In this document: in pieces, positions 1 to 64,000 of the stretch
Numbering within the stretch: the first letter of the stretch is position 1
Layout: each line of letters starts with the position of its first letter
DNA from: Pseudomonadota bacterium
GTDB lineage: Bacteria > Myxococcota > JACRCW01 > JAFGSX01
Length of the DNA: 64,000 nt
Direction of reading: 5' to 3'
NCBI GenBank assembly: GCA_043821645.1
Contig: JBDRCO010000068.1
Coordinates: 224,001-288,000, forward strand
Position numbers and translations under genes: made by a program
The notes under the pieces: model-generated
Told to the model about the DNA's origin: nothing
What the model saw: the letters and a program-made list of their open reading frames with translations, nothing else
The model's database searches: none

Positions 1-303
1 TCCAGGCGAGGCATCCCCGGAATCGGAGACCTGGCCGTCCGGCCACGAGGTATCTGCGAGGACGGCACCATCCAGCTTGCGATCCGCGGACCAGGCGTCA
101 CCCGCGCCTCCATCCACGATGGCCACGCACGAATAGTTGACGCAGCGCTGACCGGCCACACAGTCCTGCGGTCTCTGGCAGGCGAAGGCAAGCTCACTCG
201 CAGGCACAGTGCTCGCGGGACAAGCGAGCACGCTGGCGAGGGCGCTCAGGCTCACCGCGATGGCGCCCGCCGTGCGTCCCCGGTCTGCTCGCCGCACTGC
301 CAT
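1..303 (-). CDS. Cys-rich lipoprotein, N-terminal part (runs off the window start)
   Basis: My translation of the minus strand from ATG 303 is open to position 1: MAVRRADRGRTAGAIAVSLSALASVLACPASTVPASELAFACQRPQDCVAGQRCVNYSCVAIVDGGAGDAWSADRKLDG... It has a signal peptide with lipobox VLAC, a 4-Cys motif and an Asp-periodic linker. It is absent from the ORF track because there is no stop in the window. Confidence 0.75.
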   Translation of the reverse strand, partial: MAVRRADRGRTAGAIAVSLSALASVLACPASTVPASELAFACQRPQDCVAGQRCVNYSCVAIVDGGAGDAWSADRKLDGAVLADTSWPDGQVSDSGDASPG

Positions 304-426
304 GGCCGCTCCCGTGCCCGCTCCAAGCTCGAACAAGTATGACCGGTCCGAGCAGGGAGACCATCAGGTTTCTTGTTGCCCAGGTCGCGGCTGCGCGGGA
401 TAAGCAGGCCCCTTTCAAGGAGCTCC

Positions 427-2517
427 ATGCCCACACCCGGCCGCCGCACCTCGCCTCCACGCCGTCGCGCTGCCCGCCTCGACCTGGACAGCCTGAATCC
501 ACCTCAGCGCGAGGCGGTGTTGTACGACGGCGGACCCATGCTGGTCCTGGCCGGCGCCGGCAGTGGCAAGACCCGTGTCATCATTCATCGCATCGCACGC
601 CTGCTGCAAGATGGTGTGGCGCCGCAACGCATTCTCGGCGTCACCTTCACCAACAAGGCGGCGCGCGAGATGCGGCAGCGCCTGACTGCCCTGGCCGGTG
701 AAGCCGGAGGCGAGGTCCACCTGTCGACCTTCCACTCACTGGGCTTGACCATCCTGCGCGAGGAGCAGCAGGCCGCAGGTCTGCGCCGGGGCTTCTGCAT
801 CTACGACGAGAGCGACCAGCTGAGCCTGGTGAGAGAGTTGTTGCGCCGGGTGCAGGTCGCCGACCGACGCCTCGATGTGCCGCGCCTGCTCGGCATGATC
901 CTGGACACCAAGCGCGCCGGCCTGAAGGCCTTTCCCATCCAGCACGACGACGACTACGAGCTGGCCGCCCACGCCCTGTACCCGCGCTACCTCGAGCAGA
1001 TGCGCGCATACAACGCCGTGGACTTCGATGATCTGTTGCTGCGGGCCTGTAGCGTGGTCGAGCAAGCCGAGCCCCGGGCGCGGTGGAGCCAGCGCTACGA
1101 CCAGCTCCTGGTCGACGAGTACCAGGACACCAGCCCGGATCAACTGGCCCTGCTGCGCGTGCTGGCGGGTGAGAAACGCCAGGTGTGCGCGGTGGGTGAC
1201 GACGATCAATCCATCTACGCCTGGCGCGGCGCCGACGCGGCCAGCATCCTGGCCTTTGGCAAGGACTTCCCCGGCACCCGCGAGATCGTGCTGGATCAGA
1301 ACTACCGCTCCACCGGCAACATCCTGGCCGCGGCCAATGCCGTCATCGCCCACAACGAGGTGCGCAAGCCGAAGAAGATGTGGTGTGCCGCCGGCGACGG
1401 CGATCCCGTCGAGGTGGTTGCCTGCACCGACGCCGAGGACGAGGCCGTGCTGGTGTACCAGCAGATCCGCTCGCTGCTCGACGACGGCGCGGTCGCCGAC
1501 GACATCGCCGTGCTGTACCGCGCCAATGCCCAGAGCCGGACCTTCGAGGAGAAGCTGACCTTCGAGGCCATTCCCTACCGTGTGGTGGGCGGCCAGGCCT
1601 TCCTGGAGCGCAAGGAGGTCAAGGATCTGCTCGCCTACCTGGTTGTGGCGCGCAATCCCTCGGACGAGGTGTCGCTGCGCCGCGTGCTCAACGTGCCACC
1701 ACGCGGGATAGGCCCGACCAGCGTCGAGCGCCTGGTGATGCATGGAGAGGCACGGCACCAGGGTATGTGGGCGGCGGTGCAACAGGCCGAAGGGGTGTCC
1801 GACCTGCCCCCGGCCGCGGTGATCGGTGCCCGCGATCTGGCGAACACCATGAACGCCTTCGGACCGCGGCTGCGCGACGCGCGCCCCGGGCAGCTGAGCA
1901 CGGCCGTGCGCGAGCTTGTCCAGGCCCTGGGCCTGCGCGAGCACATCCTCAAGGCCGACGACGCACCCTCGGTGAGCGAGCGCCGGCTGGAGAACCTCGA
2001 CGAGGTGATCCACTCGGTCGCCGCCTTCGAGCGCGAGCATCCCCGGGCCCGGGATCTCCTGGGCGACTATTTGGACCTGGCCATGCTGCGCAGCAAGACC
2101 GAGGAGGAGAACGCACCTCCCGGCGGCAAGGTCACCCTGATGACACTGCACAGCGCCAAGGGCCTGGAGTTCCCGTACGTGTTCCTGGTGGGCATCGAGG
2201 AGGATCTGCTGCCTCACCGCCGCAGCATCGAACTGGGAGGCGACATCTGCGAGGAGAGGAGGCTGTGCTACGTGGGCATGACCCGCGCCCGACGACACCT
2301 CTGGCTCACCCTGGCCCGTCGCCGGCGACGACACGGCAAGGAGCTGCCGCGAACTCCCTCGCGCTTTCTCGACGAACTGCCCGCGGGGGACGGCGTGGTC
2401 CGGCGCGACCGCGACGAGCCTTTGCAGGGTGAGGCCGCGGACAACATGGCCAACGATTTCTTTGCGCGCATGCAGGCGCGGCTTGCCGACGACGATGGTG
2501 GCAGTGCCCCGGACTGA
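427..2517 (+). CDS. UvrD/Rep/PcrA-family SF1A DNA helicase
   Basis: Motifs LNPPQ, AGAGSGKT, TFTNKAA, VDEYQD, VGDDDQSIY, QNYRS, LMTLHSAKGLEF and EERRLCYVGMTRAR. ATG 427 follows AAGGAG. Confidence 0.95.
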   Translation: MPTPGRRTSPPRRRAARLDLDSLNPPQREAVLYDGGPMLVLAGAGSGKTRVIIHRIARLLQDGVAPQRILGVTFTNKAAREMRQRLTALAGEAGGEVHLSTFHSLGLTILREEQQAAGLRRGFCIYDESDQLSLVRELLRRVQVADRRLDVPRLLGMILDTKRAGLKAFPIQHDDDYELAAHALYPRYLEQMRAYNAVDFDDLLLRACSVVEQAEPRARWSQRYDQLLVDEYQDTSPDQLALLRVLAGEKRQVCAVGDDDQSIYAWRGADAASILAFGKDFPGTREIVLDQNYRSTGNILAAANAVIAHNEVRKPKKMWCAAGDGDPVEVVACTDAEDEAVLVYQQIRSLLDDGAVADDIAVLYRANAQSRTFEEKLTFEAIPYRVVGGQAFLERKEVKDLLAYLVVARNPSDEVSLRRVLNVPPRGIGPTSVERLVMHGEARHQGMWAAVQQAEGVSDLPPAAVIGARDLANTMNAFGPRLRDARPGQLSTAVRELVQALGLREHILKADDAPSVSERRLENLDEVIHSVAAFEREHPRARDLLGDYLDLAMLRSKTEEENAPPGGKVTLMTLHSAKGLEFPYVFLVGIEEDLLPHRRSIELGGDICEERRLCYVGMTRARRHLWLTLARRRRRHGKELPRTPSRFLDELPAGDGVVRRDRDEPLQGEAADNMANDFFARMQARLADDDGGSAPD

Positions 2518-2609
2518 GCACCTGATCTGGTTGACGCATTCCGTCATTCCGTAGTAACTCCATTCGGAGTCACGCCCCAACCACCGTCCTTGTCAGCGAG
2601 GAGATCGTC

Positions 2610-4415
2610 ATGCACTCGATGCAGTCCTGGCGCGCAGTGGTGCTTTTCCTGCTCACGACCCTGTGGCTTGGCTGCGAGAGCGACTCCCTGGTGCGGGTCG
2701 AAGGCGCGCTGCGCGTCCGGGTGCTCAACCCGAGCGAGGCGGCCTACTTCGTCGACGTGTTCATCCGCAGCAAGGACAGCGAACGCCGCTCCAATGCCAG
2801 CGTCGAGCGCCCCGAGACCCGGGTCGAGCTGAGCCGGGTGCCCACAGGGACATGGGACGTGTACGTGGCCACCCGTGACGTCGACGCCCAGCCCGAACAG
2901 AGCGTGCAGATCAACAATGTGCTGATCCAGAACCAGCAGGTCAGCGAGATCGTGGTCGACCTGGCTCAGAACAACACGGTGCGCATTCCCTGCACCGCCG
3001 GCGATCCGGCCATCCCGCTGTGCATGGAGTGCGTGGCTGGGGAGGTGATCCCCGCCACCGACGACGCGCGCTGCGGTGTGCTGGACTGCGACGCCTTTGC
3101 CTGGTGGAACCTGTCCGGCGACAACACGCCCTCCGGCCGTTCCGAGTGCATCCAGGGCACGCCTGCCGACGTCACCACCGACCGCTGCGTGCGAGCCACC
3201 GAGTGCAAGGTGGCCGGCCGCGACGTGTGCCCCACCGAGGCTGCGGTGCGGCTGCAGGCCGGTCTGTGCGAGACCATCACCGGCTGCACCGATGGCGCAC
3301 CCGTCCTCGTCACGGCGGCCGACGGCACGCCTTGCGGTCAGGCTATGGAGTGCCAGGCGGGCCAGTGCGAGGCGCTGACCCCGGACTGCATCGAGGGTCA
3401 GACCGTGACACCCGTGTGCACCGAGTGCCAGGCGGGCAGCGTCGTGCCCGTCACCGACGACGAGCGCTGCGGCGCCATCGCCTGCAGCGCCTTCGAGAGC
3501 TGGACCCTCACCGGGGACAATAGCGCCATCGGCACCTCCCGCTGCATCCACGGCAGCACCTCGCCCATTCGCAGCGATCGCTGCGAGGCCGCGGGCCAGT
3601 GCGTGACGGCGAGCGCAACGACCTGCCCCACCACCCAGCAGATCGCGGCCACGGCAGATTTGTGCAAGGTCATCGCGGATTGCGAGGTCGGCACACCGGC
3701 GGTGACGACGGTCGGCGACAACACACCCTGTGGCGCCGGGCGCGTGTGCCTGTCCGGCGTCTGCACCACCATCCAGCCTCCCGAGACCGGCTGCGCCGAC
3801 GGAGCTCGCGAGGGCTTCGTGTCCCAGGCCGACTACCCGTCCATCGCCGGCTGTGCGGGCGCCTGGAGCGTGCCCGGCATCACCCGCGACAACCTGGCTC
3901 CGACCTGTGCCCGTGCTGCGGGTGACGACGGCAGCAACGTCGAAGGCAGCGGCTGCAGTGCGGTGGATCTGTGTGCCGCAGGCTGGCACGTGTGCGCCGG
4001 CAAGGACGAGGTCGGTCGCCTGGCACCTGCGGGCTGCGCCGATGCCGTGCCTGCCGGGACCCCGGACAAGGCCCTGCTGTTCGCGGTGCGTCAGCACAGC
4101 ACCACAGGCAGCGAGTGCGATGCGAGCAGCAACGACAACGATGTGTTTGGCTGCGGCAACCTCGGCACCCTGCTCACCGCGGACAAGAACTGCGCGCCCC
4201 TGGATCGCGTGCTTGCCAGCACCCAGGCCAACACCTGCGGCTTCAACGAGGCCGAGCCCGATCTCGGACCCTGGCAGTGCCTGGGTGGCAGCGACAGCCA
4301 CCTGATGGAAGGCGGCCTGGTGACCAAGGTCGGCTGCCCGTCGACCTCGTGTAACTACGACGGCCACCCTGTCGGCAACAGCGACAAAGGCGGCGTGCTG
4401 TGTTGCCGCGACTGA
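2610..4415 (+). CDS. Cys-rich lipoprotein with two ~132-aa internal repeats and a Cys-rich C-terminal domain
   Basis: Lipobox WLGC and a GAGGAG RBS. Duplicated block C..C..G.V.P.TDD.RCG...C.AF..W.L.GDN...; ends GGVLCCRD. Confidence 0.8.
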   Translation: MHSMQSWRAVVLFLLTTLWLGCESDSLVRVEGALRVRVLNPSEAAYFVDVFIRSKDSERRSNASVERPETRVELSRVPTGTWDVYVATRDVDAQPEQSVQINNVLIQNQQVSEIVVDLAQNNTVRIPCTAGDPAIPLCMECVAGEVIPATDDARCGVLDCDAFAWWNLSGDNTPSGRSECIQGTPADVTTDRCVRATECKVAGRDVCPTEAAVRLQAGLCETITGCTDGAPVLVTAADGTPCGQAMECQAGQCEALTPDCIEGQTVTPVCTECQAGSVVPVTDDERCGAIACSAFESWTLTGDNSAIGTSRCIHGSTSPIRSDRCEAAGQCVTASATTCPTTQQIAATADLCKVIADCEVGTPAVTTVGDNTPCGAGRVCLSGVCTTIQPPETGCADGAREGFVSQADYPSIAGCAGAWSVPGITRDNLAPTCARAAGDDGSNVEGSGCSAVDLCAAGWHVCAGKDEVGRLAPAGCADAVPAGTPDKALLFAVRQHSTTGSECDASSNDNDVFGCGNLGTLLTADKNCAPLDRVLASTQANTCGFNEAEPDLGPWQCLGGSDSHLMEGGLVTKVGCPSTSCNYDGHPVGNSDKGGVLCCRD

Positions 4416-4490
4416 GCAGCCCCTCGCAGCCCTCGGGAGCACACGGCACTGCCCCTGCGGCCCCGGCCGCGCTACATCTCCAGCCAGGAG

Positions 4491-7229
4491 GTGCCCGTGC
4501 CTGCTGATCCTGCAACCAACCTGGGTCCACACCCTGACCTCGACGAAGCGCTGCGTGACGACGTGCGCGAACTGGGAACCATACTCGGCGAGGTGCTGGT
4601 CGAGAACGCCGGTACTGCGCTGTTCAACGCCGTGGAGTCCGCCCGGCAGGCCGCGCGTGCTCGACGCCAGGGTGACCCCGGAGCCATAGAACGGCTGCGG
4701 AGCCAGCTGACCGGTCTCGAACCCGCTGCCGCCACGCAACTGACACGTGCCTTCTCAGCCTACTTTTCCGTCGTCAACATGGCAGAGCGCGTGCACCTTT
4801 TACGGCTCCAGCGCCTCCAGGCCGACGACCTCGTGCACCCCGTGGCGGGCAGTTTGCTCGCCAGCGTGCGCGCGCTGAGCGAGCAGGGGATGACCCAGGA
4901 CCAGCTGGCTGCCCTCCTCGCCCGGGTCCAGGTCACACCGGTTTTCACGGCCCATCCCACCGAGGTGACCCGGGCCAGCCAGCTGTTGCAGGAGCAGCGC
5001 CTGGCGCGAGCGCTGGTGGATCGCATCGAGCAGGGCTCCATGACCCGGCTCGAGGCGGCGCACAACACCGCGCGGCTGCACGAACAGATCGCCCTCATGT
5101 GGCAGACCGCCGAGCAGAGCACTGCCGGCCGTACGGTGCGCGACGAGCTCGAGCACGTGCTGTTCTACTTGGGCGAGGTCGTGTACCGCTGTGTGCCCGC
5201 TTTCTACGAGGCCCTGCAACGAGCCGTGGCGGCACAATACGATGGGACCTTCGCGTTGCAGTGGCACCACCCCCTGCTGCGCTTTGGTTCCTGGGTCGGC
5301 GGCGACATGGACGGCAACCCCAACGTCAACGCCGAGACCTTGCGCGCCACCCTGCGCCGGCAACGTCAGCTCATCCTCGAACACTACCTGGCCGACGTGC
5401 ACGACCTGCGCTATCGCCTGACACAGTCGAGCTCGCGCGTCGCTGTCGACGACGCTGTGCTCGCCCGGATCGAGAGCTACCGCGTGCAGCTTCCCGCGGT
5501 GGCGACCCAGCTCTCACCTCGCCACACCGAGATGCCCTATCGCGTGCTGCTGCAGTTCGTCGAGGCGCGCCTCGTCGCGACCCAGCAGGATGCCAGCACG
5601 GGCTATGGCCAGGTCGAGGACCTGGTGACGGACCTGCGCTTGGTCGAGAACAGCCTGTCGCGTCACCACGGCCACAAGACGGGGCTGGTGCGCGTTCAGC
5701 GCCTGCTCCACCGCGTCGAGACCTTTGGCTTTCACCTGGCGACCCTGGACGTGCGCCAGGATGCGCAGGTGCACCGCCGGGTCGTCGGTCTGCTGCTCGG
5801 AGACGCCGATTTTGCAGGCCGCGATGGCGCTGCCCGGGCCGACCTGCTGCGGCAAGCGCTGGTTCCCGGCTTCGCCTTCGCACAGCCACACGACGCCGAG
5901 GTGACCGCAGCGCTCGAGGTGCTGCGCGCCATTGCCGAGGCCCGTGCCCGCTACGGGGTCGAGGCCATTGGCTCCTACATCATCTCGATGGCCCAGGGCC
6001 CTGATGATGCCCTGGCCGTGCTGGTGCTGGCACGGGCGGCAGGTCTCGTCGAGGCCGATGGCTCGATTCCTCTCGACGTGTCACCGCTGTTCGAGACCAT
6101 CGCCGACCTGGCCGGGGCTCGCGCCACCATGCATGCCCTGCTCGACGACGCGAGCTACCGCGCACACCTGCGAGGACGCCGGGACCAGCAACTGGTCATG
6201 CTGGGCTACTCCGATTCCAGCAAGGATGGAGGCCTGGCCTGCTCGCGCTGGTCCCTGTACCGGGCGCAGTGCGAGCTCGTCGAGGAACTCGATCATGCAG
6301 GCATAGCCCTGACCCTCTTTCATGGCCGTGGCGGCACCGTGAGCCGCGGAGGCAGCAAGCCGCGCCAGGCCATCCTCGCCGAACCACCGGGGGCCATCCG
6401 CGGCCGGCTCCGCGTCACCGAGCAGGGCGAGATCATCCACGTCAAGTACGGCCTGCGTGGCCAGGCCCTGCACTCCATGGAGATGATGGCGGGTGCCGTG
6501 CTCGAGGCCACCGCCTGTTGCGAGCAGGCCACCGGCACCGATCCCGCCTGGGCCGACGCCATGGCCCTTGTGGCCGAGAGCTCCCGCACGCACTACGCCG
6601 CGCTGATACATGACGACCCGGACTTCGTGCCCTACTTTCGCGACGCCACCCCCATCGATGTCATCGAACGCCTGCAGATAGGCTCGCGGCCGGTGTCACG
6701 ACGGCAGGGTGGCACCATCCGCGACCTGCGGGCCATCCCCTGGGTGTTTTCCTGGACCCAGAACCGGCAGCTGCTGCCAGGCTGGTTCGGCCTGGGAACG
6801 GGTCTCGAGGCGGCACGACAGCGCCACGGCGACGATCTCCTGCGCGCCATGGCTCGCGGCTGGCCCTTCTTTGCCAACCTGCTCGCCGACGTCGAGATGG
6901 TGCTGGCCAAGAGCGACCTCGACATCGGTGGACAATATGCGGCCCTCGCCGGCGCGATCGGGGAGCGGGTGTTCCCGCGCGTTGTCGACGAGCATGCGCG
7001 CACGCTCCGCGGCCTGCGCGACATCCTGGGCAGCCAGGAACTTCTCGAGCACGATTCCACGCTGCGGCGGGCCATCCAGCTGCGCGATCCCTACGTGGAC
7101 CCGATGAGCCTGCTGCAGGTCGACCTGCTCCGGCGCTGGCGAGCGGGCGGTCGCCGTGACAACACCCTGCTTCAGGCGCTGTTCACGACGGTGCGCGGGA
7201 TCGCCCGGGGCATGCAGAACACGGGCTGA
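4491..7229 (+). CDS. ppc: Phosphoenolpyruvate carboxylase
   Basis: Motifs VFTAHPTE, GSWVGGDMDGNPNV, VMLGYSDSSKDGG, FHGRGG, LRAIPW and C-terminal GMQNTG. Confidence 0.97.
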   Translation: MPVPADPATNLGPHPDLDEALRDDVRELGTILGEVLVENAGTALFNAVESARQAARARRQGDPGAIERLRSQLTGLEPAAATQLTRAFSAYFSVVNMAERVHLLRLQRLQADDLVHPVAGSLLASVRALSEQGMTQDQLAALLARVQVTPVFTAHPTEVTRASQLLQEQRLARALVDRIEQGSMTRLEAAHNTARLHEQIALMWQTAEQSTAGRTVRDELEHVLFYLGEVVYRCVPAFYEALQRAVAAQYDGTFALQWHHPLLRFGSWVGGDMDGNPNVNAETLRATLRRQRQLILEHYLADVHDLRYRLTQSSSRVAVDDAVLARIESYRVQLPAVATQLSPRHTEMPYRVLLQFVEARLVATQQDASTGYGQVEDLVTDLRLVENSLSRHHGHKTGLVRVQRLLHRVETFGFHLATLDVRQDAQVHRRVVGLLLGDADFAGRDGAARADLLRQALVPGFAFAQPHDAEVTAALEVLRAIAEARARYGVEAIGSYIISMAQGPDDALAVLVLARAAGLVEADGSIPLDVSPLFETIADLAGARATMHALLDDASYRAHLRGRRDQQLVMLGYSDSSKDGGLACSRWSLYRAQCELVEELDHAGIALTLFHGRGGTVSRGGSKPRQAILAEPPGAIRGRLRVTEQGEIIHVKYGLRGQALHSMEMMAGAVLEATACCEQATGTDPAWADAMALVAESSRTHYAALIHDDPDFVPYFRDATPIDVIERLQIGSRPVSRRQGGTIRDLRAIPWVFSWTQNRQLLPGWFGLGTGLEAARQRHGDDLLRAMARGWPFFANLLADVEMVLAKSDLDIGGQYAALAGAIGERVFPRVVDEHARTLRGLRDILGSQELLEHDSTLRRAIQLRDPYVDPMSLLQVDLLRRWRAGGRRDNTLLQALFTTVRGIARGMQNTG

Positions 7230-7294
7230 GCTGCCAGCTTGATGCGCGTGACAAGCTCGGGCACGATGGGCCTCTCTCGTCAGGAGGTCCCGTC

Positions 7295-7957
7295 ATGATC
7301 GGATCCGTCAGCACCCTCACCCTGCTTCTTGTGGCGGCTGCCCCGGCCTCCAAGGGCGTGCCCGTCAACGACGAGCCAGGCAAGATCGCCGTCACTTACC
7401 TCAAGGCCCTGGACGGCAGCGGCACGGGCGATGCCCGGGAGTTCCTGCTGGGTGGCGTGACCCTGGACGCCGAGCTGGCCACCATCCCCAACTGGAAGAT
7501 CCTCAGCCGCGACACACCGCGCATCGAGGATGCAAGCCTGGCGGACGCGGTGGTCGAGATGAAGAAGCTCGACGCGGCCGGCCGCAAGGCCCTGGACACC
7601 ATCCTCAAGTCCACCAAGGGCGAGGAGATCCAGGAGATGGGACGGGCCGAGGCCGAGGCCATCATGAAGCCTACACAGATGCAGGCCAAGCGCTTCAAGG
7701 AGCAGTTCCCGCTGTTCGCCTATGTGGCCCGCGTCGACAAGGAGGTGTACTGGCATCCCAAGAACCCGTGGCGCGCGGTGCTCGACAAGCTGGGCACCAA
7801 GGGGCAGTACAAGCTCGAGTTTCACCAGTTCAACATCGAGGAGACAGACCACGGCAAGACCCGGGTGTGGCCCCTGCGCGTGCTGCGGGTGAAGACCGAC
7901 ACCTACGATTCGAGCTGGAAGATCCTGCCAGCGTCGGATTGGAATCCTGAGAGCTAG
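7295..7957 (+). CDS. Secreted hypothetical protein
   Basis: AGGAGG RBS, signal peptide and typical GC3-rich codon usage. No family recognised. Confidence 0.75.
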   Translation: MIGSVSTLTLLLVAAAPASKGVPVNDEPGKIAVTYLKALDGSGTGDAREFLLGGVTLDAELATIPNWKILSRDTPRIEDASLADAVVEMKKLDAAGRKALDTILKSTKGEEIQEMGRAEAEAIMKPTQMQAKRFKEQFPLFAYVARVDKEVYWHPKNPWRAVLDKLGTKGQYKLEFHQFNIEETDHGKTRVWPLRVLRVKTDTYDSSWKILPASDWNPES

Positions 7958-7995
7958 CCTTCCCTAAGGGGGGCGCCGGCCGCAGCGACCCACGC

Positions 7996-9555
7996 TCAGC
8001 GGCCGTACATCGCGACCTCCCCTGCTTGCGCGAAACCACCCACCTGCCGCCGCGGTAACCCTGCGGCGATCCAGTGCTCATCCGGTGCGATCGCCAGGGC
8101 CTCGCCAAATCCCTCGCTGGTCAGGGCGTCGGCGGGGAGCAGCTCACACAGCGGCCGCCAGCCCCCGCTCCTGTTCACGAACACCTGCAGGGGCATGGAG
8201 GCACCGTCGCGGCTGGTCAGAGAACCCACCAGCAGCGTGGTGCCGCTGCCGGCCAGGGTCTCGCCAAAGCGATCCTCGGCAACACGGGACGCAGCCTGGA
8301 TGGTGTCGACGTGGTTCAGGGCACTGCCCGTGTCCGAGTAGACCTCGACTCGACCTCGGCGACCGTCCGCTCCGGGCATGCCCACGGCCACGGCACCGTC
8401 GACAAAGGCGAGGGACTTGCCAAACTCGTCGCCGGCAACGGGCGTGCTCCAGGTCAGGCGCGTGGGTTCGCTCCAGGTGCTGCCACTGCGCCGGAACACG
8501 TAGATGGCCCCGCCCAGGCTCGCGCCCGGAACGTACTCGCCCGCCGCACCCACCACGCAGGTGGCGCCGTCGGTCGACAGGGCCAGGGCGCTGCCAAAGT
8601 TGCTGGCGTCGCCAGGGTTGGGTGTGAGCTGGTGTTTCACCTCGCTCCAGGTGCTGCCCGAGCGCTTGAAGAACCACACCGCCCCTGCATAGATGGCCTC
8701 ACCGCCATCGGCAAACGAACCAGGAGCCGAGGGCCCGCCCACCACCAGGTACAGACCATCCGCGCTCATGGCCACGGTCGAACCGAAGCCGTCGCCGTTG
8801 CTCGAGGTGGCCCTGGACAGCGGGCCCCGGTGGGTCCAGGACCCGGACACCTGCTCGAACAGATGCACATCGCCCGGCAGGTTGCTGTAGGTCGGGTCGC
8901 CCACCGCCAGCCAGGAGCCCCCGATGGCCACGGTGTAGCCGAACGAGGAGCCAGCAAGGGGAAGGCCGCCGGGTGTCAGGGCCTGCTGCTGGTGCCACTG
9001 CGTGCCGCTCACCAGCCTGTAGATCAGCGTGTCGCCCGCGGTGGACGAGCCCATGCGTGACATACCCACGACCAGGGTGTCCCCCGAGAAGGCCAGGGCA
9101 CTGCCAAAGTTATCGCCCTCGGCCGGTCTGGGATTGGGTAGCGACGGTGCCTCGGTGAAGATGCTCCCCAGATCGATGACGCTCTGATCGGCCAGACTGG
9201 CGTCGAGCCCACCCTGGTCTGGAGAGGGAGCATCCTGTCCCTGTTGCCCATGGTCCCGGATGGCCAGATCGTCACCGCTGACGGCATCGCCAGCCGCCGC
9301 GTCAGACGACCCGCCATCCAGGGAGGAGTGGTCCATCGTCGAAGCATCGGCGCTGGCGGTGTCCGCCACGCTGCGATCTGCCACCGCCGCGTCGGTGAAG
9401 CGCTCGGGCTGGCAGTAGCCGGTCAGGCAACGGTAGCCCTCGCCACAATTGCTGTCGTCGTCACAGGCCTGGCCATAGGGTGAGCGCTCGACCAGGGCAC
9501 AGCCCGAGGTCACGCCCAGCGAGAGAGTCAGGAAGATCACGCTGGGCTGTCTCAT
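7996..9555 (-). CDS. Lipoprotein with FG-GAP (integrin-alpha-like) beta-propeller repeats
   Basis: Start MRQPSV at 9555 overlaps the upstream stop (ATGA). Lipobox TSGC, a 4-Cys motif, an Asp-rich linker and about seven FG..LA.....LVVG repeats. Confidence 0.85.
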   Translation of the reverse strand: MRQPSVIFLTLSLGVTSGCALVERSPYGQACDDDSNCGEGYRCLTGYCQPERFTDAAVADRSVADTASADASTMDHSSLDGGSSDAAAGDAVSGDDLAIRDHGQQGQDAPSPDQGGLDASLADQSVIDLGSIFTEAPSLPNPRPAEGDNFGSALAFSGDTLVVGMSRMGSSTAGDTLIYRLVSGTQWHQQQALTPGGLPLAGSSFGYTVAIGGSWLAVGDPTYSNLPGDVHLFEQVSGSWTHRGPLSRATSSNGDGFGSTVAMSADGLYLVVGGPSAPGSFADGGEAIYAGAVWFFKRSGSTWSEVKHQLTPNPGDASNFGSALALSTDGATCVVGAAGEYVPGASLGGAIYVFRRSGSTWSEPTRLTWSTPVAGDEFGKSLAFVDGAVAVGMPGADGRRGRVEVYSDTGSALNHVDTIQAASRVAEDRFGETLAGSGTTLLVGSLTSRDGASMPLQVFVNRSGGWRPLCELLPADALTSEGFGEALAIAPDEHWIAAGLPRRQVGGFAQAGEVAMYGR

Positions 9556-10460
9556 GGATTCACCTCGCTGCCCTCGTCGGGCCACATCAGGGTGCCGGCG
9601 ACCACCAGACCCGCGCCGAGCAGAGCGCTCGCCACCGCCCCACCGCTCCACAGCAGCAGCGAGGTGGTGAGGCCGTCGATATCATCCTGGGCGCTGGCCG
9701 CCTCGCGCACTGTCGAGGGGCCCTGCGCCTCGAGCGCCCGGACCTCCGTCGCATTCTGCTCGAGCGGTCGGTAGGCCACGGCATAGCCCACCGCACCGAG
9801 CACCACGCCGGTGATCAATCCGGCGCCACCCACGCTGACCAGGGCCAGGGGTACCAGCAGACTCGAGCCTCCAGTCTCCGGGTTGGACGTTGAGGCGGCT
9901 GACCGAGGCGTGGCGTCCGGCTGCGCCGCTGCAGCGACCCCGTCGCCGTGCGCCAGACCGGGCTCGTCGAGGAGCTCCGCCAGCTTGCCGGGCATCGCAG
10001 CGGGTAGGTCCTCGAGGCTGCGCAGGCGCAGGTCGACCCGGCGCACCGCGCGGACCTCGGCCGCGTCGAACAGACTGAGGTTGACCAGGGTCAGCTCGCC
10101 CAGGGTCCCCACGGAGCCGTACAGAACCTGGGCCGCACCCAGGGCACCTGCCACCTCGGCCAGGCAGCTGTTCTCCTCACAGCCCACAGCCTGCCTATCT
10201 GCCTGAAGCTCCAGCACCTGGCGCAGGTCCTCGCCGCCCACGACGTCGTAGCGCTTGGATCTTGTCAGCTCGAGCAGGATCAGGTCGCGGATGGTGCGGG
10301 TCGTACCCTCGTCGACGCCCTGGGCGCGCAGATCCATGAGCAGCAAACGTGGTCGCCCCGGCGCGTCCTCGGCCATGACTGGCACAGCCGCGAGCAAGGG
10401 CCACAGCAGCGCGACCAGTCCAGCGCATGCCGACACGGTACAGGCTCCACGAAGTTGCAC
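9552..10460 (-). CDS. Exported protein with TolB-N/CsgG-like alpha/beta domain and C-terminal hydrophobic hairpin
   Basis: Signal peptide, the motif GCEENSCLAEVAGALGAAQVLYGSVG.LG, and two C-terminal hydrophobic segments. The fold call is by resemblance only. Confidence 0.7.
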   Translation of the reverse strand: MQLRGACTVSACAGLVALLWPLLAAVPVMAEDAPGRPRLLLMDLRAQGVDEGTTRTIRDLILLELTRSKRYDVVGGEDLRQVLELQADRQAVGCEENSCLAEVAGALGAAQVLYGSVGTLGELTLVNLSLFDAAEVRAVRRVDLRLRSLEDLPAAMPGKLAELLDEPGLAHGDGVAAAAQPDATPRSAASTSNPETGGSSLLVPLALVSVGGAGLITGVVLGAVGYAVAYRPLEQNATEVRALEAQGPSTVREAASAQDDIDGLTTSLLLWSGGAVASALLGAGLVVAGTLMWPDEGSEVNP

Positions 10461-10644
10461 GGTATCCTCCCGCAGTGACGACCCATTGTAGCTCCCTCGG
10501 ATATCGTCAGACCACCTCGCTGCCAGAGAAGGTCTGCTCGCCGATAGCGTGCACGCTGCGCAGGCCGCAGTGACGTCGTCGCGGGCAAGGCGTGGAGGGA
10601 ACTCAGGGGAGCGGCAGGTGGGTCACGAACGAGAACTCAGCACA

Positions 10645-13095
10645 TCAGGGATGTCGACTGCCGCAGTCGACCGCGGTCTGGCCCGAGGGCGGATTGGCCG
10701 GGTCGCAGCTGTAGCCCAGCGCTGTCCAGTCCCAGCCGGCCGCGCTGTAGTGACAGTCGGTGCAACCCAGGGCTGCCGTCGACGGAGCCACCTCGTGGTT
10801 GATGCCCATCCACATCTCGGTGTAGGCCCAGTCCCACTGCGGCGAGCCACTCCCAGCGCTGACATGGCTGTAGGTGTCGCTCGGGCCAATCTGGCTGGCG
10901 TAGCGGGCACCCGCGGTGAGCGCGTTGGTCCAGTTGGTCTGCACCACGGCCGCATCGTAAGAACCCGCGGCCGGGATGGTGGCCCAGAAACCCCCGGGCC
11001 CGAACAGCTTGGGTGAGGACACCAGGTGGTTGGTGACGTCGACAGGCTGCCGGCCACGCATGACCTTGAAGGGATAGATCACCGCGTCCATGTCGTCGAT
11101 CGTCGCGGTGGGTCCACCGAGGTGAATGGGAGTCGTGGACGTGCCCATTCCGCTGGCGAAGCTGTCCGTCAGGGTCATGCGCTCAACCTGGCCGTTGTAC
11201 CAGGCATACTCGGGCCGCACGTCCTTGACCCACACGAAGTCACCCTTCATGGCGTCGTAATTGGTCACCGTCTGCCCGCTCACCGTGGTGGTCTCGACGC
11301 CATTGGTGCCGCGATCCCGGTTGCCGGCGGTGGACCAGTCCCAGTTCATCTTGGTCGGCTTCTGGCGCGCGAAGGCCGGGACGTGGCAGGTCTGGCAGGC
11401 CAGGTCGCGGGCGTGGTTGTTCTGGACGGCACTGCTGTGAGGCGCCTCGCCGTGGCAGTCACTGCAGTCCATGCGGCCCTCGCTGACGGGCAGGTGCACA
11501 CCGGCCCCTGTGATCTGGTGATTTTTCGCAACGTGGCAGTCCACACACACGAACTTGTAGTTCGAATTGCCCATGTGCACGTCGACGGTCTCGTCCGCAG
11601 GGTTCCCCAGTGCCGAATAGATGTCGCCCTTCTTGACGCTGTCGCCACCGCCTGCGCTGAAGTGGCAGCCGCCGCACGTCGCGCGGGTTGGACGCCCGAC
11701 GGTCTGCGCGGCCAGTGCCATGTCCACCGCGGGCGTGGTGCCGTCGTTGATGCCGTCCAGCGGGCCGCCGCCGGTGGTCGGGTCCTTCTTGTAGTTGGGC
11801 GAGTGGCAGACCAGGCAGTCGATGCTGCCCTCGTCGGTGAAGTCGAAGGTCTTGTCGACCCAGCCGTACCCGACGTGACACTGCGTACAGCGCTTCTCGT
11901 TGGACGGGATGGCCACGCAGAAGTTGTTGACCAGGTTCTTCTTGCCGATGCTGGTGCCGGTGGTGTGGCCAGCCAGCCCGGGGGTCGCCCCCTGCCAGTT
12001 CCAGTGGGCGGTCTTGAGCACATCCTGCCCCGCCTGGGCGTGGCAGCCCAGACACAGGGCGGTGACCTGCTTGCCACCGGCGATGTCCGCGGTGAAGGAC
12101 TGCTGCAGCTCGCTCAGGGTGGAGTGATCGAAGGCCGGGCGGTCGCCGAGCGGCCGACACACCTCGTTGCTCACATCGCAATACTGGTTGCTCATGCACG
12201 CATCGATGCACAGCGGTGCCCCGTGGGCATCGTCGCAGACCTGGCAGGCCACACAGCTCCCGCCGCAGGGATCCAGGGGCACGCATACGTCGCCGGCGCA
12301 GGTCGCGCCCTCGCCGCAGTTGTCGACACAGACCGGGCTCGCGCCCGCGCTGTCGCAGGTCTGGCAGGCGCTGCACGCAGGCGTACACACCGGAGCCGGA
12401 TCAGGCTTGCAGGCACCGCTCACGCAGCTCGTGCCACTGGCGCACAGGCTGACGCAGGCCGGGGCAGTACCGGAGGTATCGCACATCTGGCAGTCGCCGC
12501 AGGGTGCCGCAGCGCAGGGGTCCACCGGCGCACAGGCGTTGTTGACGCAGCTGGTGCCGGTGGCGCAGTTGTCGACGCAGGTCGGGGTGGAGGTGGAGGT
12601 ATCGCAGGTCTGGCAGGGCGAGCAGGCCGGGCTGCACGCGGGCGCCGGATCCGGCTCGCAGGCCCCGCTCTGGCAGCTGGTGCCCGTGCCGCACAGGTCG
12701 ACGCAGGCCGGGGTGGACAGCGAGGTGTCACACATCTGGCAGGCACCGCAGGCAGGGCTGCAGGTGGCCTCGGCCGGCTTGACGCACATGTTGTTCTGAC
12801 ACACCAGCTCGCTCGAGCACATGTCCGCGCAGACGGGGCTGGCACCCGAGGTGTCGCACACCTGGCAGTCGCCACAGGCAGGGCTGCAGCTCAGCTGCGC
12901 CGGTGCCTTGCACTCGCCCTGCTCGCAGGTGAGGCCAGAGCCGCACGCGGACGCGCACACCGGGGTGTCACCGGAGCTGTCGCACACCATGCAGGCATCC
13001 GCGTCGCAGGCCGGGTCGCACTGCGTGCCATCGCCACAAGCCGTGGCGGCGCCCACCAAAGAGAACACCAGAGCCAATCCCAACCACCTGTGCAT
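10645..13095 (-). CDS. Octaheme c-type cytochrome (tetrathionate reductase/OTR family) with N-terminal Cys-rich repeats; lipoprotein
   Basis: Eight CxxCH motifs (CLGCH, CTQCH, CLVCH, CGGCH, CVDCH, CSDCH, CQTCH, CTDCH). OTR-like segments HWNW, GKKNLVNNFC...CHVGYGW, GGGDSVK.GD, WDWSTAG and INHEVAP. Lipobox ATAC. Confidence 0.9.
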   Translation of the reverse strand: MHRWLGLALVFSLVGAATACGDGTQCDPACDADACMVCDSSGDTPVCASACGSGLTCEQGECKAPAQLSCSPACGDCQVCDTSGASPVCADMCSSELVCQNNMCVKPAEATCSPACGACQMCDTSLSTPACVDLCGTGTSCQSGACEPDPAPACSPACSPCQTCDTSTSTPTCVDNCATGTSCVNNACAPVDPCAAAPCGDCQMCDTSGTAPACVSLCASGTSCVSGACKPDPAPVCTPACSACQTCDSAGASPVCVDNCGEGATCAGDVCVPLDPCGGSCVACQVCDDAHGAPLCIDACMSNQYCDVSNEVCRPLGDRPAFDHSTLSELQQSFTADIAGGKQVTALCLGCHAQAGQDVLKTAHWNWQGATPGLAGHTTGTSIGKKNLVNNFCVAIPSNEKRCTQCHVGYGWVDKTFDFTDEGSIDCLVCHSPNYKKDPTTGGGPLDGINDGTTPAVDMALAAQTVGRPTRATCGGCHFSAGGGDSVKKGDIYSALGNPADETVDVHMGNSNYKFVCVDCHVAKNHQITGAGVHLPVSEGRMDCSDCHGEAPHSSAVQNNHARDLACQTCHVPAFARQKPTKMNWDWSTAGNRDRGTNGVETTTVSGQTVTNYDAMKGDFVWVKDVRPEYAWYNGQVERMTLTDSFASGMGTSTTPIHLGGPTATIDDMDAVIYPFKVMRGRQPVDVTNHLVSSPKLFGPGGFWATIPAAGSYDAAVVQTNWTNALTAGARYASQIGPSDTYSHVSAGSGSPQWDWAYTEMWMGINHEVAPSTAALGCTDCHYSAAGWDWTALGYSCDPANPPSGQTAVDCGSRHP
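12151..13020 (-). repeat. Seven tandem ~40-44-aa repeats with 8 Cys each, inside the cytochrome gene
   Basis: Consensus CxPACxxCQxCDxSxxxPxCVDxCxxGxxCxxxxC, read from the translation. Confidence 0.9.
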
Positions 13096-13155
13096 CGCTC
13101 GACCTCCTCAAGCCCCCGTAACGTTGAAAGCCGTGAACAGACGCCGCTGCAACAA

Positions 13156-13171
13156 GGCACGAAGCATGCCA
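13156..13171 (-). promoter_or_regulatory. Putative sigma54 (-24/-12) promoter for the octaheme cytochrome gene
   Basis: Minus strand reads TGGCATGCTTCGTGCC, i.e. GG-N10-GC, about 60 nt upstream of ATG 13095 and adjacent to a sigma54 activator gene. The -12 box is GTGC rather than TTGC. Confidence 0.6.
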
Positions 13172-13308
13172 TGCAACATCTTCCAGGGAGGTCGCGCTCA
13201 AACGTGGGGTAGAGTTAAATTACTAAGTTAAAATATGTGTTTAAGAATATATTACCGTACGATTGGGGGTTTTTCCGGTGCAACGCCGTTCGCCTGGATG
13301 GTGCAAAT

Positions 13309-13347
13309 GCAACATTTAGTAGCAAGTGATGCGCAACAGTAGGTTGC
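13309..13347. promoter_or_regulatory. Two candidate upstream activator sites (GCAAC-N5-GTTGC type)
   Basis: GCAAC-ATTTA-GTAGC (13309-13323) and the perfect inverted repeat GCAAC-AGTAG-GTTGC (13333-13347). An AT-rich tract (about 13211-13255) lies between them and the promoter. Confidence 0.45.
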
Positions 13348-13429
13348 AGATGGTGCACCAATGCCAATAAAGTCCCGGGAGCTGAGACCGATATTCAAAC
13401 GCCCCATCCGAGGCAGGCGGTGGCGACCC

Positions 13430-15250
<1,821 letters not shown>

Positions 15251-15259
<9 letters not shown>

Positions 15260-16183
15260 GACGGCAACCGCCTCGTCCAGTGTGATGCGATTCTTGCCCT
15301 GGCGCTTGCTCTGGTACATCAGCGTGTCAGCCCGCCGCAGCAAGGAGTCGACATCATCCTCGGCTCGGGCCATGGTTCCGCCCACCGAGACGGTGAGGCG
15401 AAGTGGTCCCCTGGCCGAGGACAGCTCGGACTGCGCGACCAGCATGCGTACTTTTTGCGCAACCCGGGACAGTGCACCCTCGTGCAGGTTGGCCAGGACG
15501 GCCACGAACTCCTCGCCCCCCCAGCGCGCCACCGTGTCGTGGCGGCGCAGGCTGTTGCTGATGGTGCGACTCACCATGCGCAGGGCCTCGTCACCCACGT
15601 CGTGGCCAAAGGCGTCATTGAGCGCCTTGAAGTCGTCGACATCGATGAACAGGACTCCGAAGCTGTAGCCATCCCGGGCCAGCTCGGAGAGCCGCGCGTT
15701 CAGGATCTGCTCCATCTGGCGACGGTTGGGCAGACCTGTGAGCACGTCGACCAGCGCCACCTCGCGCATCTCGGCCAGCGCCGAGCGCGTGGCCTCGGCG
15801 GACTCGTCCTCGACGAAGAGTTGCAGGATGTTGCCTGGCACCCCGCCCTCCCCCTGAAGTCTGACCGTGCGCACCCGCACCGGCACCCGGTAGCCATCCT
15901 TGTGTCGCAGATAGACACGCTGCACCGGTGACGCACCGGCGTCGCGTGCGATGGCGAAGGGGCAGCTCTCGCAGCTGCACAGACAGTTCCCGCTGTCGTC
16001 GACATGAATCAGCAGGCTGTTCGCGCAGGTCCTGCCCAGCACCTGGTCCGCGGAGAAGCCGGTGATGCGCTCGGCCGCTTCATTCCAGCCAATGATCCGC
16101 TGCACGTCATCGACCAGGTAAGCCCCTTCGAACAGGTGCTCGATGATGTGCAGGCCGGTCGTGAGCTTGGGGTCTTTGTTCAT
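15251..16183 (-). CDS. PAS-GGDEF diguanylate cyclase
   Basis: PAS segment WNEAAERITGF, plus DVLTGLPNRR, FKALNDAFGHDVGD, RWGGEEF and KRQGKNR. Confidence 0.93.
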
Positions 16184-16403
16184 GGCACCACAACAATGAC
16201 CGGTTCAGCGAGCCCGGCGATCGACGTCTTCCTGGTTTCCGACGCGGCAGACGTAACAGGATGTAGCCCGCGTGGGCAGGCATATCCATTGTATCTGGCG
16301 GGTGGAGTATGCACCCGCCTGAGCTGGGATGTACGGAGAGGTGTGCACAAAACGCCGGGGTGACCGCACCAGCCGGAACGCAGCGTGCTGTCCGGGTCAG
16401 GTC

Positions 16404-18104
16404 CTAGCTTCCACAGTATCCGTTGACGAAAGCCTTGTACTGCTGCGGCGCACCGGGCTTGAGCTTGAGCACCGCACTCAGCTCCTTGCAGGCGTCGTCC
16501 TTGCGTCCCAGACTGTAGTAGACCATGCCCAGCTTCTGGTGCACGTCGGGATCCCTGGGAGCCAGCTCCAGCGCCTTGAGATAGTGCTTGAGCGCCGTTT
16601 CGTGATCCCCGGCCCCGGAGCGCGCCGCGCCCTTGTCCATCAGCGACTTGAGCCTCGCCCGGTCTGCCACGTCGAGGCCACCGCCGGGCTCGACGGGATC
16701 TGTACCGGACTCTCCGGGATCTTTCACGGCATGCCCGGTGTCCGGATCGGGATCCGGGTCCGGCTCGGGGTCCTTGATCGCAAGCTGCACGCTCGCGTCT
16801 GGCACGACCTGGGCAGCCGTCGCCGCGTCGACCTTGGCAGCTGCCATGCTGGCGGCATCCGCGGTCCCGGCCACGGCCACAACGCCGGCGTCCGCCCCCT
16901 GGGGCGCATCGACCCCGTTGCCACGCAGTGCCAGGAACGCGCCGACGGCGATGATCGCGACGCCCACCGCAGCACCACCGATGGCGAAGAGCCGGCCGCG
17001 TCCGGCGCCGGCAGGTGCGTCGCTGCCCAGGGAATCGGCCCGACCGGCCACTGGTCCGGTGGTCCGCGGCGCCAGTTCGGCTCCCGCCTCGGTGGCCGCC
17101 GTGGCCGCGATCGGTGGCGCGGTGCGCACGGGGGCGCCATCCGCGCGCGCTGCGATGGGCGCCAGGGCCTCGGACAGCTCGAGCACGGTCTGGAAGCGCT
17201 CCTCGCGCTTCTTGACCATGCAACGCAAGATGATCGCCTCGAGCTCAGCGGAGATGTTGCGATCGGGATAGGCCTGTCGCGGCGGTACCGGTTTCTCGAC
17301 GATGTGCTTGGTCACGATGCCGATGGCGTTGTCCGCCTGGAACGGAAGCTGTGCTGTCACCAGCTGGTACATCATGACGCCCAGGGCGTAGATGTCGGTT
17401 CGCGGGTCCAGCTCCTCGCCCCGCGCCTGCTCGGGGGCCATGTACTCGGGGGTACCACACACCATGCCGGCAGCGGTGAGCGCGCGCGTCTCCTTGGCGC
17501 CGCCGCCGTCCTGGATCTTGGCAATGCCAAAGTCGAGCACCTTGACGAAGTCGCGCTGACCTCGCCTGTCCTCGACCATGATGTTCTCGGGTTTGAGGTC
17601 GCGATGGATCACGCCCTGGGCGTGAGCATCGGCCAGCGCCGAGCACACCTGCATCAGCACGTGCGCGATGCGGGACTCGGCGATGGGATCGTCCTGCTGC
17701 AGCATCGTGAACAGGTCGCGGCCACCCAGGAACTCCATGGCCATGAACAGGGTTCCGTCCTCGTCCTGGCCAAAGTCGATGATGCTGATGCTGTTGGGGT
17801 GGTTGAGCCGGCTGGCCGCTCGCGCCTCGCGGTGGAAGCGGTGCACCAGGGTCTCGTCGTTGGTGTAGTGCGGGTGCAGCACCTTGAGCACGACCGGCTT
17901 GTCGAGGGAGAGCTGCACGGCCTTGTAGACCTTGCCCATGCCGCCAACGCCCAGCAGCTTCTCGATGCGGAAATTGCGCGCGAAGATCCGCCCCAGCAAC
18001 GGGTCCGCGTCGCTGGCCTTGGTCTTGGGGATCAGACCACCGCAGAAGGTGCAGAACTTGGCGCCCTCGGCGACGTCGTTGTGGCAGGAGGGGCAGGTCG
18101 GCAT
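16404..18104 (-). CDS. Membrane Ser/Thr protein kinase (zinc ribbon - kinase - TM - TPR)
   Basis: N-terminal CPSC...CTFC, then GVGGMG, HRDLKPEN, DFG, GTPEYMAPE, a TM helix and C-terminal TPR-like helices. Confidence 0.93.
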   Translation of the reverse strand: MPTCPSCHNDVAEGAKFCTFCGGLIPKTKASDADPLLGRIFARNFRIEKLLGVGGMGKVYKAVQLSLDKPVVLKVLHPHYTNDETLVHRFHREARAASRLNHPNSISIIDFGQDEDGTLFMAMEFLGGRDLFTMLQQDDPIAESRIAHVLMQVCSALADAHAQGVIHRDLKPENIMVEDRRGQRDFVKVLDFGIAKIQDGGGAKETRALTAAGMVCGTPEYMAPEQARGEELDPRTDIYALGVMMYQLVTAQLPFQADNAIGIVTKHIVEKPVPPRQAYPDRNISAELEAIILRCMVKKREERFQTVLELSEALAPIAARADGAPVRTAPPIAATAATEAGAELAPRTTGPVAGRADSLGSDAPAGAGRGRLFAIGGAAVGVAIIAVGAFLALRGNGVDAPQGADAGVVAVAGTADAASMAAAKVDAATAAQVVPDASVQLAIKDPEPDPDPDPDTGHAVKDPGESGTDPVEPGGGLDVADRARLKSLMDKGAARSGAGDHETALKHYLKALELAPRDPDVHQKLGMVYYSLGRKDDACKELSAVLKLKPGAPQQYKAFVNGYCGS

Positions 18105-18262
18105 ACAGAATCCTCCGCGAGCCGTATGTTAGCGGGACCTTGGGACGACGCAAGGTGCTTTCTCCACCGATTGTGCAAGTGGATGCGTGCTGCCCCATCG
18201 AATCGGCCGTCTCGACACCAAACGAGCACGCGATTAGGATGCCAGGTATGCCGGGAGGTGCC

Positions 18263-18571
18263 GTGCACGACGACGATTTTCCAGAGTTGCGCGAGCTGCA
18301 GGCCATGCAGAAAAAGCGCCACCGCCAGGTCATCGCCGGGCTGCTGGCAGGCGGAGTGGCCTCCATGGCTGGCGGTCTGGCCATCTTCGGACTGGCCGGA
18401 GGTGAGAACCCCGCGCTCGGGGGTGGCGCGGTGGGCATCGTGCTCATCGGCGTAGGTGCGATCATGATCGGGCGAGCACTGGTCAGCGCGTTCACGGACA
18501 TCGACACCAGGGTCCGGGACGACCTGATCGCCCCGATCCTGCCCGACGACGGCGACGACGAAGCATCATGA
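18263..18571 (+). CDS. Small two-TM membrane protein
   Basis: GGAGG precedes the GTG (ATG 18248 is an alternative start). Two hydrophobic segments; the stop overlaps the next ATG. Confidence 0.65.
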   Translation: MHDDDFPELRELQAMQKKRHRQVIAGLLAGGVASMAGGLAIFGLAGGENPALGGGAVGIVLIGVGAIMIGRALVSAFTDIDTRVRDDLIAPILPDDGDDEAS

Positions 18572-20547
18572 GTGGCGAGACCCTGCCGGTCGGCACCCGT
18601 CTAGGGAAGTACCTGTTGCAGCGCCTGCTCGGCAAGGGCGCGATGGGGGCCGTCTACCTCGCCGTTGACGAGCTGCTGGATCGACAGGTGGCGGTCAAGA
18701 CCATCACCCCGACCTTCGCCGGGGACGCGCAGTTCAGGGCCCGGTTCCTGCGCGAGGCGAGGACGCTGGCCAAGCTCAATCACCCCAATGTGGTGCAGAT
18801 CTACGACGTCCACGACGTCGGGGAGGCCTCCCGGGACGACCTGCCGTTCCTGGTGACCGAGTTTGTCGATGGCAAGGACCTGTACACCATCGTCCGCGAC
18901 GAGAAGCACTTGCCCTGGGGTCGCGCCTGTCTGCTGCTGAGACAGATCGCCCTCGGGCTCTCCGCGGCCGCGGATCGGGACATCGTGCATCGCGACGTCA
19001 AGCCCGGCAACATCCTGGTGTCGATGGGGGACGTGGTCAAGGTCACCGACTTCGGTCTGGCCAAGCCGCTGGTCGGCGACCAGAGCCTGACCCAGGCCGA
19101 GGTGGTCATGGGAACGCCGGACTACATGGCTCCGGAGCAAGCCATGGGGCGGGCCATCGACTGGCGAGCAGATCAGTACGCCCTGGCCTGCACCATGTTT
19201 CAGATGCTCTGCGGGCGGACGCCTTTTGGCGACGGCGCCCCTGCCGAGATCTGTGCGCGCCAGGTGTATGACAGCTGGCCCGACGTCACGGCCCAGGTCG
19301 TCGACGTGCCACCCCGCCTGGTCGAGATCCTGGGCCGCATGGCGCAGAAGGACCCGGCAAGGCGCTTCGGGAGCTACCTTGAACTCCTGGATGCCATCGA
19401 CGACGTCCTGGATCCAGGGCGCGTGCGCGACCGCGAGCGGGCCTTCGTCGTCGTGACCAGTGGCGGCCAGACCGGGTTGCGTGTGCGCGTCGCGGATCGG
19501 CCCCTCATCGTCGGGCGCCTCCCCGAGTGCGATCTGGCCCTCGAGGATGCCCGGGCCAGCCGCAAGCACGCGGCCTTCCAGTATGGCAGCGAGGGCCTCG
19601 AGGTCCGCGACCTGGGGAGCCGCAACGGCCTGCTCGTCAACGACAGGCCAACGCGCTGGTCCTCCCTGGTCGACGGGGATCGCGTGAAGCTAGGGGATAC
19701 CAGCCTGTGCATCAGCATCGAACGTGTGGCACCGGATCCCGCGCTCGCACTGGCCGCCAAGGCCTCGGCTTTCGATGGCGTCGATGTCACCGCCGAGCGC
19801 CCCATGCCGGACGCCTTCACCGTACCTGCGCCAGAACCCTCGGCGTCGGTGTGGAAGGATGCCCATGAGAACAAAGGCCCGAGTGCCCTGACCCGTGTGG
19901 TGTCGCGCTCCGCGGCGCAGCGCATGACCGACGCATCCCACCTGAGCCGCCCCGGCGTGCTGCGCTGCCGGCGGGTGGACGTCGTGGTGGTGCGCTTCAA
20001 CCTGACCGGAGTGGTACGGCTGGCGGACGCGCTGGATCCGGACCAGCTCTCGAACCAGCTCAACGCCGCGCACGAGGTCATCGTGGATCAGGTGTTCCAG
20101 CACCAGGGCAGCCTCGACACCCTGACCGGTGACACCGTCCTGGCCGTGTTCGGCGCACCCGCCGAGGTGGCCGAGGCCGAGGCCAAGGCCGCCGCCGCCG
20201 CCTATCGCGGGACCCAGGCCGTGGTCGAGCTGCAGCGCGCTCACGAACCCACACAGCGCCTGGGCGTGCGCGCTGGGGTCGGCGCAGGGCCCGTGGTCGC
20301 CGGCCAGTTCGGGACCCACGACCGCAAGGACTACGGTGTCATTGGCCAGGCTGCCGAGATCGCTCGCGTGCTCGGCGCCATGGCGCCCGCGGACGGTGTG
20401 CTGCTGCAAGATGAAGTGGCACGGCGCCTGGGCGCCGGCTTTGACCTGCAGCCCCGGCCGGAGCAGACTCTCAAGCTGCACGGCCACGAGTATGCGGTGT
20501 TCGTGCTCACGGGGCTGCGATCAGCAACAGGAGAATGGCTGCGATGA
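18568..20547 (+). CDS. Ser/Thr kinase - FHA - class III nucleotide cyclase-like fusion
   Basis: GKGAMG, HRDVKPGN, DFG and GTPDYMAPE. FHA motifs GR...SRKHA...GSRNG. Cyclase-like GDTVLAVFGAP and VRAGVGAGPVVAG. Confidence 0.9.
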   Translation: MSGETLPVGTRLGKYLLQRLLGKGAMGAVYLAVDELLDRQVAVKTITPTFAGDAQFRARFLREARTLAKLNHPNVVQIYDVHDVGEASRDDLPFLVTEFVDGKDLYTIVRDEKHLPWGRACLLLRQIALGLSAAADRDIVHRDVKPGNILVSMGDVVKVTDFGLAKPLVGDQSLTQAEVVMGTPDYMAPEQAMGRAIDWRADQYALACTMFQMLCGRTPFGDGAPAEICARQVYDSWPDVTAQVVDVPPRLVEILGRMAQKDPARRFGSYLELLDAIDDVLDPGRVRDRERAFVVVTSGGQTGLRVRVADRPLIVGRLPECDLALEDARASRKHAAFQYGSEGLEVRDLGSRNGLLVNDRPTRWSSLVDGDRVKLGDTSLCISIERVAPDPALALAAKASAFDGVDVTAERPMPDAFTVPAPEPSASVWKDAHENKGPSALTRVVSRSAAQRMTDASHLSRPGVLRCRRVDVVVVRFNLTGVVRLADALDPDQLSNQLNAAHEVIVDQVFQHQGSLDTLTGDTVLAVFGAPAEVAEAEAKAAAAAYRGTQAVVELQRAHEPTQRLGVRAGVGAGPVVAGQFGTHDRKDYGVIGQAAEIARVLGAMAPADGVLLQDEVARRLGAGFDLQPRPEQTLKLHGHEYAVFVLTGLRSATGEWLR

Positions 20548-20855
20548 GTGGATTGTGGGTGTTCCTGATCGTCGTGGTGGTGTTCGGTAGCGTGTCCAGC
20601 GTGTTGCGCGCAGCCTTGCATCGAGGGCAGCGGACTGCATCGGAACGCGAACTCGAGAGCCTGCGCACCCGCATGGCAGAGATCGAAGGCCATCTTGGTC
20701 TGCAGCAGGCCCTGCCTGCACCAGAGAGGCAGCGCGGGGGCGAGCTCGAGCGGCGTGTCGAGGCCCTGGAAACCATCGTCACCGGCGCCGATGAGCTGCT
20801 CGAGAAGCGCTTGCGTGAGGCCAGCCACGAGCATGCCGGGGATAGCACCGACTAA
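20544..20855 (+). CDS. Small TM plus coiled-coil protein (PspB-like)
   Basis: ATGA overlap with the kinase gene, an N-terminal TM, and LERRVEALETIVT resembling the PspB C-terminus. Confidence 0.6.
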   Translation: MSGLWVFLIVVVVFGSVSSVLRAALHRGQRTASERELESLRTRMAEIEGHLGLQQALPAPERQRGGELERRVEALETIVTGADELLEKRLREASHEHAGDSTD

Positions 20856-20874
20856 CCGCCAGGAGGCAGACCAC

Positions 20875-21156
20875 ATGTCGAAGATCCTCGTCGAGAAACC
20901 GCACAGCTTGTCCGTGGACCAAGCCAAGGAAGCCCTCAAGTCCTTCGAAGGGGACCTGGCCAAGTACGGGCTCAAACCCGAGTGGAAGGGCAACAAAGCC
21001 GAACTCAAGGGCACGGGCGCGTCGGGGGAGATCCGCATCGAGGCCAGCAAGGTCGTGGTCGAGATCAAGCTGGGGATGCTGGCCAAGGCCGCGGGAATCA
21101 AGGCCGACAAGGTGCAGGCATCGATCGAGAAGCGGCTGGGTTCTGCCCTGGCGTGA
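20875..21156 (+). CDS. Polyhydroxyalkanoic-acid-system (PHA_gran_rgn-like) small protein
   Basis: AGGAGG RBS. The pattern MSKILVEKPHSLS.D.AK...KYGL...W.GN......G..G.I...V.VEIKLGML is typical of this family. Confidence 0.75.
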   Translation: MSKILVEKPHSLSVDQAKEALKSFEGDLAKYGLKPEWKGNKAELKGTGASGEIRIEASKVVVEIKLGMLAKAAGIKADKVQASIEKRLGSALA

Positions 21157-21339
21157 TCCTGGGTGTCCTTCTGTCCGCCCAGTCCTCGGATCCGACAGCA
21201 ACACGGCATCACCGATAGTCCCTGAACACGGCCTGGGGACGCTGCGACAAGGCCCGCCTGCTTGGCTTTCGAGCCGGAAAAAAGCCGGCTGCCCTGGTAC
21301 CGGTTGCCAGAGAATCCCGCCTCGAGTCATGAAATTCGC

Positions 21340-21620
21340 ATGGAGTGCGCGCATGCAGCGTGTACAGGAAGACAAGCTACGAAGGTCGGTCGCCTGAGCC
21401 TGGCCCATGTCGTCGCCGCCGCTGCGGCGCTTCTGTTCTCATATGCCGCGCAGGCAGGGCCCCGGCAGTGGGCATGCGCTGGTCCCATACTCGGGACGGC
21501 TCGACGCCAGCGGTGCGGCCATCAGCGGCAGCGATGACTTCCGCTTCGGCCTGTGTGGATCAGCCACCGCGGACACTTCGGAACTGGTCACAACGCCGAA
21601 CGCGGCCCTGTCGCAGGCCA
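21340..21620 (+). pseudogene. Possible frameshifted remnant of a secreted protein
   Basis: Signal-peptide-like VVAAAAALLFSYAAQA in one frame continues as LVPYSGRLDASGAAISGSDDFRFGL in the +1 frame. Confidence 0.35.
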
Positions 21621-21722
21621 GTGGCTGCTGCCGGGGCAGGTCCCTTTTTTCCTGGTGTTCATCACCTCGAGTGCTACATGGCGTACGCGGGGATGTGTTC
21701 GCGGGGAGAAAGGGCAGATGCG

Positions 21723-22148
21723 GTGACCATCACCAGAAGCGGTCTGGACATCGGAGCCATCGAACTCGTCGACCAGAAGTGGCCCGTTGTCATCGTGCGC
21801 CCACTGGATCAGTTGACGGACCAGCAGCTCGACAACTTCTTGCATCATTTCCGCGACGTGGCGTCGAGCCGCGGCGGTGATCACAGTCTGGTGCTGGACC
21901 TCCGCTTCTATAAAGACATGCCCGCCACGCAACGCAGGCGTATCTCCGAGGAGATGGAAAAAGGCACCGTCATCTCCCGCTGCCACGCCACCGCCATGGT
22001 GTTCACCTCGCCCGTGCTCAAGCTGGTGCTGACCGCCATCCTGTGGCTCAACAAGCCCAAGCACGAGCTCAAGGTCTTCAGTGACATCGACGCGGCCATG
22101 ACCTGGGCGAGCGAAAAGCTGAGCGACGGATTGCAGAAGATCGCCTGA
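21723..22148 (+). CDS. STAS/SEC14 (SpoIIAA-like) small protein
   Basis: WPVVIV...LVLDLR...PATQRR...LTAILWL..P....KVF.DIDAAMTWA. The start is uncertain (GTG 21723 chosen). Confidence 0.7.
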   Translation: MTITRSGLDIGAIELVDQKWPVVIVRPLDQLTDQQLDNFLHHFRDVASSRGGDHSLVLDLRFYKDMPATQRRRISEEMEKGTVISRCHATAMVFTSPVLKLVLTAILWLNKPKHELKVFSDIDAAMTWASEKLSDGLQKIA

Positions 22149-22181
22149 AAACGCCGGTGGCGCTCTCCTGCTGGGCGGTGT

Positions 22182-23225
22182 TCACGGGAGCGGCGCGTCG
22201 AAAACGCAGCTGGCGGCGTCCCCCTGGGTCGGGTGCTGGTCGTCGGAGTCATCATAGTACGTCGTGGCAAGCTCGCAGGCCCAGCACTGGGTGGCGAAGA
22301 TCTCCGTCGACACCAGGTCGCCACCGCGGATGGTGGCATCGGCACGCCCGGCGCCGCAGGACTGCCACTGGGCGCAGATGCTGAGCTGCTCCAGGCTCGA
22401 GAAGATGAAGCCCGCCACGAAGTCCGCGTTGACCACGAAGCACATCTCCCCCGAACCATCGGCCTTGCCGTCGTAGCTGTAGTCGGCAGAGCTCGGCAGC
22501 AGGGTGCCCTCTTCGTGGACCTCGCGCACCTGCACCTCCAGGTGCACGTCACCACCAACCTGGACGTAGTCGATGGTGAGCCGGCCCTGGTCATCCACCT
22601 TGCCCATGCCCGCGCCCCGCACCGCATTGAGGTCGAGGGTCAGGCTGCCGCTGCCCGTGCGGGCACCTCCCTGGGGCTCCGAGGGTGTGTAGGATCCGTA
22701 CAGGACGCGCACCAGCCCCGAGTCGTCGACCTCGGTGTCGCAGGTGATGTCGTCGGCAAGTTCCTTGTCGAAGGCGCCGCGCATGGCGTGCAGGCAGTAG
22801 CTGAACTGATCCGAGTCGGCGGACAGCACACGGTGTATCTCGAAGCGCAGGGAGATGTTGTCGCGCAGCACGTGCACCGGTCCCCACACGCGCAGGTTGG
22901 CCGCGCGCCGCGTGGGCGCATAGCCGTGCGCGATGTTGTCGACGAGATCGAGCACCGCGAACGTGCCGGTGTTGATGGCCGTGGACACCGAGCCCGCCAG
23001 GCAGCGCAGGTTGTCGTCGGTGCACGCGCCAAGCCCCTGGGTCTGGCTGCCGGCCCGGTCCTGGCCGTAGTTGGCGCCTGGCGCCTTGAGCGCCAGGGTG
23101 GCCTTGTCCGGCAGTGCGGACAAAAAGATCAGGTCCTCGTTGGACAGGTTGCCGCAGGCCGTCAGCCCGGCCACGCCCAGGCAGGCGACGAGGAGACTGA
23201 GGAGCCTGGTGGCGCGCGTGTTCAT
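22182..23225 (-). CDS. Lipoprotein of unknown function, downstream of the caspase-like gene
   Basis: Lipobox LTAC followed by GNLSNEDLIFLSALP; beta-rich with several Cys. Confidence 0.8.
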   Translation of the reverse strand: MNTRATRLLSLLVACLGVAGLTACGNLSNEDLIFLSALPDKATLALKAPGANYGQDRAGSQTQGLGACTDDNLRCLAGSVSTAINTGTFAVLDLVDNIAHGYAPTRRAANLRVWGPVHVLRDNISLRFEIHRVLSADSDQFSYCLHAMRGAFDKELADDITCDTEVDDSGLVRVLYGSYTPSEPQGGARTGSGSLTLDLNAVRGAGMGKVDDQGRLTIDYVQVGGDVHLEVQVREVHEEGTLLPSSADYSYDGKADGSGEMCFVVNADFVAGFIFSSLEQLSICAQWQSCGAGRADATIRGGDLVSTEIFATQCWACELATTYYDDSDDQHPTQGDAASCVFDAPLP

Positions 23226-23236
23226 CTCATCAATCC

Positions 23237-23264
23237 TGACACCGTGTGCGCTCGATCACCGAAA
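23237..23264 (-). promoter_or_regulatory. Candidate ECF promoter, copy 2: TTTCGG-N14-CGGTGTCA
   Basis: Same boxes, same spacing and same 11-nt distance to ATG as the copy upstream of the ECF gene. Confidence 0.65.
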
Positions 23265-23281
23265 CGATTTGTTCCCTCGCC

Positions 23282-24910
23282 TCAAAAATCCACCCAGGCG
23301 CTGGCCAGCCCCTCGACGTAGCCGAAGCTGCGGTTCTGGTCCACCGTGTACAGCAGGTAGTGCGCGCGCAGCATGGCCTCGACGTGGAACCAGTCCCAGG
23401 GCGACCAGCCGACCAGCCCGACCAGGCCCGGGCTCATGGTCAGATAAAACTGGTTGTCGAGGGGCCCCCCGGCCTCGAAGGACCGCAGCATGAACAGCGT
23501 GGCCAGCCGGCCGCCTCCCGCCAGGTTCACCGGACCGAGGGCGTGCTCGTACAGGATCGAAGTCCCCAGCTGCACCTGGCTGTAGCGGATGGGGTACTCG
23601 AGGGTGCCCAGGGCACCTCCCGCGTCCAGGCGCAGGGTATCCTCGCGGGTGCCGAAGCCCAGATCGGCGGACAGCAGCAGGTGCCGCCGCAGCAGGTTGT
23701 GCAGCCGTGCCTCGAGGCTGACGAAACCGATGGGCGGGAACAGGTCAGCAGACATCGAGGCCGGTGAATCGAAGACCGCCTGGGCTCCAGCGCCCAGGGA
23801 GAGCGACAGCGTGATGGTACCATGCTGCAGTTCTTCCTCGAGCACCGGCGTGCCCTTCGCGTAGTCGTCCTCGAAACGCACGCGCTCCATGCCTGTCTCG
23901 TCGACAACCATGCTGCCGCGCGAGGCCACGCGCACCCGTTGCATGAGAAGGTGGTCGGGCAGGCGCTTCTTGATCACGTAGGCGCCACCCTTGACCGCCA
24001 GGCGCCGGGTCTCCCCCTTGACCTTGTCGATCTCGGCAACGATCAACTGGCGCTCCTCGTCGACGAGGTAGTACTGCCCGGCGAGGTCCTCGGGGAAGGT
24101 CAGCACCGCCCCTCCCTGGTCAAAGGAGGTGAGGATCACGTCTCCGGCCCCGCTCAGGTCGTAGTCGTAGGTCGGGTGCTGGGCCCCGGAACGGGTCGAG
24201 GCGGTGGCTGCCACGGTGCGGCTGTAGGCGTAGGCATAGGCCTCCCCCAGGGTCACCCGACCGTCGGAATTGGCGTCGGCGGCACCGCGCAGCCCGGTGG
24301 CCACGTAGTGGGTGAAGAAACTGCCCTGGATATCATCGGACTCCTGGCTGGCCTCGTCGGCAGAAGAGGAGGCGATGATGACCTGACCCCGGGCTGCCAG
24401 GCTGTGGTCCACGGCGATGACAAAGGGCGGCGCCAGCTGGCCTCCCTTCTCGCGGGTGATGGCACCGGCGCCGCAGGAATCGAGCAGGGCAATGCGCACC
24501 CGCGCCCGCGAAGCGTCGAGAAGTGACTTGAGCAGCTTCATGTCCAGCCGCGAGTCACCCATGCGCAGGATGCCGTCCTTGGCGTGGCCTGAGTAATAAA
24601 ACAGCACCAGCGCCTCGTCGCCGCGATGCTGGATGTGGCCCACCTTTGCCTCGAGCTCGCGCAGGGCGCGCAGCACGTCGGGGGCCGCCGGGTTCTCCAG
24701 GTGTGCAACATTGTGGGGCGAAAAGCCGCCGAGCGAGCTCAGCACCTCGGCCATGCGCTGGGCGTCACGGCCTGCATAGCGCAGGGTGGCCAGACCATCG
24801 CCGCCGAAGTTATTGCTGACCAGCAGCGCCAGGCGCTCGGTGACCGCCCGTGCCATCGACGAGGTCGCCAGCACCGTGGCCAGCACCGCGAGCGCGGCAA
24901 GGCGCTTCAT
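23282..24910 (-). CDS. Exported caspase-family (peptidase C14) protein with probable C-terminal outer-membrane beta-barrel
   Basis: Signal peptide, LRYA.RDA, His motif YYSGHA, Cys motif LLDSCGAG, SFFTHY..GLRGAAD and QHP. Amphipathic beta C-terminus ending AWVDF. Confidence 0.88.
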   Translation of the reverse strand: MKRLAALAVLATVLATSSMARAVTERLALLVSNNFGGDGLATLRYAGRDAQRMAEVLSSLGGFSPHNVAHLENPAAPDVLRALRELEAKVGHIQHRGDEALVLFYYSGHAKDGILRMGDSRLDMKLLKSLLDASRARVRIALLDSCGAGAITREKGGQLAPPFVIAVDHSLAARGQVIIASSSADEASQESDDIQGSFFTHYVATGLRGAADANSDGRVTLGEAYAYAYSRTVAATASTRSGAQHPTYDYDLSGAGDVILTSFDQGGAVLTFPEDLAGQYYLVDEERQLIVAEIDKVKGETRRLAVKGGAYVIKKRLPDHLLMQRVRVASRGSMVVDETGMERVRFEDDYAKGTPVLEEELQHGTITLSLSLGAGAQAVFDSPASMSADLFPPIGFVSLEARLHNLLRRHLLLSADLGFGTREDTLRLDAGGALGTLEYPIRYSQVQLGTSILYEHALGPVNLAGGGRLATLFMLRSFEAGGPLDNQFYLTMSPGLVGLVGWSPWDWFHVEAMLRAHYLLYTVDQNRSFGYVEGLASAWVDF

Positions 24911-25725
24911 GGCGCGACCTTGACGATGGAGATCGAGGTCTGGTGGACACCCGGGTCGTCGACGGGGAGGCGCTCGACCCGGCTCAGGTCCACGCCCTCT
25001 TGCACCAGCTTCAGGGCCGCGGACTGGGCGAGCTGATGCAGCATTTCCACGTCACCGTCGTCGGAGAACACCGCGAAGAAGCGCTCGGGTCCTACCGCGT
25101 CGTCGAGGATGACAGATCCCGGGAGCGGGCTCAGGGTCTCGACCCCCTTGGTTTGCTGGGTCAGGGCTTCGGCGTGGTAGACCGTGACCGCGCCACGACC
25201 ATCGACGCCCAGCAGCACCACGCTGCGCGCGCTCCGCGCGGGGCGCAGCAGGAACTGGATCTGCTGCCCGGCCTTGAGCTGCTCACCGTCATCACCGCGC
25301 CGGGCACCGGCGGGCTCGCGCACCAGGTAGCCGATTCCAGCCAGGTCGCTGCCCTTGCTGCGCAGGCCCGAGTCGTCGACGGGTGTGACCACCAGCAGCA
25401 CCACGGCTGCGGCCGCTGCCACCGCGACCGAACCCAGGGCCGGCCAGCGCCAGGCCCGCAGCTTCTCGACCCAGCTGCGGCGAGCTTGAGCGCGCCGCTC
25501 GAAATCCGCGGCAAAGCGTTCGAAGGGCATGACCGCGGAAAAAGCCGCGGCGTCGGAGCGGAGCCCGGCCACCAGCGATGCACAGTCCAGGCAGGTCTCC
25601 AGGTGCTGGTCGATGTCTCGCCGCTGTTCTGGCGTGCCCTCGCCCACCAGGTGCTGCTGCAGCCGGTGCGAGGTGACCCGCGAGCAGGTGGTGTGTGGCG
25701 TGAGATCGAGCAGCTTCGATGCCAT
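24907..25725 (-). CDS. Zinc-binding anti-sigma factor (HxxxCxxC), TM, DUF4384-like periplasmic domain
   Basis: HLETCLDC, a TM segment, the R.KG motif, and SVILDDAVGPERFFAVFS. Confidence 0.85.
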   Translation of the reverse strand: MASKLLDLTPHTTCSRVTSHRLQQHLVGEGTPEQRRDIDQHLETCLDCASLVAGLRSDAAAFSAVMPFERFAADFERRAQARRSWVEKLRAWRWPALGSVAVAAAAAVVLLVVTPVDDSGLRSKGSDLAGIGYLVREPAGARRGDDGEQLKAGQQIQFLLRPARSARSVVLLGVDGRGAVTVYHAEALTQQTKGVETLSPLPGSVILDDAVGPERFFAVFSDDGDVEMLHQLAQSAALKLVQEGVDLSRVERLPVDDPGVHQTSISIVKVAP

Positions 25726-25735
25726 GATGCGTCGC

Positions 25736-26290
25736 CTAGATCGGCGCCTCCTTGAGTTCGACCCAGGGCATGATCTTCTCGAGTTCGCGCCGCGCCGTGC
25801 GCAGGAAGCCGCGCAAGCGCTTGCGCACCGTGGGCACGCTCAGCCCCACGGCCTGGGCTATCTCCTCCTGGGTCATCTCGTCGACGAAGTAGTACACCGC
25901 CAGTTCCTGCACCTGGCGATCGCAGCGCGCCAGCAGGGCTCGCAGCAGGTCCAGGCGCTCGATCTGGCTGTGCTCGTCATCCCGGGTCTGCTCGGCAACC
26001 TTGCCCAGCTGCAACAGGTCGGTCTTCCAGCGTGCCTTGCGTGCGCGCAGGATGTTGAGGCAGTGGTTGGTGGCGATGCGCGTGATCCAGGTCAGGCGGC
26101 TGGCCTGGCCGCGGAAGCCTTCGAGATTGCCCAGCACCTTGATGAAAACGTCCTGCATGGCGTCCCGCGCTTCCTCGTCGTCTCGCAGCAGGTAGCGGCA
26201 GCGGCTGTAAACGCGCGTGGCGTACAGCTCGTACAGCTCCCGGAGCACTTCGCGGTCGGTCGCCACCTTGGTGAGCCTCTCGACCGCCAT
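25736..26290 (-). CDS. ECF RNA polymerase sigma factor
   Basis: Region 2 DAMQDVFIK...TWITRIATNHCLN and region 4 MTQEEIAQAVGLSVPTVRKRL. ATG 26290 follows AGAGGA. Confidence 0.93.
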   Translation of the reverse strand: MAVERLTKVATDREVLRELYELYATRVYSRCRYLLRDDEEARDAMQDVFIKVLGNLEGFRGQASRLTWITRIATNHCLNILRARKARWKTDLLQLGKVAEQTRDDEHSQIERLDLLRALLARCDRQVQELAVYYFVDEMTQEEIAQAVGLSVPTVRKRLRGFLRTARRELEKIMPWVELKEAPI

Positions 26291-26301
26291 CCTGTTCCTC
26301 T

Positions 26302-26329
26302 TGACACCGAGGCCAGGCTGCGGCCGAAA
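26302..26329 (-). promoter_or_regulatory. Candidate autoregulatory ECF promoter, copy 1: TTTCGG-N14-CGGTGTCA
   Basis: Lies 11 nt upstream of the ECF ATG and is repeated at 23237-23264. Confidence 0.65.
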
Positions 26330-26497
26330 AAATATTAGCGTGGATCTGAACTGCGCCAAACATCCTGCGCTATTCGGATGTTGGGTGCCAGCAGCGGACC
26401 CGCGCGGGGACGGATTCGGGTCCTTGGGCCATCTCTCTGGGTCAGGGATGTTATTCTCCTAGTGCTATGATGTGTATATATTCGTCATGACAATGGG

Positions 26498-26525
26498 TTG
26501 ACAAGCCATCGTGCCGCTTCATGAT
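26498..26525 (+). promoter_or_regulatory. Putative sigma70 promoter
   Basis: TTGACA-N16-CATGAT upstream of the 26579 gene. Confidence 0.45.
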
Positions 26526-26578
26526 GCCGCCCAGACCGGCCGTGGGAGTTCCATGGCTATCATCGGAGGACGGACAAG

Positions 26579-27358
26579 ATGGCACACCGGCACGCGTTTA
26601 CCGGGCTCCTGGCCCTTTCGTTGCTCGCCGCCGCAGGCTGCGGCCCCAGCGAGGAAGTTCGCACACCCCTCGATGCAGATCCGGCCGCCGAGGTCGCCAT
26701 CACCAACTTCACCATCTACGACGGGGTGATGGGCAGCAAGGAAGTCATGGTCTACATCAAGGTGGATCGCGAGATCTCGCGGGTCGAGTTGCTGTGCGAT
26801 GACGCCACCGAGCCTGCGGCCTCGGCCGAGGGTCGGGTCACCTCACTGATGTGGGACAGCACGCGCTGCGCCGAGGGTGTTGTGAACCTGGTGGCGCGGG
26901 TGGTGGACGAGGACGATCACACCTACGACAGCCCGGCCATGTCCCTGGTGGTGGTCAATCGAGGCCGGGTGGTCTCCCTCACCGAGGGCAACCTGGGCAC
27001 GATCCGCATCCCGACCACCTACGACGGCACCCAGGAAGTCGACGTCAAGCACCACTGGAACAACCCGGCCGGGCAGACCCGGGTGGTGGCCATCGCGACC
27101 TGGAACCTGACGGCCAGTGATCCTGTGTGGATGATCGAGGGATCGGTGGGCTGCGGCGTGTGTCCGCACAGCGGCAGCTTGTGGGGCCAGCCCGAGGAGA
27201 CCGACGCCAGCCCCTTCATCATCGACATGCGCGCCAGCGACATCAATCAGACCTGGCTCGACACCACCCAGGCCTTCTTCCACCTGAGGCCGCTGGATGC
27301 CCAGAATCACCTGGGTGAGAATCTGCCCTACACGATGGCCGTGTACCTGTTCGAGTGA
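26579..27358 (+). CDS. Lipoprotein with Ig-like N-terminal region
   Basis: GGAGGA RBS and lipobox AAGC. The segment W.ST..A.G...LVARVVD resembles bacterial Ig-like domains. Confidence 0.75.
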   Translation: MAHRHAFTGLLALSLLAAAGCGPSEEVRTPLDADPAAEVAITNFTIYDGVMGSKEVMVYIKVDREISRVELLCDDATEPAASAEGRVTSLMWDSTRCAEGVVNLVARVVDEDDHTYDSPAMSLVVVNRGRVVSLTEGNLGTIRIPTTYDGTQEVDVKHHWNNPAGQTRVVAIATWNLTASDPVWMIEGSVGCGVCPHSGSLWGQPEETDASPFIIDMRASDINQTWLDTTQAFFHLRPLDAQNHLGENLPYTMAVYLFE

Positions 27359-27457
27359 TCGCGAGGGGCCGCTGCCCCTTGTGCCTGCCCGCTTCTCCAG
27401 CGCGACAATCCACAGTAGCCGGCTTCGTCAGCCAGATCCGCGGCCGGATCCGGCACT

Positions 27458-28000
27458 TCAGTCGGTGAACAGAGCCTGCTCGAAGCTGGCGTAGCTGCGC
27501 GCGTCGAACAGCACGAACACGATCTTGCGCAGGTGCACCGGCTCGGCCTCGAGAAAGGCGCGGACCTGGGCCGCGGCGATATGTGCGGCGCGCTCGAGCG
27601 GGAAGCCATAGGCCCCGGTGCCGATCGAGGGGAGCGCGATGGAGGTGCAACCCGCGTCCTCCGCGAGCTGCAGCGAGGTCCGATAGGCGCCAGCAAGCAG
27701 CAGATCGTCGCTGGCCTCATCACCGCTCCAGATCGGTCCCACGGCGTGAATCACGTGCTGCACGCCATTCTGCTCGAGGTCGTATGCGGCAGTGATCACC
27801 GCAGCGCCGGTGGCGCAGCCACCCAACTTGCGGCACTCCTTGAGCAGCCGTGGCCCCGCCGCCCTGTGCACGGCTCCATCGACCCCGCCTCCACCGCGCA
27901 GCTGCGCATTGGCCGCGGTGACCAGGGCTTCCACACTCTGCTCGGTGATATCCCCTTGCTCGATGATCACGCGCCCCGACCCCAGATCCCGCTCCAGCAT
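27458..28000 (-). CDS. Macro-domain protein (O-acetyl-ADP-ribose deacetylase, YmdB-like)
   Basis: GDIT, AAN..L.GGGGVDGAVHRAAGP, VIHAVGP and SIGTGAYGFP. Confidence 0.93.
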   Translation of the reverse strand: MLERDLGSGRVIIEQGDITEQSVEALVTAANAQLRGGGGVDGAVHRAAGPRLLKECRKLGGCATGAAVITAAYDLEQNGVQHVIHAVGPIWSGDEASDDLLLAGAYRTSLQLAEDAGCTSIALPSIGTGAYGFPLERAAHIAAAQVRAFLEAEPVHLRKIVFVLFDARSYASFEQALFTD

Positions 28001-28260
28001 CGCCCAGCCTTTCACTGTTTCGCCTGTTGCCCGTGCCCTCCCCGGCCCGGTTGACAGGTGCGTCGCATGCGCCATACAGATGTCTCTTCAATCTGGACCA
28101 GGCCGGCAGGCAATGCAAGCCGGCCCGGGCGCGGGGCCAGGCAGGGGGCACGAAGCCTGCTGTGGCGCACGGACACGCGGCGCGGCAGGACCAGCCAGCA
28201 GCCGCGGCGAAAACAAGTGGGGTCCCGGTCCGGCCCCACGCGCAGCACAAGGAGTCGGGC

Positions 28261-29127
28261 ATGGCCAGGGTCGTCAAGTGCGGGTTGATCCAGTGTGGGC
28301 TCGCCAAGAGCGAGGGCAGTGTCGATGAGATCAAGGAGGCGATGGTGCTCAAACACCTGCCCCTGATCGAGGATGCGGGTAAGAAGGGCGTGCAGATCCT
28401 CTGTCTGCAGGAGATCTTCAACACCCCGTACTTCTGCCCGGCGCAGACCCCGGACTGGTATGCCAGCGCCGAGACCATCCCCGGTCCCACCGTCGAACGC
28501 ATGCAGGCCCTGGCCAAGAAGCACCAGATGGTGATCGTGGTCCCCATCTACGAGAAGGTCATGGCCGGCGTCTTTTACAACTCGGCCGCGGTCATCGACG
28601 CTGATGGCAGCTACCTGGGCAAGTACCGCAAGCACCACATCCCACAGACCGCGGGCTTCTGGGAGAAGTACTACTTCAAGCCCGGCAATGGCGGCTGGCC
28701 CGTGTTCAAGACGCGCTACGCCGACGTCGGCGTGTACATCTGCTACGACCGGCACTTTCCCGAGGGTGCACGCCTGCTCGGCCTGCACGGCGCCGAGATC
28801 GTGTTCAACCCTTCGGCCACGGTGGCCGGCCTGTCGCAATACCTGTGGAAGCTGGAGCAGCCCGCACACGCCGTGGCCAATGGCTACTACATGGGTTGCA
28901 TCAACCGCGTGGGCACCGAGGCGCCGTGGAACATCGGTCGCTTCTACGGCACCAGCTACTTCGTCAACCCGCGAGGACAGATCCTGGCCGAGGCCAGCGA
29001 GGACAAGGACGAACTTGTGGTGGCCGAGCTTGACCTCGACCTCATCGACGAGGTGCGCAACACCTGGCAGTTCTTCCGCGACCGTCGGCCCGAGGCCTAC
29101 GAGGAGTTGGTGCAGCAGCTGCCCTGA
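28261..29127 (+). CDS. Nitrilase-family amidohydrolase, probable beta-ureidopropionase
   Basis: E-K-C triad in CLQEIF, YRKHHIP and ICYDRHFPE. AAGGAG RBS; clustered with dihydropyrimidinase. Confidence 0.88.
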   Translation: MARVVKCGLIQCGLAKSEGSVDEIKEAMVLKHLPLIEDAGKKGVQILCLQEIFNTPYFCPAQTPDWYASAETIPGPTVERMQALAKKHQMVIVVPIYEKVMAGVFYNSAAVIDADGSYLGKYRKHHIPQTAGFWEKYYFKPGNGGWPVFKTRYADVGVYICYDRHFPEGARLLGLHGAEIVFNPSATVAGLSQYLWKLEQPAHAVANGYYMGCINRVGTEAPWNIGRFYGTSYFVNPRGQILAEASEDKDELVVAELDLDLIDEVRNTWQFFRDRRPEAYEELVQQLP

Positions 29128-29162
29128 GCAGCGGCCCGAGCACGTATCGAGCGGAGGTATCC

Positions 29163-30026
29163 ATGACACGACACAACCGGGTCGGGTGGCTGCTGCTGGG
29201 CATGGCGCTGTGGCCCGTGGGCTGCGAGTGCGGTGAGGCTCCACCACCCGGGGGCGGGCCCGACGCTGGCTCCTTCGATGTGCGGCCGACCATCGTCTAT
29301 GCCGACATCGAGGGCGCGCAGCAGCTGGTGGTGGTCGGTGACACGCTGGCCGCCGGTGGTGGCGTGCCCATCGCTGCCAACTTCGTGTCCCTGGTCCTGC
29401 ACAACGACGACACGGCGTTTCCGGACTTCGCCGGTCAGGACCTCGAGACCCTGCGCCCGGGCAGCGACCGCTTCAACCTGGCGGTGGATGGGGCTCGGGT
29501 CCAGGGCTTGCTCGAGGTGCAGGCGCCCAACGTGCCTGAAAACGCCACCGCCGTGGTCCTGGCGACAGGTCTCGAGGACTTTCTGGACCAGGCCGGGAGC
29601 AGCGCCGAGGAGGGAGCCGCCGAGGCCGCGATCTTTGGTGCCCTCCTCGACGATGTGGTGGGCAGCCTGCGCAATCTGTCGCGCTTTCCGGTGCTGCCCC
29701 GGGTCTACCTGTTGACCATCCCTGACGCCAGCGACGGCGCCGGCGACCTTGGCGAGCTGTACGGCCTCGGCACCTGGGCCGATGCCCGGTCCGTGCTCAC
29801 CGCCTACAACGCGGAGATCGTCGAGGTGGCCTCGCGCCAGAGCGCGGTGGTGGTGGACGTCCGCAGCCACTTTTTGGGCCATGGCGCACATTTTGACGAC
29901 ACCGCCAACCCCAACCACGACGCGAGCGACGCCACGGCCTGGCTGCAGCTCGACCTCCGGCGGCCCAATCGCCGGGGCCACAGCGAGCTCAGGCGCCTGG
30001 TCCTGGACAAGGTGCTGGGCCACTGA
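29163..30026 (+). CDS. SGNH/GDSL-like lipoprotein with atypical catalytic motifs
   Basis: Lipobox PVGC, VVVGDTLAAG, NLAVDGAR and DLRRPNRRGH. Confidence 0.7.
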   Translation: MTRHNRVGWLLLGMALWPVGCECGEAPPPGGGPDAGSFDVRPTIVYADIEGAQQLVVVGDTLAAGGGVPIAANFVSLVLHNDDTAFPDFAGQDLETLRPGSDRFNLAVDGARVQGLLEVQAPNVPENATAVVLATGLEDFLDQAGSSAEEGAAEAAIFGALLDDVVGSLRNLSRFPVLPRVYLLTIPDASDGAGDLGELYGLGTWADARSVLTAYNAEIVEVASRQSAVVVDVRSHFLGHGAHFDDTANPNHDASDATAWLQLDLRRPNRRGHSELRRLVLDKVLGH

Positions 30027-30118
30027 GCGACGAGAGCGCCGGGGAGTGACCTCCATGCCCCGGCCGCTCCGAGACCACCAGGGCGGGTCGACCGCTCCCC
30101 AGAAAGCGAGGACAGACC

Positions 30119-31510
30119 ATGGGACTCCTGATCAAGAACGGCACGCTGGTCACCGCCATCGACGAGTTCAAGGCCGATGTGTACTGCGACGGGGGCACCA
30201 TCGCCGCCATCGGGGCCGATCTGAGCGCTGCCAAGAAGACCGGTGACGAGGTGGTGGACGCCGCGGGCCTGTACGTGCTGCCCGGCGGCATCGATCCGCA
30301 CACCCACTTCGAGCTCCCCTTCATGGGCACGGTGAGCGCCGACGACTTCGAGAGCGGCACCGCCGCGGCCCTGGCTGGCGGCACCACCTGCGTCATCGAC
30401 TTCGCCATCCCGGCCAAGGGCGGCACCCTGCGCGAGGCCCTCGACCAGTGGAAGGAGAAGGCCAAGAAGTCCGTCGCGGACTACGCCTTTCACATGGCCC
30501 TGACCGATCCCAGCGATGTCGTGATGAAGGAGATCCCGGAGCTGGTGCGGGAGCACGGTGTGACCTCGTTCAAGGCCTTCATGGCCTACAAGGGCGCCAT
30601 CGGCGTCGACGACGAGGCCCTGATCCGTTTCATGCAGGCCGTGAACCGCGGCGGCGGTCTGCTGTGGCTGCACGCCGAGAATGGAGACGCCATCCTGGAG
30701 CGGCAGCAGCGCTTTCTAGCCGAGGGCAAGACAGGTCCCGAGTGGCACGAGCCCAGCCGACCGGCCATCCTCGAGGGCGAGGCCGTGCAGCGCGCACTGG
30801 CCCTGGCCGAGCTGTACGAGGTCCCCATAGGCTTCGTGCACATGAGCAGCCGGGACGCCTACCAGGCCTTCGCCGCGGCCCGGGTGCGGGGCCAGCTCGC
30901 CTATGCCGAGACCTGCCCGCAGTACCTGGTGCTCGACGACAGCGTCTACCGCAAACCCGATTTCGAGGCCGCGACCTACGTCATGAGTCCGCCCATTCGA
31001 CCGGCGGGTCACAGCGAGTGGCTGTGGAAGGGCCTGCAGAACGGACTGCTGCAGACTGTCGGCACAGACCACTGCCCGTTCAAGCTGGTCGGGCAAAAAG
31101 ACATGGGCAAGGGCGACTTCACCAAGATCCCCAACGGCGGCCCTGGCGTCGAGAACCGGCTGCAGATCCTGTGGCACTTCGGCGTGGGCGGTGGCTGGCT
31201 CACGCGCCAGCAGTTCGTGGCCGCGACCTCGACCAACGTGGCGAGGCTCTATGGCATGTACCCGCGCAAGGGCGCGCTGCGCGTCGGATCCGACGCGGAT
31301 CTGGTACTGTGGGACCCCGACGCCAGCCAGACTCTGTCCGCCAAGAGCCAGTTCTCGCGCTGTGACCGCGCCCTGTACGAGGGCTTCAAGGTGACGGGCG
31401 CTCCGGCGCAGGTGGTCGCAGCAGGCCAGGTGAAGTTCGACCGGGGCTCGCTCAAGGTCGAGAAGGGTGCCGGTCGCTTTGTGGCGCGCACCCCCTACTC
31501 CCGGATGTAG
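30119..31510 (+). CDS. hydA: Dihydropyrimidinase (hydantoinase)
   Basis: PGGIDPHTH, AALAGGTT, SFKAFMAYK, HAENG, ETCPQYL, GTDHCPF and KIPNG. Confidence 0.95.
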   Translation: MGLLIKNGTLVTAIDEFKADVYCDGGTIAAIGADLSAAKKTGDEVVDAAGLYVLPGGIDPHTHFELPFMGTVSADDFESGTAAALAGGTTCVIDFAIPAKGGTLREALDQWKEKAKKSVADYAFHMALTDPSDVVMKEIPELVREHGVTSFKAFMAYKGAIGVDDEALIRFMQAVNRGGGLLWLHAENGDAILERQQRFLAEGKTGPEWHEPSRPAILEGEAVQRALALAELYEVPIGFVHMSSRDAYQAFAAARVRGQLAYAETCPQYLVLDDSVYRKPDFEAATYVMSPPIRPAGHSEWLWKGLQNGLLQTVGTDHCPFKLVGQKDMGKGDFTKIPNGGPGVENRLQILWHFGVGGGWLTRQQFVAATSTNVARLYGMYPRKGALRVGSDADLVLWDPDASQTLSAKSQFSRCDRALYEGFKVTGAPAQVVAAGQVKFDRGSLKVEKGAGRFVARTPYSRM

Positions 31511-31554
31511 AATCCCGCCCGTTCAATATCGGCGCTGCTGCGCCGTCCAACCAG

Positions 31555-32388
31555 TTGCGCAGTACCGCGCCGGGAGCGCAGGCCGTGGTGCAGATTCGAC
31601 AGGTGAGTGTGCTGCTGGCGATGACCGCCGTGCTGCTTGGCGTGGCGCCGCGGCGTGGCGAGATCAAGCCGCACCTGTTCGGCCGCATCGCATACCAGGG
31701 TGAGCTGACCGAGAGCCCTGGCGACATCGACAAGGTCGCCCTGTTCAAGCAGTTGCCACCCGGGGTAAGCGTTCTCGGCGAGGCGCGCATCGTGGTCGCG
31801 GACCAGCTGGAGCCAAGTGTCGAGTCTGCGGAGCGCGTGCTCAAGGAGGTCACCTCGCGCCTGGGCGGAGACGCCGTGGCCGTGGTGAGCAGCAAGGATG
31901 TCACCTCGACCTTTCGCAAGCCGCAGGGTGATCTGAAGCGCGGCACCGAGGCGCTCGAGGAGTTCGAGATGGCGGCGGTGGTGGCGCGCACCCACGAGGG
32001 CGGCGGCGTGCTGCTCATTGGCCCACACGAGCTCAACGTGACCGGGGCCGACCGCTTTGGCGACGCCGACGTCACCGGGCCGGTGACCCTGACCCTGAGC
32101 CGCACCCACGACATGCGCGAGTGGTCCATTGGCCGCGTCGGACCACGGTATCGCGCCGAGCGCCAGGACAGGGTGCTGACCGTGGTCACCGGACCATCGG
32201 GAGTCGAGTACGACGTGCGCATCGTGGGCAAGCGCGCAAAGGTTTACAGGCACGGCACACGCACCGAGATCACCCGGACCTCCGGCAACCCCAACAACGT
32301 CGTCGCGGTGCGCGAGGTCGAGCTTTACTACCAGGAGTTCGTGCTCAAGATCGGGAGTTTTGCGCTGGCAGCGCACCGGGGACCGTGA
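31555..32388 (+). CDS. Hypothetical exported protein
   Basis: Fills the gap between hydA and the aminotransferase and has an N-terminal hydrophobic segment. The start may be 31582-31621. Confidence 0.6.
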   Translation: MRSTAPGAQAVVQIRQVSVLLAMTAVLLGVAPRRGEIKPHLFGRIAYQGELTESPGDIDKVALFKQLPPGVSVLGEARIVVADQLEPSVESAERVLKEVTSRLGGDAVAVVSSKDVTSTFRKPQGDLKRGTEALEEFEMAAVVARTHEGGGVLLIGPHELNVTGADRFGDADVTGPVTLTLSRTHDMREWSIGRVGPRYRAERQDRVLTVVTGPSGVEYDVRIVGKRAKVYRHGTRTEITRTSGNPNNVVAVREVELYYQEFVLKIGSFALAAHRGP

Positions 32389-32463
32389 CCCAATCTGAGC
32401 GCACACCCCTGGCGGTGTGCAGTGATTCACCAGGGCATGCAGCGCGTGCCATGAGAGGTCGAC

Positions 32464-33762
32464 ATGGATTCGAAGGCGATTCGCGAGAAGCACAAGCAGT
32501 TTCTGTTTCCGGCGGTGGCCAACTACTACAAGTCTCCCCTGGTTCTCGAGAAGGGTGAGGGGATGTACGTGACCGACGCCGACGGCGTGCGTTACCTGGA
32601 CTTCTTCGGGGGTATCCTGACCGTCAGCGTGGGTCACTGTCACCCCGAGGTGAACCGCCGCGTCAAGGCGCAGATCGACACCCTGGGCCACACCAGCACC
32701 CTGTACCAGAATGCTCCCATCGTCGAGCTGGCCGAGACCCTGGCCGGGTTGGCGCCGGGCAAGCTGTCACAGACCTTCTTCACCGGCAGCGGCACAGAGG
32801 CCGACGAGACCGCGGTGGCCCTGGCCCAGGTGCACACCGGGAACCAGGAACTCATCGCCCTGCGCCATGGTTACTCGGGCCGCTCCATGCTGGCCATGAG
32901 CCTGACCGCACACTCCAACTACCGCGCGGTGCCGACACAGATCGCGGCCATCAAGCACGCACACAACCCCTACTGCTACCGCTGCCCCTTCAAGCTGACC
33001 TATCCCAAGTGCGATGTGGCCTGTGCCCGGGATATCGAGGAGCTGATCCGCACCACGACGACAGGCCGCATCGCGGGCATCCTCATCGAACCCATCCAGG
33101 GCGTGGGTGGCTTCGTGGTGGCACCCAAGGAGTACATCCAGGTCGCGGTGGACATCGTGCACAAAGCCGGCGGCCTGTTCATCTGTGACGAGGTGCAGAC
33201 CGGCTTTGGCCGCACCGGTGGCCGGATGTGGGGCATCGAGCACTGGGGCGTCGAGCCCGACATCATGACCATGGCCAAGGGCATCGCCAACGGCATGCCC
33301 ATCGCCGCCACCATGACCCGGCCCGAGATCGCGGCCAGCTACAAGGTCGGCACCATCAGCACCTACGGCGGCAACGCGATCTCCAGCACCGCGGCCAGTG
33401 CCACCATCGCTGTCATTCTCGAGCACAAGCTGGTCGAGAACTCCAGGCTGCGGGGCGACGAGCTGCGCGCGGGTCTCGAGGGCCTGAAGAAGAAGTACCC
33501 GAAGACCATAGGCGACGTACGAGGAATGGGGCTGATGCAGGCGCTCGAGCTGGTCAAGGACGAGACCGCTCAGGACCGCACGCCGAACCCCGAGGCCACC
33601 CTGGCACTGTTCGAGGCGACCCGCGAGCGCGGCCTGATCATCGGCAAGGGCGGTCTGTACGGCAACACCATCCGCATCGCACCGCCGCTCACCGTCGACG
33701 CCACGCAGGTCCAGGATGCCGTGAAGGTCCTGGATCAGAGTCTCGGTGCAATCGGCGCCTGA
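32464..33762 (+). CDS. Class III PLP aminotransferase (probable beta-alanine:pyruvate / AGXT2-like)
   Basis: YLDFFGG, EPIQGVGG, DEVQTGFGRTG and PDIMTMAKGIANG, plus gene context. Confidence 0.9.
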   Translation: MDSKAIREKHKQFLFPAVANYYKSPLVLEKGEGMYVTDADGVRYLDFFGGILTVSVGHCHPEVNRRVKAQIDTLGHTSTLYQNAPIVELAETLAGLAPGKLSQTFFTGSGTEADETAVALAQVHTGNQELIALRHGYSGRSMLAMSLTAHSNYRAVPTQIAAIKHAHNPYCYRCPFKLTYPKCDVACARDIEELIRTTTTGRIAGILIEPIQGVGGFVVAPKEYIQVAVDIVHKAGGLFICDEVQTGFGRTGGRMWGIEHWGVEPDIMTMAKGIANGMPIAATMTRPEIAASYKVGTISTYGGNAISSTAASATIAVILEHKLVENSRLRGDELRAGLEGLKKKYPKTIGDVRGMGLMQALELVKDETAQDRTPNPEATLALFEATRERGLIIGKGGLYGNTIRIAPPLTVDATQVQDAVKVLDQSLGAIGA

Positions 33763-33778
33763 GGACTGAACAAGAGAT

Positions 33779-36463
33779 TCAGCGACAGCCCACGTTGACG
33801 GTCTGTGGCCGGGCCGCAAAGGGTAAACTGCGACCTTGCCCGAGCTGGGCACCGGCGTTGGAGCCCCAGCAGCGCAGCACCCCGGCGCTGTCGACGGCGC
33901 AGGTGAACTCACCACCCGCGCTGAGGGACAGCACGGGCTCGAGCATGGTGTTCGGATCCAGGCGGACGCGCACGGGCTCGGAGCTGTTCGCCGTGCTGCC
34001 GTCGCCGAGCTGGCCATAGACGTTGGCGCCCCAGCACCAGGCCCGCTGATTCTGATCCAGAGCACAGCTGTGCGAGCCCCCGGCGGTCAGGGTGCTGACC
34101 TGGCTGAGGTTGCCCGCGACCTGCACCGGCGAGGTTCGCGTGGTGGTGCTGCCGTCGCCAAGCTGGCCGCTTCCATTGGCTCCCCAGCACCACACGAGGT
34201 CCCCGGTGCGCACCACGCAGGCGTGGGCATTGCCGACGGCGAGGGCCGTGGCATCCGCCAGGGCCTGGCCGGGGGACAGCTCGACCTGGCGCGCGAAGGG
34301 TTCCTGGGCGCTGGTAGGGGTGGCCAGCCGCCCGTCGTCACCGAGGCCCCAGCACCAGACCTCGCCGCTGCCGAGCCGAGCGCAGCCGTGGTAGTAGCCG
34401 GCCTGCACCTCGACCACATCGACGAGGGGCGTGCTGGCATCGCGCAGCACCTGCACCGCTCGAGGCTGGCTGCTCGTGTCCGGTCCGTCGCCCAGGGACT
34501 GGTAGCGATCCCCGCCCCAGCACCAGACCGTGCCCGCGCCATCGTCCAGGGCCGCACAGGCATGGGACTCCCCCAGACTGATGCTGCAAACAGGCTGCAG
34601 TACGGCCTGGGACTGCTGCGTGACCTGCACTGGAATCGCCTGGTTTCCCTGGCTGCCTCCATCGCCGAGCCGACCGAGGTAGTTCGATCCCCAGCACCAG
34701 GCGGTGCGGTCCTGAGCGATGGCACAGCTGAAGGCATCCGCACGGGAGGAGGCAAGCTGCTCGTGGTGAGCGACGCTGGTCCCGGCGAGGCGGGTCACGA
34801 CAGGCTGCGGCGGCCAGGCCAGAGTTCCAGTCAGACCGGTGCCAAGCTGCCCGCTCTCATTGCTGCCCCAGCACCATGTGGCGCCGTCGCTGAGCAGGGC
34901 ACAGGCGTGGGTCTGTGACGCGGCCACGGCCTTGGCAGGGCGAGCCGCGCAACTGCCCGGAGGCAGGCCGGGGCCAGGCTGGGGCGCAAGCACCGTGGGC
35001 TGGGCCGTGGCGTCGAGACCAAGCTGACCCTTGTCGTTGCTGCCCCAGCACCAGACAGCCCCGTCGCCCAGCACGCCGCAGGTGTGGGAGTGGCCAGCGG
35101 CAAGGAATGTGAAACCCTGTGCCGCCGCGGTCTCCAGGGTGTAGACGGTTGCCGGTAGCGGTCGATCGATCTCTGACCCGTCACCGAGGGCGCCACTGCT
35201 GTTGCTGCCCCAGCAACGAGCGCTGCCATCGTCGAGCAGGGCGCAACTGTGGCTGGATCCCAGGGCCAGCTGCACAGCAGACAGGAGTCCGGGCACCGCC
35301 ACAGCCTTGGTGCGCGAGACACCGCCGCCATCCCCGAGCTGACCCGAGTTGCCCTCGCCCCAGCACCTCACCTCGCCCGTCGCCCTACGCGCACAGCAGT
35401 GGCTGCTTCCGCAGGCGATTTCTTCGACCCCGTCGAGAATTCCACCCTCGGCGAGCTGAACCTGCACCAGCGCAGGACTGTTGTCGTTGGTGCCATTGCC
35501 GAGCTGGCCTCGACTGTTGCTCCCGGTGCACTGCACGGAGCCCGAGCTGCTGCGGACACAGCTGATGTAGCTGCCGCAGGCGACCTGGGCGGCACCCTGA
35601 ACAGGTACCCCCGCACCATCGAGCACGGGCGTCGCGTGCAGGAAGGTCTGTGTGGCGTAGTCACCCTGCCCGAGCTGGCCGTACTGGTTGTTGCCCCAGC
35701 ACCAGGCCCTGCCGTCGATGCCAACGGCGCAGGCGTGAGTTCCCCCGACACCGACCTGGGCGATCCCTTGCATGGGCTCGGCACTGGCGTCACGCACGTT
35801 CACCGCGCGGGGTGCGCTCGAGGTGGTGCCCTGTCCGAGCTGGCCATAATAGCCGGAGCCCCAGCACCACAGGCCACCGCTGTCGTCGACCGCGCAGAAG
35901 GTATTTCCCCGACCCGCCATGGACACGACGCCTTGCAGGGGCTCGTCCACGTCGGCCAGCAGGACCTGTTGCGGGAGCGCCGTGGCTCCTCCGGTGGAAC
36001 CACTTCCCAGCGCGGACGCTGTCGCATCGCCGGTGCACCACACCGTGGCGTCGTCGCGCAGGGCGCAGGTCAGCTCCTCCGCCAGGGCCAGGCCACTGGC
36101 CGGAGCAGGACCGCAGCGCCCACTCGTGCAGCCCGTGCCCGGCTCGCACGCGCTGCACGCGGATCCGCCTGTTCCGCAGGCCAGCTCCGCATCGCCGGCC
36201 AGGCACTGCTCGCCGCTCCAGCAACCGGTGCAGCAGGTGTCCGCGTGACACAGCCCTCCGGCGCAGATGCCGCTGTGATAGCAGAAGCCACCGACGGTAT
36301 CGCAGGCGTAGCAGGACGGACACTCGGCGTCCCTGGTACAGGTCGTGGCCGGCAGCGAGGGCGGACACGAGATCAGCAATGCGCTCCCGCTCAACGCGGT
36401 GGTGACCAGAAGGCTGATCAGGATTCCGCGACCTCTGCGGTACTCACTCAACAGGCACCTCAC
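33779..36463 (-). CDS. Lipoprotein with Cys-rich N-terminus and two RCC1/BLIP-II beta-propeller regions
   Basis: About 14 repeats of H.CA....G..WCWG.N..GQLG.G and lipobox LISC. The start may be TTG 36451. Confidence 0.92.
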   Translation of the reverse strand: MRCLLSEYRRGRGILISLLVTTALSGSALLISCPPSLPATTCTRDAECPSCYACDTVGGFCYHSGICAGGLCHADTCCTGCWSGEQCLAGDAELACGTGGSACSACEPGTGCTSGRCGPAPASGLALAEELTCALRDDATVWCTGDATASALGSGSTGGATALPQQVLLADVDEPLQGVVSMAGRGNTFCAVDDSGGLWCWGSGYYGQLGQGTTSSAPRAVNVRDASAEPMQGIAQVGVGGTHACAVGIDGRAWCWGNNQYGQLGQGDYATQTFLHATPVLDGAGVPVQGAAQVACGSYISCVRSSSGSVQCTGSNSRGQLGNGTNDNSPALVQVQLAEGGILDGVEEIACGSSHCCARRATGEVRCWGEGNSGQLGDGGGVSRTKAVAVPGLLSAVQLALGSSHSCALLDDGSARCWGSNSSGALGDGSEIDRPLPATVYTLETAAAQGFTFLAAGHSHTCGVLGDGAVWCWGSNDKGQLGLDATAQPTVLAPQPGPGLPPGSCAARPAKAVAASQTHACALLSDGATWCWGSNESGQLGTGLTGTLAWPPQPVVTRLAGTSVAHHEQLASSRADAFSCAIAQDRTAWCWGSNYLGRLGDGGSQGNQAIPVQVTQQSQAVLQPVCSISLGESHACAALDDGAGTVWCWGGDRYQSLGDGPDTSSQPRAVQVLRDASTPLVDVVEVQAGYYHGCARLGSGEVWCWGLGDDGRLATPTSAQEPFARQVELSPGQALADATALAVGNAHACVVRTGDLVWCWGANGSGQLGDGSTTTRTSPVQVAGNLSQVSTLTAGGSHSCALDQNQRAWCWGANVYGQLGDGSTANSSEPVRVRLDPNTMLEPVLSLSAGGEFTCAVDSAGVLRCWGSNAGAQLGQGRSLPFAARPQTVNVGCR

Positions 36464-37538
36464 CGTCGGCCGCAGCGCCGGTCGCCATCACGATGGCCAC
36501 CACGCCCAGGGGGATGAGCAGGACCCCGGTCGTGCCGAGGGCCACCCCCGTCCACCAGAAGCCTTCCGCGGCGTGGTAACGCTCCACCTCCGCGCGGTAA
36601 GCATCGCGATCTGTGACCACGGTCCTTTCACCTTCCACGGTCCGCGTGTACTGCTGGCTCGCCAGCCAGGGCAGGAGCAGCTGTGAACTCGCCACCAGGC
36701 CCGCGACGAGCACGGCGGCGCCAAGCACGGAGGTGGCCACGCCGACGGGAAGGAGCCAGGCCGGGGACCCTGGGGGATCCTCGACCTTGGGGCGGATCGA
36801 AGCCCGGGGGGGCTGGTCCTGAGAGCTGAGGCGGACCGTACCCGAGGCCAGCTCGAGCTCGAGCACCGTGGTGCTGCCGTAGGTGACCTCGACGAAATGG
36901 TCGAAGTCAGGGCGCCCCTGCTGAACGACGCGAAGAGCATGCTTGCCAGGAGAGAGGGTCCGCAACAGGGGCAAGGGCGACACACCGACCTCGCCGCCGT
37001 CGATGAAGACCCGAGCGCCAGGCTCGTCGATGCGGAGATCGAGAGCGCCCACGAACTGGGTGGGAGCCACGAGCTGGACCGCGAGCTCTCGCACACCGCG
37101 AATGAGCACGGCCTGCTCGCCTTGAAGCACCACGGACTGGCGAGCCAGCACGGTCCGCCCCACGCTGTCCACCAGCTTGGCGTCGAGCACGTACGATGCA
37201 CCAAGCCCTGCCACCGTCGCGTACAGAACCCGGTCGGCACCTATGCCCCGCCCAAATTCCGCAAGGCAATCCGCATGGCCCGGGCACTGCTTTCCGACGA
37301 TGTCCCACTGGTCCTTGAGCGCCGTGGCCTCGGCCCGCGGCACCACGATCACCTCTCCGATCGCGGACAGTTCCGCGTGCACGAGAGCCTCGAGTCGCAG
37401 GGCGACCTCGGCGTCGGTCCCCAGAGGCACCAGGGGATAGACGGCGACGGTGCGCGACGACAGGGCTTTCTGGCTTGCGGGTTCCGCTGCGAGGGCCACA
37501 GCCAGGACGATCAAACTCAGGGGGGCAGCGGCCATCAT
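36444..37538 (-). CDS. TolB-N/CsgG-like plus PEGA domain protein with C-terminal hydrophobic hairpin
   Basis: Signal peptide, CPGHADCLAEFGRGIGADRVLYATV.GLG, PEGA segment PGARVFIDG.EVG.SPL...L.PGKH.LRV, and two hydrophobic segments. Confidence 0.85.
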   Translation of the reverse strand: MMAAAPLSLIVLAVALAAEPASQKALSSRTVAVYPLVPLGTDAEVALRLEALVHAELSAIGEVIVVPRAEATALKDQWDIVGKQCPGHADCLAEFGRGIGADRVLYATVAGLGASYVLDAKLVDSVGRTVLARQSVVLQGEQAVLIRGVRELAVQLVAPTQFVGALDLRIDEPGARVFIDGGEVGVSPLPLLRTLSPGKHALRVVQQGRPDFDHFVEVTYGSTTVLELELASGTVRLSSQDQPPRASIRPKVEDPPGSPAWLLPVGVATSVLGAAVLVAGLVASSQLLLPWLASQQYTRTVEGERTVVTDRDAYRAEVERYHAAEGFWWTGVALGTTGVLLIPLGVVAIVMATGAAADGEVPVE

Positions 37539-37586
37539 TGATTTATAGCAGCACCAAGGGGCGAGCGGGAGGGGGCGGACACAAGT

Positions 37587-38813
37587 TCATCCGTTGTTCT
37601 TATCACCTGATCCGCTCTGTCGACTCGCCAGCACGCTCTGGCGTACGGTCTGACCAAGCGCCAGACAGCGTTCGAGCACGTCCTCGGTGGGCCGGTACTG
37701 GGCGCTCACCCCGGGACTCACCAGCTCGACCTTCATCTCCTCGAGCGCCGCGTTGAGCTGGCGCACGCCCGTGTCGGCCCAGCCGTAGGATCCAAAACTC
37801 GCGCCGATCTTTCCTCTGGGCTTGAGACCCTTGAGGTAGCTCAGCAGGTCATTCATCCCGGGCAGCAGGCCCGTATTGAAAACCGGCGAGCCAAGCACCA
37901 CGGCCCGGGCCTCGAGCAGGTCGGCAACCACGTCGCTGCGGTGATTCTTGCGCAGGTCGAAGACCTTGAGCTCCACCCCGGGACCGTCGAGTCCCCGGGC
38001 CACCGCCCGCGCCATCTGCGCCGTGCTGTCCCACATGGTGTCGAAGATGATCACGGCCTTGGGCTGCGCGACACCCTCGGACCAGCCCCGGTAGCGCGCG
38101 CGGATGCCCTCGACGTCGGCGCGCCACAGCACCCCGTGGTCCGGCGCCAGGATGCGCGGCTGCCAGCCCCTGTCGTCGAGCCGGGTGAGGAACTTCTTCA
38201 TGGCGGGTGCGGTGGGCCAGAAGATGTTGGCGAAGTACTTGGCGGCCTGCCAGTTCAGCTCTCCGGCCGCGACCTCGTCGTCATAGCGGGCGCTACTCGC
38301 CAGGTGCTGGCCAAAGATGTCGTTGCTGAACAGGAGTCTCTCCTCGACCAGGTAGCTGACCATGCTGTCGGGCCAGTGCAGCATCTTGCTCGGCATGAAC
38401 TGCAGGGTCCGGCCGCCCAGATCGAGTGTGCTGTCCTCGCCCACCTCGACGAAGGGCCAGTCCGCTCGATGAAAGTGCGCCAGCAGGGTCTTCTTGCCAT
38501 CGGCGGAACACACCAGCTGCTTTGGCGCGCAGGCCTCGAGGATCGCGGGGAGCGCTCCCGAGTGATCCATCTCGGCGTGGTTGCTGACCACGATGTCGAT
38601 GGTCGCCGGATCCAGCACCTCACGGATGCTCTCCAGCAAGGAGCTTGCGTGCTCCACCTTGACCGTGTCGACGAGAACGGTGTGCTCCTTGCCGCGGATC
38701 AAGAAGGCATTGTAGGTGCTGCCTTGCTCGGTGGCGTAGCCGTGAAAATCGCGCAGCGCCCAGTCCACGGCGCCAACCCAGTACAGGTCCTGGCAGATCT
38801 CGATGGCCTTCAT
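37587..38813 (-). CDS. fprA: Flavodiiron protein (FprA / A-type flavoprotein; O2/NO reductase)
   Basis: FHGY..GSTYNAFLI, NHAEMDHSG, LHWPDSM, SNDIFGQH and APDHG, followed by a flavodoxin domain (TMWDST, FGSYGW). Confidence 0.93.
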   Translation of the reverse strand: MKAIEICQDLYWVGAVDWALRDFHGYATEQGSTYNAFLIRGKEHTVLVDTVKVEHASSLLESIREVLDPATIDIVVSNHAEMDHSGALPAILEACAPKQLVCSADGKKTLLAHFHRADWPFVEVGEDSTLDLGGRTLQFMPSKMLHWPDSMVSYLVEERLLFSNDIFGQHLASSARYDDEVAAGELNWQAAKYFANIFWPTAPAMKKFLTRLDDRGWQPRILAPDHGVLWRADVEGIRARYRGWSEGVAQPKAVIIFDTMWDSTAQMARAVARGLDGPGVELKVFDLRKNHRSDVVADLLEARAVVLGSPVFNTGLLPGMNDLLSYLKGLKPRGKIGASFGSYGWADTGVRQLNAALEEMKVELVSPGVSAQYRPTEDVLERCLALGQTVRQSVLASRQSGSGDKNNG

Positions 38814-38961
38814 GCGTCAATCTCCTGCGGTGTCATGCCTGGTGGTGGCCCCAAGCATGCCAGTGTGATCCCGAGACGCAAGCCTGAGCTCGAGGCTGGT
38901 TGACGGCACCGGGCACGACCTGCGATGACAGTCGGACGCACTGCGCAGCGACGAGCCCAGG

Positions 38962-39963
38962 ATGGACGACGACAAGCCCAAGAAAGCACCGCCCGGCAAC
39001 CCGGGTACCCTGCCCCGCGGCGTCGACCTGGGTCTGGACAAGGTCGCGCGGCGCGAGGAGCGCAAGCTTCGCAGGGCCCGTGCCCTGGTCGAGGACAGCG
39101 CCGACGCCTTCGAGCACAAGCCCGATCGCAGCGAGACAGCGGTCGAGGACGAGATCGATCGCCAGGCTGGCCGTGCCCGCAAGAGCTTGCAGGTCACGGG
39201 GCACTCCACGGGTTCGGAGCCACCGGTGGTGAGCCAGCCACAGGGCCTGCCGCTGCGTCCGGCGGACCCTGCCAGCGTCGAGGCCACCCTGCCCGTCCCA
39301 GCCCGGAGCCTGACTGTCCCGCCCGCGGAGAGCGTGCTGCAGGCTGCCCACGAGCGCATGCAGCGCCACGGACGACGCTATGCGGCAGCAGGGCCCTGGT
39401 TTAGCCCGCACCCCAAGATCCTGGGCAACCAGCACCCGGACCACAGGCCAGTGCCCGATACCACGGAGCAGTTCAAGGACGTCTACCTGTGTCTCGATGT
39501 GCTGTACCTGGCAGGCTACGAGGTCCCCCTGGTTCCTGTCGAGGGGTCACCAGGCACGTTCTGGTATCCGACCGGCGCCGAACTGATCGAGCAGGCCCAC
39601 GGCACTCGCCGCACCGTGCACCTGGTAGGCCAGCAAAAGCTCCAGGGCGTACCACACAAGCAGCGCAGACTGCGCGTGCACAAGGCGGTGCGGGAAGCCC
39701 AGACCGGTGACCTGGTGGTGGGCCTGTACCGGTCCGAGGACCGCTCGCCCTACGGCATGGTGTGGCTGGTGCTCGAAAACCGCCTGGCCGAGGAGTCCGG
39801 ACTCGAGGCCCTCAGCTGCGACGACAGCGGAGCCATCATCGCACTGTACCCGGTCGATCACTTCATCTACGCCGAGCATGTGCAGGTGCTGAGGCCTGTC
39901 CGTGCCCTGGGCGGTGACATGGGGATCGACGATCTGGCGCCACCACCGAAGCTGTACAGCTGA
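38962..39963 (+). CDS. Hypothetical protein with a possible degenerate NlpC/P60-like C-terminal domain
   Basis: Long ORF with typical codon usage and the pattern DVLYLAGYEVP...YPT...GDLVV...GMVWLV. Confidence 0.65.
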   Translation: MDDDKPKKAPPGNPGTLPRGVDLGLDKVARREERKLRRARALVEDSADAFEHKPDRSETAVEDEIDRQAGRARKSLQVTGHSTGSEPPVVSQPQGLPLRPADPASVEATLPVPARSLTVPPAESVLQAAHERMQRHGRRYAAAGPWFSPHPKILGNQHPDHRPVPDTTEQFKDVYLCLDVLYLAGYEVPLVPVEGSPGTFWYPTGAELIEQAHGTRRTVHLVGQQKLQGVPHKQRRLRVHKAVREAQTGDLVVGLYRSEDRSPYGMVWLVLENRLAEESGLEALSCDDSGAIIALYPVDHFIYAEHVQVLRPVRALGGDMGIDDLAPPPKLYS

Positions 39964-40015
39964 TCGGACGGCACGGACCTTGTGGTAGACTGAGGTCCCG
40001 AGATCGAGGGTCGAC

Positions 40016-41194
40016 ATGCCCCGCATCCGCCGTCACATCCAGCGCCAAAACCCCTTCGCCGCCAGTCGCGAGGCCGACCGCCGCGGCCGCGCCGAAAAGC
40101 AGCGAGATCCAGCACGAACGCGCTTCTTCGCCGAGCGCGAGGTCCTCGAGCGCGATGGCAGCTTCCCCTTCGGCGAGGGTTACCTCTACGGCGACGCTGG
40201 ACCTTCGGTGCGCGACCCGAGCTGGCAGCCAGGAATCGGGACGCCCGGCACCATCAGCGCCGCGGGCCACCGCGGGACCAAGCCCCAGCAACAAGATGCC
40301 TGGGGCTCGCTGCGGCTTCGCGTCGGCAAGGACGACGCCGCAGTTCTTGTGGTCGCCGATGGCGTCAGCGCCTCGGGACCTCGCGCAGCCCGGGCTGCGA
40401 AGACGGCGGTGAGGGTGTTCCTGCGCGAACTGGAGCAGGCTCTGGCTCGGGTGCCAACGAACGAGGCTCGACGCCATGCCACCGTCGAGAAGGCCATGAG
40501 CCACGCGGCCTTCTTCGCCAATTTCGAGGTCGTGCGACAGGTGCTTCTGGATCGCGATGGGAGCGGGCGCTTTGATTCCGGGGACAGGCGTGCGTTGCGC
40601 CGTGACACAGGCGTGGACCTCAAGGCTGGTACGCTGACCGTGGCCGAGATGCGCAGGATCGCACCCCAGCTAGACAAGGTCATTGCCGACGAGGACGAGG
40701 CCGGTCGATCCGCCCTGGCGACCTTCGCGGTGGCAGTGGCGGTGGACAACGACCTGTACACCTTTGCCACGGGCGACGCGGTCGTTAGCCTCTATCGACC
40801 AGGGGAGATCGAGCAGCAGCGTGTCATCCAGCTGACCCATCGCGATCAGGCAGTGGTCGAGCTGTATACCTCGGGTGAGGAGACGCGCGGTCAGGCCGAC
40901 CTGTACGAGAACGTCATCACGGACAGCCTCGGGGATTCCGCCCAGCTTGCGGGCACACTGCGCCGCTATCCCAATCTGCTCGAACCCGGGGATCGCGTGA
41001 TCGCGGCCAGTGATGGACTGGGTCCGCGCGGTCCGCATCAGGGCCTGGACCGGCACGAGATCGAGGCGGCGCTCGAGGCTGCCGAGCCCGAGCACGCTGC
41101 CCGGAACCTTGTCCGAGGTCAGATCGAGGACGTCGACGCCGACACCTACCAGGACAACATCGGCGTGGTCGTGCTCACCATCGATCCCCGTTGA
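40016..41194 (+). CDS. PP2C/PPM-family phosphatase with insertions
   Basis: QQDA, VVADGVS, TGDA, SDGL and QDNIGVVV. Confidence 0.8.
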   Translation: MPRIRRHIQRQNPFAASREADRRGRAEKQRDPARTRFFAEREVLERDGSFPFGEGYLYGDAGPSVRDPSWQPGIGTPGTISAAGHRGTKPQQQDAWGSLRLRVGKDDAAVLVVADGVSASGPRAARAAKTAVRVFLRELEQALARVPTNEARRHATVEKAMSHAAFFANFEVVRQVLLDRDGSGRFDSGDRRALRRDTGVDLKAGTLTVAEMRRIAPQLDKVIADEDEAGRSALATFAVAVAVDNDLYTFATGDAVVSLYRPGEIEQQRVIQLTHRDQAVVELYTSGEETRGQADLYENVITDSLGDSAQLAGTLRRYPNLLEPGDRVIAASDGLGPRGPHQGLDRHEIEAALEAAEPEHAARNLVRGQIEDVDADTYQDNIGVVVLTIDPR

Positions 41195-41218
41195 TCAACC
41201 AGCGCGCCCATCAGCAGC

Positions 41219-42937
41219 CTACCCGGACAAGGTCGAGGACTCGTGGCGTGCTCCCGCGCCCAGTGGGGTGCCACGACGCAGCACTCTCACCCCCTCGACC
41301 AGCAAGATGACCGCGAGCACCAGCAGCCCGGCAGAGATCACACCGATCAGGCTCGGACCGTGGCGCCACACCAGCTGCACCACCGCCACCAGGGTGATGG
41401 CGAACATGGCCACCATGGGCAGCACCACATACCAGCGCGGCTTGCCAAGGTGCGTCAGCCACACCGTGACGACGAGCAGGGCCAGGGCCGCCAGCAACTG
41501 GTTGGTGGCACCGAACACCGGCCAGATCGCCTTCCACGAGGGCACCAGCGCTCCCGAGGCATCCCGCAGCTGGACCAGGGACAGGGCCAGGGGGAAGGCC
41601 ACGGTGACCAGGGTGGCTCCCACGCGCAGTGTCCCGGGACGAATCGCGATCAGACCGTCACAGAATTCCTCGAGCACATAGCGCCCGAGACGGGTCGCCG
41701 TGTCGAGGGTGGTGAGCAAGAAGGTCGACACCGCGAGCAGGCCGAACACGGTGCCGGCTGCCACAGGAATACCGAGGGCCGCGCTGAAGCGTCCGATGCC
41801 AGCGGCAAAGGCCAGGGTCGGTGACGTGAGGGCGGGATCGTCGGGCATGGCCGTGACCAGGGCCACCACGGCGATGGTGGCCAGCACGCCCTCGACGATC
41901 ATCGCACCGTACGCAATCGGCACTGCGTCCGTCTCACAGCGCAGCTGCTTGGCCGTGGTGCCCGAGGCAACGATGGAGTGAAAACCCGAGCACGCCCCAC
42001 AGGCGATGTTGATGAACAGCGCCGGGAACAGCAGGCCCAGGGCCGCGTCATCGAAGCCACGGTAGGCTGGGAAGTGCACCTCCAGGTGACCCGCCCCCAC
42101 CATCACGCCAGCCACGCCCGCCGCCACGCAGGCGTAGAGCAAGAACGACGACAGGTAGTCCCGCGGCTGCAGCAACAGCCACACCGGCAGGGTCGAGGCT
42201 GCGACACAGTACAAGCACAGGATCACGTTCCAGGTCGTTCCTGGATCTCCCCGGAGCAGAGCGGGCATGGAGCTCGCCTGCAGCGGCAGCGCGACGCCCA
42301 CCGCGATGGCGGCGAACACCAGGGGGACAAACACCAGGGTCGCCCACAGCGTCCGGATCTGGAACCGATACAGCAGCACGCCAAGCAGCAGGGCCAGGCC
42401 GATGTAGATCAGCGAGGCGGTGGCCACGGCCCCGCCCTCGACCTCGCGCCCTGAGCCGAGGGGGACGTTCTTGACGAAGGTCGACGAGGTCAGGTCCACG
42501 AACACGGTCAGCACGTAAGCCAGGGCCAACCAGATGAAGATCAGAAACAGCCGGTGCGACAGCGGACTCATGCGCTCGCGGGCGATCTCGGCGACGCTGC
42601 GCGCACGGTGCCGGATCGACGCGACCAGCGAGGTCAGGTCGTGCACGCCGCCGACGAAGATGGAGCCAATGACGATCCAGATCAGGGCCGGCAGCCATCC
42701 AAAGGCCTTGGCCGCGACGATGGGACCGACGATGGGACCAGCGCCGGCGATGGACGAGAAGTGGTGGCCGAGCAAGACGGACTTGGGGGCGGGCACGAAG
42801 TCCACACCATCGGCCAGGGTCACCGCTGGGGTGGGATGCGAATCGTCGAGCTCGAGCTGACGACGGAGGAAACGGCCATAGAAAATGTAGCCAAGGATCA
42901 GCGGCAGCAATGCGCCGACGAAGATCAGCAGGACCAC
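41219..42937 (-). CDS. cstA: Carbon starvation CstA-family transporter
   Basis: DGVDFVP, GHHFSSIAGAGPIVGP, LLQPRDYL, IACGACSGFHS, TTLDTATRLGRY and WPVFGATNQLLA. Confidence 0.95.
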   Translation of the reverse strand: MVLLIFVGALLPLILGYIFYGRFLRRQLELDDSHPTPAVTLADGVDFVPAPKSVLLGHHFSSIAGAGPIVGPIVAAKAFGWLPALIWIVIGSIFVGGVHDLTSLVASIRHRARSVAEIARERMSPLSHRLFLIFIWLALAYVLTVFVDLTSSTFVKNVPLGSGREVEGGAVATASLIYIGLALLLGVLLYRFQIRTLWATLVFVPLVFAAIAVGVALPLQASSMPALLRGDPGTTWNVILCLYCVAASTLPVWLLLQPRDYLSSFLLYACVAAGVAGVMVGAGHLEVHFPAYRGFDDAALGLLFPALFINIACGACSGFHSIVASGTTAKQLRCETDAVPIAYGAMIVEGVLATIAVVALVTAMPDDPALTSPTLAFAAGIGRFSAALGIPVAAGTVFGLLAVSTFLLTTLDTATRLGRYVLEEFCDGLIAIRPGTLRVGATLVTVAFPLALSLVQLRDASGALVPSWKAIWPVFGATNQLLAALALLVVTVWLTHLGKPRWYVVLPMVAMFAITLVAVVQLVWRHGPSLIGVISAGLLVLAVILLVEGVRVLRRGTPLGAGARHESSTLSG

Positions 42938-42949
42938 GTCCCAGTCTCC

Positions 42950-43993
42950 TCAGCAGTAGCGAAAGGTACTGCCCCGCACCATGAAGATCTCGACGCTGGC
43001 CAGGGTCTTTGGAGGTGTCGAGCTGAGGTACCCATTCCACAGCAGGCGGGCCACCGGGGACACCGGAGGTGCGGGACGTACGCCGGCGAGATACTCGCGG
43101 GCGGCCATCTCGTCGGGCTTGCGCATGAGCGCGGTCTGCACGCTGCTGTCATCGGCCCCCTTGTTGGGATCGAACAGACCCTGGGGATCGACCAGCATCA
43201 GCTCGCCCTTGACGTCGCGCAGCAGGCTCACCACCCGGCTGAAGTTGGGACCACGCTTGGCCACCGAGGCTTCACGCACCGGCATGTCGACGATGACGAG
43301 GCAGGCTTCTTGCGCGCGCACGTCGTAGAGCTGTCGCGGCGACACCACGTGGCGTGCGGTGTCTCCGATGGTGCGAACCGAATCCCGCAGACCCACGAGC
43401 TGCGCTGTGCGCTCGACCACACCAGCGTCCTTGGGGCCTGTGGCGGCGCCGCACAGTTCGACCAGCTGGCGCAGGTTGTCGATGGAGAGTCCGCGTCCCC
43501 CCGCGGCGCGGGTGATGCTGTCGATCCGCCGCCGTTGCTCGGCATCCAGGTGGTCGCTCCGCGCCAGGCTCGAGGCCAGCGCACGGATGCCCTTGGACTC
43601 TCCCAGGATGGCCAGGGCAACGGTGGTCTGCGCGGCGGAGACCAGACCTTCGGGGTCGGCGTCACGACGGAATTTCTTCTTCTTGCCCGAATCCTCCGCG
43701 GGTTCCGCGGCGAAGGCGGCCAGGATGGACTTGGCATCCCAGGTCCCATCGCGGCGGTAGCGGGATAGGGCATCCTCACCAGCCACCGGCATGCTCGATG
43801 CCGTGCGCGCGCGCGCAGCCTGGGCGTACGCGTGCACGTTGAGCTCACCGGTGGGGGCCGCCTTGCCGACGGTGGCGATCTTGTCCAGGGCGATGCCACT
43901 CCGTCCCGAGAACGAATTCCATTGCGCCTTGACCGGCGCGGTGTCCCCGAGTCCGTCGGGCTTTGCGGGTGGCGGTTCTGGCTTCTTTGCCAT
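42950..43993 (-). CDS. Hypothetical protein
   Basis: Protein-like portion of the 42950..44686 ORF, beginning MAKKPEP after GGAG; it ends just before cstA. Confidence 0.6.
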   Translation of the reverse strand: MAKKPEPPPAKPDGLGDTAPVKAQWNSFSGRSGIALDKIATVGKAAPTGELNVHAYAQAARARTASSMPVAGEDALSRYRRDGTWDAKSILAAFAAEPAEDSGKKKKFRRDADPEGLVSAAQTTVALAILGESKGIRALASSLARSDHLDAEQRRRIDSITRAAGGRGLSIDNLRQLVELCGAATGPKDAGVVERTAQLVGLRDSVRTIGDTARHVVSPRQLYDVRAQEACLVIVDMPVREASVAKRGPNFSRVVSLLRDVKGELMLVDPQGLFDPNKGADDSSVQTALMRKPDEMAAREYLAGVRPAPPVSPVARLLWNGYLSSTPPKTLASVEIFMVRGSTFRYC

Positions 43994-44124
43994 GCCTGAA
44001 CTCCGTCGAGAGAAGCCGCAGTCTAGCGCGAAACCCACGCTCGGACAACGCAGCGCAGCCCTTTCCCAGTGCCATGGCCAGGCGCCCCGCCGCGAGATAT
44101 CCTGTGGCTGACGACGGGACTGTG

Positions 44125-45174
44125 ATGGAGGAGAAACTGCCAGGGAAAGCACCCGATGCCGACACGACTCGCCTCGCCACCCTGATGGCGATGGTGAAAG
44201 GCCGACGTCAGCGCACCAGCCGTCGTCAGAACAGCGTGGTGGTGCTGCTGACCCTGCTGGTCGCGGTCGTCGAGGCCGGAGCACTTGTCGCCGAGCAGAG
44301 GCGGCACCCCAGGAGGGCCCGCAAGCCCATCGCCGTGGCCCTGGTGTCCACGCCCCAGAATCGCCGACCGCCCACGCCAGAGATCCTGCCTCTGCCTCCC
44401 CGACCTGTTCCCGCGGCCCACCCACCGGCACCAGCAGCTCCAGGAATTCGATCCGGCACGCCACGCAAGCCAGCTCCGAGACCCTCTCCCCGGCCGGCGC
44501 CGACCGGCGATCAGCCCTTGACGGGTCCCGAGCCCGAGAAGCCCGTGCCGACGAACGGCTCCGAGGAGGTGCCCCCGGCTGGTGAGAGCGAGCAGGAACC
44601 TGAACCGGAGCCTCCGATCGAGCCCGAGCCAGCGGTCCCTCCAGCGGGGGGCCGCCGACAGTGCGCCGCAGACGGGCCTGGTGCACCGTTCTCCGTCGAC
44701 ACTGCGCGAGCCTCTACGGTTGGTTCCCGCTTTCCGCTCCTGCTCACAGCGCCGTTCAGGACGCGTCCGTCTCTGGACCCCTACCTGGCCGAGGTCGAGT
44801 ACCTGGGCCGGGTGGGACCGCGCGCCCGCGGCGTGTTCCGCATCGCCCTGCCCGAGCAAGTGATCCGTTTCGAGCTGGACGAGCCTGGCGGGGCGGCGCT
44901 GTACATCGGCCGCACCGATGCGCGCTGTGCCGTGCTCGCAGTGCTCAAGGGGAGACCTGTCACCCTCAAGCTGCGTGGTCTACCCGTGCGGCTGGTCGAC
45001 AGGGCCAGACGTGTGGCCTTGGCCATCGTCGATCTCGAGATGGATCAGGAGGCCAACCTGACCATCGTGCACCGCGCCGGTGATCGCCTCCCCTTCACGC
45101 GCGCTCGTCTGGCCAATGCAGGTGCGATCTCGGCCTCGGTGGGAGGCCACCTCGCCACCTTGCCCGGGCGGTGA
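44125..45174 (+). CDS. Hypothetical membrane-anchored protein with Pro-rich linker
   Basis: A TM segment (VVVLLTLLVAVV), a long Pro/Glu linker and a beta-rich C-terminal domain. Confidence 0.55.
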   Translation: MEEKLPGKAPDADTTRLATLMAMVKGRRQRTSRRQNSVVVLLTLLVAVVEAGALVAEQRRHPRRARKPIAVALVSTPQNRRPPTPEILPLPPRPVPAAHPPAPAAPGIRSGTPRKPAPRPSPRPAPTGDQPLTGPEPEKPVPTNGSEEVPPAGESEQEPEPEPPIEPEPAVPPAGGRRQCAADGPGAPFSVDTARASTVGSRFPLLLTAPFRTRPSLDPYLAEVEYLGRVGPRARGVFRIALPEQVIRFELDEPGGAALYIGRTDARCAVLAVLKGRPVTLKLRGLPVRLVDRARRVALAIVDLEMDQEANLTIVHRAGDRLPFTRARLANAGAISASVGGHLATLPGR

Positions 45175-45249
45175 CAGGACAGAGGTGAGGTGCCGTTGCG
45201 CACCTGACACTGTGGAGCGCGCCGGGGGCGAGAAAGCTCCGCCAGAAGT

Positions 45250-46248
45250 TCAGGCCCAGCGTAGCGCGATCGAACCCCAGTTCCAGCCGGCACCAAAGGC
45301 CGATAGCACCACGATGCTGTCGCGTTGAATCCGGCCCACGCGCACGGCCTCATCGAGGGCCATGGGCACACCCGCCTCGATGGTATTGCCGTACTTCTCG
45401 ATGACCGTGTACGCACGCTCGCGGGGCAAACCCATGGCGTCCATGCCGGCGTGAATCCCGATCAGGTTGGCCTGGTGCGGAATCACGACGTCGACCTGAT
45501 CCAAAGACAGCTCGGCGCGACGAAGAACTTCGTGCACGCTGTCCGGGAAGGCCACGCACACGAAGTCCCAGACCCGGCGGCCGTCCATGATGATGCAATG
45601 CTCGTTGCGTGCCACGCTCTCGGGAGTCAGGGGAGCCACCGAGCCTCCACCGTACACGCCCACCGCGTCGGCGCCGTTACCATCGGATCGCAGGTAGCTG
45701 GCGAGGATGCCGTATCCCGGTTCCACTTCCCGCAGCACGAAGGCTCCGGCACCGTCGGCGAAGATGGCACGTCCGGTACGATCATCAGGTGCCACCTTGG
45801 TGCGTGAACACAGCTCGGCCGCGATCATCAACACGGTACCGGCACTGCCGTCGGCGACGAACTTGGAGGCCATCACGGTGGAGACGATGGACGCTGCGCA
45901 GGCCTGCCGCACGTCGACACAGAAGGCACGCGGGCATCCCAGCTTGACCTGCACGATGTTGGAGGTGGGTGGCGAGTAGTGGTCGCCTGTTCCGATGGCC
46001 ACGATGATGGCGTCGACCTCCGCGGGTTTGACCCCCGCCATATCCAGCGCCTGGCGAGCTGCCGCCACGGCCATGTCCGAGGTCTGCACGTCGGGCGGCG
46101 CGATCCGGCGCTCCACGATGCCGGTGTGGGACCGGATCCAGGCGTCCGTGGTGGGCAGCTCGCGCTCGAGATCCTGGTTCGTGACGATGATGTCGGGCGC
46201 GTAGGAGCCTGTACCGACGATTCCCACGGGTCGCAGGCTGGATGCCAC
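45250..46248 (-). CDS. fabH: 3-oxoacyl-ACP synthase III (FabH family)
   Basis: TGSYAP, WI...TGI.ERR, catalytic Cys in QACA, FADGAGA, PHQAN, YGNT and FGAG. Confidence 0.9.
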   Translation of the reverse strand: MASSLRPVGIVGTGSYAPDIIVTNQDLERELPTTDAWIRSHTGIVERRIAPPDVQTSDMAVAAARQALDMAGVKPAEVDAIIVAIGTGDHYSPPTSNIVQVKLGCPRAFCVDVRQACAASIVSTVMASKFVADGSAGTVLMIAAELCSRTKVAPDDRTGRAIFADGAGAFVLREVEPGYGILASYLRSDGNGADAVGVYGGGSVAPLTPESVARNEHCIIMDGRRVWDFVCVAFPDSVHEVLRRAELSLDQVDVVIPHQANLIGIHAGMDAMGLPRERAYTVIEKYGNTIEAGVPMALDEAVRVGRIQRDSIVVLSAFGAGWNWGSIALRWA

Positions 46249-46443
46249 GAAACCTCCGTCCCCCGCACGCCCCCCGGTGCGCAGAGCGAATATATACCGT
46301 CACTGGCACCTGGCGCACGGTCATCGCCACCGCCTGCGGCAGGATACCCTCGGTGTGCGAGGCGGGCGCAGTGGCCCGGTCGCTCCGGGTGTGGCAGCAT
46401 TTCACCGGTGCGGAGTGTCCCGGGGGCAAGGCAAAAGAAAGAC

Positions 46444-47739
46444 ATGCGCAGCTTCACATGCTCATTGCTCGTGACGATGGCCATGACCACGACGGCCTGC
46501 CCCTGGCTCAACATCTCGAGCGGCGACGCCGGCGAGGATGCCGGGCCAACCGACGCCCTTGCCCAGCTCTGCGAGGGACCGCGCAAGTCGCTGGCGCACT
46601 CGCCCTGGTGGGTCGTCAACGGCACCCGTGAGCCCACCCTGGTGCCGCTGACGAGCGGGCAAAAAAACGCCGTGGTCTCGGTGTGGAATGGCTCGGGCTG
46701 CTCGGGCACGCTCATCGCCCCGCGCGTGGTGCTCACCGCGAAGCACTGCACCAGTGGTCTCGCCGCGCGTGACTTCTCCATCCTTTTTGGCCAGGACGAC
46801 CTGCATCCGCTGCTCTCTGTCGACGTCACCCAGCTCCACCAGCACAGCAGTCGCGACCTCTCGCTGCTGGTACTGGATCGCGACCCCACGCAGCTCATCG
46901 ACGTTGATCCGGTCCCCATTCACGTCGATGCCATGGACCGCACCTGGGTCGGTGAACGCGTGGAGGCTGCGGGCTACGGCTTGACCTCACCCTACGGCAG
47001 CAGCTCCGACGGCCGCTTCTTCGTGGCCGAGCCCGTGTACAACGTCGACAGCGAGTTCCTGTCCATCAACGGCGAGGGCCAGCACGGTGTGTGCTTCGGC
47101 GACTCGGGTGGGCCTGTCATCGGCATCGTCCCTGGCAATGCGGTGCGCGTGCTCGGGGCCCTGAGCTACGGCGACTCATCCTGCACCGGCATCGACAGCT
47201 TCACGCGAGTGGATCCGGTCGCCAGCTGGATCGAGGGCATCGCGGGCAGCACCCCGCCCATCGGTCCCGTGCCCTGCGGCAGCGTCGACGTCGTGGGCCG
47301 CTGCGAGGCTGAACAGGCGCGCGCGGTGTACTGCGGAGGCAGCAGCGAGCTGGTCCGCGACGACTGCAGCAGCAGCGGCCATGTCTGTGGCTGGGACACC
47401 CAGGCCCAGGGCTTTCGCTGCATCGCGAGCGGAACCGACCCCTGCCAGGGCACCGACGCTCTCGGGCATTGCGACGGCAGCACCTCGCTGTGGTGTGTAC
47501 GAGGAGAACTGCGCAGCCTGGACTGCGCGCAGTGCAGCATGCTCTGCACCTGGGTCAACGACAGCATCGGTAACGATTGCGTCGACGACCCGTGTGCGGG
47601 TTTGACCTACCAGGGCCGCTGCCGTGGCGACCTCGCCGAGTGGTGCAACAACGGCACGCCGCAGTCGGTGGACTGTGCGCAGTACGGCCAGACCTGCGGC
47701 TGGGTCAGCGACGAGATCGGTTTCTATTGCATGGACTGA
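46444..47739 (+). CDS. Trypsin-like S1 serine protease lipoprotein with Cys-rich C-terminal repeats
   Basis: CSGTLI, LTAKHC, RDLSLL and CFGDSGGP. Lipobox TTAC and three ~47-aa Cys repeats. Confidence 0.92.
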   Translation: MRSFTCSLLVTMAMTTTACPWLNISSGDAGEDAGPTDALAQLCEGPRKSLAHSPWWVVNGTREPTLVPLTSGQKNAVVSVWNGSGCSGTLIAPRVVLTAKHCTSGLAARDFSILFGQDDLHPLLSVDVTQLHQHSSRDLSLLVLDRDPTQLIDVDPVPIHVDAMDRTWVGERVEAAGYGLTSPYGSSSDGRFFVAEPVYNVDSEFLSINGEGQHGVCFGDSGGPVIGIVPGNAVRVLGALSYGDSSCTGIDSFTRVDPVASWIEGIAGSTPPIGPVPCGSVDVVGRCEAEQARAVYCGGSSELVRDDCSSSGHVCGWDTQAQGFRCIASGTDPCQGTDALGHCDGSTSLWCVRGELRSLDCAQCSMLCTWVNDSIGNDCVDDPCAGLTYQGRCRGDLAEWCNNGTPQSVDCAQYGQTCGWVSDEIGFYCMD

Positions 47740-47825
47740 CCGCGGGCCTGCTCGCCGGCGGGGCCCACCCTGCACATGCTCGGTTCAACCTCGTCTCAGG
47801 AGAAAGCCGGCACCTGCCCCCGGGC

Positions 47826-48446
47826 TCAGTCCCACCAATCGACGACGCAGATCCTGAACACGGGGCAACAGTGAAACCCATCGCAGCACTGGTCATCTGA
47901 CAGCTCGCAGTCGGTGTCCTCGGGCAAGCACGCCCCTGCTGTGTTCGCTGCGCCGGGATCGACGTCCACTCCCGGGTTCCCGGCATCGCCGCCGATCGAA
48001 CTCGTGATCCCTGGCTGCGTTGCCGAGCCGGCGTCCAGCGCTTGGGCAGCCCCAGCATCCCCCGCTTCCCCTTCATCGCCTTGCTGTGGGTTCGACGATG
48101 AAGTGGGCACAACACAACGGTGGTCATCGAGCTGGCACGTGAGCAGTGGTGCGAAGCTCGCACAGTCTGTATCGCTCTCGCACCGGGGCGTCACAGGGTC
48201 GACACAGAGACGCTGTGCCGCGTCGCAGACCTGACTGCGTGGACAGTCTCCCGAACGAATGCAGGGCAATGCGATCATGGTGCACAGACCAGACTGGCAC
48301 TTCAGCCCCTGGCCACAGGTCGTGCTCTCGTCGCAGGGATCGCCCGGCGCAGACTGGACCGCGCAGCCTTGAGCGGCGAGGAGTCCGACAAAGGTGAGAA
48401 AAAATCCAACGCTGCCCCACACCCCTGGTTTCGCTCCTTTGGTCAT
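47826..48446 (-). CDS. Small Cys-rich lipoprotein
   Basis: AGGAGG RBS, lipobox AQGC, repeated C..D.DC....C....C motifs and a C-terminal C...C...CC...CC....C motif. Confidence 0.75.
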   Translation of the reverse strand: MTKGAKPGVWGSVGFFLTFVGLLAAQGCAVQSAPGDPCDESTTCGQGLKCQSGLCTMIALPCIRSGDCPRSQVCDAAQRLCVDPVTPRCESDTDCASFAPLLTCQLDDHRCVVPTSSSNPQQGDEGEAGDAGAAQALDAGSATQPGITSSIGGDAGNPGVDVDPGAANTAGACLPEDTDCELSDDQCCDGFHCCPVFRICVVDWWD

Positions 48447-48712
48447 GCCCCCTCCTGGCATCGCTTCGAGAGGACCACTGTGCCTGTGCGAATGGGGTTT
48501 GCCATCAGGCAAGGGGCGGAGTCAGGAACAGGGGCTGCGGACTGCAGGACGACGGGATCTACGCACAACGCACCAGCGAGAAGACCTTGCGGAACATGCT
48601 GACCTTTCCGGTGGATGGTGTGCAGGCCCGAGCCCAAGCGCCCATCCCGCCAAAAACCGCGGCAGGCAGGTCGGGTTTCCTGTCGCCAGCGCTCCAGGCA
48701 TAGACTCCACCC

Positions 48713-49033
48713 ATGACAGTCAATTTCGGCCCCGTGCGCCCCGACAAGGTGGAGGAACTGCGCCAGCGCATGCTCAGCCTCGGTCTGCGCGAGGAGGACC
48801 TCGACGAGAGCTTCGTGCGCGCCCAGGGCCGTGGCGGTCAGAAGGTCAACAAGACCTCGGTGGCCGTGGTGCTGAAACACCCGCCGTCGGGGATCGTGGT
48901 CAAGGTCCAGCGCGAGCGCTCCCGCGCCATCAACCGCTACCTGGCCCGGCGCACCCTGTGTGAGAAGCTGGAGAAGCTGGCCAGGCAGAAGCGCACATCG
49001 GATCCATCGTCGACAGCGGATGTCAGGAGCTAG
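48713..49033 (+). CDS. Class I release-factor-like GGQ protein (ArfB/YaeJ-like)
   Basis: LDESFVRAQGRGGQKVNKT.VAV.LKH.PSGI.VK.Q.ERS...NR..AR. Confidence 0.85.
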   Translation: MTVNFGPVRPDKVEELRQRMLSLGLREEDLDESFVRAQGRGGQKVNKTSVAVVLKHPPSGIVVKVQRERSRAINRYLARRTLCEKLEKLARQKRTSDPSSTADVRS

Positions 49034-49098
49034 AACAACGCGCCTGCCAGCTCCAGAAGGTGCCGGCCGAGAGCTCGCGATGTGCGCCCGGATCGTGC

Positions 49099-50667
49099 TC
49101 ACACGAGCTTGTAGACTTCCGCCTCGATGAAGATGCGCAGCAGGTCGTGGTCAATGGCACCGTGCTTGGCCTCGTCGTGCAGGATGTCCAGGGCCTTGTC
49201 GCGCGGCACCGCGCGCTTGTAGGGACGATCACTGGCGGTGAGGGCGTCGTAGATGTCGGCGATGGTCATGATGCGCGCCTGCACCGGGATCTGGTCTGGC
49301 GGCAGGCTACGCGGGTAACCGCGACCGTTGAGCTTCTCGTGGTGCGCGTAGGCGATGTTGGGCACGTTCTTGAGATCGCGGGTCCACGGGATGCGGCTGA
49401 GGAAGCGGAAGGTGTAGGTGACGTGGCTCTCGATCTCGCGGCGCTCGTCGTCGTTGAGGCTGCCTCGAGGGATGGACAGGGTCATCACCTCCTCGGGACC
49501 GAGCAGGGGGCGCGAGGTGCCTTTGAAGTCTCGGAAGCTGTAGGCCGCCAGCTCCTGCAGACGCTCGAAGCTCCCCTCGGAGAGCACCGTGGGGCGATTG
49601 CTGGAGACCACAACATCAAAGAACTCGTCGATGCGCTTGAGAGCCAGCTCGCACTCGGCGTCGATCTGGAGCACGTCGTCTGCCACTGCGCTCAGTCCGT
49701 GCTCCTTGACCAGGTCGAACTTGCGCTGCAGGGCCTCGAGTTCGAGGGATCGACGCACGAAGTCGAAGCGCTGGCTGACGATGTCGAACTCGTGCGGGTA
49801 CAGCTTGTTGGCCTTGATCAGCACGTGCTCGCGCACCCCGACCTTGCCGAAGTCGTGCAGCAGCGCGGCATAACGCAGCTCGCGCAGGGCGTCCTCGCCG
49901 AACACGATGCCGACGTAGGGCCCGGTGCTCTCGCGCTCGACATTGCGGGCGATGCCCACGGTGAGACCCGCCACGCGTTCCGAGTGGCCACTGGTCGTCG
50001 GATCCCGCGCCTCGATGGCGTACACCGAGGCCTTGATGAAGCTCTCGAAGAGCTTCTCGATGTCCTGGTGCAGGATGGCGTTCTCGACGGAGACCGCGGC
50101 CTGCCCACCCAGGGCCAGCAGCAGCTCCTGGTCCTCGTCGCTGAAGTTTTGCTCGTCCTTCTTGTTGAGGACCTGGATGACTCCGGTGACGGCCCCCTCG
50201 TTGTCGAGCATGGGCACACACAGGATGTTGCGCGTGCGGTAGCCGGTCTGCTTGTCCACCTCGGGGTTGAAGCGGCTGTCCGCGTAGGCATCGGGAATGA
50301 CGACGGGGGCCCGGGTGCGCGCCACATGACCGGCGATGCCCTTGCCCACCGGCAAGCGGATCAGCTCGGCCTCGACGCCATGTGCCACCTTGGTCCACAG
50401 CTCGCCTGCTTCGCGATCGTGGATGAACAGCGAGCATCGCTCGGCCGAGGCCACGCGGCGCGAGGCATCGGCGATCATGTCGAGCAGCTCGTCGAGGCTG
50501 CGCGCCGAGCCCATGGCCTTGGCCACATCGAGGATGATGTTGACGCGGTTGGCACGGCCGACCAGGTCGATAACCTGGGACTGCGTCGAGGGAATGCTGA
50601 GCGAGGTCCGGGTCATCGGGATCTCCCCCGGTCGCGTGCCTCGAAAGACCTCCTGATCCTTGCTCAC
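49099..50667 (-). CDS. GAF - HD-GYP c-di-GMP phosphodiesterase
   Basis: GAF segment GIAG.VA...DAY.D.RFN.EVD..TGY.TR, plus HSERVA, LHDFGKVG, HHEKLNGRGYP, ADIYDALT and RPYK. Confidence 0.93.
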   Translation of the reverse strand: MSKDQEVFRGTRPGEIPMTRTSLSIPSTQSQVIDLVGRANRVNIILDVAKAMGSARSLDELLDMIADASRRVASAERCSLFIHDREAGELWTKVAHGVEAELIRLPVGKGIAGHVARTRAPVVIPDAYADSRFNPEVDKQTGYRTRNILCVPMLDNEGAVTGVIQVLNKKDEQNFSDEDQELLLALGGQAAVSVENAILHQDIEKLFESFIKASVYAIEARDPTTSGHSERVAGLTVGIARNVERESTGPYVGIVFGEDALRELRYAALLHDFGKVGVREHVLIKANKLYPHEFDIVSQRFDFVRRSLELEALQRKFDLVKEHGLSAVADDVLQIDAECELALKRIDEFFDVVVSSNRPTVLSEGSFERLQELAAYSFRDFKGTSRPLLGPEEVMTLSIPRGSLNDDERREIESHVTYTFRFLSRIPWTRDLKNVPNIAYAHHEKLNGRGYPRSLPPDQIPVQARIMTIADIYDALTASDRPYKRAVPRDKALDILHDEAKHGAIDHDLLRIFIEAEVYKLV

Positions 50668-50773
50668 GTGTCCCCTGCCCTCCTCACCGCGCTGGACGGA
50701 CTAACCTAGCAGACGGCTCGGATCCCGCAAAGGCGCGATCCGTGTGGGCTAGGTGAGGCTGGGGTGCCTAGCG

Positions 50774-51697
50774 TCAGGTGAAGACGGCGCTGGAGCCAAA
50801 GTCGATGTAGCGGTGCAGCTGGGCCAGGCTGGCCTCGATCTGCTCCGGTGTGACGGTGAGCAGGCACTCGAGCCCGAAACCCTGGCAGGCGAAGGCTCCC
50901 ATCACGGCTCCGACGGCAGCTGCGCGGTGCAGGGTCGCGCGATCGATCCTGCCCTGCCGGCTCAGATATCCCATGAAGCCCCCGGCGAAGCTGTCCCCGG
51001 CCCCCGTGGGATCCACCACCCGATCCAGGGGCAAGGCCGGCACAAAAAGCAGCTCGCCGTCTTTGAACACGATGGCGCCATAGGCCCCGAGCTTGAGCAC
51101 CACGATCTTCGGCCCCAGACGCGCCACGGCCTGGCCGGCACGGATCAGGTTGCTCTCCCCGCTGAGCTGCAGGGCCTCTCCCTCGTTGATGAACAGGGCA
51201 TGCACCCGCGCCAGGACCTTGCGCAGCGCCGGCAGGGTGGTGTCTATCCACAGATTCATGGTGTCCGCCGCGACGAAATCCGGCGTCTTGACCTGGTCCA
51301 GGACCGAGAGCTGTAGCTCGGGATGGATGTTGGCCAGAAACACATGACGCGTGTCTCGATAGGTCTCGTCGAGGGTGGGCTTGAACTCCGCAAAAACATT
51401 GAGCTCGGTGGCCAGGGTCTCACGCTCGTTGCAGTTCTCGCCATAGCGGCCAGCCCAGTGAAAGGTCTTGCCGCCGGGCACGCGCTCTATCCTGTTGGTG
51501 TCGATACCGCGCCGGGCCAGCTCGTCGAGGTGCTGCTGCGGAAAATCCTCCCCAACCACCGCCACCAATCGCACCGGGGCCAGGTGCGCCGCGGCCACGC
51601 TGAAGTAGTTCGCCGCTCCCCCCAGGATGCGCTCCCGCCTGTCCTCGGGGGTCTCGATGGTGTCAAAGGCCACGCTGCCGACGACGAGAAGGGTCAT
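50774..51697 (-). CDS. PfkB-family carbohydrate/nucleoside kinase
   Basis: GSVAFDTI, LGGAA.Y, NEGEA and DPTGAGDSFAGG. Confidence 0.92.
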   Translation of the reverse strand: MTLLVVGSVAFDTIETPEDRRERILGGAANYFSVAAAHLAPVRLVAVVGEDFPQQHLDELARRGIDTNRIERVPGGKTFHWAGRYGENCNERETLATELNVFAEFKPTLDETYRDTRHVFLANIHPELQLSVLDQVKTPDFVAADTMNLWIDTTLPALRKVLARVHALFINEGEALQLSGESNLIRAGQAVARLGPKIVVLKLGAYGAIVFKDGELLFVPALPLDRVVDPTGAGDSFAGGFMGYLSRQGRIDRATLHRAAAVGAVMGAFACQGFGLECLLTVTPEQIEASLAQLHRYIDFGSSAVFT

Positions 51698-51753
51698 CGT
51701 GGGGTCCCTTTCTGCAGCTCACCTCGCCCCTCGCGGTGCGCGGTGCTGGCGGT

Positions 51754-52620
51754 TCATCGGTCCAGGTACTTGCCGAACAGGGGTCGCAGTGCCTCCCGAC
51801 GTTCGGTCGGAATGCGATCCCGCGACGTCATGATGGCATGGCGCGCCGCGTCCGGACAGGCACAGCTCCGGCTCGCCGGAATCCGGGGTACGGCCTCGCG
51901 TACGATCTGCTGCGACATGGCGACGTTGCGGGCCAGGATCTCGACGATGGCCTCGACCGACACATCCTCCTCGCTCTCGTGCCAGCAGTCGTAGTCCGTT
52001 GCCAGGGCGATGGTGACGTAGCAGAGCTCTGCCTCGCGGGCGAGCTTGGCCTCGGTGAGGTTGGTCATGCCGATCACGTGGACGCCGAAGCTGCGGTACA
52101 TGCGGCTCTCGGCCCGGGTCGAGAAGGCGGGCCCCTCCATGCACACGTAGGTGCCCTCGCGGTGCACGGTGGCCCCGGCCTGCTGCGCGGCGTCGATGAC
52201 GACCTGGCGCAGCGAGGGACACACCGGATCCGCGAACTGCACATGGCCCACGATGCCGTCGCCAAAGAAGGTCGAGGGGCGGCCACGCGTGCGATCCAGG
52301 AACTGATCGATGACCACAATGTGGCCAGGCTCGATCTCCGCACGCATGGAGCCCACCGCGGACAGGCTGAGGATCTGCTGCACGCCGAGCTTCTTGAGCG
52401 CGAAGATGTTGGCGCGGTAGGGCACCTCGCTGGGAAGGTAGCGATGCCCGATGCCGTGCCGGGGCAAAAAGCAGACCGTGCGGTCACCCAGCGTCCCGCG
52501 AATGATCACGTCCGAGGGAGCACCGAAGGGCGTGGCCACCTCGAGGCGCTCCACGTCGAGCAGGTCGTCCATCTGGTACAGGCCCGTGCCTCCGATGACG
52601 CCGATCACGGGAGCAGTCAT
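51754..52620 (-). CDS. mtnP: S-methyl-5'-thioadenosine phosphorylase
   Basis: IGGTGLY, TPFG.PS, RHG.GH, AVGS, EGPAFSTRAES, IGMTN..EAKLAREAE and TDYDCW. Confidence 0.93.
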   Translation of the reverse strand: MTAPVIGVIGGTGLYQMDDLLDVERLEVATPFGAPSDVIIRGTLGDRTVCFLPRHGIGHRYLPSEVPYRANIFALKKLGVQQILSLSAVGSMRAEIEPGHIVVIDQFLDRTRGRPSTFFGDGIVGHVQFADPVCPSLRQVVIDAAQQAGATVHREGTYVCMEGPAFSTRAESRMYRSFGVHVIGMTNLTEAKLAREAELCYVTIALATDYDCWHESEEDVSVEAIVEILARNVAMSQQIVREAVPRIPASRSCACPDAARHAIMTSRDRIPTERREALRPLFGKYLDR

Positions 52621-52734
52621 TTCCGAATCTCCTTCTCGGCCCGCGCAGGAACACGGGGGCCCTGCTGCGGGATGCCGACCTCGCGCTTGGGTGGCTCCGG
52701 TCGAGGCGATGCAAGCACTGGCGAGTCCGGCTCC

Positions 52735-53343
52735 TCAGTAGTCAAAGGGAGCCACGCTGTCGTCACCGGGTGGTGGAGTGGTATCCGGCTGGTCTTCCGG
52801 CGTCACCGTGTTGCCGTCAGGCGTGGTGCCGACGTTGCCGGTCTTGCCTTCCGCCCCGGCCACCTTGACGGTCACCGTCGGCGTCGCCGTGACGGTCCGC
52901 TTCTCCAGGTCCACGAGCACGATGTCCGGCGCCTGGTTCATCCACATCAGCAGGGCGAGGAAGGGACCACCCATGACCGCGGCACAGCAGGGGACAGCCA
53001 GGAACACGACACCCCCAGTCCCGGAGGCGATGACGGCTCCGATGCCCGCGCCGATGCAACCACCGCCCAGGCAACCGCCGATGGCCCCACCGAGGGCACC
53101 CATGGAGGTCTCTTCCTTCGAGATCTCGGCTTCGAGGGGTTCGTAGCCTTCTTTCTCGGCACGCAGCTTGACGCTCCCGCCCATGCTATTGGGAACACTC
53201 GCGGCACCCTGGTTTGTCCCGATCTTCTGGTCGTCGACGAAGATCGTGGTGCCCGGCGGCTGGGCTGTGACGGTCATGGTGTGCGAGCACCCCAGGCTGG
53301 CGAGGACGAACAAGCCAAGAAGTCCTGCAAGCGGATGACGCAT
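52735..53343 (-). CDS. Lipoprotein with PEGA-like N-terminus and Gly/Cys-rich hydrophobic hairpin
   Basis: GGAG...AGGA upstream, lipobox SLGC, and PPGTTIFVDD..IG...KEGY. Ends PFDY. Confidence 0.75.
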   Translation of the reverse strand: MRHPLAGLLGLFVLASLGCSHTMTVTAQPPGTTIFVDDQKIGTNQGAASVPNSMGGSVKLRAEKEGYEPLEAEISKEETSMGALGGAIGGCLGGGCIGAGIGAVIASGTGGVVFLAVPCCAAVMGGPFLALLMWMNQAPDIVLVDLEKRTVTATPTVTVKVAGAEGKTGNVGTTPDGNTVTPEDQPDTTPPPGDDSVAPFDY

Positions 53344-53375
53344 GTCCTTGCTCCTCGAAGTCCGTGTGGCGACGG

Positions 53376-54185
53376 CTAGTAGGGAACCCATTCGCTGTCG
53401 TCACTGCTGCTGTTGTCAGCGGGTTTCTTGGGGTCAGGTTTCTTGGGCACAGCGGGTGCTGCGGGCTGCTCGGGAGCTTGCGGTGGCTCCGCCGGTCCCC
53501 ACTCCCCCGCCGGAGCTTGCGCGGGAGGCGCGGGTGTCGAGGGGGGCTCTGTCTCCGGAGTCCCGGGGGTCGTCGGGGCGGGCGGTGCTGGCTCTGGCAG
53601 GGCCTTGTCTCGCGAGGTGTAGGCCCGGCCCCAGGCGTTCACCGCGGCCGTGGGCGCGATCCAGAGTTGCAACGGCCAGCCCAGCAGGCTGATCAGACAA
53701 CCCGGGGTCATGAAGCAGGGCACGCAGAGGATTCCAGGACCCCCGCTCGCCGTGGCGACAATGGCGCCGACCACAAGGCCGACGCCAATGCCTGCAAAAC
53801 CACACACCTGGCAGGCCCCGCCGGTCAGCGTGGGCACCAACCAGGGAAGCACAACGTCGCCACCCACCTCGGGTCGCCCCTCCTTGTCGATGGCCACCAG
53901 GGGACCCCAGAGGCCGCCAAAGGGCAGCAGATTCAGCAGGTAGATCATCACCTTGGCGTCGGCGACGGGCTCGGGGAGATCACTCGCAGGGAAGAAGGGG
54001 AAGAAGGTTCCGAAGAAACCCGGGCTCTGGACCGTCTCCACGCCTTGCTCGAGGTCGGCATCAAAGGTGTCGTCCGCGGCCCGGCCTGGCACCGCGAGTG
54101 TGCTGACCGCCAGCACGAGCGCAGCTGCCGTGGTTCGCCAAGCCTGGCACTGCAGACCGGCTCGGTGGGTGGAGAGGCGAAGCAT
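53376..54185 (-). CDS. Exported membrane protein, paralog 3 of the tandem family
   Basis: Shares VM.Y.LN.LP.GGLWGPL and AP.A..NAW.RAY with the next two genes. Ends WVPY. Confidence 0.8.
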   Translation of the reverse strand: MLRLSTHRAGLQCQAWRTTAAALVLAVSTLAVPGRAADDTFDADLEQGVETVQSPGFFGTFFPFFPASDLPEPVADAKVMIYLLNLLPFGGLWGPLVAIDKEGRPEVGGDVVLPWLVPTLTGGACQVCGFAGIGVGLVVGAIVATASGGPGILCVPCFMTPGCLISLLGWPLQLWIAPTAAVNAWGRAYTSRDKALPEPAPPAPTTPGTPETEPPSTPAPPAQAPAGEWGPAEPPQAPEQPAAPAVPKKPDPKKPADNSSSDDSEWVPY

Positions 54186-54361
54186 GCGCGTCCTCGTCTG
54201 AGAAAGGTGCTGCCAGCAACACTCCAGCAGTCACGACGTCGGCGCGCTCAACTGGAGCACGCAACGATGCGAAGGGCAGTGTAGCCGCCATTGGCTGTCA
54301 CAGGCAACGAGCAGCTTGCGTTGATTTTGGTGTGACGCCGCTATGCGCAGGAAACAAGGGG

Positions 54362-54934
54362 CTAGTAGCCGTAAGCCTCGTCGCCACCGCCCTCGCTCTT
54401 CTGGGGCGGCGGGCTGGACTCGCTCTTCTTCTTGCTCTTGCTCTTGCTCTTGGGCCTAGCACCCTCGCTGGATTGGCCGCCGCACTTGTAGGCACGATCC
54501 CAGGCATTGAGGGCAGCCGTGGGAGCCGTGTAGCAGGCCACGAAGAAGCCAGGGATGAACCCGATGAGAGTCCATGACCCGATGAACACACTGATGCCCC
54601 AGCCCACCAGCGCCGGCACGAGGTAGGACACCAGCACGTCGCCGTCCTTCATGTCCGGCCTGTCCTTGGGGAGCAGCAGCAGGGGGCCCCACAATCCGCC
54701 GAGTGGCAGGATGTTGAGGACATAGGTCATGACCACGATGTCATCGACCTCGGCATGCAGATCGTCGTTGAGCACCCAGGGGAACATCTTCTCGAAGTTG
54801 CCGGGATCGCAAAAATCGTCCCCATCGTCCTCGACGAACTGGAAGCGTGGGTTCGCTGGTGCCCGGGTGGCCGCCGAGGCGGTTGTGGACAGCGCAAGCC
54901 CCAGCACCAGGACCATGGACACGGCACATCTCAT
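54362..54934 (-). CDS. Exported membrane protein, paralog 2 of the tandem family
   Basis: GGAGGA RBS, signal peptide, and FC.P....FP..LND.LH..V.DI.VMTYVLNILPLGGLWGPL...WDRAYKC. Ends AYGY. Confidence 0.82.
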   Translation of the reverse strand: MRCAVSMVLVLGLALSTTASAATRAPANPRFQFVEDDGDDFCDPGNFEKMFPWVLNDDLHAEVDDIVVMTYVLNILPLGGLWGPLLLLPKDRPDMKDGDVLVSYLVPALVGWGISVFIGSWTLIGFIPGFFVACYTAPTAALNAWDRAYKCGGQSSEGARPKSKSKSKKKSESSPPPQKSEGGGDEAYGY

Positions 54935-55074
54935 GACATCCTCCGAGCGATGCGTGAATTGCCGTCGTTATAGTGGAGGTCGGTGACCGGAGCAAGGGGG
55001 TGCTGTGTGCTGTTCCGCGAGCCGCCACACATCGTCCCCGGCCCCCATCCTGCCGCGGCACCATCGATGCAGGC

Positions 55075-55740
55075 TCAGTAAGCCGAGCCACTGTCTTCGT
55101 CGTCACTCGGCGGTGGGGCCTTCTTCTTGCCATCTGCTTTGTGCTTGCTCTTGGCTTTGGGAGTCTTCCCCTTCTTCGACTTCTTGGACTTGAGCTTGTC
55201 CAGCCCCGTGCTCACATCATCGCACTTGTAGGCGCGGTCCCAGGCGTGCAGCACGGCGATGGGCGCCATGTAGCAGGCGGGCAACAGACCCACCAGGCCC
55301 AGACAGCCCACGATGCCGCACAGACCACCGGTGGGGATGGCCAGCACCGTCCCCACCATGCTGAAGCCGACCGCGATGCCCCAGCCCGCGAACCAGGGGA
55401 TCAGCGCCGACAGCAGGATGTCGGAATTGATCTCGGGTTGGTCATCGGGGAGTGTGACCAGCGGGCCCCACAGACCGCCAAAGGGCAGGATGTTGAGCAC
55501 GAAGGTCATGACCTTGATGTCTTCGACCGCCTCGTGGAGCCCGTCGTTGAGGGAGAGTGGAAAATACTGTTCCATCACGTCGGGATGGCAGAAATCCGCC
55601 TCGCTGGTCTCCTCCTCGGCTTCTGCTTCTGGCTTGTCCGCAACCACCTGCCCACCCGTGCCTGGGTCGGCGGTGGCAGCGTGCGATGCCGTGCCCAGGA
55701 GCACACCGGTGACCAGAACGCTCAGCGCGACCGTCCTCAT
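55075..55740 (-). CDS. Exported membrane protein, paralog 1 of the tandem family
   Basis: GGAGG RBS before ATG 55740 and the same conserved core. Ends GSAY. Confidence 0.82.
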   Translation of the reverse strand: MRTVALSVLVTGVLLGTASHAATADPGTGGQVVADKPEAEAEEETSEADFCHPDVMEQYFPLSLNDGLHEAVEDIKVMTFVLNILPFGGLWGPLVTLPDDQPEINSDILLSALIPWFAGWGIAVGFSMVGTVLAIPTGGLCGIVGCLGLVGLLPACYMAPIAVLHAWDRAYKCDDVSTGLDKLKSKKSKKGKTPKAKSKHKADGKKKAPPPSDDEDSGSAY

Positions 55741-55836
55741 ATGTCCTCCAGGGAGTCTCATTCTCCAGGATGGAGTTCATCTAGCGCTGATGTGCACCGC
55801 GGCAACACTTCTCAACGCAGGTCTGTGAAGACGCGG

Positions 55837-56967
55837 TCAGTCCCGTCGCGCCACCAGCATGCCGCAGGCCGCGTCGATGTCCTGGCCGCGAGGCTGGCGC
55901 AGGTAGGCGCCCACACCCCGCTCCTTGAGGATCTGCTGAAACGCCAGCACCCGGGCATCCGAGGGGCGCGTGAAGGGCGCATGGGGATGAGGGTTGTAGG
56001 GGATGAGGTTGACCTTGCAGCGCAGCGGGGCCACGGCCCGGGCCAGGGCCAGGGCGTCCGCGTCGCTGTCATTGACGCCGGCCAGCAGCACCACCTCGAA
56101 GGTGATGCGGCGCCGGTTCTTGACCGGCAGGGCCGCACAGGCCTCGAGCAGGGCCTTCACATCATGCTTTCGATTCACGGGCATGATCTCGCTGCGCACG
56201 GCATCGCGCGCCGCCACCAGGCTGACCGCGATCTGCACATCGACGTCGCTGAGCAGGCGCTGAAGAGGCCTGACCAGGCCGACGGTGGACACCGTGACCC
56301 GCCGCGGCGAGTAACCGTGAGCATCCGGATCCGTGAGCAGGCGCAGAGCACGGATGGTGTTCTCGTAGTTGTGCAGGGGCTCACCCATGCCCATTAGCAC
56401 GATGGATCCAATCCGTGGCTTCTCCGGGGCAGCGTCGCCGGACCTCGGGTTAGCCGGATCCGCGTCCGGATCCGCCGCTTCTGCTCCCGGCTGCTCGGAC
56501 AGCCAGCGTCGGGCGCTCCGCACCTGCTCGACGATCTCGGCGGCGCTCAGCTGACGCTTCAGGCCGAGCGAGGCGGTGGCGCAGAAGGCGCAGCCCATGG
56601 CACAGCCAACCTGGGTGGAGATGCACAGGGCGTGGCGTCCCTCCTTGGCGGCATCCGGGATGAACACGCTTTCGATCTGCTCCCCGTCGTGCAACCGCCA
56701 GCGCAGCTTGGTGGTGCCATCCCGCGAGGCCTGCACCTCCTCCAGCACGAGGCTGCGCAAGCTCGTGCGTGTGGCCAGCCCCTGGCGCATGCTGGCGGGC
56801 AGGTTGGTCATCTGCGCCAGGCTGGCGATGTCCTGGCGGTGCAGCCAGCGCAGGACTTGCCCGACGCGGTAGGGTTGCTCGCCCAGCTCGCTGATCAGCG
56901 TGGTGAGCGCGGCTCTGTCCAAGCTGCGCAGATCCGGAAGTTCGGCTGCGGCGGCGTCATGACCCAT
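55837..56967 (-). CDS. rlmN: 23S rRNA/tRNA m2A methyltransferase RlmN (radical SAM)
   Basis: CISTQVGCAMGCAFCAT, MGMGEPL, VSTVG, VNLIPYN and RGQDIDAACG. Confidence 0.95.
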   Translation of the reverse strand: MGHDAAAAELPDLRSLDRAALTTLISELGEQPYRVGQVLRWLHRQDIASLAQMTNLPASMRQGLATRTSLRSLVLEEVQASRDGTTKLRWRLHDGEQIESVFIPDAAKEGRHALCISTQVGCAMGCAFCATASLGLKRQLSAAEIVEQVRSARRWLSEQPGAEAADPDADPANPRSGDAAPEKPRIGSIVLMGMGEPLHNYENTIRALRLLTDPDAHGYSPRRVTVSTVGLVRPLQRLLSDVDVQIAVSLVAARDAVRSEIMPVNRKHDVKALLEACAALPVKNRRRITFEVVLLAGVNDSDADALALARAVAPLRCKVNLIPYNPHPHAPFTRPSDARVLAFQQILKERGVGAYLRQPRGQDIDAACGMLVARRD

Positions 56968-56998
56968 CGCAGCAACATCGTCGTCGCAGCGCCAGGCG

Positions 56999-58462
56999 TC
57001 AAGGCTGGCACTGGACCCAGGCTTCTATCGCGGGCTGCGCCGAGCGCACCAGGAGCACGCCCTCGAATCCCGAGCCCAGGCTGTTCTGCTGTGCCAGGAA
57101 GCCGATGTGCTCCACGCTTCGGTCCCAGAACGGATACGCTCCGTACGCGCCTGCGCTGGATACACGGGAAGCGACCTCGCAGTTGTAGGTCGAACTCGCA
57201 CACTCGTGCCAGAGGCCGAAGCCATAGTGCCAGTCCTCGCCCAGGGCCCTGAAGGCGGGCGAAGATTCGATGACCGCCGCGGCGGTCTGATCCGCGAGCT
57301 GCTGGACCATCATGGGCTCACCGAGCAGTTCTCCAGCTCGAAGCGCGCGCAGAAAGGCCAGGTACTCCTCTCCTGTCCAGTGCATTCCCCCGGCCAGGCG
57401 CGGGTTGCTCGCCGACGGCAGGTCGTAGCTTCCGCTCGGGAACATCCCGGTCTCGTTCTGAAAGGCCGTGAAGATGTCCTGCCACGAGCTGACGTTCTTG
57501 GCCCGGATCGCCATCAGCCCTGCGACCTGCATGTGCGAGCCCGAATAGTGAAAGGCCTGGCCCGGAACACGACCGGTGCCGGCGTTGTTCTCGCCGACGC
57601 GACGCGCGCAATTCGCGAAGTCGGCGTTGGGCAGGTTGATGCACGCAGGCTCGTCGTACAGCCCCGAGGTGAAGCTCAGCAACTGTGCCAGGGTCACGTG
57701 AAACAGAGTATCCGTGGCTGCGATGGGCCACAGGGTAATGTGATCTTGAGGCCTGTCGGCCAGGCTCAGGGTGCCCTGCTCCACCAGACGCAGCAGGATG
57801 ACCGCGGTTACCATCTTGGAGGTCGAGGCCGACTCGTAGACGGTCTGTGGCGTCGAGGCCCCACGGTTGAAGGTGTAGCGCTGCCCGTCAGGACGCTCCA
57901 GCAGCAGTGAGAAATCCACGTCGTTGCTGGTCTGCTCGAGGTGTGCTGTCAGCGCCTGCTCGAGGGCGGTCAGCGAGCAGACCTGCGCCGCGTCCTCCAC
58001 CCCCGCATCGGCGACGCCGAGATCGCCCGGGTTCGAATCCCAGATCGCACCATCACCCGGGTTCGAATCACCCACCGAGCTATCCGCGACGCCGAGGTCT
58101 GCTGCCTGGGCGTCGACCACCATCGAGTCTGCCACCGCGGCATCCACGACAGACCGGTCCGCCAAAGACGCATCGAGCGCGAACCCATCTGGCGATTGCG
58201 CATCGCTGGCAATCAGGTCCAGCGATGCTCCATCCTGCGCTCCATGATCGGGGCTGACGATGTCGCCCGGAGTGGCGTCCACCGCGCCGCTGTCCCCAAG
58301 GTCTGCGTCCAGCTTGCCCGCGTCCGCCGTCGGCGTTGCGTCTAGCGAAGCCGCCGCGTCCGGTCCTCCGGATCCGCAATCGCAGGCGCCTGGCGCGCAG
58401 GTGAGCGCGAGCGCCACGGCACAGACTCGGATACATCCACGTGAAGAATCTGACCGCATCAT
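56999..58462 (-). CDS. Beta-lactamase-family serine hydrolase lipoprotein with Asp-rich stalk
   Basis: SxxK (STSK), LLSFTSGL, PG..FHYS and NPRLAGG, with a long D-x4 periodic linker. Confidence 0.85.
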   Translation of the reverse strand: MMRSDSSRGCIRVCAVALALTCAPGACDCGSGGPDAAASLDATPTADAGKLDADLGDSGAVDATPGDIVSPDHGAQDGASLDLIASDAQSPDGFALDASLADRSVVDAAVADSMVVDAQAADLGVADSSVGDSNPGDGAIWDSNPGDLGVADAGVEDAAQVCSLTALEQALTAHLEQTSNDVDFSLLLERPDGQRYTFNRGASTPQTVYESASTSKMVTAVILLRLVEQGTLSLADRPQDHITLWPIAATDTLFHVTLAQLLSFTSGLYDEPACINLPNADFANCARRVGENNAGTGRVPGQAFHYSGSHMQVAGLMAIRAKNVSSWQDIFTAFQNETGMFPSGSYDLPSASNPRLAGGMHWTGEEYLAFLRALRAGELLGEPMMVQQLADQTAAAVIESSPAFRALGEDWHYGFGLWHECASSTYNCEVASRVSSAGAYGAYPFWDRSVEHIGFLAQQNSLGSGFEGVLLVRSAQPAIEAWVQCQP

Positions 58463-58501
58463 GGGCCCTCTCGTCCTCGTGTCCCTGCGCTCAGGGAAAA
58501 C

Positions 58502-60679
58502 TCAGAACATCCCGCCCACACCAAAGAAGAAGTCCACGTCGCGGTCACCAGGACGACGCGTCAGGGGCATGCTCCACTCCAGTCGGATGGGCAGCGTCCC
58601 GGTCGGCAGCAGCAGCCCCACGCCCAGCGAGCTATACATGCCCAGGGGCAGCGGTACCTCGCGACTGTCCTGCCAGCGCCCCCACAGCAAGAAGTTCTCG
58701 GTCTCGTCGAAGGCATTGCCAGCGTCGAGAAACAAGAAGCCCTTGAGATCGATCTCCTTGATCAGCGGTGCCTCCAGCTCGAGGTTCACCACGACTTGGC
58801 TGGTGCCTCCGGTGGCCAGGGACAGCACACCACCCGCGGGATCGCCGGCATCGCCGAAGCGCCGCGTGGGCCCCAGGGACCTCGGCAGGTAGCCGCGCAC
58901 GCTGCCAAAGCCGCCCAGGAAGTAGCGCTCGCTCACCACCACGGGCTGGCCCGTGGGGTCGACCACCGTGGCGGCCTCGAGGTTGATCTTGAACAGCGCC
59001 GACAGCACCAGGGGCAGGTAGTAGCGCGCGGTGGCGCGCAGCTCGACGAAGTTGATCTGGCCCAGGGTCCACCACCCGCCGGTGGAAGCCGACAGCGCGT
59101 GGTACATGCCCGAGGTGGGAAACACGCCGCCGCGCCGGGTGTCATGCGCGAGGCGCAGGGTCACCCCGGTGCGCAAGGCCCCGCTAGGAAAGCGCGCGGT
59201 ATCGGCAAAGGCCTCGAGACCCGCGGCGGGTTCCACGTCGACGCGATCGACACCGAGCTGCAACGACGTGCTCAGATCCCAGGGCAAGGGCACGGTGAGC
59301 CCGAGCTCGGCACCCAGCAGATTGGACGCGAACAGCGGATAGATCAGGCGCCGCCTGTGCACGCCGGTGACCAGACTGAAGCGCGAATCGAGCACGCGCG
59401 GTTCGACCCAGCTCACATCAAACAGCTGGCGCAGCGACGAGAGCTGGCCGATGGCCGTGAAGCGCTGGCCCTGGCCCAGGAAGTTGGGACACATCAGCAA
59501 GCCGATGCCGATCAGGCCCTCGTACTGCAGGTAGGCAGGTGCGATGTTGAAGATGCAGTCCTTGATGATGCCGGGTCGCTCGGTCAGGTCCACGCTGACG
59601 TCGACGATGGAGGCGTCGGATCCGGCGCGCGGCTCGAGCTTGGCGTCCATGAACAGGCCCGTGGCCATCAGATTGTCGCGAGATTTCTTGAGCGCGGCCA
59701 GGCTGTAGGCATCCCCCTGGTGCAGCTCGAACTCGCGCTCGATGACCCGCGATGCGGTCCAGGGTTCGCCGCGTACCTGGATCGTGCCGATGCGGGCGAA
59801 GCTGTTCTTCTGCAGTTCCGCCTCGACGTGCAGCAGGCGCTCACCCGGATCCACCTGCGAGCGCTGCAGCGAGGTCGGGAAGGGGTAGCCCCTGTCACGC
59901 CAGCGATCGAGCAGGCGGTCCAGCTCCTCGGACACCTTGACCAGGTTGGCCACGTCGCCGGGCTTGAGTGCGAAATCCTGCTGCAATTCTTCGAGCGGAG
60001 CGGGCAGCTCGCCGACGAAGCGCACCGAGCCCACGCGGTAAAGCGGACCCTCGGTCACCAGCAAGGTCACGTCGATGGCCTGATGATCGGGCGTGGCGAA
60101 GGCCTTGTAGCCGGTGACCTTGGCCTCCAGGTAGCCCTGCTGGTAAAAGTTGCGCGCGACCTGCGACAGGTCCTGCTCCAGGCGGCCGGCGTGAAAGACC
60201 CCCGCTTGTTTGAAGGCACCGAAGATCTCGTCGGGCTTGGTGAACAGGTTGGTGGCAACCTCGGCGTCGGTCAGGGTCTGATTGCCGTGGACCAGTACCC
60301 GCCGCACCTTGGCCCGGGTTCCGGTCTGCACGCGATACACCACCACCGCCTGGCCCGTACTCAGGTGCCACTCGCCGCGCGCCTGGACGCTCAGGAAACC
60401 GCGATCCCGATACTGCCTGGCGATCTCCTTCGCGTCGCGCTGCAGCTGCGCTTCGTCGAGGGGCTGGCCCTCGCGCAGGCGGATCATGCGACGCAAGGTC
60501 TCGGGCTTGAAGTACTCGGCGCCCTCGAACTGCACCGAGGACACGATGGGACTGGCATCGGTGGCTTCAGCGGCCCGGGCCCTGCTCGCGACGCCTGCGA
60601 GGCCCAGCGCCAACAGCAAGCACAGCCCGCGCCCGGCGCGAGCGAGCGGGAGCCATCCGACGGCTAGCAGCGGCGTCAC
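58502..60679 (-). CDS. Omp85/BamA-like outer-membrane protein (about four POTRA domains plus barrel)
   Basis: POTRA-like starts (V..V.FEG, V.RV.VHGN, V.SV.FVG, I.TI.VRG), NFLGQGQ, LGG..SVRGY, FLDAGNAF and a terminal Phe. Confidence 0.9.
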   Translation of the reverse strand: MTPLLAVGWLPLARAGRGLCLLLALGLAGVASRARAAEATDASPIVSSVQFEGAEYFKPETLRRMIRLREGQPLDEAQLQRDAKEIARQYRDRGFLSVQARGEWHLSTGQAVVVYRVQTGTRAKVRRVLVHGNQTLTDAEVATNLFTKPDEIFGAFKQAGVFHAGRLEQDLSQVARNFYQQGYLEAKVTGYKAFATPDHQAIDVTLLVTEGPLYRVGSVRFVGELPAPLEELQQDFALKPGDVANLVKVSEELDRLLDRWRDRGYPFPTSLQRSQVDPGERLLHVEAELQKNSFARIGTIQVRGEPWTASRVIEREFELHQGDAYSLAALKKSRDNLMATGLFMDAKLEPRAGSDASIVDVSVDLTERPGIIKDCIFNIAPAYLQYEGLIGIGLLMCPNFLGQGQRFTAIGQLSSLRQLFDVSWVEPRVLDSRFSLVTGVHRRRLIYPLFASNLLGAELGLTVPLPWDLSTSLQLGVDRVDVEPAAGLEAFADTARFPSGALRTGVTLRLAHDTRRGGVFPTSGMYHALSASTGGWWTLGQINFVELRATARYYLPLVLSALFKINLEAATVVDPTGQPVVVSERYFLGGFGSVRGYLPRSLGPTRRFGDAGDPAGGVLSLATGGTSQVVVNLELEAPLIKEIDLKGFLFLDAGNAFDETENFLLWGRWQDSREVPLPLGMYSSLGVGLLLPTGTLPIRLEWSMPLTRRPGDRDVDFFFGVGGMF

Positions 60680-61611
60680 GAGGCGCGCTCCGTCGTGGAC
60701 AGACCGCCGACGCGCTCACCCATTCGGAGTGGCGTGCCCGGGCTGGCGACATCGAAGGTCCCGACACCCGGCCCGAGGACCAGCACCACCGTCGACCCGA
60801 ACTCAAAGCGCGCCAGTTCCTGGCCCCGGCGAAAGGGCACCCCGTCGTAGCTCCGCTCGTCGCGTCGACGCGCGCGGGCATTGGTGTGCAAGTCGTCAAA
60901 CACCAGCACCGTGCGACCGACCATGGTCGCCCCCACAGCGACCAGCGCCACCGGGCCCGCAGGTGCATCGAAGAACAGCACCAGCCGCTCGTTGCGCGCG
61001 AACAGGTCGGCGACATGGTGCACGGCGCGCTGGTTCACCGGCCACAGCGATCCTGGCAGGTACAGGGCTGTGCGCACCTCGCCGTCGACGGGGCTGTGGA
61101 TGCGGTGGTAGTCGCGCGGGCTCAGATAGAAGGTGGCGAAGGAGCCCCCGACGAAGGCCTCGGCGCGGGTGCCACCGCCGAGAAGTGCGCGCAGGCTGTA
61201 GTCGCGGCCCTTGACCTGGATGGCGCGGTCACCGTCGGCCAGGCCGGCCTCGCCCCAGGCTCCGTCCACGGGTGACACCAGGCTGCCGACGCTCTCGTCG
61301 ACGGGCCTGGCGCCCTCCCGCAGCCGCCGCGTGAACAGGGCCTGGATCGACGGATAGCTGCCAACGCCGAACTCGGCTTCGCTGGCGTCGACGCCAAAGC
61401 TCCGCACGTAGCCGCGGTTGAGCCGCTGCTGCAGGGCGGGAGGGAACCGGTAGCGCGCAAAGGCACCGGCCAGGTGTGACAGCAGGTGCCTGGGCAGGGT
61501 GGCGATGAGCCACAGCGGCCATCGCGCCGGGATCGCTGCATCATCCGCCGCGCCGACGGGAACCAGCGCGTGGGAGGACCTGGGTGCCTCGCGTGGCTGG
61601 GGCTCGCTCAT
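60676..61611 (-). CDS. psd: Phosphatidylserine decarboxylase proenzyme
   Basis: FTRRL..GARP, SPVDG, YLSPRDYHRIHSP, NER, VGATMVG and the self-cleavage motif FGST. Confidence 0.93.
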   Translation of the reverse strand: MSEPQPREAPRSSHALVPVGAADDAAIPARWPLWLIATLPRHLLSHLAGAFARYRFPPALQQRLNRGYVRSFGVDASEAEFGVGSYPSIQALFTRRLREGARPVDESVGSLVSPVDGAWGEAGLADGDRAIQVKGRDYSLRALLGGGTRAEAFVGGSFATFYLSPRDYHRIHSPVDGEVRTALYLPGSLWPVNQRAVHHVADLFARNERLVLFFDAPAGPVALVAVGATMVGRTVLVFDDLHTNARARRRDERSYDGVPFRRGQELARFEFGSTVVLVLGPGVGTFDVASPGTPLRMGERVGGLSTTERAS

Positions 61612-61624
61612 GGGCTGGGCGGCC

Positions 61625-62419
61625 TCACAGAACGGTTGCAGGGATGGCAGCGCCCGGGCCATCCCGGATCTCGACCAGCACCACCGTGATGTTGTCCTTG
61701 CCTCCACGGTTGTTGGCCAGATCGATGAAGCGCTGCGCGGCGCGCGGCAGACCATCGCGTCCGAGGGTATCCGCAACGTCGGCCTCGGCGCTGAAATAGC
61801 CATGCAACCCGTCGGAGCACAGCAAGAAATGGTCCCCAGGCTTGAGCTCGATCTCGAAGGTGTCGACATCGACGTAGTCGCGGATGCCAACGGCGCGGGT
61901 GATGGCATTGGCCCGGGGCGAGACCGCGGCCTGCTCCCGGGTCATGGCGCCGATCTTGACCTGCCAGTTCACCCACGTGTGGTCCTCGGTGATCTGGATG
62001 GCGCGACCGTCGCGCACCAGGTAGACGCGAGAGTCGCCGACCTGGGCCACGAAGGCGCGATTGCCTCCCACCAGCATGGACGAGATCGTGGTGCCCATGC
62101 CTTTTCGCTCGGGCTCCAGCTCGGCCATGCTGAACACCATGTAGGTCGCTGCCTGCACCGCGCTCTCGATGAGTCGCCGCACGGCCTGGCGGTTCGGGTC
62201 GGTGACTTCCTCGCGGATCGCGTCCACGGCGCCAAATCCGCGCTTCACCATGCCGTGGATCTGGTCCACCGACTCGGCGCTGGCGACCTCGCCAGCCGCG
62301 TGCCCACCCATGCCGTCGGCCACCACGTACAAGCCCAGAGCGTCGTCCCGAAAGAACGAGTCCTCGTTGTGCGGCCGCTTGCGACCGACGTCGGTCTGAC
62401 CAAAAGACACGGGATACAT
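61625..62419 (-). CDS. PP2C-type Ser/Thr phosphatase (Stp1/PphA-like)
   Basis: TDVGRKR.HNED, VADGMGGHAAGEVAS, MGTT, VGDSR, LCSDGL and GG.DNIT. Confidence 0.94.
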   Translation of the reverse strand: MYPVSFGQTDVGRKRPHNEDSFFRDDALGLYVVADGMGGHAAGEVASAESVDQIHGMVKRGFGAVDAIREEVTDPNRQAVRRLIESAVQAATYMVFSMAELEPERKGMGTTISSMLVGGNRAFVAQVGDSRVYLVRDGRAIQITEDHTWVNWQVKIGAMTREQAAVSPRANAITRAVGIRDYVDVDTFEIELKPGDHFLLCSDGLHGYFSAEADVADTLGRDGLPRAAQRFIDLANNRGGKDNITVVLVEIRDGPGAAIPATVL

Positions 62420-62560
62420 TCGGTTACACCACCCTGAGCAACGACACGTTACCAGCCTCGCCCTCCCCTGCGCGGGTCGCGACCAAATTCCCGGCGACCG
62501 CGCCATCATAGCCCCGAGTCGCGCAGTCCTCAAATGTAGAGTTCAGCAGCAGTGCCGTCG

Positions 62561-62827
62561 TCAACGTCGGCGATCGATCTCGGCAACGATCAGCACCACC
62601 TCCTGGCGGTAGCGAGGGGGATCACAGTAGGGACAGGGCACGGTGCGGGTCCCGCGTCCCAGCTGCAAAAGCACGTTGGGTTTGTAGCCCGTGCCGGCGC
62701 AGGACGCACAGTCCTCGTCTGCCGCACAGTAGCCGTAGGACACGGGCACCGCCTCGTCGACCTGGATGCGGCCGTTGCGCGCATGGGTCGGGCGATTCTG
62801 CCAGGGGCAGGTGAGGAGCTTGGGCAT
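62561..62827 (-). CDS. Small putative zinc-finger protein
   Basis: CASCAGTG...CPYC; starts 7 nt after the helicase stop. Confidence 0.6.
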   Translation of the reverse strand: MPKLLTCPWQNRPTHARNGRIQVDEAVPVSYGYCAADEDCASCAGTGYKPNVLLQLGRGTRTVPCPYCDPPRYRQEVVLIVAEIDRRR

Positions 62828-62833
62828 GGCGGG

Positions 62834-64000
<1,167 letters not shown>

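Follow-up and report, generated by a model that had tools for sequence, protein, structure and literature searches.

The ECF sigma factor, anti-sigma factor, caspase-type protease and lipoprotein genes encoded in the window (the whole 64,000-nucleotide stretch of DNA analyzed) are likely to form a four-gene envelope signalling cassette conserved across Myxococcota, in which a repeated motif would serve as the sigma factor's own promoter and the regulon would consist of the cassette together with the paralogues of its lipoprotein. The features of the cassette are listed in Table 1.

Table 1. Predicted features of the cassette, with positions in the window
Feature	Position	Strand	Description
P(ecf), predicted ECF-dependent promoter	26302..26329	-	-35-like TTTCGG, 14-nt spacer, -10-like CGGTGTCA; 20.5 bits
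ECF (group IV) sigma factor, 184 aa from ATG 26290	25736..26290	-	Sigma70_r2 and r4_2; TIGR02937
Single-pass anti-sigma factor, 272 aa	24907..25725	-	cytoplasmic Hx3Cx2C domain, hydrophobic helix ~92-113, periplasmic domain ~150 aa
R122-S-K124-G125, candidate site-1 cleavage site (inferred)	25351..25362	-	anti-sigma factor, just outside membrane helix
Exported C14 caspase-type protease, 542 aa	23282..24910	-	signal peptide; caspase fold 24-253, beta-sandwich 259-344, 8-strand barrel 367-541
R153-E-K155-G156, candidate self-processing site (inferred)	24443..24454	-	7-10 residues past catalytic Cys, start of loop 154-170
C-terminal 8-strand beta-barrel, residues 367-541, predicted outer-membrane anchor	23288..23812	-	AF2 model, Foldseek
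P(lipo), predicted ECF-dependent promoter	23237..23264	-	inside 56-nt caspase-lipoprotein spacer; 16.6 bits, relatives' matrix
Lipoprotein, 347 aa, predicted output	22182..23225	-	lipobox LTAC (Cys24)

Composition and conservation of the cassette

The earlier note had described the four genes as encoding an ECF sigma factor, a zinc anti-sigma factor, a C14 protease and a lipoprotein, and profile searches together with sequence motifs upheld these identities. The sigma factor carries regions sigma2 and sigma4 alone and belongs to ECF group IV; it matched Pfam Sigma70_r2 (52.7 bits, residues 19-85) and Sigma70_r4_2 (27.4 bits, residues 118-160), and scored 84.1 bits against TIGR02937 (cut-off 42.9). 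In the group descriptions consulted in the supplement of the ECF classification (PMC7826278), neither a TTTC -35 motif nor the terms caspase, metacaspase, C14 or Peptidase_C14 could be found. The anti-sigma gene begins 10 nt past the sigma stop codon, and this gene order is kept in relatives. Its product contains the zinc motif QHLETCLDC (Hx3Cx2C) and scored 19.7 bits against Pfam zf-HC2, just below the cut-off of 22.2; the alignment revealed several orthologues from which the cysteines are missing. Scores of orthologues against DUF4384 (PF14326) were 28.3 bits in locus L044 (cut-off 27), 26.7 in L051, 22.6 in L039 and 14.3 in L041, and the window's anti-sigma factor gave no DUF4384 match even at E values up to 1. 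Elsewhere, this domain is described as fused to orthocaspases (PMC6426788, PMC7475262).

The start codon of the protease gene overlaps the anti-sigma stop codon (ATGA). Its product scored 55.3 bits against Peptidase_C14 (PF00656; cut-off 21.4), and the catalytic dyad H109/C146 was invariant in 17 of 17 sequences. Structure searches with an AF2 model (pLDDT 81.6) using Foldseek returned caspases, metacaspases, MALT1 and legumain, and the closest solved relatives by sequence were plant and yeast metacaspases (E values of 1e-5 to 1e-3). The D-x-C context of the catalytic cysteine fits the metacaspase type. On sequence and model, the protein has a predicted Peptidase C14 fold with an intact His-Cys dyad, and its activity is predicted. 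The C-terminal region matched no Pfam family; in the model it forms a barrel of eight long strands, with NspA, OmpA, Ail and OmpX as the best PDB matches (target TM 0.67-0.76), which places it in the OmpA/OmpX type at the level of predicted fold only.

The N-terminus of the fourth product (MNTRATRLLSLLVACLGVAGLTAC) combines a predicted signal peptide with a lipobox cysteine (C24) present in all 25 family members, as in a bacterial lipoprotein. This protein matched no Pfam or NCBIfam family, and a structure search with its model (pLDDT 86, pTM 0.82) identified no specific PDB relative. Atlas matches were solely to 'hypothetical protein' clusters, all from Myxococcota; judged from these sequences, the lipoprotein is an orphan family restricted to Myxococcota within the searches made.

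Among 20 loci fetched around lipoprotein homologues, the caspase gene adjoined the lipoprotein gene in 19 and the sigma gene was also present in 15. A scan of the genome collection identified 409 caspase relatives. In the best 80 of these 409 loci, the commonest gene orders were ECF-ASF-CASP-LIPO (25 loci) and LIPO-ECF-ASF-CASP-LIPO (21 loci), and no further gene family, including any other regulator, was conserved around the module. The genome studied has a single module of this kind. The same genome also carries a second ECF/anti-sigma/C14 trio, which is built differently.

A candidate cleavage site and the role of the protease

Just outside the membrane helix, R122, K124 and G125 of the anti-sigma factor were invariant in 13 of 13 aligned sequences, and R.KG was identified in 54 of the 64 anti-sigma ORFs of 80 wider loci. 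The caspase contains the same signature. Of 80 orthologues, 73 have R-x-K-G at a distance of 3-9 residues past the D-x-C, with the remaining 7 retaining x-K-G, and in the model the adjoining loop is of low confidence (pLDDT < 50 at residues 154-159 and 162-170). Orthocaspases cut after basic residues (PMC6426788). The suggestion of the earlier note that the caspase may act on the anti-sigma factor draws on the synteny, the ATGA overlap, the intact dyad and the R-x-K-G in both proteins, the last being suggestive. In the mechanism that we tentatively prefer, at less than even odds and by analogy with the proposal for the fused CHAT domain of DdvA, an envelope signal would cause the periplasmic caspase to cut the anti-sigma factor after the juxtamembrane R-x-K(-G), and an RseP-type intramembrane protease would then complete its removal and free the sigma factor. 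A fuller version, in which an outer-membrane-anchored protease of metacaspase type acts as a dedicated site-1 protease and processes itself at its own R-x-K-G, and in which transcripts for outer-membrane lipoproteins are leaderless, is less likely than not.

It is quite possible that the caspase is instead an output or effector of the system, acting in envelope protein turnover, lipoprotein processing, cell death or defence, a role that would leave the promoter reading unchanged. The anti-sigma factor would then sense through its own periplasmic domain and be removed by ordinary site-1 proteases. A 2012 survey tied myxobacterial metacaspase operons to cell death, as speculation only (PMC3501461). 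The caspase gene would also be part of the regulon by definition, because it is transcribed from a predicted sigma-dependent promoter; the R-x-K-G of the caspase may be structural or self-processing and unrelated to the anti-sigma factor, and in a profile comparison the outer domain of the anti-sigma factor showed no homology to any caspase domain. However, a gene whose order and translational coupling with a sigma/anti-sigma pair are strictly maintained usually belongs to the signalling path, as with RseB and FecR/FecA, and the caspase gene is ordered and coupled in this way. The conservation of the same R-x-K-G in the anti-sigma factor, where it is exposed next to the membrane, also argues for a caspase that acts as the trigger, and the second ECF/anti-sigma/C14 trio suggests that the three genes work together and that the protease is no chance passenger.

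Motif copies and translation starts

The motif had been noted as occurring twice on the minus strand, with equal boxes and spacer length and with differing spacer sequences, and searches of the window and the genome confirmed this. Pattern search of the window returned two exact copies of TTTCGG-N14-CGGTGTCA, both on the minus strand, and the same two sites were the sole exact matches in the whole 7,071,937-base assembly. The two 14-nt spacers were identical at just 3 of 14 positions. Tolerating one mismatch added one genomic site; the reversed control pattern gave 3 + 3.

Each copy had also been described as lying 11 nt upstream of an ATG. The distances held, with 11 nt from the motif end to ATG 26290 of the sigma gene and to ATG 23225 of the lipoprotein gene, but the sigma ATG is itself uncertain because an alternative start, GTG 26266, aligns with the sigma starts of two relatives (L058 and L068). 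This GTG lies 24 nt downstream of ATG 26290, has GAGAGG 9 nt upstream of it, and would leave the transcript with a leader of roughly 28 nt.

There is some prospect, though not an even one, that the leaders are ordinary and the shared distance to the ATG is partly coincidence, with the sigma factor starting at GTG 26266 behind GAGAGG and a short leader for the lipoprotein alone. L068, the closest relative (70% caspase identity), lacks an ATG at the window's position and its sole start is a GTG 39 nt past the GTC of the -10, aligned with the window's GTG 26266; the ATG of L058 aligns with this GTG as well, and in more distant clades the start follows the GTC by 21-62 nt, behind clear AGGAG-type sites. 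In contrast, both window ATGs lie exactly 12 nt past the GTC, the sigma ATGs of the same clade lie 10 nt past it (L058, L063, L065 and L066), and the lipoprotein ATGs of that clade lie 7-11 nt past it. No lipoprotein start other than ATG 23225 would preserve the signal peptide. At 7 of the 8 lipoprotein sites in loci with a caspase at least 46% identical, the first in-frame start was found within 14 nt of the GTC. Since the start codons of the window's nearest clade lie 7-12 nt past the -10 GTC, the transcripts probably have no leader or almost none, and the very short leaders proposed in the earlier note are plausible.

Evidence for a probable ECF-dependent promoter

Across Myxococcota, sigma and lipoprotein genes of the module are repeatedly preceded by TTTC-N19/20-GTC on their coding strand, with the family consensus yTTTCy at -35 and GnGTGTCyA at -10, in support of the proposal that the motif is this ECF sigma factor's promoter. 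To score such sites, we used a matrix of 17 sites from relatives, with the window excluded and a threshold set at 14 bits or more. Some dependence on the hypothesis is built into this matrix, because its training sites were selected with a regular expression taken from the window motif. Scanning of the best 80 of the 409 caspase-relative loci (629,196 nt) revealed 100 sites on the module strand compared with 8 on the other strand. Of the module-strand sites, 79 were positioned -30 to +300 nt from the start of a module gene (41 LIPO, 31 ECF, 5 ASF and 2 CASP), and at least one such site was present upstream of a module gene in 60 of the 80 loci. The other 20 loci, several of them cut by contig ends, had no site of at least 14 bits in such a position. 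After removal of 10 loci sharing a training site, the independent set of 70 loci contained 80 module-strand sites compared with 5 on the opposite strand; 62 were upstream of module genes, with at least one in 50 of the 70 loci. The N20 spacing of the window is the rarer form (11 of the 62 independent sites).

The relatives' matrix was also applied to the window's own genome, where it gave 101 matches of at least 14 bits. The sigma site of the window ranked 5th (20.5 bits), and the 2nd-ranked match (22.5 bits) lay directly upstream of the sole distant lipoprotein paralogue, an ORF on contig C108. The top match, on C52 (23.0 bits), was antisense within a coding gene, and the 3rd was in an AT-rich spacer and had no target gene. 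The lipoprotein site of the window ranked about 29th, with 16.6 bits, a level at which many genome matches are surely chance. With the sigma site 5th and the site of the unlinked lipoprotein paralogue 2nd in the ranking by the relatives' matrix, there is good support for reading the motif as a promoter and its targets as a regulon; as predicted from sequence conservation, the repeat is very probably the promoter of the sigma factor itself. A search of the minus strand between positions 21900 and 26700 gave no sigma-70-like promoter.

The -35 of most described ECF promoters contains an AAC core, which is absent from the TTTC-type -35 box of the window; GGAAC motifs are among the -35 boxes in the supplement of the ECF classification (PMC7826278). 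This atypical box is what would favor an operator of another DNA-binding regulator or a repeated element, for which direct evidence is absent and which is very improbable: the motif is bipartite with a fixed 19/20-nt spacing, its two boxes have no dyad symmetry, it has no Rfam match, the sites show the 100 to 8 strand bias and stand just upstream of the cassette's sigma or lipoprotein genes in distant genera, and no other regulator gene is conserved in the loci. Chance coincidence of two 14-base matches, favored by the small size of the boxes and nothing more, can be set aside given 0 matches in 100 dinucleotide-preserving shuffles of the window, two copies only in 7.07 Mb and conservation of the motif in relatives.

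Transcription from P(ecf) would drive the sigma/anti-sigma/caspase operon and so provide positive autoregulation. It would probably also enter the lipoprotein gene, because the 56-nt spacer is too small for a terminator, and P(lipo) would provide a separate sigma-dependent start for that gene. A third predicted copy of the motif precedes the genome's only other member of the lipoprotein family, on a different contig. With three predicted copies, the regulon therefore appears to equal the cassette plus the lipoprotein paralogues. The suggestion that the lipoprotein is the main output agrees with these data, in that the family is consistently a separately promoted gene, including the unlinked paralogue found by the relatives' matrix.

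Comparison with known systems and significance

In the RpoE-RseA/DegS/RseP system of regulated intramembrane proteolysis (outlined in PMC11506125), a class I anti-sigma factor spans the inner membrane and undergoes periplasmic site-1 and then site-2 cleavage in an envelope response with an autoregulated sigma promoter; DegS is a PDZ serine protease of the inner membrane. The cassette resembles this system in its membrane-spanning anti-sigma factor, its predicted autoregulated sigma promoter, its presumed envelope response and the site-1 and site-2 cuts proposed here, but its site-1 protease would be an operon-encoded cysteine protease of caspase fold tethered to the outer membrane. FecI/FecR/FecA performs cell-surface signalling, with FecA as a 22-strand TonB-dependent transducer. 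ECF21 of Bacteroidetes is similar in that whole-envelope signalling is implied (PMC7826278); unlike the protein described here, the barrels of ECF21 and FecI/FecR/FecA systems have no protease domain. ECF25 (SigG/SapG) shares a GTC-containing -10, and Deltaproteobacteria make up 15.84% of the group; compared by description, it differs in a -35 given as GGAAC rather than TTTC and in the lack of a caspase or lipoprotein context in that description (PMC7826278).

The closest studied system is DdvS/DdvA of Myxococcus xanthus, in which an ECF sigma factor is held by a single-pass zinc-type anti-sigma factor with a periplasmic His/Cys protease of the caspase family, a site-1 clip of the flexible juxtamembrane linker followed by RseP in the membrane is proposed, and sigma-dependent promoters drive the system's own locus (PMC11506125). 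In DdvA, the protease is a dimeric TPR-CHAT domain of ~900 residues fused to the anti-sigma factor (PMC11506125), whereas the cassette has a separate C14 protein with a predicted outer-membrane barrel and an anti-sigma outer domain of ~150 aa that is DUF4384-like in orthologues. The regulons also differ, being a CBASS/CRISPR defence island for DdvS (PMC11506125) and, by prediction, lipoproteins for the cassette. A fused switch of the DdvS/DdvA type was considered and rejected: the anti-sigma factor has only 272 aa, profile search identified no TPR or CHAT match in it, and the protease is separate. A regulated intramembrane proteolysis scheme has been outlined for DdvA, whose self-cleavage is still a hypothesis (PMC11506125). 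Asplund-Samuelsson et al. reported in 2012 that 4 of 5 metacaspases of M. xanthus share an operon with a sigma-70-family factor, and that the arrangement also exists in Anaeromyxobacter, Haliangium and Sorangium (PMC3501461). As far as that account goes, it describes the association alone, without the anti-sigma factor, barrel anchor, lipoprotein, promoter motif or mechanism (PMC3501461).

Bacterial caspase homologues are widespread, and a substrate or role is known for very few. The cassette offers a testable candidate substrate, the anti-sigma factor with its defined R-x-K-G site, and, in its two or three promoters of defined motif, a simple read-out. An orthogonal ECF part could be made from the promoter, whose TTTC -35 box is unusual, and the near-leaderless arrangement bears on how translation works in Myxococcota. 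Should the caspase be a mere passenger, the system would be an autoregulated ECF operon of ordinary kind, with orphan lipoproteins as its regulon. If it triggers the switch, regulated intramembrane proteolysis would gain a new class of site-1 protease, and a mechanism so far only proposed for DdvA would find support in trans; the cassette would then be a trans-envelope proteolytic relay built on a caspase fold, a split form of the DdvA proposal.

A repeated bipartite motif in a conserved four-gene cassette

A pattern search of the window identified two matches to TTTCGG-N14-CGGTGTCA, both on the minus strand, one before the gene for the ECF sigma factor and one before the lipoprotein gene; no match was found in 100 dinucleotide-preserving shuffles. 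The two window sites were also the only exact matches in the full 7,071,937-base assembly; permitting one mismatch added a single site, and the reversed control pattern gave 3+3. The repeat, the distance of 11 nt between the end of each copy and an ATG (26290 and 23225) and the differing spacers had all been described in the earlier note and were borne out. The spacers agree at just 3 of 14 positions, which argues against a recent duplication. The lipoprotein-side copy lies entirely within a 56-nt intergenic spacer. No sigma-70-like promoter was found on the minus strand of the cassette region, and no Rfam match in 21500-27000. No RNA run containing window 22000-26500 was found, and three metatranscriptome runs contained next to none of its words.

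Features of the cassette, its flanks and related sites in the same genome (G000, the assembly containing the window; positions are those of the window unless a contig, C, or locus, L, is named)
Feature	Position	Strand	Remarks
Lipoprotein	22182-23225	minus	lipobox LTAC
C14 caspase-type protein	23282-24910	minus	signal peptide; Peptidase_C14, 55.3 bits
Anti-sigma factor	24907-25725	minus	Hx3Cx2C (QHLETCLDC), one hydrophobic helix, outer domain of ~150 residues
ECF sigma factor	25736-26290	minus	Sigma70_r2 and r4_2; TIGR02937, 84.1 bits (cut-off 42.9)
Motif before sigma gene	26329-26302	minus	TTTCGG-N14-CGGTGTCA; matrix rank 5, 20.5 bits
Motif before lipoprotein gene	23264-23237	minus	TTTCGG-N14-CGGTGTCA; matrix rank about 29, 16.6 bits
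Out-of-frame ATG, ATGAGATGA	23222-23230	minus	encodes Met-Arg-stop
DUF7793-like flank	21345-22148	plus	25.6 bits, sub-threshold (cut-off 26)
Sigma-70-like promoter match	26498-26525	plus	only such match in the region
Divergent neighbour	26579-27358	plus	259 aa; lipobox-like LLAAAGC; no Pfam or NCBIfam family
Macro-domain flank	27458-28075	minus	132.9 bits
C52 matrix match	L055 (G000:C52:22500-28500) 2395-2429	plus	rank 1, 23.0 bits
C108 matrix match	C108:95790-95824 (L054 3291-3325)	minus in L054	rank 2, 22.5 bits; directly upstream of lipoprotein ORF
C108 lipoprotein ORF	L054 (G000:C108:92500-98151) 2144-3265	minus	lipobox LTAC
Second trio, ECF sigma	L137 (G000:C66:25500-32500) 5075-6331	minus
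Second trio, zf-HC2 anti-sigma	L137 4272-5078	minus
Second trio, Peptidase_C14	L137 2359-4965	minus

Of 61 genomes sampled in the neighbourhood of the window's own, 27 (that genome counted) encode a homologue of the lipoprotein. Analysis of 20 loci fetched around such homologues revealed that the caspase adjoins the lipoprotein in 19, with the sigma factor also present in 15. A scan of a genome collection holding one genome per species yielded 409 stretches encoding a caspase relative. The best 80 of these came nearly all from assemblies of Myxococcota, Myxococcus dinghuensis and several Corallococcus among them, and their commonest gene orders were sigma, anti-sigma, caspase, lipoprotein (25 loci) and the same order led by an additional lipoprotein gene (21 loci); many of the other loci were cut by contig ends. 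Clustering all ORFs of the best 80 loci identified no further conserved neighbour, and the unit is therefore taken as these four families. The Macro-domain and DUF7793-like flanking genes appear to lie outside the cassette. The divergent 259-aa gene, which follows the sigma-70-like match, is not conserved beside the cassette in relatives.

The motif as a probable autoregulated ECF promoter

By reading, the upstream regions of relatives contained a recurrent T-rich box and a GTGTC box. A two-block weight matrix was trained on 17 sites from relatives, with the window and two near-duplicate loci excluded, and applied at a threshold of 14 bits to the best 80 of the 409 loci (629,196 nt). This analysis revealed 100 distinct sites on the module strand compared with 8 on the opposite strand. 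Seventy-nine of the 100 lay within -30 to +300 nt of a predicted module gene start (41 lipoprotein, 31 sigma, 5 anti-sigma and 2 caspase genes), and 60 of the 80 loci had at least one site upstream of a module gene. When the 10 loci sharing a training site were dropped, the remaining 70 independent loci gave 80 module-strand sites versus 5 on the opposite strand; 62 were upstream of module genes, with at least one in 50 of the 70 loci. The consensus of these 62 sites was yTTTCy ... GCnGTGTCyA(T/A), with TTTC and GTC separated by 19 nt in 51 and by 20 nt in 11; both window sites belong to the rarer 20-nt class. In lipoprotein-led operons (Corallococcus, Myxococcus), the motif precedes that lipoprotein gene and not the sigma gene. 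Some relatives have extra copies: in six (L070, L071, L072, L074, L076 and L079) the additional motif stands between the sigma gene and the anti-sigma gene, and in five others (L083, L087, L095, L099 and L121) it falls within the final ~70 nt of the caspase coding sequence and precedes the lipoprotein gene downstream.

The motif is thus bipartite, fixed in spacing, strand-biased, without dyad symmetry and placed before the sigma gene or the first gene of the operon, which together are the signature of an autoregulated ECF promoter. Its -35 box lacks the AAC core that is common to described ECF groups. The earlier note had proposed the motif as this ECF factor's own promoter, and had suggested scanning the genome and orthologous loci; the strand bias in the independent loci and the rank of the window sigma site support that proposal, and comparison across relatives makes the reading as promoter and regulon very probable.

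The same matrix gave 101 matches of at least 14 bits over both strands of the window's assembly. The second-ranked match, on contig C108, precedes an ORF for an unlinked paralogue of the lipoprotein, the only further family member that could be detected in this genome (E 3.9e-4 and 6.9e-4); the paralogue aligns to the family over its full length and retains the invariant residues. As no second cassette of this type is present in the genome, the C108 site would most simply be a third target of the window's sigma factor. The likely start of this lipoprotein (MFQPRMKS...) sits behind AAGGAGGA, so its transcript would have a normal leader. The top-scoring match is antisense within the 5' part of a gene for a 460-aa secreted protein on C52 and is probably due to chance, with an antisense start still conceivable; the third, on C20, is in an AT-rich spacer that adjoins an HU-like gene, and has no target gene. 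Both were judged chance matches.

Predicted leaders are short in the window's clade

Characterised ECF promoters start transcription some 6-10 nt past the conserved -10 GTC or CGT. In the window, the ATG of the sigma gene and that of the lipoprotein gene both start 12 nt past the C of GTC. In the nearest clade (caspase at least 46% identical), the first in-frame start lay at most 14 nt from GTC at 7 of 8 lipoprotein sites, with an ATG at 7-11 nt in six of those, and the sigma genes of L058, L063, L065 and L066 have an ATG 10 nt past GTC. More distant clades had 21-62 nt between GTC and the start, with clear AGGAG-type ribosome sites. Leaderless or near-leaderless transcripts therefore look like a trait of the window's clade, as judged from these spacings. 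This agrees with the very short leaders inferred in the earlier note. The lipoprotein gene has no other start that retains the signal peptide; the sigma start is uncertain. The closest relative (L068) has no ATG at the window's position, its only start being a GTG 39 nt after GTC. This GTG and the ATG of L058 align with GTG 26266 of the window, which has GAGAGG 9 nt upstream, and the sigma gene may accordingly use either ATG 26290 or GTG 26266.

An out-of-frame ATG (ATGAGATGA) was also noted five bases before the lipoprotein ATG; the TGA of its mini-ORF overlaps that ATG. A transcript starting there could present it as a leaderless mini-ORF to which the start of the lipoprotein gene is coupled. 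The L034 locus does not conserve it.

Predicted architecture of the cassette proteins

The AlphaFold model of the caspase-type protein (pLDDT 81.6) comprises a caspase fold (24-253), a beta-sandwich (259-344) and eight long strands (367-541). Foldseek matched the N-terminal part to caspases, metacaspases, MALT1 and legumain and the C-terminal part to NspA, OmpA, Ail and OmpX (target TM 0.67-0.76); by sequence, the nearest solved proteins were metacaspases. Both ends of 8-strand OmpA/OmpX-type barrels are periplasmic, so the protease domain should hang beneath the outer membrane from its predicted barrel. The anti-sigma factor scored 19.7 bits against Pfam zf-HC2, just under the 22.2 threshold. 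The outer domain of orthologues gave DUF4384 matches (L044, 28.3 bits, cut-off 27; L051, 26.7; L039, 22.6), and the window's own protein gave none. A second DUF4384 in the middle beta-sandwich of the caspase was considered and dropped (anti-sigma versus caspase profile-profile probability 0.8%).

The lipoprotein matched no Pfam or NCBIfam family. Its model (pLDDT 86, pTM 0.82) shows a long helix followed by ~14 strands, and Foldseek found nothing in the PDB at E ≤0.001. In a wide VIA-align search the highest Z was 9.5, for arcs of large outer-membrane barrels (rmsd 5-8 Å), which falls in the range described as common for unmatched models. No specific structural relative of the lipoprotein emerged, and it was placed in no fold family. 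ESM Atlas structures beyond its own family had TM <0.5, and look-alikes there were unnamed clusters from Myxococcota.

The same genome encodes a second, divergent trio of ECF sigma factor, zf-HC2 anti-sigma factor and Peptidase_C14 protein (L137), with no lipoprotein of the cassette family downstream. By reading, its caspase protein apparently ends in hydrophobic helices and not a barrel; its anti-sigma factor has ARGGG just outside the membrane helix.

The caspase as candidate trigger of sigma release

The caspase would trigger sigma release by cutting the anti-sigma factor. We regard this as a plausible proposal, on balance somewhat doubtful. In its favour, the anti-sigma gene is followed by the caspase gene in a conserved order, and the two overlap, the caspase start with the anti-sigma stop (ATGA). 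The catalytic dyad is invariant (His109 and Cys146, 17/17 caspase orthologues). Orthocaspases cleave after basic residues (PMC6426788), and metacaspases are the nearest solved relatives. R-x-K-G occurs in both proteins. In the anti-sigma factor (R122-x-K124-G125), it lies a few residues outside the membrane helix and is invariant in 13/13 aligned sequences; R.KG was found in 54 of the 64 anti-sigma ORFs from the wider locus set (two of these matches lie elsewhere in the protein, by reading), and most of the 8 ORFs scored as lacking it have SKG, LKG or RLKA at the equivalent spot. In the caspase (R153-x-K155-G156), it lies 7-10 residues past the catalytic Cys, where a loop modelled at pLDDT <50 begins; in 73 of 80 orthologues D-x-C is followed by R-x-K-G at a distance of 3-9 residues, and x-K-G is retained in the remaining 7. 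In the protease, the common R-x-K-G may be a site of self-processing, and in the anti-sigma factor a site that is exposed; such sharing is as expected if the anti-sigma factor is a caspase substrate, yet does not prove it. Fusions of DUF4384 to orthocaspases are described elsewhere (PMC6426788, PMC7475262) and hint weakly that the two are functionally linked. A complex prediction for caspase 22-350 with anti-sigma 112-272 scored 0.02 (mark 0.32), which gives no verdict and is evidence neither way.

Relation to described systems

In the available part of the ECF classification supplement (PMC7826278), ECF25 resembles the cassette in the GTC of its -10 box and in a zinc/DUF4384 anti-sigma factor, a type suggested here by the Hx3Cx2C motif and the DUF4384 matches of orthologues, but has GGAAC and not TTTC at -35; the available group descriptions in the supplement mention neither a caspase context nor a TTTC -35 box. 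Judging from the accessible text of PMC11506125, the closest studied system is DdvS/DdvA. In DdvA, a zinc-type single-pass anti-sigma factor, the periplasmic TPR-CHAT (caspase-family) domain has been proposed to cleave the juxtamembrane linker of DdvA itself in trans, with RseP acting afterwards. The cassette resembles a split form of this idea, yet is not a DdvS/DdvA member: its anti-sigma factor lacks TPR-CHAT, and its protease is a stand-alone C14 protein that carries a predicted outer-membrane barrel, whereas that of DdvA sits within the anti-sigma factor.

Four of the five M. xanthus metacaspases were reported in operons with sigma factors, and such operons likewise in Anaeromyxobacter, Haliangium, Sorangium, Ralstonia and Fibrobacter (Asplund-Samuelsson et al. 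2012, PMC3501461); the available text of that survey gives the gene association without a mechanism. It was the only account of sigma/metacaspase operons found in a literature search that excluded subscription-only papers, and no promoter, mechanism, lipoprotein regulon or barrel anchor of the cassette was found in the same literature. The cassette is best read as a protease-associated ECF switch; the association of its genes has been on record in the literature since 2012, and its value is that it offers a defined candidate substrate and a read-out for a bacterial caspase homologue.
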